Made by a program: the position numbers and the translations under genes. A stretch of DNA of 63,967 nt, counting the filler, from Octopus bimaculoides (Eukaryota), in assembly GCF_001194135.2 (NCBI RefSeq). It is 5 parts of 5 records of this genome, joined end to end, with 100 filler letters (N's around TTAATTAATTAA, not from the genome) between each part and the next. Parts side by side here need not be neighbours in the genome. Positions count along the whole stretch, not along the records: positions 1 to 30,024 come from NC_068993.1; 4 more parts are not named here. One strand, 5' to 3'. Numbering within the stretch: position 1 is the first letter of the stretch; each line of letters starts with the position of its first letter. The notes beneath the pieces are model-generated. The model was not told where the DNA came from and ran no database searches. It worked only from the letters and a program-made list of their open reading frames with translations. Positions 1 through 63,967 of this stretch are shown here, piece by piece.

Positions 1-243
1 ACACATACACACACACACATACACACACACACACATACACACACACATTAAATGAATGACTGGCATTTATAGTATTATTTTTTTTATTTTGTAGTTACAA
101 TTGTTTCAAGACAACATGAAAAATCCATTACATTCACAAATATTTATACTAATATGGTTGTAATGAAATCAAAATATTGTAACATATATACACATATTTT
201 TGCGTACCCAGCTGCATTTCTTCAGACAGCTTCAATAATAATG

Positions 244-330
<87 letters not shown>

Positions 331-1245
331 ATATGGAACACATAAAAGATGTGATATTATATGTTCAGACCTCCAATCTAAGACAACAAACAATGCTGAG
401 AGTCACAAAGCACTCATGTATCACATATAGACATCTACATCGCAGAACACACTTTGGTGTAACTGCTCTCTCTTCCCAAGAGAATAAGCAACAAATCGTT
501 CATTTTGTTTATTTAACCTTTCGGTTTTATGAGAAAATGTTGACGAAAATTTCGGTGCAAATAATGTATAAACTGAAGAAAACATGGACCGATGTTATTC
601 AAGGAAGCCTGAACAGGAAGTTTCTATAGACAAACAAAACAAAGGGGAAATAGTTTTAGATACTGACCTTTGAAATTTACCACAATCCAGAAAAGGGTGT
701 TGCCTTTTTCCATATTGAAATATAATTTTGATAATAAATAAAAATAGTTTTTTGAAATAATAATGAGAAAAATAAAAAGAAAACAGCACCAAAATTCTAA
801 TCTTCGTACAAACAAAATCAAACTTTGAGTTGAAAATCTCAATTGAAATTCGTTACTGTTAATCCCTTTTAATCCGTTTTCTTTAAAATAGCTATTTATC
901 TCATCTAATTCAAGTCGGACTTAGAACCTTCCTATCTTGATACAGTTAAATCGAAATTGTTTTTTTTTTTTTTTAACATCTCAAGGCTGGAATGTATTGA
1001 AGTCATTGCAAGTAGTGGTGAGGGTCAACAATTTTTAACCAACCAATTGAAAAATTGTTTTAAAATACTAAAATCTGAGAATTTTGAGATTTTAGTTTTA
1101 GTACTAACAGCTGTAGGTTCCCGTAATTTGTTCAATATATAAAAAAAATAACAACAACTATGATGATGATGATGGTGGTGTTGGTGGCGGTGTTGGTGGT
1201 GTTGGTGTTGGTGGTGGTGGAGGTGGTGGTGATGATGATGATTAT

Positions 1246-1277
<32 letters not shown>

Positions 1278-1960
1278 TTGATGATGTTAATGATGATGAT
1301 GATAAACTTTCTCGTGACGGCATGCAAAGAGCAGAAGGAAAGAACAAAAGCCAAAAACAAAGCATTTCAGAAACTATCAGAGGATTTTGTTATTATCTCA
1401 TCTGTATTTCATTTTATTTTATTTTAATTTCTTTTCTTTTCTACACTCTGTATTTCATGTGTTTCCGTATTTTATTCTTAGATTTCAGATTAATTTTAAG
1501 CGTTTCATTCCTAGCGTCTTGTCTGTAACTTTTGCTCTTCTCTTCAGTTAATAATTTTCATAATTATAAATCAGGTTTATGGAAACTTTTATTATTTGTA
1601 TAATATTATATCTTTACTATTGTTATTATTATTAGTAGAAGTATTATTATTATTATTTGTATTAGTATTACTATCATATTTTTAACATTTTCATTTGGAA
1701 GTCCCGGAACTACGGTCAACATAATCTTTAGGCACATCTTGGAAATTTCATTTTAATCGGAATTAGCTGTCATAATCCTTCAGTAGATTAATGTCTCAGT
1801 TTTCTCGGTTGTTGTTGCTCTTCTTATTAGTTGGCATAGCGACTAAATTTATTTTTTAACTAACGCGCAAATTTTCGATTTAGGGAAGAATTATTTGAGG
1901 CTTGAAGAACAGAGGATATACCAAATACATGCTACACGAAGGAAGTATGTTCACATGTGG

Positions 1961-2128
1961 AGGCGCATGGGTTGTTCTGTGGTAAAAAAAGCTTGCTTAA
2001 CAACCCCATGGTTCCGGGTTCAGTCCCACTGTGTGGCACCTTGGGAAAGTGTCTTCTACTATAGCCTTAGACCGAATAAAGCCTTGTGAGTGGATTGGGT
2101 AGACGGAAACTGAAAGAAGCCCGTCGTA
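1961..2128 (+). mobile_element. SINE family A, 5' half (tRNA-like head plus body), followed by microsatellite
   Basis: A-box-like GTGGTAA, B-box-like GGGTTCAGTCCC; body GTGAGTGGATT..GTAGACGGAAACTGAAAGAAGCCCGTCG recurs at ~3510, 7520, 30325 and (minus) 46110. Confidence 0.8.
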
Positions 2129-2133
2129 TATTA

Positions 2134-2196
<63 letters not shown>

Positions 2197-2424
2197 AGCT
2201 CTGTGTGTGTGTAGCAAGCAGTTTTTTTTTATAGAAAGTTGAAATCCTACATGAACCTTTCATGGGCACACGGTTTTTCANNNNNNNNNNCAACAAAGCG
2301 CAGAATAAGAGATAAAAGGAAAGGAAGACAAATCAAAAGAAAGATGATATAATGAAAAATTTAATGAAAAAACAAAAAAAAGAGAGTCAAGTAAAACTCT
2401 TGAATCTTCGACCAAAATATAAAT

Positions 2425-2585
2425 ATTGTGGATTTGGCAGAAGGCTACACATTTGTAGCGAGGAGGGTTAAGGCTTTTATGTCGACAATGTTACACAATT
2501 GGTACTTATTTTATTGGGCGCTGAAAAGAGAAAAGCTAATTTAAACATCTAGTGGAATTTGAACGCTGAACTTAAAAGCAGGTAA
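2425..2585 (-). mobile_element. Degenerate SINE family B copy
   Basis: AATTGGTACTTATTTTATT and GGAATTTGAAC match the reverse complement of family B core and B-box. Confidence 0.45.
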
Positions 2586-3391
2586 AAAAAAAAAAAAAAA
2601 AAAAAATCCGGCATTGAATTTCGTGAGACAATTCACTGGCATATCACTCGTCTCTCAGGAAAAATAACAACGGAGATTTCTGAGTTTGGCAACACGCCTG
2701 ATTCTATCGAGAACATTTCGAAGTTGTTTCAACTGACATCAGTAGCTGCTGAATGAAAGAAAGATCAACTCCGACGGGATTTGAACTCAGGAAATTAAAC
2801 ATGCTGCAAGAAAATCTATCTAATCAAACAATCTTCCTTTTCCTACCACTTGACCAGCTTAAGTTTCTGCGACTGAGATTATTCCATGAATAAATTATTA
2901 TTCCTATATTTCTTAAGATGAATGAGATTTTTGGCTTTGTATTTAATTAAGTCTGTTATACTCTCGTATTAAAACGGATAGGAGATATTAAATAAATCTC
3001 TTCCTTGTGGAGGACGCCAGTTTATTTGTTCAACCGTTTGAACTCTTTGCATGATTATTCGCCGATACAGACCATCGAAAGTTTCTGCGAACTCTGCTGT
3101 TTCATTATTGCAGAATATAGTCGCCATTCAACATTTATAGCCTGAGGAAGCTGTATATTCACAACAATGCATGTTTTAAGAAACAGATAAAATGGTGGCG
3201 CTCGTCTCTTCTCTGGGTGTGTTTGGCAGTCGGCCAAAAACTCCTCTGCTTTTTGACGGGTAATATTTTTAGCTCCATTAGGTACATACACAATCTTGAT
3301 AATAAACTAGGTGCTTAATTGAGCGGGGGCTAGTCGACCCTGAAACAGAGTAACGAGATAGATCGAACCAGATGAGGCTGTATGTATATGC

Positions 3392-3775
3392 AGGCGTTGT
3401 TGTGTGGTAAGAGATTTGCTTTCCAACCACATGGATACGGTTTCAGTTGCATTGTGTGGCAACTTAGACAAGTACCTTTAACTATAACCTCGGCCCGACA
3501 AAGCATTGTGAGTGAATTTGGTAGACGGAAACTGAAAGAAGCCTGTTGATATCTATGTATCGTGTGTGTGTGCATGTGTCTGTGTGTGTCCCCACTATAC
3601 CGCTTGAAAATCGGTATTGGTTTGTTTGCAACCCCGTAACTTCACGGTCCGGCATAAGAGTCCGATAGAATAAATACAAGGTTTTTTTTTTTTAAGTGCT
3701 GGGGTCGATTCATTCGACTAAAATTGTTCAAGGCCGTGCTCCAGCATGATCGCAGTCTAGAAACCGAAAGACAGG
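3392..3775 (+). mobile_element. SINE family A, near full length (head, central TG tract, tail)
   Basis: Colinear with the other A copies; tail GGGGTCGATTCATTCGACT..GTGCTCCAGCATG. Confidence 0.8.
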
Positions 3776-4724
3776 TATGAAATAAACAAATTGAGAAACA
3801 AAGTTGGAGTGGTGGGACGGGGGAGAGACGAGTAAAGAAGAAACAAATGAAGAAAGAGATAAAGAGGAGAGATAAGGGGTATAAAGTTTTAGAATATCGA
3901 TTAAGTTAAAATATAAGATTTGGAGAATGTAAGTATTACGTGTATCTTCACGGAGAAACCGATTCATTCAAAGTCACATACAACTGCCAAAAACATTCAT
4001 GCGATATATTATAAATGTCGAGCAAACAGGTATGTAGATACACATATTTAAACACATGTAGTATATGGATACTGAAACAGAAAATGCTTCATGGCACAAA
4101 GTTTGCACTAAGTCAGTAAACGCAGAGGAGAAAGAGAGAGCGGAAAGTGAGACATGTAGAATGGAATGAAAGAAAAGGCTCAAGAGGAAACAGATAAGGA
4201 CAACCAGGCAACATCGATATCTGATTTAGGTTATCTTTGGATGATCTTAAACAAAGCTTTTCGACTAATTATACATTTTACAGATGTGAGGCCCGAATGA
4301 ATTTAGAATATAGAATACAGAACGCTTCCCTGGGCTACTTCCATTTTGTTCGATCGCGCATATTCCTGATCACTTTCACTTTATATTACCGTACGAACGT
4401 ACGTATGCATGTATGAAGGTAGGTATGACTGTAGGGATGTAGGTATGTACGTATGTATGTAGATATATATGTTTGTATATATATATGCGTGTATGTGTGT
4501 GTATGTGTTTAAGCACACGTACACATAAACAAACAAGAACACACATACACCACACAAATCTATATACACATACAAGTGGTAGTCTTTCGACCATTCACAA
4601 GACGAACATTCATATGTATCTTTTCACCGAGCGTCAAGCGAATGCATTCCTTCTGCACGCCCTCACGTTGTCCATTGATTTTGTTATTCGTTTATTTCAA
4701 ACGATTGTTTATTTGAATTGACTG

Positions 4725-4855
<131 letters not shown>

Positions 4856-4960
4856 TTGTCCCCCCAACATTGCTTGGCAACCGATGGTTGTGTGTTGAAA
4901 CATCAATTTTAGAGTCTGAATATATACTTCCTTCTTTCAATTACTTTTACTAATTTTTTT

Positions 4961-5045
4961 CTATGATAAATGACTAACGTCCGAAACGTTGGGGTTCCTT
5001 GTCCTCTCCATTCAAGTGTTATGCTAATAATTCATTTGTTGAAAC
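4961..5045 (+). mobile_element. Penelope-like terminal fragment with degenerate hammerhead-like 3' half
   Basis: GAC-TAAC-GTC-C-GAAACGTT; downstream AGTGTTATGCTAATA..TTTGTT resembles AGCGTTAAACTAATA..TTTGTT at ~21180. Confidence 0.35.
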
Positions 5046-5155
5046 TTGTTGAAACATGTCCATCTCAAGCATTTCTCTCATCTTTGCTGAATGATTATGT
5101 GTGTGCGCGTGTGTGTGTGTGTGTGTGCACCTGATTATAATATATATTCATACGC

Positions 5156-5193
<38 letters not shown>

Positions 5194-5600
5194 TATATAT
5201 ATATATCTACAAACACACACGCACATATATATGCATGTGTGTTTGTGTGTGTGTGTAGGTATGGGATCTTAGACGCGTTAAGTATCGAGATACGAAAGCG
5301 AGTGGTCGCCTCACTGCTTACAATTTACTCGGCGCACTGGGATGGTGAATAAACGATTGGCTGGTTTCCATTGACATTTTGTTCAAGGATTCGACGATGG
5401 ACAGTTGAGGATTCTCACAGAACAACAGGGAATTCTTTTATAGGACTGACATCGATTAATTTTCTTCGCGCTTAACAATTTCACATCATTATCCTTCTTA
5501 TTGTTAGTATCATTATTATTCTCTTCATTACTGTTATCAACATCATCAGCATCCACCACCATCATCACCTTCACTATCATCATCATCATCATCATCGCCG

Positions 5601-5635
<35 letters not shown>

Positions 5636-5817
5636 GCCGTCATTATCCTCCTCCTCCTCCTCCTCCTCCTACTCCTCTTCATTATCATCGTCATCATCAT
5701 CGTCATTGTTATTGTTATAATGTTTGCTATTTGTTTCTCCTGAAGCGATGTATTAAATATATTTCCCTTTATTTGCACTATCTTCACATTTTCCCTCTCA
5801 CTCACCCTCATTCACTT

Positions 5818-5861
<44 letters not shown>

Positions 5862-5874
5862 TATGTTACCCTCC

Positions 5875-5990
5875 AAAATGGCGACTTTACTATTAAAATG
5901 GCGACTTCCTCTGATGATTGCTACTGGTTTGTTAACCTCATTCTCGTATAGCCAATTTGTCTGACTTTTTTCATGAACCTGTTCTCGCGA
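5875..5990 (+). promoter_or_regulatory. Promoter-like cluster: two YY1-like motifs, CCAAT, TCTCGCGA, next to a (CT)n tract
   Basis: AAAATGGCGACTT at 5875-5887 and 5895-5907; CCAAT 5952-5956; TCTCGCGA 5983-5990. Confidence 0.35.
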
Positions 5991-6015
5991 AGTTTGCGTG
6001 CAAGCAAGGATTTCC

Positions 6016-6062
<47 letters not shown>

Positions 6063-6210
6063 CAATAGCAGCAACAGAAGTAGCAGTAACAGCAGCAGCA
6101 GCAATTGTTGCTGCTTGTTAATAATCTCACTAAAGTTGTTCTTGTGTTGTTTTGCCGTTAATGTAATTGTTTTCTCGAGTTTGCTGCTATACGAAGAGTT
6201 CCGCAGGGAA

Positions 6211-6261
<51 letters not shown>

Positions 6262-6637
6262 TACAGATATATATCTATGAATGTATGTGTGTCTATTTGT
6301 CTGTGTATATGCATGTGTTCATATGTGTGTGTGTATAAGTATATTTGTAAGTAAATTTACATTTATGCTTGTCCTTTTTGTATATATATACTTATATATA
6401 TGTGTGTGTGTATAAGCCCCTATAAAGAGGAAAATACTCTCATTGAGATTGTTAATTTTGTCACTAGCAGCTGTGACATTAGAGTATCGGGGATCGAAAC
6501 TGAAGATAGGCGCTTTGTTTCGTATCACTAGAGTGATCTTTGTCTGTAGCCAATCACCCAGCAAGCAACCTATCTGATCTAAAAGGCGAAAATATATCTT
6601 AAATGTGTTGTCGCATATTATATAACATCACATATAC

Positions 6638-6940
6638 TAGTGCTACTCAAAGCGGTTGCTCACGGACCGGTGCCGGTCCGCCAGCCATCAAATGCCGGTA
6701 CGCGGCGAGTTTCCAGAAAAGAAAACAAAAACAATGGCGGAATGTCAGTAATTTCGCCTGATGCACTGCAGTAAACAACTTATCAACTTATGTAACATTG
6801 TGTTATTTGTTTACAAAATAAATATAAGATTAAAAAAATTGTCAACTTTCATTATATTCATTATATATATTGTTTCCGGTATAAATTAATATCACTAAGA
6901 AATATTACCGGTCCCTGGCACATTGGAAAAAAAAAAAAAA
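6638..6940 (+). mobile_element. hAT (Charlie/MER5-like) non-autonomous element, one end only
   Basis: TAGTGCTACTCAAAG..GGACCGGTGCCGGTCCGC resembles hAT-Charlie ends as I remember them; internal ACCGGTCC repeat near 6908; no second TIR found. Confidence 0.5.
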
Positions 6941-7304
6941 AAAGAATAAGGTTTTTAGTCCTTATTGTTTCAAAGCTGTAATTTCACATTTTTTCATTTT
7001 TACGCTATAATTATGCTTTAATTTCTTTGTCGTAGTAGATGATATCAGTCTCATAATTTTTCTGTCCAGTTAATGTTTCATAGTAATTTTATTTGATCAC
7101 TTTCTTAAGACAATCGTAGTTGATGTGAATATCAAAGGACGTTTTTTTGAAGCAGCTAAATTTGATGGTCAGCCATATATAAAACATTTTCTTTAGATTA
7201 TTGCATCTCCAAATATATTTTGTCGCAGCTCGTGTGTGACATTCTGATTAAATGCGATTTATTCCCTCAGGATATGCACAATACAAGGGACATTTGTGAG
7301 TCAT

Positions 7305-7395
<91 letters not shown>

Positions 7396-7563
7396 GGCGC
7401 AGGAGTGGTTGTGTGGTAAGTAGCATGCTAACCAACCACATGGCTCCGAGTTCAGTCCCATGGCGTGACACCTTGTGTAAGTGACTTCTACGATAGCCTC
7501 GGGTCGACCAAAGTCTTGTGAGTGGATTTGGTAGACGGAAACTGAAAGAAGTCCGTTGTATGT
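7396..7563 (+). mobile_element. SINE family A, 5' half (interrupted by CR1-like LINE)
   Basis: GGCGCAGGAGTGGTTGTGTGGTAAG head, GAGTTCAGTCCC B-box-like motif, family A body. Confidence 0.85.
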
Positions 7564-7975
7564 AAACAGGAATACCCGCACGGGTCGCCACTGCATGGTG
7601 CCAAAGGTACCGTCCACTGCATCTCACATAAGAACGAGATACTGCAGCAGCCTCGGTTTCAGAGGACCTCAGCTCTTCAATGCCCTGCCAAAACATTTGA
7701 GAGACATGCAAGACATGGATGCGGAGGTCTTCAAGACAAAACTTGACGCTTTCCTCTCCACGATACCAGATGAACCAATGGCTCGTAATGAGACGCAGTT
7801 TAGGGCAGCTATGTCAAATTCTCTTATACACCAGATGTGCCATCAAAACTCTTGATTGGACCATGTCAGGTGGGGGAAAAGAGCCATGCAAGGAACGTGA
7901 AAATCACGGTGGTGCACCAGCATGACCGCAGCCACTTGGCTGAAACACATAAATAAATAAATAAATAAATAAAAT
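7564..7975 (+). mobile_element. 5'-truncated CR1-like LINE 3' end: ORF2 C-terminus (stop 7853-7855), 3' UTR, (TAAA)n tail
   Basis: Translation RTGRHCMVP..GPQLFNALPKHLRDM..FKTKLDAFLSTIPDEP..RAAMSNSL matches the post-RT C-terminal motif of CR1-group LINEs. Confidence 0.8.
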
Positions 7976-7977
7976 AC

Positions 7978-8017
<40 letters not shown>

Positions 8018-8019
<2 letters not shown>

Positions 8020-8205
8020 TCGTCCACCTCCATCACTTGACAACCGACGCAGGTGTGTATACGTCCCCGTAACTTAGCGGTTCGGCATAAGCGAACGATA
8101 GAATAAGTACCTGGCTTACAAATAATAAGTCCTGGGGTCGATTTGTTCAACTAAAAGTTGTGCTCCAGCATGGCCGCTGTCAAATGACTGAAACAAGTAA
8201 GTAAA
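8018..8205 (+). mobile_element. SINE family A, 3' half
   Basis: CTTGACAACCGA..CCCCGTAACTTAGCGGTTCGGC..GATAGAATAAGTAC..GCTCCAGCATGGCC..TGACTGAAACAAGTAA, colinear with 17050-17240. Confidence 0.85.
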
Positions 8206-8209
8206 AAGA

Positions 8210-8245
<36 letters not shown>

Positions 8246-8500
8246 TCTATGTATTTATGTATAGGCATCTACATACGTAGAAATGTTCTATATGTTTATA
8301 TGAATATATTACGTTACCTATATTTTTATGCGTGTGTACACCTGTAATTAATATATCTATGTGCGAGTGTCAGTTTGTATGGCAGGTGTGATTATAACAA
8401 CGGAGAACATTGTTTTTCATTGTTTATTCACAATTTCCATTCAACGACGAATACAATAGAACAAGAAAGTGCTACTACTGATCCGATTGGACCATACCGA

Positions 8501-8564
<64 letters not shown>

Positions 8565-9966
8565 GAGAGAGGTGGCTGAGAAGTGTGGCGTATACTTATC
8601 TATGTATATTCTTCCGACTTTTATACGATAACTCTTTCCAAGTAACTACTTGTGATTGAATGAGTCTTTTTTCTCCCAAAGCGTACACGCTGTTGCGGAG
8701 ATGGTTCATAGTATTTCAAACTAAAATCGTTTCATGAAGAAAGGTGTGATGAAATTTGTACATTATAGCTTTGTTTTCTAAACAACTATTGTCATTTCTA
8801 TTTTAATCGAGATCGAAAGGGAGACATAGAGAAAACAGTTCTAAGAAAGACAACAGCTATCAAGAGAGATCTGAACAGAAGATAGGGAGAAAAGGATAGA
8901 CAGAAGGCCACGGAGAGAAACAAAGGGAGACAGGGTAAGAAGAGAGAGAGAGAGAGAGAGAGAGTGAGAGAATGAGAGAAAAAGAGGGAGAGAGAAGGGA
9001 GAAAAGGGGAGATAAGTAGATTGAGACAGAGAGAGTGTGACAAAAAAGCGATTGGTGGTGATAGAAAGAGACAGGTTTCCGGAAATGAAATGTGGTTTTC
9101 TGAATTATATCTCAAGGGGTAGACAAGAATAGGCAATATCTTAATTGAAAATCCGGTTTAATAATATCGATCGGTTAACTATGAAGATGGGAATGTAGAG
9201 TGTGGAGCTGCAGTTTGGGGCGAAGGTATATGGGAGTTGGGAGGAATTTGTTGGATATGGGGTGATGGTAAGGGTTAGATGGGTCTCGTTTCTATCTGAC
9301 CCCTACATAGACATAATATGAGAATTCTTCGCTTCACTGGTGTAGTCTTGAGTTTAGGGGATACACACTTATATACATACACACACACACACACTAACAT
9401 ATATATAACAAATATACACATATATATATATACACACACATATATATATACATATATATATATAATATACATACATACATATATATNNNNNNNNNNNNNN
9501 NNNNNNNNNNNNNNNNNNNNNNNNNNNNNNNNNNNNNNNNNNNNNNNNNNNNNNNNNNNNNNNNNNNNNNNNNNNNNNNNNNNNNNNNNNNNNNNNNNNN
9601 NNNNNNNNNNNNNNNNNNNNNNNNNNNNNNNNNNNNNNNNNNNNNNNNNNNNNNNNNNNNNNNNNNNNNNNNNNNNNNNNNNNNNNNNNNNNNNNNNNNN
9701 NNNNNNNNNNNNNNNNNNNNNNNNNNNNNNNNNNNNNNNNNNNNNNNNNNNNNNNNNNNNNNNNNNNNNNNNNNNNNNNNNNNNNNNNNNNNNNNNNNNN
9801 NNNNNNNNNNNNNNNNNNNNNNNNNNNNNNNNNNNNNNNNNNNNNNNNNNNNNNNNNNNNNNNNNNNNNNNNNNNNNNNNNNNNNNNNNNNNNNNNNNNN
9901 NNNNNNNNNNNNNNNNNNNNNNNNNNNNNNNNNNNNNNNNNNNNNNNNNNNNNNNNNNNNNNNNNN

Positions 9967-10002
<36 letters not shown>

Positions 10003-11426
10003 ACACACACACACAAAGAGAAAAAGGGGATTGATGTATACACAAATGGATGGAGTTAGATGTTGAAATTTAATCAATGTGTATTCATATAAATCGTACG
10101 CACACACACGCATTTCTTATTTTCATTTACGTGTGTATATGTGTGCGTGCGTGCGTGTGTGTGTGTTTGTATGCTTGTGTATGCATACAAGCGAGAAAAG
10201 TGTTCTATAATGCGTACGTAAGTGCGCATAGGTGTGAAGCTTGTATGCTTTTAGAGTCTAAAGTATAAATCTGAAAGGAATTTCTTCAGTTGCTTCATAA
10301 AGTGTGCAACTCTGAAACTCAAGAAGAACCAAACGAATACAAGAATAAAGAACAGACAAGAAAAGAAGGAAAAAAATACAATCAATTCTTCGATTGTTGG
10401 CCGAGTACCCAAAGGTTAGTGAAGTTTGTGTTTTCCTGTTGTTATTTTTGGGATAGCAATGAAGTCAAAAAGGAGATCGTTAGGAGCCACTTCAACCAAT
10501 GAGGAATTGTTTTGAAAGATATCCAGACACTCTTGTAAAATATGAAAACTCACTCATCCTCCCTTTGTTTTCCTCTCCCTTTCTCTCATCGGCATTTCTC
10601 TCCCTATCTCAATCTTGTTCTCTCTCCCTGTCTTCTTCTCTTTATTTCTCTAAATCTTTACTGTTCTTTCTTTCTCTCTCTTCTGTCTTTCACACCGTGT
10701 AGGTTCTAATATTTCTTTATTATTTCCTCCTCGTGTGGTCTTTCAGGAAGAAATTCCTCCCAAACTTATTCGGCAGCTGCTTCTGTTAAAAAGACAAATT
10801 AATTAAATAGAAAGATTTAAATTGGTAGCATAATGGCGAGAGATGAAACCAGATGAAACCAGACGGAAGCAGATGGCCTGGCCCGGTCAAATATCGGTCA
10901 TTTAAGATGGCACTTGAAAATTTGGGCGATGACTTTTGTTGATATTAAGTTAGGGAGAAATTTACCTTTTTCTTTTCAGTAAATGATCATGAAATCTTCT
11001 GGAAAATCTAAAAACTTATTTAAACATGGCTGTATGATTAAGAATTGTGCTTCGTAACTACATAGTTCTGTGTTCGATTCCACCAATGTAAGAGATTAAA
11101 TATATACAGAACCGCTGACAAGGGCGGAAACTGAGTATCACTATACAAAATATACTTCTTTTCACTTCTCAACTCTTAAGCGCTTCGTAATAACTAAAAC
11201 TATCAAAAAATTCTATCATAAATATTTTTTTAAAAATTAAGAAAAGAATTCCTGCTATGGTGATGGAACAATAATCAACGGAACAGCATGTAAAGACAAC
11301 TTTATTTGCATATTTCCGACACATTCGAACGTACATATGCTAGCCGCTGCTGTGTCCGTCACAAGAGAACAACTTGTTTAAGACGACTATGTTTTTATAA
11401 TACAGTCGCTTCATTAGGGCAAAGAA

Positions 11427-11469
11427 TTCTGGGAGACATGTATTTCGACACGTGTCTCATAAGTCAGAA
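11427..11469 (-). ncRNA. Degenerate minimal type I hammerhead ribozyme motif (probably inactive)
   Basis: Minus strand TTCTGA-CTTATGA-GAC(ACGT)GTC-GAAA-TACAT-GTC-TCCCAGAA: stems I and II pair, GUC triplet present, core has G5>U. Confidence 0.5.
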
Positions 11470-11838
11470 ATACTCGGACTAACGAATCTGACGGAAGCTG
11501 ATGGTCTTCCTTATGATTTCACCGAGCAAACTGCTTGCTAATTCGTGATCATGTCTTCCAACCGATAAATTCAAACATTATTTGTACTGTTAGGAGCGAT
11601 GCTTGCTTATCTCTTCTGAATACGTTCCAATTTATTACCGTTTACTTTTGTTTTTATTTAACATATATTTCACATTTTACACTAATACAGCTTGCATCGA
11701 ACAATTCCATATCGAATTTGAAAATTAAACATAATCAATTTAAAATTACAAATTAAACATGTAAATTAAACATATATATATATATATATATATGCACACA
11801 CACAAGCAGACACACAGACAAGTAGACACACACACACA

Positions 11839-11922
<84 letters not shown>

Positions 11923-11985
11923 ATATATACACATATACTAGCTTAACTAAGTAGGCTGTGTCACTGGCTATCGTTTCAATTATGC

Positions 11986-12063
11986 CTGAAGATGGTGGAA
12001 TTGCATAATATTAAGTAAGCTTTCACGACTACATTGAATAAAAATTCTACCAAAACAAATGTC
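11986..12063 (+). other. Hammerhead-like remnant with long stem II
   Basis: CTGAAGA, then GGTGGAATT (11994-12002) pairing with AATTCTACC (12043-12051), then AAAAC-AAAT-GTC; GAAA mutated and stem I not recovered. Confidence 0.3.
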
Positions 12064-12289
12064 TTCCAAATAGACGCTATTTGCGCGTTGTAATTTTATA
12101 TATTTGGTGTAATAATGTTTATATTTTCTATAACAACGGAGATAATTCTCAAAATTATCTACGTATATATACCGCTTTCTCTCTTCCTCTATCTCTCAGT
12201 CCCTCTATTCTCCCACTCTCTCTCCCTCTTTTCCTTTTTTTTTGTCTTTATGTTGCTCCAACCTCGACGACTCTAACAAATGGTAAATA

Positions 12290-13115
12290 TATTTCTGCTA
12301 AAACCAACACCTCCTCCACCAACATCACCATCAAAACCAAAACCAAAACCAAAACCGCCAATAGCAGTACCTACAACGATGCTATCAGCATTACGATCGC
12401 CACTTATAAGAGCAGCAGAAACAACAACTGCAACAGCAGCAGCAGCAGCAACAACAACAACAATAATGGATGATCCACTACATGGTTGATCGATCTACTA
12501 GAAATAACAGCCAAATTTCTTTCAAATCAAATACTACTCCCTTAAATATAGATCAACTATATTAGCTAAGGTATTCCCACTGAACCGAAAACGACGTGAT
12601 GGTTACGGATGGATAGCCTTGGGCTACAGGTTTGCTCTATCATGGGTGACTTAGAGCTAAAGACCAACAGCATCGACTCTGGCAACAGACCACCACCTTC
12701 ACTACCACCACCACGTCCACCACCTCCACTACCACCATTTACAACAACACCATTAACATTATAAATATCACCAATTACACCTCTATCTAAACCACCACCA
12801 CCACCACCATCTACAACAACAACAACAGCAAGATAAAAACACGCCCACTGATAACATTGCCAACACCTTTCTCATCACCAGGACAACAGGCACCAACACC
12901 ATTAATAGCAGGAACACCACCAAACACGAACATTACCAATATCACCAACACCGCCATCGCTATCATCCCCATCACCATCACGGAGACCGCATCTATCATC
13001 AACAATACCACTACCACCATCAACATCACCACCACCACCACAACCACCACCACGATCACCACCACCACAACCACCAACACAACACCATTACCACCACCAC
13101 CACCACCACCACCAC
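12290..13115. repeat. Cryptically simple (ACC/AAC/CAT)-rich low-complexity region
   Basis: Degenerate trinucleotide runs; gives spurious Thr/Pro-rich and Val-rich ORFs. Confidence 0.8.
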
Positions 13116-13629
13116 CTTGCTCATTTCTCTCTCTGTCACATTGTAATTCTATGATGCATCAGTTCTGTCAGAAGACAAATAAGCGGTGCCAGTCATTTCG
13201 TCATTGGTACCGCCAAAAACTATAAGAGTAATACAATCGCCTTGTGTGACGTCAGTCTTAAAACTGTTCATGTATTGGTTGTTGTTGCTGGAAGATCAAT
13301 CTTCAGCATGAACTCTTCCGGTTATGTGTTGACATTGTATGGCCATTTTCTTGCTAGTGGTGGTCATGGGAGAGGGTGATTGCAATAGTTTCGCGCGCGC
13401 CTGTGTGAATGTGTGTGTATGTATTCGTATAAACCAGTGTATATTTATAAAAATTTGTATAAATTTTGGGATTTTGTGTTCTCAGTGTATTGAATAACAT
13501 TCATTTCTTCTTCCTGAGCACGTATACACACGCATGTGCACGCACGTTTATGTGTGCACTTACATAAACGCACCCACCACTTACATACAGAGACGGGCGT
13601 GGTGCATAAATATATATCGATAGACAGAT

Positions 13630-13670
<41 letters not shown>

Positions 13671-13672
<2 letters not shown>

Positions 13673-13972
13673 CGCAATGGCCCAGTGGTTACGGCAGCGG
13701 ACTCGCGGTTTCGATTCCTAGACCGGGCGTTGTGAGTGTTTATTGAGCGAAAACACCTAAAGCTGCACGAGGCTCCGGCAGGGGGTGGTGGCGACCCCTG
13801 TTGTACTCTTTCGCCCCAACCTACTCTCACTCTTTCTTCCTGTTTATTGAGTAACGCTACGATGGACTGGTGTCCCGTTCAGCTGGGGGGAACACATACG
13901 CCAAAGAAACCGGAAGCCGGGCCCATGAACCTGGCTAGGCTTTAAAAGGGCGCATAAATAATAAATAATAAT
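13671..13972 (+). mobile_element. SINE family C, full length, single copy in window
   Basis: tRNA-like head with A box TGGCCCAGTGG and B box GGTTTCGATTCC; body with GATGGACTGGTGTCCCGTTCAG; (AATA)n tail. Confidence 0.75.
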
Positions 13973-13979
13973 ATATATA

Positions 13980-14010
13980 CGAGATCTGATCGATAAGTAT
14001 CCGGACTGTT
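13980..14010 (+). mobile_element. Solo mariner-like terminal repeat
   Basis: TA-CGAGATCTGATCGATAAGTATCCGGAC after a TA dinucleotide resembles mariner ends; partner TIR not found. Confidence 0.35.
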
Positions 14011-14255
14011 GCCATAATAACAGCTAAAGCACACAGAGTGAAGCAGCTTCGCAAAGATTGACCTTGAACTCCCTAATAGTGGTTTTGAACTTAGCTGTTC
14101 TTTCTAGCGTACAAGGAATCCTATGATGGATGCCTCTTATGTGTTTAAATGTACACTGTTTTTATATGAATAATATATAGTCTATGGACTAAATTTTTAC
14201 ACGCTTGGCCACTGGTAGTAGAAATTTTTAATATTTCTCACTACCCTTGATATTA

Positions 14256-14336
<81 letters not shown>

Positions 14337-14339
14337 TAC

Positions 14340-14463
14340 AAAGAATTTGGTTAGCTGGAGCTGTAGTAGAGGACACTTGCTGAAAGTGTTGCAGAGTGGA
14401 ACTGAAACCAAGACCACGTTGTTTGGAAGCAACCTTGTTAACCACACAGCCATTTCGGCACCT
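14340..14463 (-). mobile_element. SINE family A head fragment
   Basis: Reverse complement of the A head (AACCACACAGCC..GGAACTGAAACC..GACACTTG). Confidence 0.7.
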
Positions 14464-14942
14464 AATTTAATTTCAATATGTGTGAAAAGGAGATCGAGAA
14501 AAGGCTTCAACCTCACAACATCCAGTTGTCATCTCTCTTCTATAAGATCTTCACCTTGGGCTTCTATAAGAAATCGATATTGGTAATTAGTTTTCAATAT
14601 ATTTATCGCAGTAACAAACTGCTTCAATTTTGGATCATGAAACTGCTGCTTCGCATGGAAATCACCTGTGATGCCTCTGGGTACAACACTGAAATCTCAT
14701 AAACTATCGAATCACAGAGGAAATCAAAATAAATGATAATTCTGTTATTTTCTTTAAAAATGAAATTTCCTCGAATAAAGTGGATTCCCTTTTGAATCTA
14801 TCTCACAACAGTTTATGCTGATAATGCCCCAGGGAAAGACATAAGCTTCACGGGTTCCATTTTGACTGCGACTTCAAAATCTCTATTTTTTTTTACATAT
14901 GTAGTATAATTCAGGCAAACATGAACACGTGTATGTATATAA

Positions 14943-14981
<39 letters not shown>

Positions 14982-15659
14982 NNNNNNNNNNNNNNNNNNN
15001 NNNNNNNNNNNNNNNNNNNNNNNNNNNNNNNNNNNNNNNNNNNNNNNNNNNNNNNNNNNNNNNNNNNNNNNNNNNNNNNNNNNNNNNNNNNNNNNNNNNN
15101 NNNNNNNNNNNNNNNNNNNNNNNNNNNNNNNNNNNNNNNNNNNNNNNNNNNNNNNNNNNNNNNNNNNNNNNNNNNNNNNNNNNNNNNNNNNNNNNNNNNN
15201 NNNNNNNNNNNNNNNNNNNNNNNNNNNNNNNNNNNNNNNNNNNNNNNNNNNNNNNNNNNNNNNNNNNNNNNNNNNNNNNNNNNNNNNNNNNNNNNNNNNN
15301 NNNNNNNNNNNNNNNNNNNNNNNNNNNNNNNNNNNNNNNNNNNNNNNNNNNNNNNNNNNNNNNNNNNNNNNNNNNNNNNNNNNNNNNNNNNNNNNNNNNN
15401 NNNNNNNNNNNNNNNNNNNNNNNNNNNNNNNNNNNNNNNNNNNNNNNNNNNNNNNNNNNNNNNNNNNNNNNNNNNNNNNNNNNNNNNNNNNNNNNNNNNN
15501 NNNNNNNNNNNNNNNNNNNNNNNNNNNNNNNNNNNNNNNNNNNNNNNNNNNNNNNNNNNNNNNNNNNNNNNNNNNNNNNNNNNNNNNNNNNNNNNNNNNN
15601 NNNNNNNNNNNNNNNNNNNNNNNNNNNNNNNNNNNNNNNNNNNNNNNNNNNNNNNNNNN

Positions 15660-15745
<86 letters not shown>

Positions 15746-16272
15746 TGTGTGTGTGTATGTATGAATGTTTGTACGTATGTGTGAAATTTAATATATTCAA
15801 AAAATACATTTGTGAACTGTGAATTGAGACGCTTGCTTTCTAAACACATTGTATCGAGTCACACTTGTCCAAGGTACCATGCAGTGTGGTACTTAAGCCT
15901 CGGGCCGAACAAAGCACTGTGAGTGAATTTGGTAGGAGGAAACCTCAATCATGCGGTCGCGTGCTCAACACTTTAAACATAGAGCCAACTGCCTTCACAA
16001 GGATAAAATGACCTCGTGCAAACTGATATGAATTTATAGGACACCTCGAGTCTTAAAGCCTCGCTCAGTATTCTATGGGCAGAAAAAACCGTTTTCACAG
16101 GAGGATTGGAACACCCCGCCTCTAAAACTGATTTAGCTACACAAAAGTGCACAATGAGACGTGTGAGGTATAAATACTGCTTGAAGGCGGAGAGATAAAC
16201 TTTCAATTGAGTCTCAGATGTAAGTTACTGGATTTTTGGTGATGAGGTTTTGTGCCGCGACGTTATAATATT

Positions 16273-16483
16273 GTGGTGAGCTGGCAGAATCGTTAGGACG
16301 CCGGGCGAAATGCTTAGCGGTATTTCGTCTGTCTTTATGTTCAAATTCTGCCAAGTCGACTTTGCCCTTCATCCTTCCGGGGGGTTCGATAAATTAAGTA
16401 CCAGTTGCGTACTGGAGTCGATCTAATTGACTGGTCCCCTCCCTCAAAATTTCGGGCCTTGTGCCCAGAGTAGGAAAGAATAT
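16273..16483 (+). mobile_element. SINE family B (tail type B1)
   Basis: GAGCTGGCAGAATCGTTAG..GTTCAAATTC..GTCGACTTTGCC..GATAAATTAAGTACCAG..AAAATTTCGGGCCTTGTGCC. Confidence 0.85.
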
Positions 16484-17009
16484 TGTAGCTATGTAATCTA
16501 TTCATAAGCTGTCCGTTTAAATAGAAACGCTTTCTCAGATATATGTTATTTTCTCTCTCTCATCCCCCTCTCTCTCTCTCTCTTTCTATATATTAGTGGG
16601 TGAATATTAATGTATGTATATATGTACNNNNNNNNNNNNNNNNNNNNNNNNNNNNNNNNNNNNNNNNNNNNNNNNNNNNNNNNNNNNNNNNNNNNNNNNN
16701 NNNNNNNNNNNNNNNNNNNNNNNNNNNNNNNNNNNNNNNNNNNNNNNNNNNNNNNNNNNNNNNNNNNNNNNNNNNNNNNNNNNNNNNNNNNNNNNNNNNN
16801 NNNNNNNNNNNNNNNNNNNNNNNNNNNNNNNNNNNNNNNNNNNNNNNNNNNNNNNNNNNNNNNNNNNNNNNNNNNNNNNNNNNNNNNNNNNNNNNNNNNN
16901 NNNNNNNNNNNNNNNNNNNNNNNNNNNNNNNNNNNNNNNNNNNNNNNNNNNNNNNNNNNNNNNNNNNNNNNNNNNNNNNNNNNNNNNNNNNNNNNNNNNT
17001 ATATGTATG

Positions 17010-17048
<39 letters not shown>

Positions 17049-17049
17049 A

Positions 17050-17242
17050 TGTTTGTCCCCCCCAACATCGCTTGACAACCGATGCTGGTGTGTTTACGTC
17101 CCCGTAACTTAGCGGTTCGGCAAAAGAGACCGATAGAATAAGTACTAGGCTTACAAAGAATAAGTCGTGGGGTCGATTTGCTCGACTAAAAGGCGGTGCT
17201 CCAGCATGGCCACAGTCAAATGACTGAAACAAGTAAAAGAAA
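17050..17242 (+). mobile_element. SINE family A, 3' half (head probably in the preceding gap)
   Basis: Least diverged A tail; ends GGCGGTGCTCCAGCATGGCCACAGTCAAATGACTGAAACAAGTAAAAG. Confidence 0.85.
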
Positions 17243-17304
17243 AAGAGAGAACATAGACACAATCACATATATTCCAACAATCGATACAACTTACTCACAG
17301 GATA

Positions 17305-17346
<42 letters not shown>

Positions 17347-17853
17347 CAATAATATATATATATATATGTTGTATATATGCAAAAGTACATATGCGAAACG
17401 TCACCGTTCATTCTTATATATTCCTGTATGACATATAAACGGTCAATCACCTTTGAATATAACAAAATACAGAAAAAAATCGATGATATTGCAGTAGATC
17501 TTATCAGTGGATGGTCTGACGTAATTTGGCATGCTGACCTCTGGTCAATTTGCATTGCTATACATTAAGCCAAGAAACTAATTATCTACTTTTCATGCTG
17601 CTTCAAGTGACTCGACCATATGTACAGATGTTTAGACTGCCGGCTCACTTTTAATATTGCACAGCGTAACATCATATCACTTATTCTACTGTACATACGT
17701 TCATGTGTATGCGTGTACGTGTGGGGCCGGCGTTTATGTTTGGACTAATGCATATGAATATATACATAGATAAGCATATATATTCATATATATGCATATA
17801 TATGTGTGTATATATATGTATATATATATGATGTGAGCGTGTATATATATATA

Positions 17854-17898
<45 letters not shown>

Positions 17899-18079
17899 NN
17901 NNNNNNNNNNNNNNNNNNNNNNNNNNNNNNNNNNNNNNNNNNNNNNNNNNNNNNNNNNNNNNNNNNNNNNNNNNNNNNNNNNNNNNNNNNNNNNNNATGC
18001 ACACACACACACAAACATATCTAATATATTTAAATATATATAAATGTGTGTATAGCACACGCAGGTATATTTATATCTA

Positions 18080-18134
<55 letters not shown>

Positions 18135-20314
18135 AAGCATACATACGTATAGTTAGCATATTATGTATAATATATTGGTCAAAACGAACCGGAGGCAAGT
18201 ATTTAGTACAAATTAAAGAGTTATGGGAATTCATTTCTCTCCGCTGCTCTTCAGTATTTCCTCGCTTTGTGCCTTTCGTCAGAGAGCATGACGTGTCAAA
18301 ATAATCCGATGCGAGTGAAGTATAAGCTGGTCTCTGAATAGGTTATGAGTCAGCTTTAAACAAAGATAAGGAAGATATTTTTGATTGTAAATGAAATAGA
18401 TGAATTGAAGTAGAGGTACAAACTAAAATAACTAAATCCAAGTAATTAAAATATTTAAATTAAACCTTAATCGGCGGACATCATTAATTGATGTTTCATT
18501 AGAAAACAGCAACCGATGTTTCGAAAATTTTACACGGATACGGTGATCAGCAGTTGATACCTGAGTATCTTTTTCGTCAAGTGTACCTAAGCGTAAGCGG
18601 CCTTTATCGATGCCCTATCACAAATGAAAGGTTCATATAGCAATGATGAAGGTTTTCTTTTTCTGCGATTCCGTCACCATAATTGCCCACGAGTATATGA
18701 GCGTTCAATAATCCCCCAGAATCTGTACGTAAGAATAAAAAAGGAAACTGGAATGTCTCCCCTACATAGTTACTCGATCATCTTCAAAATTTCCCTCCGA
18801 GGACATTCTACCGTCTTCAGAAACGAAGTAATGTAATCATAGACCTAAAAGAATGGTAGAGACTTTCAGTTGCAACAACACCTTTCAGCATATATTTCCT
18901 CTTATAGAACTGTCTTGAAGTCCATTAAGCCAGCGGGGATATGGATAGATTCCAATAAAATCATTATTTTCAATTATTTACATTATCGGTTCAATCGGTC
19001 CCTGCTTTTGCTGGGGAGGTCGGTGCCTAAACCGTGAAGATCTTTGTGCTCATTGGGCAGAGAGTGTGTATGGAATCTAGCCTATAAAATAACGGAAACA
19101 ACACTCACAGAGTGTGGTTCAGATGTTGAGTTATAATAAAAAAAAGTTACATTAAATTGAAAGATTATACAATACATGTCAATCATTCTTCAACAAAAAC
19201 AGTCTCGAAGCAGGTCGAAACTTTGAAGTCACTGTCACCATTATTCTTGTTAAGGGATAATGAAAATGTACACACACACACAGATACACACATGTCTCAC
19301 AGACACACATACACACACTTAGTGGCCTACGCGATCACACACTAAAGCACTCGGTTTATCTGTCCATTTTACATTCATAAACGTACACATACACACGCAC
19401 GCACACACAAACACACTCACATACACGCACGCTCATACACTGTCTCTACAGAATCTGATCAAATTCTCAAGAATTACTTTCAGAAAGTATGTAGTGCCAC
19501 AGAGAAGCTTCTTCTCTTGCCGTATTTGTTTACCACTATTTCAGATTTTCTATGGAAATGTCTAGAAACGTTGGATTACTACTGGAGCAATATTCGGAAA
19601 ATTCATTAAACTTGTATTAGATTTTTCGCGGGGTCTGTTTTAATGCTTTCTGCAATTAATTAATTATTCATATTCATTTGTTTGTTTATGCGTGTATGCG
19701 TCCGTACATGTTACATGTATGTATGTGTATATGTGTGTGCTATGGTTCTCGCTGTGTGTGTGTGTGTGTTTATGTTTGTGTATGTATGTTTATGTTTGTA
19801 ATATTTTGTAATTGTTGGTAATGTCGCATGTTTGTGTAAGTATATGCGCAATGTGTAAAATGTTCGCTCGTTCGTGTGTATGTGTGATTTCCCTTCTTAA
19901 TTTTCTTATTAGAATTATTATTATAACAACGATGACAATGCTGATAATGACGGTGGTAATGATGATGATGATGACAACAACAACAACAACGACAATAATG
20001 TAATGTTATTGCAAATATTTTGTTGCGAAATGAAGTCACTTCTTTGTTTAATTTGTATTCTTATAAACGTCGTTGAAAGCTTGGTCGTTCTCGTCATGTC
20101 CGGCATCATCATCGTCGTCGTCATCATCATCATCATCATCATCATCATCGTCATCATCATCATCATCATCACCATCATCATCATTCTTGTATCTTCACGG
20201 CGCCATCCGTCTTCTTCCGCTAGTTTCCCGTCCCATTTATTATTATTATTATTATCATCATTATTATTATTATTATTATCATCATTATTATTATTATCAT
20301 CATTATTATTATTA

Positions 20315-20378
<64 letters not shown>

Positions 20379-20739
20379 CATTATTATTATTATTATCATA
20401 CTCATAATTACCGTCGTCGTTGCCGCTTATAATAACGCTGCCAACTTTTGAAGAATCGCTTCTTTCCTCATACTTTTAACGTTCTATGATGATGCTGCTG
20501 TTAATGATGGTGACGATGAGCATGTGAGGAGGAAGAGGACGAGGCTAGGAGGAGGTTGACGATCATCATCAGCTTGAACAACTTCAGTAGTTATAACAAC
20601 CATTTCGATTCTTATTCTGTTGAGTCGAAATAACAGCGGCAAATATTTCATTTTCATCTAGCTTTGTGCACACATGTGGCATTTGCGTTTATGGAAATGT
20701 ATGTATGCATGTATGTATGTGTGTCTTTTTATTATGTAT

Positions 20740-21146
20740 ATAGGAAATTTGTGGGTGTTAAGCATATCCTATGGACATGAATGTCTTTCTTGAGGCCTGC
20801 TGGTGCCTTGCAAACCTTTTGGCAAATGGAACAAGTTGAGGACTCAGTTTGCTTGGGTGCTTGTGGATCATTTACTACATGGTTTCATGAGTGGACGGCA
20901 AGGCCTGCTTTGCTTTCTGCCACAAAGCCACTAAGACAGGTACGGTTTCCATTTACAGGAGCAGCATTTTGCTAGCGTGCCTTCATGTTTGCACGAAGTT
21001 GGCCCCAATGTTGGAGTCAACTTTGCTCAAATCTTTGAACTGAAGAGAAGCAGGACTGGCACCAGGTCCTGCGTTCTGATACTTTGTTATCGCAGGCAGA
21101 AAAGGAAGTATTGTATTGCTTCAGATTGTCTTTCAGTTTGTCTTCG
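20740..21146 (-). mobile_element. 5'-truncated RTE-like LINE 3' end (pseudogenised ORF C-terminus)
   Basis: Minus frame EDKLKDNLKQ..ERRTWCQSCFSSVQRFEQS*..KAGLAVHS*..CSICQKVCKAPAGLKKDIHVH matches RTE post-RT motifs plus C-terminal zinc fingers, with stops. Confidence 0.7.
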
Positions 21147-21248
21147 GCTCGAAACGTAAAAGACTTTCTCACTTCCCGAGCGTTAAACTAATACATCTGT
21201 TTGTTGTTTACACACCCGTCTTCGTCTTTTGTTTTTTTTTGTAAATTC

Positions 21249-21252
<4 letters not shown>
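21147..21252 (+). mobile_element. Penelope-like terminal fragment (hammerhead 3' half only)
   Basis: GGCTC-GAAACGTA-AAAGAC followed by a T-rich tail; similar to 4961-5045. Confidence 0.4.
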
Positions 21253-21294
<42 letters not shown>

Positions 21295-21297
21295 TAC

Positions 21298-21359
<62 letters not shown>

Positions 21360-21782
21360 GTATATGGGGGTGGGGACTGATATTCCAGCCAAGCAAGTGT
21401 AATGAAATATATACTTGCATACAAATACGTGTGTATACTCAAGCACACACCATCTGCCTATCCTTGGACGGACAAAATGTCTTTTCCCCTTTCTGTTATC
21501 ACTGTTTAGTCTTGGACAGCTGATGGTGTCCTGTTGGAGTTTTCGATCTAGCGCTATTGTCCTGTTGATGTTTCAAAGAATGTTTCTATTGTTGGACTGG
21601 GATTTAGAATTAGTTCAAGAGTTTGACAATTTTAGCTAAGACAAAGATTTTTTTCCTTATTACTTATATATATATATATATATATATATACGTATGTGTG
21701 TGTGAGTGAGTGTGAGTATGTGTGTGCATGCATATATGCATGTATATGTGCATATATATGTATCTATATATATCATATATAT

Positions 21783-21839
<57 letters not shown>

Positions 21840-22064
21840 ATACATATGAACATACCTATGCATATTTATTTTTTTTTAAACAAGAATGGTATCGACAGTG
21901 ACTTCAAAATTTTGACCAGCTAACTCATCGTCGGACTGGCCGAAACTTCGAAGTCACTGTCAGTAATATTCTTGTTTAAGAAAATAAACTTGTACCCCAG
22001 AAAAGTATAGTGTAACTCTGCTGCTTAATGGAAAATTGTTTTCATTATGACTGTAAAAACAAAC

Positions 22065-22098
<34 letters not shown>

Positions 22099-22621
22099 AT
22101 ATTCTATCGCTGTTTATTTATCTGACTGTATATCTCCACTCTCTTAGATCAAGTTCTCACAACTTATTCTTCATGCGTTAGACCCATTCACTTCAACCCA
22201 AGTTATACGTAGATTAACTTTGGTAAAGATATATATAGCAGCATTTCTTACCACATCAATATCTATCTGTCTGTAAGAAGCGCTCTCTTTTACTCTTCCA
22301 ATCTACACTTCACACTGAATACTAAAGTTTTCGGTTATTATCTATTCATGAGGTATAAGCTCCCTACTCATTATTTTCTAAATATTTTTCATAAGATGGC
22401 TGTCCCTTCTGATTCGGCTCTGGCAGATTAGCTGCTTACGGTGATCTTTTATTACTTTCAAAATGATTACGATCGCACTGTATATTTTCAATCTTGGGAC
22501 ATAAATATTTTCCTTATTTTATCTCTCGCTTCTTCCCTTCTTCTTCTCTCATTCACCTCCCTTTATTCTTCTGCGTGTCTGTCATATTCTTTTCCCTGTC
22601 AGATCCTCACTCTGTCTCTCT

Positions 22622-22680
<59 letters not shown>

Positions 22681-22834
22681 CGCAGCCACATATATAATAT
22701 TTGCATATATTCATATACATATACACTTACACACACACACACACACACATATATAAATGCACACATGCAGACATATACATACACACATTAACATACACAC
22801 ACAAACACATACATATATATACGCATTAGCATTG

Positions 22835-23005
22835 ACGTGGCTGTGTGGTAAAGAAGCTTGCTTTGCAATCACGTGGTTTGGAGCTCAGTCCCGCTGCACG
22901 GCACTTTGGGATTGTCTCTTCTACTATAGCTCCGAGCCAACTAATATCGTGCGAGTACATTTGGTCGGCGGAGACTGTGTGGAAGCCCATCTTATATACA
23001 CATCA
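22835..23005 (+). mobile_element. SINE family A head (variant)
   Basis: GTGGCTGTGTGGTAAAGAAGCTTGCTT..GCTCAGTCCCGCTGC..CTTCTACTATAGC. Confidence 0.75.
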
Positions 23006-24310
23006 GTGCGTGTATATACCATTGTACCTCATCCAATCTTTACACGTGTCTCTGTCTCCTCTCTCTTTCTCTCTCTCTCTGTCGCCTGTCTCCTTCTCTC
23101 TCTGTCTCCCCCTCTCTCTCTATTTATGTGCTTATTAAACCCAACATCATCTTTTGCTCAATCTTTCATGCAACCACTCTCAGACTGAACTTTCGTCTCG
23201 CTTCTCTTCTCACCAACTCTCTCAAACAATCAATCAAACACAATGCAACTATGTGCTTACTCGATCTGCTAGAAAAAACAGTTAGTTTCTCTTCAAAACA
23301 TCCCCACCCCACATCTTCTCATCTTAAAATCTGTCGGTCGTATTGAGTAATAATAATCTTCATACACCATATTTCCCGGAAAAAAGGATTGGATGGTCAC
23401 ATTTGGATCACACATAACTTATTTTGTCCGCATGAGGACTGAGAAGCGGCTAAGTAACAAATGTCGGCCATTTTCTTAACTCCTCCCTAATCCTCACTGA
23501 TCTATAACAGCTTATAAATCCACGTCTAACCCCACCCCTCCATCCGACCATCGCACTCATACACATTCTCTCTTCTCTTTTCTTCCTTTTCTTTAACTTT
23601 CATTATTTCTCTCCTTTATGATTCTTTTCCTTCTCTCTTTTCTTTCTGACTTTATTTTACTTTCTCTCTACCCGCAAATCTCTCTCCCCTCTCTCTCTAG
23701 ATGTCTCTCTCTCTCATTGTCAGTGTCTTTGTCTTTCTTTATCCATCTTACTCTCTTATTCTTCCTCCATATCTCTCACTCTTTTCCTACCCCACTCTCT
23801 CTCTCTCACTCACTCACGCACCCACTCACTCACTCACTCACTCACTCACTCACTCACTCACTTACTCACTCTCTATATAGAAATAGAGAGAGAGGTAGAA
23901 AGAGAAATAGGAAGAGAGAGAGAGAAAAAGACGGAGAAAGAGATAGAAAGAAAGAGAAATTCACATTCATACCTTCACCCTCCTCCCCCTTTCTACTATA
24001 GTTCTGTAAACGTCCACATAATACTCTCCTCCAGCGCGGCACTGTCGGTTGGAAATGGTAGCAACATGTCTCTCAAATCATAATTTACAATTTTCGATAC
24101 AGAAATCTACAAAACGTACACCGGACAAGGTACATTCTGCAATGAAACAAGACTCACCTGTCTTCATCAAGACCACCCGGTCACCAGCTTTGAGGTTTTG
24201 TGTTTCCGCAAGAAATCGATTTTCTAACGACTGCAGATAGACTTGATAAACTGAAGAATATATTGATATCGTAGTCTTATCTATGGCGGCATTATTTTAG
24301 AGAGAACGAA

Positions 24311-24522
24311 GGTGCTGAGCTGGCAGTGTCGATAGCACACCGGACAGCTTAGTTGTATTTCAACACTCTTTATGTTCTGAGTTCAAATGCTGCCGAGGTC
24401 TCCTTTGCCTTTCTTTTTTTCGGGTTCGATGAAATAAATAACAAGTTGATCACTGGAGTCGATGTAATCGATTTACTCCCTCCCCAGATATTGCTGTCCT
24501 TGTGGCAAAATATGAAACTATT
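24311..24522 (+). mobile_element. SINE family B (diverged)
   Basis: GAGCTGGCAG..GTTCTGAGTTCAAAT..GCCGAGGTC..CTGGAGTCGATGTAATCGAT. Confidence 0.75.
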
Positions 24523-25905
24523 ATTTTAGGGAGAACGAGAGAGAGAGAGAGAGAGAGAGGGGTGGAGAAATAAGTAAGAAATAAAGAAACAAAGAGTGCA
24601 GTCATTTTGGTTTTGATTTGAAAGGAATTTAATCGGCCATTTTTATAGCTTCCAGCATTGGCGATGTTTTCAATATTTGCAACAGAACGGACACCGCTAA
24701 AACCTCTCAAGAGTTAAGCCGAGCAACGATCTAAATTGATTCTAGTACACGTCTTCATTCAACTCACCACAGAAACCTCTTTGAGTACACTTAATCTGTT
24801 ATAAAGAATAGCAAAATTCTCTTTAAACTACAATCCAGTGTCTTTATATAAAACAAGAAGGAGATGAAGCATTTATGTTGTATTGCCGGATATACAAAAT
24901 AAATGTGTTGGGAGGAATTCTTTGGGGTTTGAATAATTCAACTTTGGAAACATGGGTGTTTTGCTCAACATCCTTCAACAAACCCTATTTAGGGACCTTT
25001 TGAGCGGGTTGGGCTACTTGACCTGAAGAAAATTCTAACTGGGCCCCACCTGCGAGGTCGTGCGCTGTTTATCTTCATTAGAGATCACTATGTCGCGCAT
25101 ATATGGTTGTGATGCATGTGCTTGGTGTAACCTTATCAGACGGGTAGTATATTTTACCCCAGTGTCACTTTGATGGCATGCACTGCTCTCTCGCTCAATA
25201 ATAATAATAATAATAATAATAGTAATGATAATAACACCTTACTCAATTTTATATATATATATACATATCTCTCTACCTCTCTATATACACGTACATATGT
25301 AAGTATTTATATATATATANNNNNNNNNNNNNNNNNNNNNNNNNNNNNNNNNNNNNNNNNNNNNNNNNNNNNNNNNNNNNNNNNNNNNNNNNNNNNNNNN
25401 NNNNNNNNNNNNNNNNNNNNNNNNNNNNNNNNNNNNNNNNNNNNNNNNNNNNNNNNNNNNNNNNNNNNNNNNNNNNNNNNNNNNNNNNNNNNNNNNNNNN
25501 NNNNNNNNNNNNNNNNNNNNNNNNNNNNNNNNNNNNNNNNNNNNNNNNNNNNNNNNNNNNNNNNNNNNNNNNNNNNNNNNNNNNNNNNNNNNNNNNNNNN
25601 NNNNNNNNNNNNNNNNNNNNNNNNNNNNNNNNNNNNNNNNNNNNNNNNNNNNNNNNNNNNNNNNNNNNNNNNNNNNNNNNNNNNNNNNNNNNNNNNNNNN
25701 NNNNNNNNNNNNNNNNNNNNNNNNNNNNNNNNNNNNNNNNNNNNNNNNNNNNNNNNNNNNNNNNNNNNNNNNNNNNNNNNNNNNNNNNNNNNNNNNNNNN
25801 NNNNNNNNNNNNNNNNNNNNNNNNNNNNNNNNNNNNNNNNNNNNNNNNNNNNNNNNNNNNNNNNNNNNNNNNNNNNNNNNNNNNNNNNNNNNNNNNNNNN
25901 NNNNN

Positions 25906-25944
<39 letters not shown>

Positions 25945-26377
25945 TATATATATACACACACACACACATGCATACATATACGTACACAGACAAAAACACA
26001 CACAGTGTCCAATGTATCTTTGTATGATGATGGTGCAGTATGATTTGAAGGAGATCATGATGACTGCTATTTCTAGCCTTTCAAAAAGCCACGTAGAGAT
26101 CCCTTAGTGGTTTGTTGAGAATTGTTGCTAATATTAAAGGATGAAGCTGAAAATTGCATGATTGGAAGCCCGAAGTGTTTTCATACGCATAAAAAAAAAA
26201 AAGAAAAAATAAAGAAATGGAGAAAATATGATAAAATGGCTTCGGAAACCAAACACATCCTAGTTTTAAAACCTCCAACAAATAAAATGTCCCACTTGTT
26301 GACCTAACTCTAGATAAACACAACAAACAATTTTAGCTAGAAAAAAATACGAAGATATATATGTATGTATATGTATA

Positions 26378-26449
<72 letters not shown>

Positions 26450-26744
26450 TGGAAAACTTTAAAAAACCAAAGAATACAAATATTAAAGAAAGTTTTCCAT
26501 AAATAATTAAAATAGTAATTATCCTTACATGGTAAATGGTTCCAAAAGATATATTTTTTACTTTTTCTTCCAAGAATCTCCATTGTATATATTCTTTGAA
26601 TGCAAAAAGTCAATATTTCCTACAAAAGTTCCTTTTTATTTTTTGGCTTTTTTTTAATCAAATTCTTGAGGAAGTTTGGTGCTTCATAGGAGTGAGTTGC
26701 AACTTACCAAAAATGTAATTAATGCAGACTGCGTGATGTTATCG

Positions 26745-27130
26745 TTCTTATTGTTGTTGCTTAGCCCAGGGTTGGACCTGAATGAGCAGATCTGTGATCA
26801 AACGCATTCCAGCCATGTCTATCCTACCTGTTTATTCAGACTACATCATGCGAAGTGCTCCTCCTTTTTCATAACGGTAGTGTTTAATATAGTGGAATTT
26901 GGCTCTTATTTCTGTAGACTGATTAACCTTGTAGTTACACTTAATTTCCAACACCTTTGCTGTTGTTGCTGTGGTTGTTCAAATTAATTTTATACGTGGT
27001 CAGCAATGGCGTTCTAGCTTTGAACATCCATAGTGTAACCACAACCTCATTATCAATGTATCCTTCAGCAGAGTCCAAATGATTTGAGGGCGATTTAACT
27101 ATTATTTCGAGAAATATTGAGACGAACGTA
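26745..27130 (+). repeat. Unclassified interspersed repeat family D (related pieces near 12480-12680, 23265, 26040, 33495-33940, 38710)
   Basis: Recurrent motifs GCTTAGCC..TGATCAAA(C/G)GC(A/G)TTCCA and GATTTGGCTGCTATTTCTAGCAG in diverged form. Confidence 0.45.
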
Positions 27131-27204
27131 CCCTACTGGTGGTAACAATTACATAAATTCGAAACTTCAGATGTTCACGTGTAAATTATAATTTGAACAT
27201 TATT

Positions 27205-27340
27205 TACATTTCCACTGAGGTCGACTCTGGTTTTCATCCTTTCAAGGTCGATGTATTAAGTACCAGTGAAGCACTGGGGTCAATGTCAAAGACTTAACCC
27301 CTCGCCCGAATTTGCTGGCATTGTGGCAAAATTTGTTTTT
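27205..27340 (+). mobile_element. SINE family B core fragment
   Basis: GAGGTCGACTCTGGTTTTCATCCTTTCAAGGTCGATGTATTAAGTACCAGTG. Confidence 0.75.
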
Positions 27341-28445
27341 CCTTTTTTCTCTGCTTTCAATACTCCCTCGTTCCTAACAGTCACAAGCAAGGTTTCCTTA
27401 CATTTGGCTAGATATCATCTCATTAATCTCTCGAGTTCGATACACACGCAATCTTCCACACTTATCAGTTCCCTTTCTCCATTTGCTCTCTTCATATATA
27501 GGCGATCAGTGTCTGCACGTGGATGATGGGCTCCATGCATCGTTAGGAGCTTTCTTGACTTCCTGTCCATCTCCTTTAGCTCCTCCTCTGTCCACTTCAA
27601 TGTCGTTCTGACAACCTAGATGAGCAGTTACAACTTTAGCAGTGGAATAGATAAGGTTATATATTAGGTTGTTTGGTCATTTCCCTCATTTCTTCAGATC
27701 TGTCTAAGAGCAACGTTATATGCTACGATGGTGTTGTTATTTTTTGTGTTGTTTAAAAGCTTTGGTAGTGGTTCTCTATTGATCATGTCAATAAATTCAG
27801 TCCTGCTCAATTCTCTCATAATATCTTATGCTTCTATGATCTTCTCTTTATTACATCACCTCAAATTCTGTGTCATGTCTATTCTGGTGACTATTCTTGA
27901 GGTAGGTCTAGTTTCTCCTCTTTTTCCGCATACCTGTTTTTCGCTATTCCTTCTTCAGCTTCCGCGTTGGGATATACTGCTCGTACACTGGGTTCTATGC
28001 ATCCGTTACCTATTCTATCTGCATTGTTGCTGTTTTCATGCTGTCTACCATGAGATATTTGTGTCCTAATTAGGCTAATTTCAGCGTCAGTTAACCTTTT
28101 GTTCTTAATGATGTCTGTACGTACATTACGTAGTTTATTTGAATCTCTCTATCTGCGTACTTCATTGCCTACTACTACTGCGTACTTCATTGTCTTACAT
28201 GGAATGTAAGTTTGTACTATGAGGTTATTGTTTGGGTTATGCTAGGCTGTATAGAAAGCTTTCAACGCATTTCTATAATCCTCTCTAGTCCATTTTATGT
28301 GTTTTGATTTAGGTGATATTTTTGGTAGTGTCATTACAGGCCTAGAGTTAGTGAAATCTGATAATTGCTACCTCATATGAGTGACAATGTAGAAACAAAA
28401 GATTGTTAATAACAGTGGTAATGAAACTGAAGCCCTTGATGGTGA
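27340..28445 (-). mobile_element. Dong/R4-like non-LTR retrotransposon, internally deleted pseudogene
   Basis: N-terminal KWTREDYR..NKLRNVRTDIIKNKRLTDAEI..REPLPKL..NLIYSTAKVVT joined at ~27605 to post-RT KWTEEELKEMDRKSRKLLTMHGAHHPRADTDRLYMKRANG. Confidence 0.75.
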
Positions 28446-28582
28446 CAGTGTTGCACCCAGTGGGCTCAGAGATACTGGTCCGACTCCAGCCTGTCGTTAT
28501 CCAGCAAGGGAACAGCACACACGGCATAGATGGAACAAACAAGTCAATGCTGTGGTCATGGAGTGTTACTACCAGAGCAACC

Positions 28583-28583
<1 letters not shown>
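28446..28583 (+). mobile_element. Second Dong/R4-like N-terminal fragment in opposite orientation
   Basis: Translation RHRWNKQVNAVVMECYYQSNP matches the R4/Dong N-terminal RxxWxxxxNxxVMECYY motif. Confidence 0.6.
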
Positions 28584-28637
<54 letters not shown>

Positions 28638-28641
<4 letters not shown>

Positions 28642-28994
28642 TTTAATCTGCATGTTTGTTACAATCAATCGCCGTGACGCACCCAGCGTTCTAGGGCGAG
28701 TGAAGGATAAGACGTGTTACAGCTTGAGGAGGGGAAATGGCAGAGGTAGTAGTGAAATATCTTCATGTAATACAACACATACATTTAAATGGAAAGGGTT
28801 TTTCTAAGGATGTGGGCAGTACATGTCAGCACAATCTCTTGGATTTCTCTGAGACATGGTTCTCCTGGGATATCATCTAGATGTTTCCCACATCCCTTTC
28901 TTATCATACCTAGAGCACCCACAATAACAGGAAAAGTTCTCGCTTTAAGATGTCACATCTTTTGTATTTCAATTTCCAGGTCGTTATATTTACT
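28638..28994 (-). mobile_element. Dong/R4-like 3' end: restriction-like endonuclease C-terminus and 3' UTR
   Basis: SKYNDLEIEIQKM*HLKARTFPVIVGALGMI..EIQEIVLTCTAHILRKTLSI*; flanked by (ATT)n on both sides. Confidence 0.8.
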
Positions 28995-29207
<213 letters not shown>

Positions 29208-29711
29208 TACAGATGACAGGACGTCAAAATTGTTAGGGCTCCAGGCAAAATAGCGTGCGTTGTTTCAGAAAATTATGTTCTGACTTCAAATCCGACCGAG
29301 AGCAGATTATCGCTTATCTCTGTGGGCATGATAATAAACATACCAGTTAAGCATAGGGGTCAAACTGTAGTTGCTAAACGGATAGTTATACACGTTACCT
29401 GGAAGTATTTCAATATGAAATTACATTTGATAACATATCTAGGGTACATGGGCGACATAGCCACCTCGCAATAATTCTTATCACACCGATGTACATTCAA
29501 CAAATCGCAGTGGCACACGTGTATACACGTAGCTATATGCATGTCTAAAAATCACCTCACAACCACAGTGGTCTGAATCTCGTTGAAATAGATTATGTAC
29601 TCTAAAACATGTATTGAGTTCCCCATCCTCATCGGTTCGCCACACTTCAGCGATTAAATACAATATCTATATATATGCATACGTATGTATGCATGTATAT
29701 GTGTATGTGTG

Positions 29712-29773
<62 letters not shown>

Positions 29774-29988
29774 AAATACATACATACACTCACATATATA
29801 CATTTATACATGCATATACATACATATATATATATATATGTATATATATATATGCATATATATATATATATATATACTTATATGTATACATATATATACA
29901 TATATACACACACACATATATATACACACATTTATACATACATGTACATACAAAAGTATATATATACATTATATATATATCATATATA

Positions 29989-30024
<36 letters not shown>

Positions 30025-30124
30025 NNNNNNNNNNNNNNNNNNNNNNNNNNNNNNNNNNNNNNNNNNNNTTAATTAATTAANNNNNNNNNNNNNNNNNNNN
30101 NNNNNNNNNNNNNNNNNNNNNNNN

Positions 30125-30245
30125 GACCCCGAGAGGATGAAAAGGAAAAGTTGAAGTCGGTGGTATTTGAACTCAGTGTGCAAAAAGCCGTAAGAAATGT
30201 CGCTAAGCATTTTGTGCGGTGCAGTAATGATTCTTCCAGCTCGCC
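30125..30245 (-). mobile_element. SINE family B, 5' part
   Basis: GACCCCGAGAGGATGAAAAGG..ATTTGAACTCAG..CTAAGCATTT..CCAGCTCGCC. Confidence 0.8.
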
Positions 30246-30247
30246 AG

Positions 30248-30398
30248 CGGGTTCAGTCCTTCTGCAATCCACTTTGGGAAAGTGTCATGCCTTTCACTTT
30301 CGTCTGAGACCACTTGAAGTCTTGTGAGTGGATTTGGTAGACGAAAACTTAAAGAAGCCCATCATGTGTGTGTGTATGTGTGTATGTATAAACATACA

Positions 30399-30450
<52 letters not shown>

Positions 30451-30669
30451 TTATTTTATGCCTGTGCTTACAACGCTGGTTGACAACTGATGTTGGTTTG
30501 TTTACATTCCCGTGACCTAGCGATTCGGTAAATGATTACACCAATAGAATAAGTACCAGGTTTAAAATTTAAATACTGGAATCGTTTTTTTTTTCAACTA
30601 AATCCCTTTAAGGCGATGCTCCAATATGGCTGCTGTCCAATGACTGAAACAAGTAAAAGATAAAAGATA
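30248..30669 (+). mobile_element. SINE family A, 5'-truncated, central (TG)/(GA) tract
   Basis: Starts at B-box GGGTTCAGTCC; ends TGACTGAAACAAGTAAAAGA. Confidence 0.8.
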
Positions 30670-31422
30670 ATACAAATAAACAATAGAAACAAAATATATA
30701 TCAATGAGTGATATGTAAAATATAGAAATAATTTCAAATCATTTCGTGGTTTCGAAATTTTTTATATTTGCTTACTTCACAATTTTATGATAATTGTAAA
30801 TGGCAAATCTGTCATGGGATCGTGATAAATTGTCTTAGCAAATTTATTGCAACATTACGCCGTTCGCATTTCACTAGGTACTCATTACACAGAGAGATGT
30901 GATTGGAAAAGAGATGAAAGATTGCAGTTTCGTTGCCTTCCCTCCCTTGATGTTTCTATAATGCCGTTATAATTATATAAGCATACCGCATCACATTTTA
31001 TGAGAAGCTAAGTAAGGAAATTGCGACGTCGATCTATTATGAACTGTGAGGTTTTACGTACCAAAATATGCAGTAATTCACCTGAGGGATGACAATAAGA
31101 TGGTGGATTGATTCCCGGGTATGTTGGCACTTAAGCAATGTTTTTCCTACATACATAAACTTTAAGGAAGAAAGGACTGGCTTTAATGAATTACATGTTA
31201 GCTCAAAAGAAAAGATTACTATTAATTCCACAGCACCGGATTTTCAAAATAACACTTACTTATTGTGGGTTTCAAACATGGACCGGTGGATTTTGATACA
31301 TTGGAAAACACTAGTACGTAATAGAGTATACACTTTTTTTTATCAATACTAGTTTCAAATTTTGGTACGAAGCCAGAAATTTCGGGGGAGGGGTGAGTTG
31401 ATTACATTAGAATGTTAAAGGG

Positions 31423-31610
31423 GGCGGCGAGCTGGCAGAATCGTTAGTATGCTGGGGGAAATGCATAGCAGTATTTCGTCTGTCTTTACGTTCTGAGTTC
31501 AAATTCCGCGTTGCCTTTCATCCTTTCGGGGTCGTATTGGGGGTCGATTTAATCGACTGGCCCCGCCTCCCCCAAAATTTCTAGCCTTATGCCTAGAGTA
31601 GAAAAGAATA
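31423..31610 (+). mobile_element. SINE family B (B1 tail), cluster copy 1
   Basis: GGCGGCGAGCTGGCAGAATCGTTAG head, GAGTTCAAATTCC B box, internal deletion. Confidence 0.85.
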
Positions 31611-31624
31611 TACTTTTCTACTAA

Positions 31625-31842
31625 GGCGGCGAGCTAGCAGAAACGCTAGTACGCTGGCCGAAATGCTATGCGGTATTTCGTCTGCCGTTACGATCTGAGT
31701 TCAAATATCGCCGAGGTCGACTTTGCCTTTCATCCTTTCAGGGCAGATAAATTAAGTACCAGTTGCGTACTGGGATTGATCTAATCGACTGGTCCCTTCC
31801 CCAAAAATTTCGGGCCTTGTGCCTAGAGTAGAAACGAATATT
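31625..31842 (+). mobile_element. SINE family B (B1 tail), cluster copy 2
   Basis: Full head, core and tail. Confidence 0.85.
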
Positions 31843-31854
31843 AGAAAGTTAAAA

Positions 31855-32083
31855 GGCGACGGACTGGTAGAATTGTTAGGACGTGGGAGAAAATGCCCAA
31901 CCGTATTTGTTCTGGCTCTTTACGTTCTGTGCTGAAGCCCCAACCGAAGTCGTTGTTGTCATTCATCCTTTCGAGGCCGATAAAATAAGAACCAATTGAC
32001 TCCTGGGATCCATGTAATCAACCTCCTCCTCCTCCTCCTCCCGGAAAAGCTGTTTGCTTTGTGCCAAAATTAGAAAGGATATT
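31855..32083 (+). mobile_element. SINE family B, diverged cluster copy 3
   Basis: Colinear but older copy. Confidence 0.65.
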
Positions 32084-32095
32084 GGAAGAATGAAA

Positions 32096-32315
32096 TATAC
32101 TTTTCTTTCCTAATTTAGGTACGAGGTCCGAAATTTTCGGGGATGGGTCCAGTCTATTAGATCGTCCCCAGTACGCAACTGGTACTTAATTTATCAACCC
32201 CGAAAGAATGAAATGCAAAGTCGACCCCGACGGAGTTTGAACTCAGAACATAAAGACAGATGAAATACTACTAAGCATTTCGCCCGGCGTGCTAACGTTC
32301 CTGCCAGCTCGCCGT
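32096..32315 (-). mobile_element. SINE family B (B1 tail), cluster copy 4
   Basis: Reverse complement of copy 2. Confidence 0.85.
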
Positions 32316-32330
32316 CATAGAATTCTACAA

Positions 32331-32564
32331 TTATTTCTTTCTTTATTGCCTACAGGCGGCTAAACATAGAGGGGACAAACAAGGACAGACAAGGGGATTA
32401 AGTCGATTACATCGACCCCAGTGCGTAACTGGTACTTTATTTATCGACCCCGAATGGATGAAAGGCAAAGTCCACCTCGGAGGAATTTGAACTCAGAACG
32501 TAGCGGCAGACGAAATACCGCTAAGCATTTCGCCAAAGCTTAGCGTTTCTGCCAGCTCGCCGCC
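32331..32564 (-). mobile_element. SINE family B (B2 tail), cluster copy 5
   Basis: Same head and core; different 3' end (plus strand AAACATAGAGGGGACAAACAAGGACAGACAA). Confidence 0.85.
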
Positions 32565-33114
32565 CTAGAATTCTATAATTATTGCCATCATAATTGCCTT
32601 GTATAACAAATATATGATTTTGGAACTTTTAAACAGTGTCAGTAGATAAAATTGGATTCCACGAAATTTGAAACAGCAAGATATATGACCCTTATTGTAT
32701 TGCAGCATTGAAAATATGGCTTCCGAAAACTCTCAGAAGACCTTTACTATTAGATAAGACAGAAATATAATGCTGTGCCGTTAATGCCATTGTAAAAGTT
32801 ATTGGTCGATGTCAGAGAAATGACTTATTTCAGCTGGTAATTGACCGGATCCAAGGTCTATCTTGATATATACTTCATTTATTTTTGCTAATTTCACGAC
32901 GTGTCTTTTTCATAAAACCGATTGAGATGATTCATTTTGTTACTGAAGGAAATTGCATCTAATTTAGAAGGGTGAAAGGCTAAAAGAAACACAAAACGGA
33001 TTTGAAGAAGAATGCGAGGAATAAAGTATGCATTATATCTTATCCTATCATCTTCGATTTAAGTCCGTACATAGAACCGACTGCGGAGTCTATACGTCGT
33101 AATTCTTTTTTTTC

Positions 33115-33305
33115 TTTTTACTTGTTTCAGACAATGGACTGCGGCGATACTGTGGCATCACCTTGACGAACTTTTAGTCGAGTGAACCCATACCAGCACT
33201 TATTTTTTATTTAAACACCAGTACTTATTCTATCGGGTCTCTGTTGCCGAACCGCTAGATACGGGGGCGTAAACACACAAGCAGTGGTTGTGAAGCGGAG
33301 GTAGG
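33115..33305 (-). mobile_element. SINE family A, 3' half
   Basis: TTTTACTTGTTTCAGAC..AGTACTTATTCTATCGG..GCCGAACCGCTA. Confidence 0.75.
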
Positions 33306-34982
33306 ACACACACACACACACACACACACACNNNNNNNNNNATATATATATATACATACATACATATATATATATACACATACATATATATTTACTCACG
33401 TAAATATTGTAATAAGTGTTGATTTGTGTGAGTGATATATTATATGAATGTTACGAGATTTGATCATGAGTAAGAAATTTTGCATGTTCAAAGGAATATC
33501 GTCTTGCTGCTTAGCCTGTGTTTGGTTTTGATCTTGATATATCTATGACTAAAGGCGTTCCATCCAGAATCATAAATCTTTTCAGAGACAGAGTAGAATA
33601 TTTGACCTTTGTTGTAGTTGGCAACCAATCCCAACCTGTCGCTCAATTCAAAACGTGACTCACGAAACCTTTGTTCGGGCGATTTTCCTGAGTCACCATC
33701 TCATATTTTTAATCCAATTCGTCGCCAGGTTACCCATTTTGAAGAACACAATGCACAGCCAGTCTGGGAATCGAAACCATGATCTCGTTATCGTGAATGC
33801 AACACACTTACCATTAGGCCATGCTCTTTCACATAAAGCACATTACCAAATGTTTCCTTCCGCTTTTCAAGATAGATCAGCTGCAATGAGAGACGGGGTA
33901 ATTTGGCTGCTTTTTCTAGCAAGTCGGCTAACCACATATAGATTTCATCGTTGTTTCATATTTTGTTGTTACAACAGCATCTCGTGTAGAATCTCGTGCA
34001 GAATTGAATGACGCAATAAAGTATCTATTGTTTGTGCTTAAACATGTCCGTTGTCAAGGCAACTGTTATTAGCTTGGATGTAGCTAATTAACGCAAAACT
34101 CCTATTATATGCTCGATGAGTCATGGTGATATCAATAAAACAAATCCCTCATGGGAATTTTCATTTTATTTTTCGTTTTTTTTTTTAAATATATTTATGC
34201 TTTTATTTATTTATTTATTTATTTATTTGCTTTGTCATTGCGTAAGCGAATACCAAAGCAACATGCTGTAATTCAAAAATTGTCTGCATTTAAGAGATTT
34301 GGAAATTTATGGACTCGCGGGAGATCAATACAAAAATATTTGTAGCTTCATGTAGCTTTATTTTATAAAACAGCATCACTTTTAAATTGGATTATTAAGT
34401 TTATCATTAAAGATACTTGTGCAAACACAATGTAATTTGTGATGGACAGTTGTAATGCCAATACTTAATGTGCAATAAAGCGATAAACGCTGATATCTTC
34501 TGACAAACCAGATTGTTTAGATGAGTGGAAAATGGCCGACAGACAGGAACCGAGCAGTAATATCCACTTGATAGATCTTGCAATGCTATGTTCAACTCCT
34601 CTGTCTGACGGAAGAATATACAGGTAATTCATATCAGTATATACTTCTAGTTATGATTTTTTAGACAGTTACTAACGGACTACGAAGATCAAGTACCACA
34701 CACACAGTGATGTACAGCAAGTACATCTGGGACAGTTCTGTTGCTCTCTACCATTCTTTGTCTCTGTAGGTGGGCACAGTCACTCAAACATATTGTGTGT
34801 GTGTGTGTGTATGTGTGTGTGTGTGTGCGCGTGTGTAGGGGCGTGCAATGGTTTTCATCGTAAGGGCATTGGTAACCTAAGAATAAATGATACCTGTGAA
34901 ATGTCTCTGCATGTGTAATCATTCTTTATTTTATAAGTGAGTTTTCCAATGAGAAATAGTGAAGGAAATTGTTCAAGAATAA

Positions 34983-35024
<42 letters not shown>

Positions 35025-35345
35025 GTCAATCTCGACNNNNNNNNNNNNNNNNNNNNNNNNNNNNNNNNNNNNNNNNNNNNNNNNNNNNNNNNNNNNNNNN
35101 NNNNNNNNNNNNNNNNNNNNNNNNNNNNNNNNNNNNNNNNNNNNNNNNNNNNNNNNNNNNNNNNNNNNNNNNNNNNNNNNNNNNNNNNNNNNNNNNNNNN
35201 NNNNNNNNNNNNNNNNNNNNNNNNNNNNNNNNNNNNNNNNNNNNNNNNNNNNNNNNNNNNNNNNNNNNNNNNNNNNNNNNNNNNNNNNNNNNNNNNNNNN
35301 NNNNNNNNNNNNNNNNNNNNNNNNNNNNNNNNNNATATATATATA

Positions 35346-36590
35346 CAGAGGTTGGACAAAATAATGTAATCACCTAGCATCATAGCATCATAATTTTGAA
35401 ATATGTATAAAACAGTCAAAAGCTTGTTTATTTATTTATTTTTTTTATTTATTATTAGTGTTGCTTAATATGTTTTGCTAAAATTGCCGTTTCTTTTCAG
35501 ATGTCATCAAAAAAAGATAATTAACGTTCGTTAAAATTACAGATCTATCGGATTTTCAAAATGGTCAAATTTTTGGTGCTCGTATGGCAGGCGCTAGCGT
35601 AACGAAAACAGCAGAAATATTTGGTGTATCAAGAAGTATTGTCTCGAAAGTAACGATAGCCTTTGAAAAAGATGGAAAAACATCCTCGTCGAAAGAAAAC
35701 GCTGGAAGAAAACCAAAACTTTCAGATAGGGACCCTGGGACTCTTACGTGAATTGTTAGAAAGGATCACAGAATTACTGCAGAGCTTAATGTCCACCTTG
35801 CGAATCCAGTTACCACAAAAACTGTCTGCTGGCAGCTGCACAAAGCCGAATTTCCCGGGAGGTCTGAAATCAGAAAACCACTACTTTCAAAAACAAGCAT
35901 TGTAAAGTGTTTAGAGTGGAATAAAAATCTACAGAATTGGTCCCTAGAGCAGTGGAAGAATGTTATTTTCTCGGACGAGACATCCTTTACCTTATTTCCG
36001 ACCACCGGCCGAGTATACATGTGGAGACAGCCAAAAGAAGCATTTGAATCAGACTGACGTATTCAAGCTGTTAAACATGGAGGAGCATCTGTGACGATCT
36101 GGTGAGGGGGGGGGCGGTTATATCTTGGAAATCCGCCGATCCAATGGTTTCCCCTCATGGCGGAATTAATATTCAAAACTTTTTAAATATTTTATCTGAT
36201 CAAATTCATCCTATTGTTGCGGAACTGTTTCCCGAAGGAAACGCAATCCTTCAGGATGATAATGCACCAATTCACACAGCTAAAGTTGTTACTGAATGAC
36301 ACGAGGAACATTCTAGTTAAGTCCCCAGATTTCAATACTATTGAACATTTATGGTGCGTTTTAGAAAAACAAGTTAAGAGTCGATACTCTCCACCATCAA
36401 TCACTACAAGAACTGGAGACTATTTTAGCTGAAGAATGGACAAAAATTCCTTGGGAAACAATTCAAACTTTGTACGAATCCATACCTGGTAGAATTCAAG
36501 TTGCAATTACTGCCAAAGGCGGTCCTACTCCATACTAAAATAAATGTGTTTGAAATTTTAAGGTGTTTCCATTATTTTGTCCAACCCCTG
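35346..36590 (+). mobile_element. Tc1-family DNA transposon, complete ends (1245 bp)
   Basis: 29-bp TIRs (35346-35374 and 36562-36590, 26/29 identical), start CAG, TA on both sides. Confidence 0.92.
35536..36538 (+). pseudogene. Tc1 transposase pseudogene (DDE)
   Basis: HTH region, GRKPKLS, WKNVIFSDET, KHGG, LQDDNAPIH, SPDFNTIEHLW, C-terminal AKGGPTPY*; several stops and frameshifts, start codon mutated, WP of WPxxSPD deleted. Confidence 0.9.
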
Positions 36591-37867
36591 TATATATATA
36601 TATATATTTATATATATATAAGCCTTGGTTATTTCTTCACCGAAAAGTATTTAATGAAATCCTATCCTCACGACGCACATGAGACAAATTATTCAAGAAC
36701 AAAAAGTAGAATTTATCTGTTTATTTCAATGAAACTGTTTAAAGTACTTCAAGGTAATTAGGAATGAATTGGGATATTAGATTAGGAAAAAAAACTTAGA
36801 AAAATTCAAAGTTATCCTGCGTGTGAAGATTAGGTGGGTGTTAAAAGATAATAAGTCATGGAGATATTTTTAAATCTGAAACAATAACAAAATCACCAAC
36901 GAAACGATATTTAGCTGCGATAATGAATATAGTATTTCAGTAAGTATTACATTCATAGATTAAGCACAAGCGATATTTTTCAGACATGATATTTTTAGAT
37001 TGTCAAAGGACGGCGGTGAAGGTTTGTCTGGAAAATTTGCAATACTTCCGGAACTGGACAGGAAAAATGAGTGGGAGCAAGCTACATTGGTTTATTTTCA
37101 GACTGAAGATTTAATCAGTATTAATGTAACAGAGAGAAGTTCGATCAAAACGCTCAAGGTCTGAGAAATTTTGATCAATCGGGCGTGGGATTACGTTGAC
37201 GAGTAAAAGACAAGTAGAATCCACTTAACTGGATTGTATGTCGATGATTTAGTCACTTGTGATGAGTAGAATTGTGGCTGCAAGGAAAACCTACTGTAAA
37301 CTAGTTCTGTAAATTTCGTAGTCGTTTAAATATTAGCAAGAATGCGTATTAACAGAAAGAATGAGATGGTGCGAATTTCATTGTCTGCCTATTGTTATTA
37401 GATTTAGAAGCCAAAATGACCAACTATCGCTATTTAGGTTTATCATGTCTTCAGTTGCACATCAATTGCTTTTGAATATCGAAGAGAACTAACATGCAAG
37501 CTTTAGAGATACATACCGAAGACGACAGAAGGAATAATGTGCAGAATTAATCAATATATTTATTAATCCACACGCATAACCTCTACAATTATATACACTT
37601 GCATGCATACATACATACATACATACATACATACATACATACACACGTGTGTATACGCACGTGCGTATCTACGCTGATGTATGTATAACCCATAAATTCT
37701 CTTAGGCTTCCGAATATAAAACATATTTAAATGTTAACCTACTTACAAAGCAACTTGTGTGTGTGCGTGTGTACATGTGAATAAATGCATAAAAACACAG
37801 ACATTAATATTTATATATACACACATTAATATTTATGTTTGCATATACTCTACATACATACTTGTCG

Positions 37868-37918
<51 letters not shown>

Positions 37919-38859
37919 ATACACACACACAATTAAAGTTTGAATACATTCGTTCATACATACATACATACATACATACATACATACATACATACATACA
38001 TACATACATACACACGTGCATGCATACACATATGTTCATACGCAAACATCCTTATAATTTCTTTTTCATCAAATACATTTTACGAATTTCAATGCAAGAG
38101 ATTACATACGTAACTAATATATATATATACTCTTGCAAGCAGTCGATATTAAAAGATGCATCAGTTATACATTCTTATGTTTTCTATTATTTGAATATTG
38201 GTTTAAATATTGTCTCTTAGGATTTTTTTATGACTGCTTCTACTTACCTTTCTCTTGGATTATCTTGGAAGGAATTGCCTTTGTAATTAAAATACAATAG
38301 ATTAGATAAGTCTAATAAAAGCAGCGATGTATTTTTTTCTCTTAAGATATTTGCATTTAGTGATGTTCATGATTTTTTTAATAACATGAATAGGCTAATT
38401 CAATCAGGAATTGAATCCAAAAATGATATTACAGTCTGATACCTGGATAAGCTTCCTCTTCTAATATAATTCTTGCAGCAAGTTAAAAGGTGCCGTATGT
38501 GGTTTCATGCCTTGCTAGAAATGTTAACGAAGTTCGCATATTTCGCTTATTACAGCATTAAACAAAATATCTAGAAACTCCATTGGATGCCTGCGAAAGA
38601 ATATATGTCGATCATTGTTGGAATGTTCTTGGGTGCAGTTATCCTCGGTCAAGATCTATCTGGGATTAAATAAGAATGCATGATAATAATAATGACTCAA
38701 AGCGGTTGCTTGATCTGCTAGAAGTAGCAGAAGAATTCTTTCGAGTCATGCTATAGTTTTAAATGAAGGGAATATAGTCCCTGATATAGAACCAGGTGGA
38801 TGTTCACTGATGGCACGCTTTAGATGATAAGTGTGTTCACTCAGAGATGACATGTCTTG

Positions 38860-40007
38860 GCAGAGAAGCAACGAGGTTTCAGGACATGCCGACAGTGCAC
38901 CATCAACCGCCGGCAATGACCCATTCTATGTTTTTCTCTTCTTTTTCCTCCCCTGTGCTACGAGAGGGTATAGTATCTCCGCTTTATCCGGAGGATCTTC
39001 CCTCCCTCCTGCAACTGTAGGGTCCTTCGCTGGGCGACCATTGTTGCCCACCTTTCTTTTTTTAAGAGGTCTTCACCTCCTCGACTGCTTCCATTTCCCC
39101 CCTCCAATGGGAGAGCGGGAGGCACTACTTTTATTAACTGCTCCAGGACCTTACTTTGGTCCTGGGGACAGTTCATTTTAATGGGAACTGGCTCCAGGCA
39201 CCGGTGACACTTGGGGGCGTCCCTCAAGAATGAGAGAATACCTAGAAGCGACCATTCTAAAAAAATCTGGGAATACCACATTCTTGGCTGATTGGGTCCA
39301 CAAGGTCAAAACCGCTTTTCACCCTACCCAATCAGCCGCAGGCAGAATTTAAACATTGAGGAGCTTGGCTCCGCTGCCACCCAGACCCCGGCGGATAGTG
39401 CCTTCTATCCACTCGGGTTCTATCCCGTGTGGCGGCCCACAGACCTAAGGTCTTGTTAATTTCTTCCCACATACTGTGGGAAGAAACAGAATCTTTTGCC
39501 CTTCCAAGGGCTGGCGACCCACCTCAGGAGTGTCAAATAGCAACCACACCGTTGCGTACTTAACACCCCTGGCAATAAACGTAATAGTTGCCAGATATTC
39601 TGCCATCTCTTTTTCTATTTTAACTTTAGGAAAGACCTTAATGGTGTCGAGTGACTTAGAATAAGTCCTCAACACCACTGTTCTCTCCTTTAAGTCTTTT
39701 AACTACTGCTTGGGTGGGACAATCTCCCATTCCAACGCAGTGTTTACCTTCTTTGCCATGTTTTCAGAAAAAGTCCAATAAATAATTCACAACAAAAAGT
39801 CTAAATAAAGTCCAAAAAATCAAAAAAGAGCAGAAAGACAGAACGGAGATAAAGAAAGAAGTAAGACAGTTCAAGCCACGGCAACACAAAATTCCGGCCA
39901 CCCAGTAATCCTGGCCAACAGGTATTCCAAAAAAAGTTACTCCAAAAAGGTGCTCCAGAAGGAACACAAAAAAAAAATCCTCCACAAATTGGTAGAATTT
40001 TCCAAAA
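38860..40007 (-). mobile_element. L1/Tx1-like LINE 5' part: 5' UTR plus degraded ORF1 (ATG 39759) with zinc knuckle
   Basis: About 190 codons with stops, then LEGRP/KCHRCLEPVPIKMNCP (CX2CX4[H>P]X4C at ~39166-39212) and a basic tail; T-rich leader runs into a gap. Confidence 0.6.
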
Positions 40008-40971
40008 NNNNNNNNNNNNNNNNNNNNNNNNNNNNNNNNNNNNNNNNNNNNNNNNNNNNNNNNNNNNNNNNNNNNNNNNNNNNNNNNNNNNNNNNNNNNN
40101 NNNNNNNNNNNNNNNNNNNNNNNNNNNNNNNNNNNNNNNNNNNNNNNNNNNNNNNNNNNNNNNNNNNNNNNNNNNNNNNNNNNNNNNNNNNNNNNNNNNN
40201 NNNNNNNNNNNNNNNNNNNNNNNNNNNNNNNNNNNNNNNNNNNNNNNNNNNNNNNNNNNNNNNNNNNNNNNNNNNNNNNNNNNNNNNNNNNNNNNNNNNN
40301 NNNNNNNNNNNNNNNNNNNNNNNNNNNNNNNNNNNNNNNNNNNNNNNNNNNNNNNNNNNNNNNNNNNNNNNNNNNNNNNNNNNNNNNNNNNNNNNNNNNN
40401 NNNNNNNNNNNNNNNNNNNNNNNNNNNNNNNNNNNNNNNNNNNNNNNNNNNNNNNNNNNNNNNNNNNNNNNNNNNNNNNNNNNNNNNNNNNNNNNNNNNN
40501 NNNNNNNNNNNNNNNNNNNNNNNNNNNNNNNNNNNNNNNNNNNNNNNNNNNNNNNNNNNNNNNNNNNNNNNNNNNNNNNNNNNNNNNNNNNNNNNNNNNN
40601 NNNNNNNNNNNNNNNNNNNNNNNNNNNNNNNNNNNNNNNNNNNNNNNNNNNNNNNNNNNNNNNNNNNNNNNNNNNNNNNNNNNNNNNNNNNNNNNNNNNN
40701 NNNNNNNNNNNNNNNNNNNNNNNNNNNNNNNNNNNNNNNNNNNNNNNNNNNNNNNNNNNNNNNNNNNNNNNNNNNNNNNNNNNNNNNNNNNNNNNNNNNN
40801 NNNNNNNNNNNNNNNNNNNNNNNNNNNNNNNNNNNNNNNNNNNNNNNNNNNNNNNNATATATATATGTTTGTATATATAAATATGTATATACATTTATAT
40901 GTATGTTTAGAAAATATATATATATATATATACGTAACTGTATATATTGTATATACATATATGTATGCAAC

Positions 40972-41003
<32 letters not shown>

Positions 41004-42029
41004 CATACATACATACATACATACATACATACATACGTATATATATGCATGCAACTGTGTGCTAGCAGTGATTTACGTTCCAAATTACCTCCGCAGTGGC
41101 TGGCCTAACTACGTTTCAATACTTAGATTTCCTTGTCTGTTACATGCCACTAACATTGATAATATTTCATAGCCTGTTCTGTAATTTTCGTTACCTCTGT
41201 CTTTCTCAAATTGAAACATTATTCCGTATGTAACACTACAGTTCATTACGATAACCATAAATTCCTTTGTAACCATTGCTGAATCAAATCTAATGATGTA
41301 ATTTGATTCCCAACCAGAATTGAAATCATGATTTTCTGGTTGTATTCAAGAATGATATAGAAATATTCTGAAAGTTGTGCTTAAGACAGAAGCGACTTCC
41401 AGTGCAGTTATTTTCACTTCAATACATTACCAGTTTATCTGACTATATAATCAAATAGACTGACTGCATAACAGAAATATCCATATTTTATTTCTACATT
41501 ATTTTGATTGTTATATTCTGTCGAATATTGTATATCTTCCCTTTGCTATTACATTTCAACGATTCTACAATTAGTTTCTAAGCTGTTTACGTCTAGGATA
41601 GAGAAAAGGAAACTACAACGGTACTTTAGCGGATAAATAATTCACCTCAGTAAATATCAAAATTGCACAACACCGAAATAGTAATACTGGTTGAATTTTG
41701 AGGGTGATTCTCAAGTATGATTTTGGTTGTAATGGCAGAAACAAACTTAACAAAGAATGAGAGAATTTCTCTTTCATGAATACATTCGGTGCCATAAATG
41801 GTGTAAAGTCGTAAAATCTCATCACACATAAAGTTAATTATATAAAGGACACAGGTTCTGTTTTCAGTAAGATCTGTTTTATTTACTGTCTATAATGAAC
41901 TCGAAATACTCTTTACTATCGCAAATTCTGTTTGGTCTTTTAGAAATACAACTTTCCATTTCAGACAGTCTAAACAATTTCACATATACTGCTTTTAGCT
42001 TTGCTGTTGTTACTTTTGTGAATGATAAA

Positions 42030-42470
42030 GCGGCGAGCTGGCTGGATCGTTGGCACGCCGGACAAAATGCTCAACGGCATTTCGTCTGCCTTTACGTTCT
42101 GAGTTTAAAGTCCGCAGAGGACGTCTTTGCCTTTTTTTCCATTTTAGGATGGATAAAACAAGTATCAGTTGAGCATTGTGTCCGATGTAATCCGCTAGCC
42201 CCACCCCACAAGTTTTCAGGTCTTATGTAGAAAGGTTATTGTTAATGTGGTAAGTTGGCAGAACCATTAGCACGTTCGATAAAATCCTCAGCAGCATCTC
42301 GTATATCTCTTTAAGTCCTGATCTCAAATTCTGCAGAGGTCAACTTCGCCTTTCATCATTTCGAGGTCGATAAAATAAGTAACATTAGAGCTCCGGGGTC
42401 GATACAATCGGATAGCCATCGCCCCTAAAATAACTGGCCTTGTACCAAAATTTGGAACTATTATTGTTAT
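42030..42470 (+). mobile_element. Two tandem SINE family B copies
   Basis: GCGGCGAGCTGGC head at 42030; second head near 42250; both have the core CTTT..CATC..TCGATAAAATAAGT. Confidence 0.75.
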
Positions 42471-43293
42471 TGTTGTATAGTACCAGAACAACTCTGATAA
42501 AGGAGACCTATGATGAAATTAGCTCCTACCATGATTAGATTATCTTTCTTTAACATGTAAGGAATATTGGACTATATAATCTAATGTCCTTCCATTTTTA
42601 ACGAATTCGGCTTCTATTTCCACCAAGCCGAGGGATCATGTAGAGGCTACCTCATTATTTTATTATGCAGATTGACAAATTGTACATCATCTCAGTTGTT
42701 AAAGGTACTACCGCATAGATACATTTAGAATTATAAACACTAAACTTTAGGAGTGAGCTGTCGGCACACTATGCTTCCTAGGTCGCTAAGGGTCTTCTGT
42801 CTGAAATACTTCATTAAAACCACAAATTGTATCAGAATAGCACACCTTCCTTTACTTATCCCTCCGCTGCAACTCAAATCATTTCCTTTATTCCAGTATA
42901 ACAACTCTGTTGTAGGGCTTCACTGACCAATGCGCAGTGTCCTGGCAAATGTGTTTAACGTTCCGTAGTCAAATCCATCTAACTATAGATAGATGTTCTA
43001 GTTGTTATACTGCTTTATCTTTCTCACTTAACTCTAGGCCAGAACGGAATGGCAATCTCAACTTATTTTTAGATATTATTTATGTAGGATTACATTATCC
43101 AATATGTCTACCCGTTCTTAAGATAGTAGGATGTGATTTTGTGGGAAGTTTGGCTCATCTATAAATACTTAGTGAAGCTGGTAAATTTACATAAATCCTT
43201 CTCTCGATAGCACACGAAGATATCTAACGTTTCAAAGTTCACTAGAATTTTGCTGATGCAAAACACTATAAATTTCCTGGAAACCTGGAAATC

Positions 43294-43368
<75 letters not shown>

Positions 43369-44705
43369 TCTTTCCCCACTTAACAAAGTCTATCTGAAGT
43401 CACTAGCGGTAAGTTTTCCGTTAAGTCGTAAAAAGATAAATCATTGACGTTATAATCTGCACCATACCAAAAAGCAACGACTCGGCAACTCTTGCTCTTG
43501 ACATTTTGAAAACAATCAGTCAGTCGATGAATTGGAAGGCTTCCTTTCGAACCGCATAGAACTATAACAAATATATTTATCACAAAGTATAGAGCAATAA
43601 GTAGAATGACCAAAGAAAAAAAGCATATATCTACTGTAGCATAGATTCTAAATGATAAATTTGTCATTTGCCTAATATATAATCATAAGGTGATGACCAT
43701 TATGCTATCAAAAAGAATAAATCGATACAAAATAAAAATGAATTGGTTCAGAAAAGTCATGCTACCTTTACCAAAGCTCTTCTAAATAAATTGATGAATA
43801 AGATTATAACAGACATTTTTCATTGTATGTTTTTACTTTACGAGATAAAGCAACTTGTTAGAAACCCTAGATGTGTGCTACAAATGATAATATTCCTATC
43901 GTTCAGACGCAATAACTATCGTCGTGAAAGTGAATTCCAAAAAGCCACTAACGGTATCAATTTCATGCAATTTCAGTACATTATTTTTTATATTTATTCC
44001 AGTGTTTGGTTTCGAATTTGGAGATGTGGTGAATGGTAACTGTGATAAGTGAATTGATTTATCTACACACTGGAAACGAAACTGACTCTACAAAACGTAT
44101 TACTGCATTGGAATATCACACTCTTTATATAACCTTATTATATGTTTTGTTCCAAATGTAAGACAACATTTAGTATTTTTCTTTCGTGAAATTCGGTGCA
44201 TAATGGTTTATTCTAACTATATACAAAGAGCGTCCATAGTGTACTAAGAGTCAAAAAAACTTCAACTGAAAAGATACATTAGTTGTACAAAAGTAAAAAA
44301 GTCCTACACATCACTTCAATACACACACACACATTTGTAACAGCTTATATGTACATTTATAACAGATTGTTGGGAATTTAAATGTTCGGCCGATTTCTTT
44401 TATAAACACTCCTGCGAATACCGGCTTGCAGAATGCATAGAAGTTGACAGTTTTCCTTAAAGGAAATCGTGCGATACAAATAGATTCCAGGGATAATTCA
44501 TTAGTCATGGCATGCATGACAGAGTAAGTCAACGAAATGAGGCGACCGTATGATATTTATTGTTTCATTGCGATCGTTTCAACAATAGAGAGTACAGCCA
44601 CATCATGACCACAAAGAATTTTGTAATATTACAACATATTACAAAATCATTTTTAATGATATCTGAATAATGAAATAACATCACCTCCATTCTTAGACTT
44701 ACTTC

Positions 44706-44740
<35 letters not shown>

Positions 44741-45807
44741 NNNNNNNNNNNNNNNNNNNNNNNNNNNNNNNNNNNNNNNNNNNNNNNNNNNNNNNNNNNN
44801 NNNNNNNNNNNNNNNNNNNNNNNNNNNNNNNNNNNNNNNNNNNNNNNNNNNNNNNNNNNNNNNNNNNNNNNNNNNNNNNNNNNNNNNNNNNNNNNNNNNN
44901 NNNNNNNNNNNNNNNNNNNNNNNNNNNNNNNNNNNNNNNNNNNNNNNNNNNNNNNNNNNNNNNNNNNNNNNNNNNNNNNNNNNNNNNNNNNNNNNNNNNN
45001 NNNNNNNNNNNNNNNNNNNNNNNNNNNNNNNNNNNNNNNNNNNNNNNNNNNNNNNNNNNNNNNNNNNNNNNNNTTTTAATATAGAGTAGGACCGCTTTGG
45101 CAGTAATTAGAACTTGGAATCTACCAAGTATGGACTTGTACGTATGTATGTATGCATTTATGTATGTATGCATGCACGTATGTATGCATGTATGTATGCA
45201 TGTTTGTTTGTATGCATGTATATATTTTTGTATGTATGTATGTATGTATGTATGTATGTACGTATGTATGCGTGTGTGTATGTATTTGTCTGTATGTGTA
45301 AGACAGGGTACTTAGATAGATAGGGAGGTACATCGATGTGGGCTATTTCTTGTGTAACTGTAGCATTAGATCACATAAAATTCGATTAAGTGGATTAAGG
45401 GCCAAAGAATATGGCGTAAAAACGAAAAAAATAAAACATGACGTTAATAATTGTGAAAATTCAACACGATATACAATTGTTGAAAGCAAAAAAATTTCAA
45501 TAGGCGAAATTATCGGAGGCCGATTAGTTAATTGCTGCTTATCTAAGCACATAATTAGTTGTTGATCTGAGTTGATAATTTAAATACAATTTTATAAGCA
45601 TATTAATTCGTTAATTTTGGAGATGATAATTTTAAAAATGAAATTCAACCTCAAGCTATTTCCTGTTTGAAAAAAAGAAGCAATTATTTTTCGAACGTCG
45701 AGAGATTGCTATAAATGAACAACAAATTTGCGGACAAAAGCATAAAGCCAAAACAGAAAGAAAAAATACAATTTTTTGTTGAACTATTCCGTGTTATTTA
45801 TTATTAT

Positions 45808-46277
45808 TTTTACTTGTTTCTGTCATCAGACTGCGACCATGCTGGAGCACCGCCTTGGAGAATGTTTGTCGAACGAATCGACCCCCAGTATTTATGTTTT
45901 TTTCTTTTTTTAAGGTGCTACTTAATCTGTCGGACGCTTTAGAAGAACCACTAAGTTACAAGTGACGTAAACAGAGCAACACCAGTTGTCAAACAGTGAT
46001 GTGGACAAACACAGACACAGATACAGACACACATATACAAACATACATATATGTATGAGTGTGTTTGCGTATGTGTGCGTTAGTGCGCGTGCGCGTGCGT
46101 GTGCGTGTGTGTGTACGACGGGCTTCTTCAGTTTCCGTCTACCATATCCACTCACAAGCCTTTGGTCGGCCTGAGACTATAGTAGCAGGCTCTTGCCAAA
46201 GATGCCAGTCGGTGGGACTGAACTCGGAACCTTATAGTTGAGAAGCAAACTTTTTCTAACACAGCCACTCCTGCGCC
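45808..46277 (-). mobile_element. SINE family A, full length
   Basis: Head, central CA/TG tract and tail all present in reverse orientation. Confidence 0.85.
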
Positions 46278-46974
46278 TATTATAATCTTTCTTAAGTACT
46301 TTTTGCTTTGTGTTTTTCCTTCATTTTTGTTTAGTTCAAAAAAGAAAAATGGAAACACTACATTTGAGACACAGTGTATGGAAATCTTCATCAAATGGCT
46401 GTTTTATTGTGCCATTTACAATTTTTCCTTTCTCACTTTTTCTCTCTCTCTCTTTCTATCTCTTACTCCTGCCATCTCTATTATTTCCGCGCTCTCTTTC
46501 TCATTCCTCTCCGTCTCTCTCTCTCTCTCAGTCATCTCTCTCTCAGTCATCTCTCTCCTTCTTGCTTACTCTCTATCTATCGTCTGAAAATTGCTCAAGT
46601 CAATTGATCGCTCAGCCATTTTTGTCTAGCAACGTAACAACGTAACTTCACTGAAATCAATAGCAAAGCCGGCCAAAGACACGAAATTATCTATTTATGG
46701 ATGCGTTTTATTGGTCAGTAAAGGTTAGATGTGGTAATATGCGACAGGAAGAAGTAACATTCCAAGTTTATGAGGCCTTGAACAAAATAAGAGACTCGTA
46801 TTTCTATAACTACCCCTGTAAAAATATGTGAAATATTGGTAAAAGAAACGTGGCAACAAAAATAAAATATGATAATTACTTAATAGATTGAGATGTTTAA
46901 AGAGGAAAAACTTTGCAAGAGAAACGTTTTCTATAGTTAACACCATAAAGGAACAACCAAACTCACACACACAG

Positions 46975-47047
<73 letters not shown>

Positions 47048-47244
47048 TTGATACTAGTTACTTGGCGTCTTTCCGGATGACGGACATTTGATATTCGGCT
47101 CGAAACTTGATATTATGTATCTGCGAGAAATTTGATGTAATAATAGTAGTTTTATACGTATACGCTTATACATTTTAACTCTATAATTCTTGATATTCAG
47201 TACTTTTGTCTTTTGACATAGGAACTTGTCATCTGTTGTGTCTG

Positions 47245-47279
<35 letters not shown>

Positions 47280-48451
47280 CTCCATTCACTCGGCGGTACA
47301 CTTGTCAAGGGAAAATTGTTGCATATTTCAATGAATGCTGCTTGAGGTGTTTCCCCTCCATATTTGACCGATACGTTTACCAGACTGAGGTTTGTACTAG
47401 CTACTTTGTTATTTGATATCTTCTTGAAAACGACAAGTACGTCAGACATCTGGAAATTTTCGGTGACCACTCCACGTACATTGCTGTACCTAAGTCGCAG
47501 TGTGATAGCTCTTCGGTTTGCGTCCCCTTAGGTATTTCCTCCATGCTTCAAGCCCATATCTCACGCAATTGAAGGGATTGCCATTTATATACATATATAT
47601 ATATATATATANNNNNNNNNNNNNNNNNNNNNNNNNNNNNNNNNNNNNNNNNNNNNNNNNNNNNNNNNNNNNNNNNNNNNNNNNNNNNNNNNNNNNNNNN
47701 NNNNNNNNNNNNNNNNNNNNNNNNNNNNNNNNNNNNNNNNNNNNNNNNNNNNNNNNNNNNNNNNNNNNNNNNNNNNNNNNNNNNNNNNNNNNNNNNNNNN
47801 NNNNNNNNNNNNNNNNNNNNNNNNNNNNNNNNNNNNNNNNNNNNNNNNNNNNNNNNNNNNNNNNNNNNNNNNNNNNNNNNNNNNNNNNNNNNNNNNNNNN
47901 NNNNNNNNNNNNNNNNNNNNNNNNNNNNNNNNNNNNNNNNNNNNNNNNNNNNNNNNNNNNNNNNNNNNNNNNNNNNNNNNNNNNNNNNNNNNNNNNNNNN
48001 NNNNNNNNNNNNNNNNNNNNNNNNNNNNNNNNNNNNNNNNNNNNNNNNNNNNNNNNNNNNNNNNNNNNNNNNNNNNNNNNNNNNNNNNNNNNNNNNNNNN
48101 NNNNNNNNNNNNNNNNNNNNNNNNNNNNNNNNNNNNNNNNNNNNNNNNNNNNNNNNNNNNNNNNNNNNNNNNNNNNNNNNNNNNNNNNNNNNNNNNNNNN
48201 NNNNNNNNNNNNNNNNNNNNNNNNNNNNNNNNNNNNNNNNNNNNNNNNNNNNNNNNNNNNNNNNNNNNNNNNNNNNNNNNNNNNNNNNNNNNNNNNNNNN
48301 NNNNNNNNNNNNNNNNNNNNNNNNNNNNNNNNNNNNNNNNNNNNNNNNNNNNNNNNNNNNNNNNNNNNNNNNNNNNNNNNNNNNNNNNNNNNNNNNNNNN
48401 NNNNNNNNNNNNNNNNNNNNNNNNNNNNNNNNNNNNNNNNNNNNNNNNNNN

Positions 48452-48497
<46 letters not shown>

Positions 48498-48722
48498 TGA
48501 TTGTATGCTTCAAGGTGATACATACAGAACTGTTAAATATAAGTCACACTTTGTCATTTCAAGTTCATTCTGGGAAATATTTACAGAGACACTAAAAGAA
48601 ACATACATTAGCGACAGAGGCAGTATTAATACCGAAAGGTAATATTTATTCCCATTTAAACGTGGATGTTCTTGTAGAACAAACTTTACTGCAGTAGATA
48701 CCATGAGAGAAACTCTCACATT

Positions 48723-48917
48723 GGCTTTGGTGCAAAATGCATGCTTGTTCATATCGCTAGCGGGGAGAGTCACTGCTATCTCTAGCGATCGAGCGTCCAT
48801 CATCGATGAGAACAACGAAGGTCGAAATCACGTGATCTGGCGGTCTCGGCGTTGAGGCTGGAGCGATTTATCTCCCCGTTAGCGATATTAACAAGCACGC
48901 ATTTTGCACCAAAAGCC
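48723..48917. mobile_element. 195-bp MITE with ~46-bp TIRs (PIF/Harbinger-like ends possible)
   Basis: GGCTTTGGTGCAAAATGCATGCTTGTTCATATCGCTAGCGGGGAGA matches the reverse complement of 48871-48917 with 3 substitutions and a 1-nt indel; TSD unclear. Confidence 0.8.
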
Positions 48918-48930
48918 TATATCAGAGTTT

Positions 48931-49162
48931 CTTATTTCTTTATTGCCCCCAAGGGGTTAAACATAGAGGAGACAAACAAGGACAGACAAAGGGATTAAGT
49001 CGATTACATCGACCCCAGTGCGTAACTGGTACTTAATTTATCGACCCCGAACGGATGAAAGGAAAGTCGACCTCGGCGGAATTTGAACTCAGAATGTAAC
49101 GGCAGACGAAATACGGCTAAGCATTTCGCCCGGCGGGGTAACGTTTCTGCCAGCTCCCCACC
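48931..49162 (-). mobile_element. SINE family B (B2 tail)
   Basis: Highly similar to 32331-32564, including the alternative tail. Confidence 0.85.
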
Positions 49163-49559
49163 TTTATTATAATTTCTTTCATGGTAACTACCGCAGTAAA
49201 GTTTGTTCTAACAGAATATCCCCGTTTAGGTGGGAATAAATATTATCACTAGAAGAATAAACGAAAATCATTCTAATTATGTCTTTTGTTACAATGGATG
49301 ATGAAAAACTGATTGACAATCATATTCAAAACTTTCTATTAATTGAAATCAGAAGTAAAATATTTCACTTGAGATGACTATGTGTATATGTTTGTGAGAA
49401 TCTGAAGCGATAAAATAATCAGTAAATTTTTTATAATATTAATAAAGTTATATCTGTTGTACGAGTTACCTTGTTCAGTCATATGAAGCAATAACGTACC
49501 AAATTTTCTGTTCTTACTTATCGAACTTGCGACATTTTGTTGAATGAATATCTCTTATC

Positions 49560-49915
49560 TGGAGTAAAGATTATTTGCCAGCATAACATGGCTGTCCTGG
49601 TTTAGGACAAATGTTGCTGTAATTTAGCCCCAGGAGACATCCTCTCCAGCTGTCTATACGACACGATTTGTGTCCTTATATTTTCGAAAATAGGAATCTA
49701 GCTCAGCTCAAAACAATATCTGTGTATTCGGAAATCGCGATACACAGATATCGTTTTGAACTGAGTGGGGGTGCTAGATTCCTATGCTCGAAAATTTAAG
49801 GACACAGATCGTGTTGTATAGCCAACTGGAGAGGATGTCTCCTGGGGTTAAATTACAGCAACATTCGTCCTAAATCAGGACTGCCATGTTATGTTGGCAA
49901 ATAATCTTTACTCCA
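49560..49915. repeat. 356-bp palindrome (fold-back element)
   Basis: Arms 49560-49727 and 49740-49915; by-eye count about 14 substitutions and one 8-nt indel; 12-nt loop. Confidence 0.92.
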
Positions 49916-50259
49916 AAGTACTGTTGCTGAATATCTCTCGTTGTGAGAATTACAAATAGTAATTGGATCTTGTTCAAAACGGGGGCACCAGTATTTTCTT
50001 AACCAAACACTTTGAAACTTGGGACACTGGTAGAATGTGTCATATAAAACATCTTTTTCTCTTAGTCTTCTTAACAAAAAAACGTACATCGCAAGTTATT
50101 TCATGTTAAAGTTGTCGTATTTCTGTAATTTCAACCAATCACTGACGTCTATTCAGCTGTATACATTAAGTGCTGACTACGTAAACAAACGATTCTGGCG
50201 GTGATAAAATTATTATTTCCTTGTCAAAAAATGGCTGAAGCATATTGGCAGTAGCTAAT

Positions 50260-50316
50260 AAACCTTTCTATTATAGGCACAAGGCATGGTTTTTGAGGGA
50301 AGGAGCAAGTCAATTA
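50260..50316 (-). mobile_element. Truncated SINE family B 3' fragment inside the MITE
   Basis: CTTTCTATTATAGGCACAAGGC..GAGGGAAGG..AGTCAATTA matches the reverse complement of the B1 tail. Confidence 0.6.
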
Positions 50317-50343
50317 GGGTTAGGGTTAGGGTTAGGGTTAGGG
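50314..50343 (+). repeat. Interstitial telomeric repeat (TTAGGG)5
   Basis: Five perfect units. Confidence 0.95.
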
Positions 50344-53300
50344 AAAACGAACACACGTGTGTTGCCTCTGCAAAATGTCAGAAGTAATGGAGATTAAATA
50401 CGCTTTACACCGCTTAAACTGCCAAAGTAGTAAGTGTAAACAGCTGAATACTTGTCAGTGATTGGTTGAAATTATCGAAATAAGACAATTTTTTTACATG
50501 AAATAAATTCGAATACAAAAATTATTTTCTGTTCTATAACACAAAATAGATAAGTATACGAAGTTTGAAAGTCTTTCGGTACCAAAAACACTACGTAAAA
50601 CATAAATGAAAACTGGTGCCCCCGTTTTGAACAGGATCCTAGTAATTTTCTAATCTCTAATCTGGCATGAAAATTAATTGGTAGATATATCGATGTACAT
50701 GCGTATGAGTATCTCTTCAGCTGTGCTTGATCCAAATATGCATGTTCTATTTCTGTATGAAATTATTCAAACAACTTGAAAGTAAGTTACAGCTGAATGA
50801 CCTATATTAATTAACTGAGTGATAATTCAGCTAAAACAATTGCAAATGCATAAAGACAAAGGCATAGACTCTTCGTTAGTCATGCATCACAAAATGTATC
50901 GTCTATAAAATAGTGGTTACTTCTATCAGAGCAAGCATTGTGCACAAATAGTATGTCAATATGTTGTAAGATAACTTCAAGTAGTGATATGTCACCCATG
51001 CATCTAAGAGAGACATAACTCAACTGTCTGATTACATCTTAACATTCGACATATAGTAGAAGATTCTCGAAAGATATAAAGCGTAGCGAAATTAAACAAA
51101 TCTCTTCAGATTTTACAATTCTGTTGACCTTTTAATTGACTTATAAGAGACCATGAGTAAATGCTGTCATTTAAATAGATATCTGCCGAAATACCACCAC
51201 ATGAAAGATTTGATCAACATGCAGATATTTACTAAGAACATTCTCACACCCACATTCTTTCAGCATACTCGCTATAACCTTCATTCTTAACCCTACTTTT
51301 ACAGCCCTAAAATGAGAATTGTTTTACATCATTAGTTAATTTAAATTCAATGTATCCAGAAATTATTTCAATTTCCTCACACCTAAAATGAGATACTTAC
51401 ATTCCCAGGAACTCAAATGTGTATTATATATAGAGGCATATATATTTTTTCTAACATACTTCTCTACTTCTTATTTTCAGTTAAGGAGAAATTTCCACCT
51501 CACACCACTTACAAGTAGCAAGTATTTCTGTATCATCAAAAATGACAGCTGTTTTATACATTATTATGAATATTATTTTTGCTTCAAAATTCTTAATGAA
51601 ACCATTGATAAATTTCTAATCGCAAATACATCATATTTTCTATTGAACAGTAAATTATTATACTTTGGTCTTAGGCAAATATCTAAGGTCATTAATTTGT
51701 AAATGTGCTAGTACTTGCTTCGTGTCGAAAATGATGGGGCAAAACTATATATTAGACCATCCTCTTAAAGGTTACATCTGTCTCTTAAGCAATTATTCTA
51801 CTCTTTTTGGGTTTTTTCTTTTTTGAGCCACATAAATTTTATAAACTTTTCCAGTTATTTTTACAGAGATGTTTGAAGAGAGAAAAGTCGCCTATTTTGT
51901 ACAAGACCTCGTAAATTCAGAATATTACTTCTTACTCTCACATATTGCCACAACTAATCTTAACTTACAAACAAAATGCAACCATAAATAAATAAATAAT
52001 CATGTCTTTGGCCAGCTTTGTTATTGATTTCAGGAAAGTTAGATTGCCAGATAGCCATACATAAATAGCTAAACGATCAATTGAATTTAGCATCGATATA
52101 TATACTGTCAAAAAGCGACAACTTTTTCTTTTTATTTACAACATTTTTGCTTGTCCACATAACGGTTTAATAATATTTCTATAAATTTAATTAAAAATGT
52201 TGCTACTATATATACAAAAGATATTACAGTAATATTCACAAAACGTTGAAATAGCTATATGTGACAAGTATTATTCTTGACTATTTTTATTGCAACATTC
52301 ATATTAAAACTACAAGCTCCATGAAAAATTCAAGTTTTCTATCGATATTTATCAATGTGTAACGATATTTTCTGTTTCCTGTCCTTCTTAAAAGCAGCAC
52401 AAAGCTGATGTTTTACTCCAGTCCATTCAATTCACTTCTCTCTGAATCGTTTTCCCATCTGCCACACAAGATAGTACAATGAGCGCATTAACTCTCCCTC
52501 CAATTTCATCTTACTTTTGCTGTCACACACTCTCTCTTTCCATATTTGTCACCTGGCTGACAGCTGATTCCAATATATGTCCTTAGCATGACAGTGAACA
52601 GATGCATGTAGCCCTTTACATTTCTGCTTGCTTACTCACACACACATATACATACTATATATATATATATNNNNNNNNNNNNNNNNNNNNNNNNNNNNNN
52701 NNNNNNNNNNNNNNTTAATTAATTAANNNNNNNNNNNNNNNNNNNNNNNNNNNNNNNNNNNNNNNNNNNNCATATATATATATATATATATACACACAAA
52801 CACACATATAAATAGTGTTACCAAAAATACAGAATACTAACATGCATTAACATTCAACAGAGAGATACACTAATTTGCATGTTTGTTCATGGAACACGGA
52901 TCCTAAAGGCAAGTAAGGCAACTGTTATACATTACAGTATAACCGCAAACTTAACCTGTTAGCATATCACCAAATATAAGCTAATCAGCTAAGCAAAATG
53001 TGAATATGGCTTAGTAATAAAATTATGCCAAGATATTATCTGTAAAATTAGAGGAGCAACCTGACTAACTACATATTTATTGATTCAGTGTGACAAAGAA
53101 GTATCTTCGTGCAAATTCACACAACCTTCTATCGTAGAATTGCATACTTTGATCATAAACCACATCCCTGGAAAAGTACTGGATTTCGTGAGGACATTCA
53201 CTACTATGAGGGATCACTAGTAATCATAATATATTGGATATTATGGTATATAACTTTGGGTAATGAAGGAAAATGAACAACTTTTCGAAATTACACATGA

Positions 53301-54082
53301 GATGTTATGTCGGAGAAGAGACATGTCAACTATATATTCTAGATGAATAAAACAAGGTATCCTAACACTTTTGTATAAAAAATGTAAAAATTTCAAAGAT
53401 TTCAGCCAGAATGATCAAAGCCATCCTAACCATAGTAAATATTTAAAACATAAAATTGACTCTAACCACAGGAAAAAGTATTCCCCTAGAAAATTTAACG
53501 AAGTACTGCTATATATAAACATGTATGTTATCTACCAATTTTCGGTAATAAAGAAGCTTGGCAATAACATAACCCGGAACGTCTGCAAAGTGTCATCCAA
53601 GAAAATAATATTAATCCAAGTAACTCTCTTCAACAACATGTTATAAACAAGCAAATTCAAAGAAAATCTGAATGTCAATCCAAAGCCATGCGTGCGACGC
53701 TGAAACCGAACATATCCAGAAAAAGATAATCACCTGGTTTAACTTGTTCTTCAGTCTAAAAGTAGTGTCGAATGTGGTAAAATAGATTATTAGTACTAAG
53801 CCTCAAACATGTCCCAAACACACATCAAGCTGTTCAATTTTCACAATATAAAAGTTAGCTAGATTTGCACAAGAAACGAAAACACACCTTTTAAACTATA
53901 AACAACCAAATGTATAAAACTAGGTGCCAAAACCCGAAGGCAAATGCAATAGCTACTCATAAATATATACCCGTAAGTGGAAATTATGCAAAGAAAGAAA
54001 TCTTCCAGCAGTATGACTAGATACGAGATGAACTGATCAAAGCTATATTAGAATTTTCCAGGCGATGCACGTCCCTCCCACA

Positions 54083-54114
<32 letters not shown>

Positions 54115-54431
54115 CACACACACATCAAATATACTTAATCTAAAATATTTAACAAGGAAATGTTAAGTCTTTATCAGAGCCAGTTTGAGCCTAAGGGAAA
54201 AATGATAAGAATGTCAAAAATTATATGAATATCTCTTTTGAAATTTTCAATAAATTACAAGCATTTATGTATAAGCCAAAAGACTGCTCCATAATCTATA
54301 AACTTATGCTTCATATACTCAAAATATCGGTGTGAGCGTATATATATATTTTTCATAATACATGTACACGTCATGCTTATGAATAAAAACATACATGAGT
54401 ATGTCTTCATGCTTTTTTACATTTTAGCAAT

Positions 54432-54660
54432 GGGAAGGTGTGTATATGGTTGAGTGGTTAAGAAATTCACTTCATAGTCACGAGGTTTTGATTTGAGCCC
54501 ATCTGTGTCGCACAGTGGGCATGTGATTTCTCTAATAACCTAGACCAACAATTGCCTTCTGCACGCATGCATACGTGCGTGTGTATGCATGTATTTGTGC
54601 ATTCGTCTCCGCTTGACAAGCGACGTTGTTTTGTTTACGTCCCAGCCACTGCATATTTCG
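54432..54660 (+). mobile_element. Old SINE family A copy
   Basis: GGTTGAGTGGTTAAGAA head; CGCTTGACAAGCGACGTTG..TTTACGTCCC body. Confidence 0.55.
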
Positions 54661-55161
54661 TCAATAAGCAACACAGAAATTAATTATCGACGTCCAAATC
54701 TTTCTGTGAAAATATTGCCATCTTATTTGATTTCGGCTGACAGAAAATTGCATAATCCACGTTGTAATGGACAAGGAGTGCAAATGGTTACGTCTTGGAA
54801 ATCCTAGACTCACTGATGTGTTGCACGTCTAAATCGTGTGTTTATTGGTTGTTAAGCGAGTGACCTTGCTTCCAAGCTGCTTACCCAGGCCATATGTAAT
54901 TACGTTACTGACTCTAAGAAGAGGACCGGCCTCTTGGTATTTGAATCCAGGCAACTGGGTAATTAATGGTTTTAAAGATTCAGAACTGCTGCATACAGCA
55001 TTGCATGATCTTCAACAGCAAAGTTGACAGAATTCAGGCATATTCCATACTGTATGTCAGTCTCGTGTAGCTTAAAGCAAGAATTGCATGTTTATAGTTA
55101 TTCACACCGTAAGTCCAGCGTTCTCTTCCCGTCGTCGTTGTTGTCGTGTCGTTGGTAGTGG

Positions 55162-55272
55162 TCTTCTTCTTCTTCTTCTTCTTCTTCTTCTTCTTCTTCT
55201 TCTTCTTCTTCTTCTTCTTCTTCTTCTTCTTCTTCTTCTTCTTCTTCTTCTTCTTCTTCTTCTTCTTCTTCT
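55162..55272. repeat. (CTT)~37 microsatellite
   Basis: Direct observation. Confidence 0.95.
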
Positions 55273-55505
55273 GTATAATTTTTTTGCTTCTTTTCTGTTT
55301 GCATTTGCTGTGGTTGTTGTGGCTGTGACTTTTTTTCCTCCTCCACTTCCTCATCATTATCATAATCACTGGTGCTATAACATCTGCTACTATTGTGGAT
55401 AATGATGATGAAGAAGCAAAAGAGGAAGAGGAAAAGGAGAGGAAGAGGAAAAGGAGAGGAAGAGAGAGGTGAAATAAGAAAGAAAAAATAGTAGTAGTAG
55501 TTATG

Positions 55506-55539
55506 GAAGAAGAAGAAGAAGAAGAAGAAGAAGAAGAAG

Positions 55540-55569
<30 letters not shown>
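55506..55569. repeat. (GAA)~21 microsatellite
   Basis: Direct observation. Confidence 0.95.
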
Positions 55570-55570
<1 letters not shown>

Positions 55571-55912
55571 TTGCCGATGACAATATCCCACATTCTACAT
55601 CCGCGTAGCTTCATTTTCGATTTCGCATTTCGACATTGCATTTATATAAGAGAATGTTTGTTTCTTTCTATGAAAATGTCTAGTAATGTACGTCTTGAGT
55701 AGGAGAATGAATGGACGGTTGATGATCATCAATTCAATATATATATATATCAGCTGATAAAACTATCAAATGCATCAAACCTAATTACACATTCGCCCAC
55801 TCAATCAACTGACCATCAAACCAACCAGCCAAACAAACTTGTTAGATTTCCAGGTAAACAACTATCGAACCATCCGACCTTCCTGACAACCATCAAGTGT
55901 GTGCATGTCCTG

Positions 55913-55921
55913 TATATAAAG
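55913..55921 (+). promoter_or_regulatory. Candidate TATA box
   Basis: TATATAAAG about 50 nt upstream of an ATG in AACATGG context; GTAAACA at 55854-55860. Confidence 0.35.
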
Positions 55922-55963
55922 ACAAGTGCAGTAGTATTGGAGAGTAGTGTTTCTAGACAGAAC

Positions 55964-56029
55964 ATGGCGCTTCTGCTTATTATTCTTTGCTTTCGTGTAC
56001 TATCACCATCAGTTTCCTTCAGTTGGTGG
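55964..56029 (+). CDS. Candidate first coding exon with signal-peptide-like sequence MALLLIILCFRVLSPSVSFSWW
   Basis: Kozak context, hydrophobic N-terminus, possible donors GTGGGT (56026) or GTATCC (56030); no downstream exon identified. Confidence 0.3.
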
Positions 56030-57219
56030 GTATCCTTCCTGCCACCAAAATCTTCCGTAGTGCTTCCCCGTGGCCACATATGATAAATGGATATCATGCG
56101 GTGCTAGTTTAAGCAGTAGGGGTTTCCGAAGCAGCAGTGAACAAAAAAAGTGGATTTTTTTTCCTGACGTCTGTAATCCACTGTACCAGCCATGGGTAAA
56201 GGCCATTGGTAAATGGCATTCAACATCGAATAGCAACCCACTTGGGAAACGGTCACCCCGGACCGAAATCATTGGCGGTACCAGTGCTTAGTTCCGTATT
56301 TGCAGGTCACTCGAATGTTTTGAGGCAACGAGCGGATAAGTGTTAAGCGTAAAATGCCCAGAGCAAGTTTTTCAATGACTTGTGTCACGCGATTCTTAAA
56401 GAGAACTGTAACGATTAACAGTAGCAAGAACATCTGATGCAATGATTCTTCATTTCCTGTGTTTTCACTTGTTGCCTCCAGTCATGTCCTGTGATCTCAA
56501 GTGTTCCCTCCAGGCATATAATATTCTCTCTATTGGTACCTCGAGTATTTTCGCCTCTCCATACTTCTTGTATGGAAAACAGAGACAGCTTCAGGCATCA
56601 ATCGGGAATAGACGTTAAATGTGACGGAGACTGGATCATAAACATTTAAACTTTATATATTGCCTATATATATATATATNNNNNNNNNNNNNNNNNNNNN
56701 NNNNNNNNNNNNNNNNNNNNNNNNNNNNNNNNNNNNNNNNNNNNNNNNNNNNNNNNNNNNNNNNNNNNNNNNNNNNNNNNNNNNNNNNNNNNNNNNNNNN
56801 NNNNNNNNNNNNNNNNNNNNNNNNNNNNNNNNNNNNNNNNNNNNNNNNNNNNNNNNNNNNNNNNNNNNNNNNNNNNNNNNNNNNNNNNNNNNNNNNNNNN
56901 NNNNNNNNNNNNNNNNNNNNNNNNNNNNNNNNNNNNNNNNNNNNNNNNNNNNNNNNNNNNNNNNNNNNNNNNNNNNNNNNNNNNNNNNNNNNNNNNNNNN
57001 NNNNNNNNNNNNNNNNNNNNNNNNNNNNNNNNNNNNNNNNNNNNNNNNNNNNNNNNNNNNNNNNNNNNNNNNNNNNNNNNNNNNNNNNNNNNNNNNNNNN
57101 NNNNNNNNNNNNNNNNNNNNNNNNNNNNNNNNNNNNNNNNNNNNNNNNNNNNNNNNNNNNNNNNNNNNNNNNNNNNNNNNNNNNNNNNNNNNNNNNNNNN
57201 NNNNNNNNNNNNNNNNNNN

Positions 57220-57252
<33 letters not shown>

Positions 57253-57684
57253 GTTCTCGTCGTAAATGTCTGCCATTGACCGTACAACAAACACGGCTAA
57301 TTATATTCACCTTAGTAATTATTAAACTATATAGAATACAATACACCACAGATAAGCGCTCTGCTACTTTAGCAATACTAAAGGAATATTCATTCTCTAT
57401 TCTGATTTTTACTCTTAATGCACGTCTTATAGAGCAAGGCAGGGAAATATTGCTCATGTTGATGGTGGTTATGGTAATAGTGATGGTAGTGAAAGGGGGA
57501 GATGTGGAATGGTCGAGAGGGTTGGCATTGAAAATTCCTTAAATGAAACTCCATTCTTAGCTTCCACTTTCATATATCATTTACCATTTTCTTACCATCT
57601 ACTTTTGAAAAGGGAGGATTTCATAAATACAATCTACATATTGCGTAGTACCCCCTACCTCAGATTTTTGGATATGGAATAGCT

Positions 57685-57749
<65 letters not shown>

Positions 57750-58456
57750 GAATGTGTGTACAAATGTATATATATGTATATATATATGTGTGAGTGTGTG
57801 TGGTGTGTGTGTGTGAGCGCGTATATATTCATATATATGTATATATGTATACATACAGGCACAATATATGTACGTGTGCCCGCTTATACACAGACAGATT
57901 ATATATATATATATATATATGATTATTCATTTTGTATTTATATATTTATTCCTCGAACATATGCATGTGGTATGTACATGCTTCCAACTATTCATCCGCA
58001 TGCGTTTATGCATCTGTCAGCGTGGGCATATATATATGTATATATATATATATATATATATGTATGGTTGGATGGATGTATATGTACGTATGTAGGTATG
58101 TATGCATATGCAGTAGCGTCGTTCTCATGTACTTCGACGCTAGTCTTAATATCATCACAATGAATAATTCCTAAACTAGCTTTTATCCCTTCCACTAAAA
58201 GCATTTCTGAAATGCCTTGTTCCAATGCTCTTATTTCTTCCAATGTGACTGTCATAATTGTTCAGTAATTACCAAAATCTCTGCGCTGCTCATTATAATT
58301 CAACATTAAATGCAAAGCATAATGTGTTACTGATTGCAATGCATTAAACACAGGTGTACACACGCATATAATACGCAAACACAATGAACTCATGACATAT
58401 TCATATATATGCATATATATATGTGCATATATATATGTATGTATCTCTCTCCCCTT

Positions 58457-58533
<77 letters not shown>

Positions 58534-59571
58534 TTATANNNNNNNNNNNNNNNNNNNNNNNNNNNNNNNNNNNNNNNNNNNNNNNNNNNNNNNNNNNNNN
58601 NNNNNNNNNNNNNNNNNNNNNNNNNNNNNNNNNNNNNNNNNNNNNNNNNNNNNNNNNNNNNNNNNNNNNNNNNNNNNNNNNNNNNNNNNNNNNNNNNNNN
58701 NNNNNNNNNNNNNNNNNNNNNNNNNNNNNNNNNNNNNNNNNNNNNNNNNNNNNNNNNNNNNNNNNNNNNNNNNNNNNNNNNNNNNNNNNNNNNNNNNNNN
58801 NNNNNNNNNNNNNNNNNNNNNNNNNNNNNNNNNNNNNNNNNNNNNNNNNNNNNNNNNNNNNNNNNNNNNNNNNNNNNNNNNNNNNNNNNNNNNNNNNNNN
58901 NNNNNNNNNNNNNNNNNNNNNNNNNNNNNNNNNNNNNNNNNNNNNNNNNNNNNNNNNNNNNNNNNNNNNNNNNNNNNNNNNNNNNNNNNNNNNNNNNNNN
59001 NNNNNNNNNNNNNNNNNNNNNNNNNNNNNNNNNNNNNNNNNNNNNNNNNNNNNNNNNNNNNNNNNNNNNNNNNNNNNNNNNNNNNNNNNNNNNNNNNNNN
59101 NNNNNNNNNNNNNNNNNNNNNNNNNNNNNNNNNNNNNNNNNNNNNNNNNNNNNNNNNNNNNNNNNNNNNNNNNNNNNNNNNNNNNNNNNNNNNNNNNNNN
59201 NNNNNNNNNNNNNNNNNNNNNNNNNNNNNNNNNNNNNNNNNNNNNNNNNNNNNNNNNNNNNNNNNNNNNNNNNNNNNNNNNNNNNNNNNNNNNNNNNNNN
59301 NNNNNNNNNNNNNNNNNNNNNNNNNNNNNNNNNNNNNNNNNNNNNNNNNNNNNNNNNNNNNNNNNNNNNNNNNNNNNNNNNNNNNNNNNNNNNNNNNNNN
59401 NNNNNNNNNNNNNNNNNNNNNNNNNNNNNNNNNNNNNNNNNNNNNNNNNNNNNNNNNNNNNNNNNNNNNNNNNNNNNNNNNCAGTCAAAAGACTGAAACA
59501 AGTAAAAGAGTAAAAGAGTATATATATATGTATATATACATACATATATATATATATGTATATACACACAC

Positions 59572-59616
<45 letters not shown>

Positions 59617-59820
59617 TGTATTCGAATATACGCTTCTATGTATATTTACGCACCCATCCAAACACCCATCTCACCTCCAAACACTCTCTGTCTGTCTGTC
59701 TGTTTGTCTGTCTGTCGGTAGCTTTCTCTCTCTCCTTCTTTCTCTCACTAAAACACGTTATTAGTGCTTCCATAGATATATAAATTGTTATGTATGTATG
59801 TATGTATGTATGTATGTATG

Positions 59821-59862
<42 letters not shown>

Positions 59863-60153
59863 CCTATCTGTCTGTGTATCTACGTTTCTTTATCTTTCTG
59901 CATATATGTATTCGTGAATATGAGTCTGTGTACTTTACAGTCATACATGTGTGAGTGTGTATATACAGACAAGTCTATATTATATATTTGGTATGTATTT
60001 ATATATACATGAATATTGATTATATATTTTGCAAATACATATATGTATGTATTTATTTCTATACATGAATTTAAATTATACATTTTATTCATACTTTATA
60101 TATGTATGTATATACATATAAGTACATACACATATAGTATATATATGTGTGTG

Positions 60154-60191
<38 letters not shown>

Positions 60192-60294
60192 NNNNNNNNN
60201 NNNNNNNNNNNNNNNNNNNNNNNNNNNNNNNNNNNTTAATTAATTAANNNNNNNNNNNNNNNNNNNNNNNNNNNNNNNNNNNNNNNNNNNNCTA

Positions 60295-60338
<44 letters not shown>

Positions 60339-60354
60339 GTTACCTCTACTTATG

Positions 60355-60490
60355 TCCCGGCTAGTCGATTATATCGATACCAGGGCTCAATTGGTGCTTA
60401 TAGTATTGGTCTCTTTTGCCTAAGCGCTAGGTTAATGGGACGTAAACACACCAATACCGGTTCTCAAGCCGTGTGGAGGACAAGCACAGA
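60355..60490 (-). mobile_element. SINE with family A middle joined to family B-like core/tail
   Basis: GGCTAGTCGATTATATCGATACCAG..TTGGTGCTTA (B-like) continues into GGTCTCTTTTGCC..GGGACGTAAACACACC (A-like). Confidence 0.5.
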
Positions 60491-61760
60491 CACGAATATA
60501 CACACACTCAGATATATATATATTTACGTGTGTGTGTATGTGTGCGTGCGAGATGTTTCTATGTGGCCTGCTCGTTTGTTGCACCTTGTTTACCATTTTG
60601 TCCATGTTCTTTTGCCATGTCATGTACCCAGTAATGTATCTATATGTACATGTGGATGAAGGTATATACATACATGTACATATATATGCATATACTCATA
60701 TATTGTTTGTATCACGACAGAACGCACGCGTTAACCTTTATACAGTAAGTTTTAACTATTTTTCTAACGCGACTCTCTCTATTTCTATCTCCCCCTCTCA
60801 TTCTTCCCTCTACTGTTCTTCGCCTCTCCCTGTCACTACTATATCTCTCTCTATCTCTCTCTCTATCTCNNNNNNNNNNNNNNNNNNNNNNNNNNNNNNN
60901 NNNNNNNNNNNNNNNNNNNNNNNNNNNNNNNNNNNNNNNNNNNNNNNNNNNNNNNNNNNNNNNNNNNNNNNNNNNNNNNNNNNNNNNNNNNNNNNNNNNN
61001 NNNNNNNNNNNNNNNNNNNNNNNNNNNNNNNNNNNNNNNNNNNNNNNNNNNNNNNNNNNNNNNNNNNNNNNNNNNNNNNNNNNNNNNNNNNNNNNNNNNN
61101 NNNNNNNNNNNNNNNNNNNNNNNNNNNNNNNNNNNNNNNNNNNNNNNNNNNNNNNNNNNNNNNNNNNNNNNNNNNNNNNNNNNNNNNNNNNNNNNNNNNN
61201 NNNNNNNNNNNNNNNNNNNNNNNNNNNNNNNNNNNNNNNNNNNNNNNNNNNNNNNNNNNNNNNNNNNNNNNNNNNNNNNNNNNNNNNNNNNNNNNNNNNN
61301 NNNNNNNNNNNNNNNNNNNNNNNNNNNNNNNNNNNNNNNNNNNNNNNNNNNNNNNNNNNNNNNNNNNNNNNNNNNNNNNNNNNNNNNNNNNNNNNNNNNN
61401 NNNNNNNNNNNNNNNNNNNNNNNNNNNNNNNNNNNNNNNNNNNNNNNNNNNNNNNNNNNNNNNNNNNNNNNNNNNNNNNNNNNNNNNNNNNNNNNNNNNN
61501 NNNNNNNNNNNNNNNNNNNNNNNNNNNNNNNNNNNNNNNNNNNNNNNNNNNNNNNNNNNNNNNNNNNNNNNNNNNNNNNNNNNNNNNNNNNNNNNNNNNN
61601 NNNNNNNNNNNNNNNNNNNNNNNNNNNNNNNNNNNNNNNNNNNNNNNNNNNNNNNNNNNNNNNNNNNNNNNNNNNNNNNNNNNNNNNNNNNNNNNNNNNN
61701 NNNNNNNNNNNNNNNNNNNNNNNNNNNNNNNATATATATATATATATATATATATATATA

Positions 61761-61790
61761 ACTAGCAGAGATACCCGGCGTTGCTCGTGT
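61761..61790 (+). mobile_element. Helitron/Helentron-like non-autonomous element terminus
   Basis: ACTAGCAGAGATACCCGGCGTTGCTCG after (TA)n resembles remembered ACTAG..CCCGGCGTTGCTCGGG Helitron-type ends. Confidence 0.45.
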
Positions 61791-63445
61791 CACATGGAAT
61801 TGAAGAATTAGACTTTTATATTTTCTCTAATGAACTGGAATATCTATGATTCGAATTTAATCAAATTGGTGATTACTAATTCTAATGGGGGTTCTTTCTC
61901 TCTTTACATCCTATCAAAAATTCTAATCATGACATATTTATCCCATACTACTCATCTTTATGCCCAGATTCCAAAATCCAAATCTTATAAAACCCATTCA
62001 AGGGTTGCACATGGAGCACATGGAGCTCTAAAATGTGGGAGTTAAGGCCCCTACTGGGAAAGGTGTCTTAAAGTCAACCAGAGAAGTTGAATTGTTAGGA
62101 GTCTTTTTTAACTAGTGTCTTATGTCTATTGCTCAAATTTCTTTGAAATCGGAAATATATGTATGTTCACTGGGGTTTGTAAAAGAGAGTAAGGCTAGAG
62201 GAAACCAAAAGACGAATGATCACAATAAGCAGTCAGCTACCCTACCCAAGTCGTTACCACTCCCCAATGTAGGATTCCTCACTATACAGGTGACCAGCAC
62301 AGCCGTAACATGCATTACGGATCTATAGCACTTGGAAGGGTGTGACCCAACTCAAATAAACATTAGCAATTGTGTAACGTGAGGGCTAAAGGGAAATAGA
62401 AGTGGCACTATGCCGATAGGTAACAGAACAGAATAAATTTGCAATCTATAAATCTCTTTGAATGACCAATCACTTATCTGGAAAGGCCCTGAAATCAATG
62501 TTACCATCTGGGGACTATCTCTGACCCAGTGATAATAAAATTACTCAAAGGGGGTCAAAAACCAAATAAATTTACTCAACACTTTGCAACTGAATCAGTG
62601 GAGGCAAAGATGCCTCTACTTTACTTGACAATTTGTGCACCACATTACAGAAATCACAATCTAAGTGTATCTCAAAGCAAAGTCTTGCACTGTTGTACCA
62701 TTGAATTACAAATAACGCTCATCTTTTATGCTCGGGTNNNNNNNNNNNNNNNNNNNNNNNNNNNNNNNNNNNNNNNNNNNNTTAATTAATTAANNNNNNN
62801 NNNNNNNNNNNNNNNNNNNNNNNNNNNNNNNNNNNNNCCGTTTTTTTGTTTTGTTTTTTTCGCTTGTACATGATATGTAAGATAAGAGAAGATACGCAAA
62901 ACAAAAAAAAACAAAAAATATAAAAAAAATGAACTGACTAAAGTAAGATTCTTCAGAATCTTTTCATAGGAAGCATTAGAAGACTTGTGATGGCGTGTTT
63001 TGAAGGTTTTAGCTTCTTTTCACACCGAATTTCACTCCACCTGTTTTCTACGCTCTTTAGATTCAGAAAGATTCATTTCGTTGTTTCGATATAATGACTT
63101 TAGTGAATCGATGCAGAGAGAGGAAGAGAAAGGAGGGGGATAGACTGGGGGAGGGAAATGGAGATAGAAGGAGAGAAAGGGAGGAGAGAGAGACTGGGAA
63201 GAGAAATAGAGAGAGAGAGGAATAGTGAGGGTAAGAGAGGGGGAGAGAAAGAGGAGAAAGGAGGAGAGAGAAGGCGGGTGGATAGAGAATGTGGGAGAGA
63301 AAGCGTGAAAGAAAAGGTGAGAGAGATGGTGATTGAGAAAAGTATGGTGAGAGAGAAAAAGATGGTGAGAGAGAGAGAAATGGTAAGAGAAGAGAGAGAA
63401 GAGAAAGGGCTAGAGAGATTGCGGAAAAGAGAGAAAAACAGAGAT

Positions 63446-63470
<25 letters not shown>

Positions 63471-63484
<14 letters not shown>

Positions 63485-63550
63485 ATGAGAGAGAGAGAGA
63501 TGACATGAGAGAGAGAGAGATGACATGAGAGAGAGAGAGATGACATGAGA

Positions 63551-63560
<10 letters not shown>
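63471..63560. repeat. 20-bp minisatellite (GAGAGAGAGATGACATGAGA)x4 within a long purine-rich tract
   Basis: Direct observation. Confidence 0.9.
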
Positions 63561-63582
<22 letters not shown>

Positions 63583-63714
63583 TAGAGAGAGAGAGATAGA
63601 GAGAGAGAGAAATGGGGAGTGAGAAGAGAAGAGAGAATAGGAAAGAGAGGAGAGAGATCCTGCCAGCTCGCCGCTCTAATGATGATGACGACGATGACGA
63701 TATTACAGATAATG

Positions 63715-63967
<253 letters not shown>

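What the first reader, a model, noticed from the sequence alone, without database searches (positions are those of the whole stretch)
7908..7947. LINE and SINE A share a covarying 3' double hairpin (candidate partner pair)
Seen: the CR1-like 3' UTR end GGTGGTGCACCAGCATGACCGCAGCCACTTGGCTGAAACA aligns without gaps, 32/40, to the SINE A end at 17192-17231 (GGCGGTGCTCCAGCATGGCCACAGTCAAATGACTGAAACA). All 8 differences fit two hairpins (positions 1-20 and 22-35). Positions 3/18 are T-A versus C-G, positions 25/32 are C-G versus T-A, three changes are in loops and one is in the linker. Established: many tRNA-derived SINEs carry a LINE 3' tail whose stem-loop is recognised by CR1/L2-type reverse transcriptases. 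Inference: this CR1-like family, or a close relative, mobilises SINE A and the hairpins are the recognition signal. I cannot tell whether this pair has been described.
Basis: partly seen in the sequence, partly recalled or inferred. Interest (0 to 1): 0.75.

Follow-up and report, generated by a model that had tools for sequence, protein, structure and literature searches.

The report
Octopus LINE and SINE shared tail
A CR1-like jumping gene and a short parasitic repeat in an octopus genome end in the same 40-base two-hairpin RNA signal, an ordinary but well-supported new example of a SINE borrowing its LINE partner's 3' tail.

Summary
Window 7908-7947 and 17192-17231 match 32/40 without gaps. 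All eight differences are two compensated base pairs, three loop bases and one linker base.

The 40-mer is not a SINE piece fused to one LINE copy. It follows the ORF2 stop in nine LINE copies: this window, Octopus vulgaris, Argonauta hians (a near full-length EN+RT element) and six unidentified contigs. In two lineages it makes up almost the whole 3' UTR.

Every undecayed copy folds into the same two hairpins (z about -2.5 to -4.2; 94% of pair cells paired, against 23-48% in slid controls). Pair 3/18 occurs as U-A, U·G and C-G. Pair 25/32 is C-G in LINEs and U-A in SINE A. The hairpin-2 loop varies from 3 to 8 nt.

Three refinements:
- SINE A's tail fits sister LINE lineages (L004/L005) better than the window's own copy.
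- Covariation rests on only two pairs and 13 sequences.
- "SINE A" has no detectable tRNA head and usually lies downstream of a tRNA/CORE-like "SINE B", so it may be the 3' half of a composite SINE.

This is a new member of a known kind and of moderate-to-low interest.

The parts
7565..7855 (+). 5'-truncated C-terminal fragment of LINE ORF2 (…GRHCMVPKV…FNALPKHLRDM…STIPDEP…HQNS*), stop TGA at 7853-7855
   Evidence: Translation. It is 59-70% identical to the C-termini of LINE proteins P0001-P0006 and P0103. The longer relatives carry RVT_1.
7856..7907 (+). Lineage-specific upstream part of the LINE 3' UTR, not shared with SINE A or with other LINE lineages
   Evidence: The local alignment with SINE A stops at 7908. 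Other lineages have different or no sequence here.
7908..7927 (+). Hairpin 1: 3 bp, a 1x1 G·G mismatch, 4 bp (one of them G·U), and an ACCA tetraloop
   Evidence: MFE fold -18.8 kcal/mol, ensemble frequency 0.97, z -3.14. Pair counts.
7929..7942 (+). Hairpin 2: 5-bp stem CAGCC/GGCTG with loop ACTT
   Evidence: The loop is 3-8 nt in other lineages while the stem is kept.
7943..7976 (+). Single-stranded AAACA flank, then a short-period terminal repeat (AAATAAAT/ATAA)n. This is the LINE 3' end. (TA)n(TG)n follows.
   Evidence: AAAC follows hairpin 2 in all undecayed tails.
17053..17191 (+). SINE A body, reference copy; an assembly gap lies just upstream at 16628-16999
   Evidence: blastn family members in the window and in O. 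vulgaris locus L002.
17192..17231 (+). SINE A 3' double hairpin (C3-G18, U25-A32), followed by AGTAAAAGAAAAAG…
   Evidence: MFE fold identical in shape, -17.9 kcal/mol, z -3.62. Covariance-model score 64.7 bits.
8031..8195 (+). Second SINE A copy (about 89% identical); its tail is at 8156-8195, partly decayed
3590..3771 (+). Old SINE A copy (about 73% identical); its tail is at 3732-3771, decayed
4856..4896 (+). SINE A 5' fragment (41 nt) preceded by (TA)n(TG)n
7397..7562 (+). SINE B (tRNA-like head plus CORE-like body by eye) directly abutting the 5' end of the LINE fragment
   Evidence: blastn family with further copies at 1963-2129, 3390-3548, 22837-22977 and 15896-15943.
3390..3548 (+). 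SINE B copy lying 40 nt of (TG)n-rich sequence upstream of SINE A copy 3590-3771 (the B-microsatellite-A arrangement)

Best explanation
The 40-mer is the native 3'-terminal RNA module of a CR1-like family of octopod LINEs. The module has four parts: hairpin 1 (3 bp, a G·G mismatch, 4 bp, an NCCA tetraloop); a one-base linker; hairpin 2 (a 5-6 bp stem with a free loop of 3-8 nt); and a single-stranded AAAC followed by short terminal repeats of about 8 nt. SINE A carries a copy of this module taken from a LINE lineage close to L004/L005. By analogy with stringent-type LINEs, the LINE's ORF2 reverse transcriptase binds the module on its own transcript and starts target-primed reverse transcription in the terminal repeats. 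A SINE A transcript that presents the same module is then copied in trans. What is shown here: the shared sequence, its position at the 3' end of both elements, its presence behind ORF2 in many LINE lineages, and a fold that is kept through compensated changes. What is inferred: binding by the RT, mobilisation in trans, and which bases are contacted. The invariant upper stem GUGC/GCAU, the CCA of the loop, the G·G mismatch and the AAAC are the likely contact sites.
For: 1) Shared tail: 32/40 matches, with the 8 differences placed as described.
2) LINE-native. The module follows the ORF2 stop in the window (7908), L001, L002 (Octopus vulgaris OX597818.1), L004, L005, L006, L008, L012 and L009 (Argonauta hians). 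In L004 and L005 it begins 1-3 nt after the stop codon. L009 has Exo_endo_phos_2 and RVT_1 ORFs at 8308-11278 and then the module at 11306-11346.
3) Fold. Eight of the ten tails folded give (((.((((....)))).))) plus a second hairpin of 5-6 bp as the minimum-energy structure. The seven undecayed ones have ensemble frequency 0.85-0.98 and z from -2.5 to -4.2.
4) Pair counts. 93-94% of cells are paired, against 22-50% when partners are slid. Pair 3/18 is UA:5 CG:5 UG:2; pair 25/32 is CG:7 UA:5 UG:1. Only 1-12 of 500 shuffles reach the observed value on the three measures that stand out (% of cells paired, cells changed on both sides, covariation score).
5) The covariance model recovers L004, which was held out of training, at 47 bits. 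It finds nothing else in about 99 kb.
6) A rough NJ tree of the ORF2 C-termini places C-G and U-A lineages intermixed. L006 (U·G) and L009 (U-A) are 93% identical in protein. This suggests repeated C-G -> U·G -> U-A changes.
7) More distant lineages L010 and L013 (about 45-50% aa identity to the window fragment) keep the architecture of hairpin 1 with different stem bases and a CCCA loop.
8) SINE A's hairpin 1 is 20/20 identical to L005. Its terminal AAGTAAAAGAATAA resembles the LINE tails of L002, L004 and L005.
9) A hairpin plus an octamer microsatellite is the described CR1 3' recognition architecture (PMC4316615, PMC8665684). SINE/LINE tail sharing is established and is predominant for the CR1 and RTE clades (PMC3747384).
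Against: There are only 13 tails (8 LINE, 5 SINE A), plus one further decayed LINE tail (L012) that the model did not score, and several are decayed genomic copies rather than consensus sequences. Only two pairs covary. The U25-A32 state is probably one event inherited by all SINE A copies. Five of the twelve pairs barely or never vary, so they say nothing either way. The shuffle control is known to be permissive for related sequences. The two count-of-pairs measures do not exceed the shuffles (216-276 and 496-497 of 500). The tree rests on about 96 residues with no support values. No RT phylogeny places the LINE in the CR1 clade. ARAGORN and Rfam find no tRNA-like head in SINE A. No experiment or expression data were available.
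Confidence: 0.8

Rival explanations
1. The partner of SINE A is not the LINE subfamily seen in the window. It is a sister lineage (L004/L005-like, C3-G18, TCCA/CCCA loop, AAAAGAAT-type terminal repeats). The window copy is only a cousin that shares the ancestral module.
For: Hairpin 1 identity to SINE A is 20/20 for L005 and 19/20 for L004, against 17/20 for the window LINE. SINE A ends in AAGTAAAAGAA(T)AA, like L002, L004 and L005, whereas the window LINE ends in (ATAA)n.
Against: No LINE sampled has the U25-A32 pair of SINE A. The source organisms of L004 and L005 are not identified (a fragmented NCBI assembly, GCA_024449705.1, and an ENA metagenome). A stringent RT may tolerate this much divergence, so several lineages could all mobilise SINE A.
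Confidence: 0.6
2. 'SINE A' is not a self-standing SINE. It is the 3' half of a composite element: SINE B (tRNA-like head and CORE-like body), then (TA)n(TG)n, then the A body, then the CR1-type tail. The whole is transcribed from B's Pol III promoter. A-only copies are 5'-truncated or rearranged.
For: Four of five full SINE A copies lie downstream of a same-strand SINE B. The intervening sequence is only microsatellite, or microsatellite plus an obvious later insertion. The cases are window 3390-3771, window 7397-8195, L002 7339-7744 and L002 12590-10993(-). The fifth copy has an assembly gap upstream. Divergences of the A and B parts are concordant across the four pairs. SINE A has about 55 nt upstream of its only A-box-like motif and no tRNA match. 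SINE B's own 3' end has no consistent hairpin.
Against: There are only four pairs. At least one SINE B copy is followed by microsatellite and then unrelated DNA (window 1963-2129). The A head at 4856 has microsatellite but no B upstream. The same pattern would arise if A (and the LINE) insert preferentially into the (TA)n/(TG)n tails of B.
Confidence: 0.5
3. The conserved 40-mer is recognised as primary sequence only. The hairpins are incidental and the 'compensatory' changes are coincidence or hitch-hiking.
For: Most stem positions are invariant, so they are uninformative. Only two pairs covary, and the number of covarying pairs is not above the shuffles.
Against: Hairpin 2 keeps its stem while its loop changes in length (3-8 nt) and sequence. 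L004 and L009 each extend the stem by one further canonical pair. U·G intermediates occur at both covarying pairs. L010 and L013 keep hairpin 1's shape with different stem bases. The chance of keeping 12/12 pairs after 8 random changes is at most 2.7%.
Confidence: 0.08
4. The 40-mer at 7908 is a piece of a SINE A copy fused to this one LINE fragment (nested insertion or assembly chimera), or the LINE family captured its tail from the SINE.
For: The LINE fragment lies in a repeat-dense stretch between SINE B and another SINE A copy.
Against: Nine independent LINE copies carry the module behind ORF2. One is from Argonauta hians, where no SINE A body was found in 21 kb. Related hairpin 1 is present in LINE lineages about 45-50% identical in protein. 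No SINE A body sequence precedes the module in any LINE.
Confidence: 0.02

Closest known systems
Amniote CR1 LINEs and their SINE partners (for example tortoise Pol III/SINE-CR1, and the passerine SINEs said to be CR1-mobilised)
   Same: A single ORF2 with an APE-type endonuclease and an RT. No poly(A). The 3' UTR ends in a conserved hairpin followed by a short microsatellite of about 8 nt that is thought to be the RT recognition site. SINEs copy that tail (PMC4316615, PMC8665684, PMC3747384).
   Different: Here there are two adjacent hairpins, a conserved NCCA tetraloop and a G·G mismatch. The terminal repeats are A/T-rich ((AAAAGAAT)n, (ATTAAAAC)n, (AAATAAAT)n) rather than ATTCTRTG. The host is a cephalopod. 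Clade membership by RT phylogeny was not tested.
UnaL2/UnaSINE1 (eel) and the ZfL2 (zebrafish) stringent-type L2 elements
   Same: This is the experimentally proven model in which the LINE's ORF2 protein recognises a 3' stem-loop, the SINE with the same tail is mobilised in trans, and terminal short repeats are needed for initiation (PMC4176376; Kajikawa and Okada 2002, as cited in PMC3747384).
   Different: Those elements use a single stem-loop with, as I recall it, a conserved GGAUA-type loop, and 5-mer repeats such as TGTAA. The octopod module has two hairpins and different loops. There is no experimental evidence here.
Octopus SINE families OK, OR1 and OR2 (Ohshima and Okada 1994), and the 'tRNA-Core' and 'tRNA-Deu' SINE classes of octopus genome annotations
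   Same: Abundant octopus-specific SINEs. SINE B looks like a tRNA/CORE SINE by eye. SINE A may correspond to the other main class (PMC8967140, PMC4758252).
   Different: I could not obtain those consensus sequences, so identity with SINE A or SINE B is untested. No held paper names a LINE partner or a 3' hairpin for them.

Membership tests
SINE/LINE pair with a common 3' tail (stringent type) | The 3' end of the SINE is homologous to the 3' end of a LINE in the same genome | tested here: met
   32/40 in the window. The same holds in O. vulgaris locus L002: LINE tail at 10477, SINE A tails at 7705 and 11032(-). The covariance model finds both classes at E <= 1e-12.
SINE/LINE pair with a common 3' tail (stringent type) | The shared region is the true 3' terminus of full-length LINEs, not of one aberrant copy | tested here: met
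   Nine LINE copies carry it. L009 (Argonauta hians) has EN and RT ORFs followed by the module.
SINE/LINE pair with a common 3' tail (stringent type) | Both elements end in the same short terminal repeats | tested here: inconclusive
   SINE A ends in AAGTAAAAGAA(T)AA…, which resembles the LINE tails of L002, L004 and L005. The window LINE ends in (ATAA)n instead. There are too few copies for a consensus.
SINE/LINE pair with a common 3' tail (stringent type) | The SINE has an internal Pol III promoter head (tRNA, 5S or 7SL derived) | tested here: not met
   For SINE A alone, ARAGORN finds none and Rfam gives no tRNA, 5S or 7SL match even at E <= 10. By eye there are only weak A-box and B-box-like motifs, preceded by a 55-nt leader. 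The upstream SINE B may supply the head (see the composite model), but Rfam also fails on SINE B.
SINE/LINE pair with a common 3' tail (stringent type) | The LINE protein mobilises the SINE through the tail | not testable with these tools
   This needs a retrotransposition assay.
CR1-clade LINE | ORF2 with an N-terminal APE-type endonuclease and an RT | tested here: met
   L009 8308-9522 matches Exo_endo_phos_2 (3.8e-12). L009 9830-11278 matches RVT_1 (4.8e-32).
CR1-clade LINE | 3' UTR hairpin followed by a microsatellite of about 8 nt, with no poly(A) | tested here: met
   Hairpins. The terminal repeats have a period of about 8 in L004, L005, L006, L009 and the window. Feature as described in PMC4316615 and PMC8665684.
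CR1-clade LINE | The RT groups with CR1 rather than with L2, Rex1, Jockey or others in a phylogeny with reference elements | not tested
   No reference LINE set (Repbase or Dfam) was available. The C-terminal motif …YSLERRRERY…IPDEP resembles the CR1/L2 group only from memory.
L2-clade UnaL2-type tail | A single stem-loop with a conserved GGAUA-like loop and 5-mer terminal repeats | tested here: not met
   There are two hairpins. The loops are NCCA and a variable loop of 3-8 nt.

The most novel reading that the evidence does not exclude
The two-hairpin module (NCCA tetraloop, a 1x1 purine mismatch, a second hairpin with a free loop, then AAAC) is an ancient recognition element of a protostome CR1-like lineage. 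It is distinct from the single stem-loops studied in vertebrate L2 and CR1 elements. In Octopus it drives a composite SINE (tRNA/CORE head, internal (TA)n(TG)n, A body, CR1 tail) that, like its LINE, integrates preferentially at TA/TG microsatellites. If so, the major octopus-specific SINE expansion is tied to one identifiable LINE machinery.
Probability: 0.25. Interest if true: 0.5.

Novelty: new member of a known kind. Interest (0 to 1): 0.3.

Why it matters
SINEs make up roughly 8-12% of Octopus genomes, and their expansion is specific to octopuses. Yet recent annotations leave most families as 'unclassified SINE', and the papers I could search name no LINE partner (PMC13282606, PMC8967140). 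Tying one abundant SINE to a CR1-like LINE family through a defined 40-nt RNA module has three uses. It gives a marker for classifying and dating these repeats. It gives a testable hypothesis for which machinery drove the expansion. It also provides a compact natural set of compensatory variants for testing how a stringent-type reverse transcriptase reads its template. The principle itself has been textbook knowledge since 1996-2002.

Tried and rejected
1) The repeat finder on the whole window was swamped by microsatellites and N runs. I replaced it with blastn.

2) DNA pattern scans for the tail. Metagenome contigs gave one chance bacterial hit, a histidine-kinase-like gene (L003). Genome contigs gave 0. 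Protein-pattern scans of genome contigs and viral contigs gave nothing. Alignment A3 was too diverse for that tool.

3) Rfam on the window produced only microsatellite artefacts (mir-297, mir-466 and similar). Rfam on SINE A and SINE B alone gave no tRNA, 5S or 7SL match. ARAGORN found 0 genes.

4) MAFFT misaligned the long loop of L004. I dropped L004 for alignment A5, then recovered it with the covariance-model alignment A7.

5) L007 (P0006) has no tail; the LINE C-terminus is joined to GC-rich sequence. L011 'does not translate to the query', and its two-hairpin reading is manual and weak (6 bits).

6) Literature. No held paper contains the SINE or LINE strings or Repbase-style octopus names. 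The Albertin 2015 paper and the SINEBase supplements are not held. Dfam and Repbase could not be consulted, so 'not described' is not established.

7) The chance and chimera explanations were considered and rejected (see rivals).

Full report
**Observation**

Window 7908-7947 (GGTGGTGCACCAGCATGACCGCAGCCACTTGGCTGAAACA) and 17192-17231 (GGCGGTGCTCCAGCATGGCCACAGTCAAATGACTGAAACA) read as quoted. They match 32/40 without gaps. The eight differences fall into four groups:

- positions 3 and 18: a T-A pair becomes C-G
- positions 25 and 32: a C-G pair becomes T-A
- positions 9, 28 and 29: loop bases
- position 21: the linker

A local alignment of the surrounding sequences extends only to 46 nt and begins exactly at position 1. 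So what is shared is a terminal module, not a longer stretch. The match is not chance. blastn gives E = 8e-6 inside the window. In a simulation, 8 random substitutions keep all 12 pairs in only 0.7-2.7% of trials.

**Anatomy of the locus**

The piece is AT-rich (36% G+C), full of (TA)n/(TG)n microsatellites, and has six assembly gaps. The 'LINE' is a severely 5'-truncated fragment with these parts:

- ORF2 homology starts near 7565 and ends at a TGA stop at 7853-7855.
- A 52-nt lineage-specific stretch of 3' UTR follows.
- Then comes the 40-mer, and after it (ATAA)n, (TA)n and (TG)n.
- Upstream, the fragment abuts a different repeat, SINE B (7397-7562). Downstream of the microsatellite lies another SINE A copy (8031-8195).

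SINE A has four copies in the window: 17053-17231, 8031-8195, 3590-3771 and a head fragment at 4856-4896. Three of them carry the tail.

**Is the 40-mer native to the LINE?**

Yes. Protein searches with the ORF2 C-terminus and look-ups of the encoding contigs gave eight more LINE copies. In each, the same module sits behind the stop codon.

| Locus | Source |
|---|---|
| L001 | ENA metagenome contig |
| L002 | Octopus vulgaris chromosome OX597818.1 |
| L004 | NCBI assembly GCA_024449705.1 |
| L005, L006 | ENA contigs |
| L008, L012 | Logan contigs (SRR11869390 and SRR11869391), decayed copies |
| L009 | Argonauta hians BAAFZT010000013.1 |

In L004 and L005 the module starts 1-3 nt after the stop codon. 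There the 3' UTR is essentially the module plus terminal repeats. In L009, ORFs matching Exo_endo_phos_2 (8308-9522) and RVT_1 (9830-11278) precede the module at 11306-11346. So a near full-length EN+RT element ends in it.

**Structure**

Eight of the ten tails folded give the same minimum-energy shape: (((.((((....)))).))) followed by a second hairpin of 5-6 bp. The other two are decayed copies: the L002 LINE tail takes that shape only as its centroid, and the L002 7705 SINE A tail keeps only 3 bp of hairpin 2. The seven undecayed tails have ensemble frequency 0.85-0.98 and z from -2.5 to -4.2 against dinucleotide shuffles; the decayed copies lose this.

Pair counts on a MAFFT alignment of 12 tails and on a covariance-model alignment of 13 tails agree:

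- 93.1% and 93.6% of pair cells are canonical, against 22-50% when the 3' partners are slid by 1-3 columns.
- Pair 3/18 occurs as U-A (5), C-G (5) and U·G (2).
- Pair 25/32 occurs as C-G (7), U-A (5) and U·G (1).
- For the share of cells paired, the number of cells changed on both sides and the covariation score, only 1-12 of 500 shuffles reach the observed value.
- The number of covarying pairs (2) and the count of further pair types are not above the shuffles.

Further support comes from three places. The hairpin-2 loop varies from 3 to 8 nt and in sequence while the stem is kept. L004 and L009 each add one more canonical pair. A covariance model trained without L004 recovers it at 47 bits and finds nothing else in about 99 kb.

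A rough NJ tree of the ORF2 C-termini intermixes C-G and U-A lineages. L006 (U·G) and L009 (U-A) are 93% identical in protein. This suggests several independent passages from C-G through U·G to U-A, the first step being a CpG transition. This is inference from a weak tree.

Two more distant lineages, L010 and L013 (about 45-50% aa identity to the window fragment), carry ACG-G-UGUAC-CCCA-GUACA-A-CGU. That is the same 3 bp, 1x1 mismatch, upper stem and NCCA-loop architecture, built from different stem bases.

Overall the fold is well supported. However, formal covariation rests on two pairs and few, partly decayed, non-independent sequences.

**Which LINE is the partner?**

SINE A's hairpin 1 is identical (20/20) to L005 and 19/20 to L004, but only 17/20 to the window LINE. 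SINE A's terminal AAGTAAAAGAA(T)AA resembles the LINE tails of L002, L004 and L005, not the window's (ATAA)n. The U25-A32 pair is specific to SINE A. The donor was therefore probably a sister lineage of the window copy.

**What is SINE A?**

ARAGORN and Rfam find no tRNA, 5S or 7SL similarity in it. By eye it has only weak A-box and B-box-like motifs, behind a 55-nt leader that an internal promoter could not transcribe.

Four of five full copies lie downstream of a same-strand SINE B. They are separated from it by (TA)n(TG)n alone, or by that plus an evident later insertion. In the window the insertion is the LINE fragment itself. In L002 it is 1.2 kb of MITE-like and Tc1-like sequence. The fifth copy has an assembly gap upstream. 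The divergences of the A and B parts agree across the four pairs. SINE B's own 3' end has no consistent hairpin.

Two readings remain open:

- A composite SINE: B head, internal microsatellite, A body, CR1 tail.
- Preferential insertion of A, and of the LINE, into TA/TG microsatellites such as B's tail.

Either way, the module at the end of A is the LINE-derived tail.

**Mechanism**

This part is inferred. As in stringent-type LINEs (PMC3747384, PMC4176376), ORF2p would bind the module on its own RNA and prime reverse transcription in the terminal repeats. SINE A RNA would compete through the same module. The invariant features are the likely contacts: GUGC/GCAU, the CCA of the loop, the G·G mismatch, CAG…CUG and AAAC. 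The hairpin-2 loop is evidently free to vary.

**Comparison with what is known, and novelty**

A hairpin plus an octamer microsatellite is the described CR1 3' architecture (PMC4316615, PMC8665684). SINE/LINE pairs are most common for the CR1 and RTE clades (PMC3747384). That review's table lists no mollusc pair. The octopus repeat papers I could read name no partner and leave 893 of the 900 recently active SINE families they tabulate unclassified (PMC13282606, PMC8967140). String and name searches found nothing. Dfam, Repbase and SINEBase could not be consulted.

I rate this a new member of a known kind. The finding is correct and tidy, and useful for octopus repeat annotation, but it would not surprise a specialist. 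Interest 0.3.

Noticed in passing
window 3390-3771 and 7397-8195; L002 7339-7744 and 12590-10993(-): SINE A is found downstream of a same-strand SINE B, with (TA)n(TG)n between them, in 4 of 5 full copies. The divergences of the A and B parts agree. This suggests either a composite B-A SINE or targeted insertion into B's microsatellite tail.
   Followed up: partly
window 7562/7563 and 7948-8030; 3' flanks of the tails in L001, L002 and L004: The LINE fragment sits exactly between the 3' end of SINE B and the microsatellite that precedes SINE A. Most LINE and SINE A tails are followed by (TA)n. Every SINE A 5' end is preceded by (TG)n and the motif TGTTTGTCCCC. This suggests microsatellite targeting, or microsatellite birth at the element ends.
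   Followed up: partly
L004 531-590, L005 735-790, L006/L009 tails, L010/L013 tails: The terminal repeats differ by lineage: (AAAAGAAT)n, (ATTAAAAC)n, (AATTAAAG)n, (AAATAAAT)n, and (TAAGTA)n in the distant lineages. In L004 and L005 the stop codon abuts hairpin 1, so the 3' UTR is only the module.
   Followed up: partly
protein P0008: A 94-aa fragment of this octopod LINE ORF2 is deposited as 'hypothetical protein, partial [Escherichia coli]' on a 563-bp contig. This is presumably animal DNA contaminating a bacterial assembly.
   Followed up: no
L007 940-1600: On an ENA metagenome contig, the LINE C-terminus is joined to GC-rich sequence that looks bacterial, with no 3' module. It is probably a chimeric assembly.
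   Followed up: no
L002 11180-12380 (minus strand): A MITE-like inverted repeat (…ccatgataaaactccgagttttgg… and its complement) and a Tc1/mariner-like helix-turn-helix fragment are inserted in the microsatellite between a SINE B and a SINE A.
   Followed up: no
window 2281-2290, 9487-9966, 14982-15659, 16628-16999, 17899-17996, 25320-25905: Six assembly gaps lie in this repeat-dense piece; where I read the flanking sequence (9487, 14982, 16628, 25320) it is (TA)n/(TG)n microsatellite. The gap at 16628-16999 hides what lies upstream of the reference SINE A copy. The repeat finder treats the N runs as long repeats.
   Followed up: no
window, many sites (for example 29684-29754, 25915-25985): Sub-threshold Rfam matches to mir-297, mir-466, mir-3149 and similar families all lie on TA/TG microsatellites and are artefacts.
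   Followed up: yes
L009 5207-7540: A second, different non-LTR element (a split RVT_1 and a weak zf-RVT match) lies just upstream of the CR1-like element in Argonauta hians.
   Followed up: no
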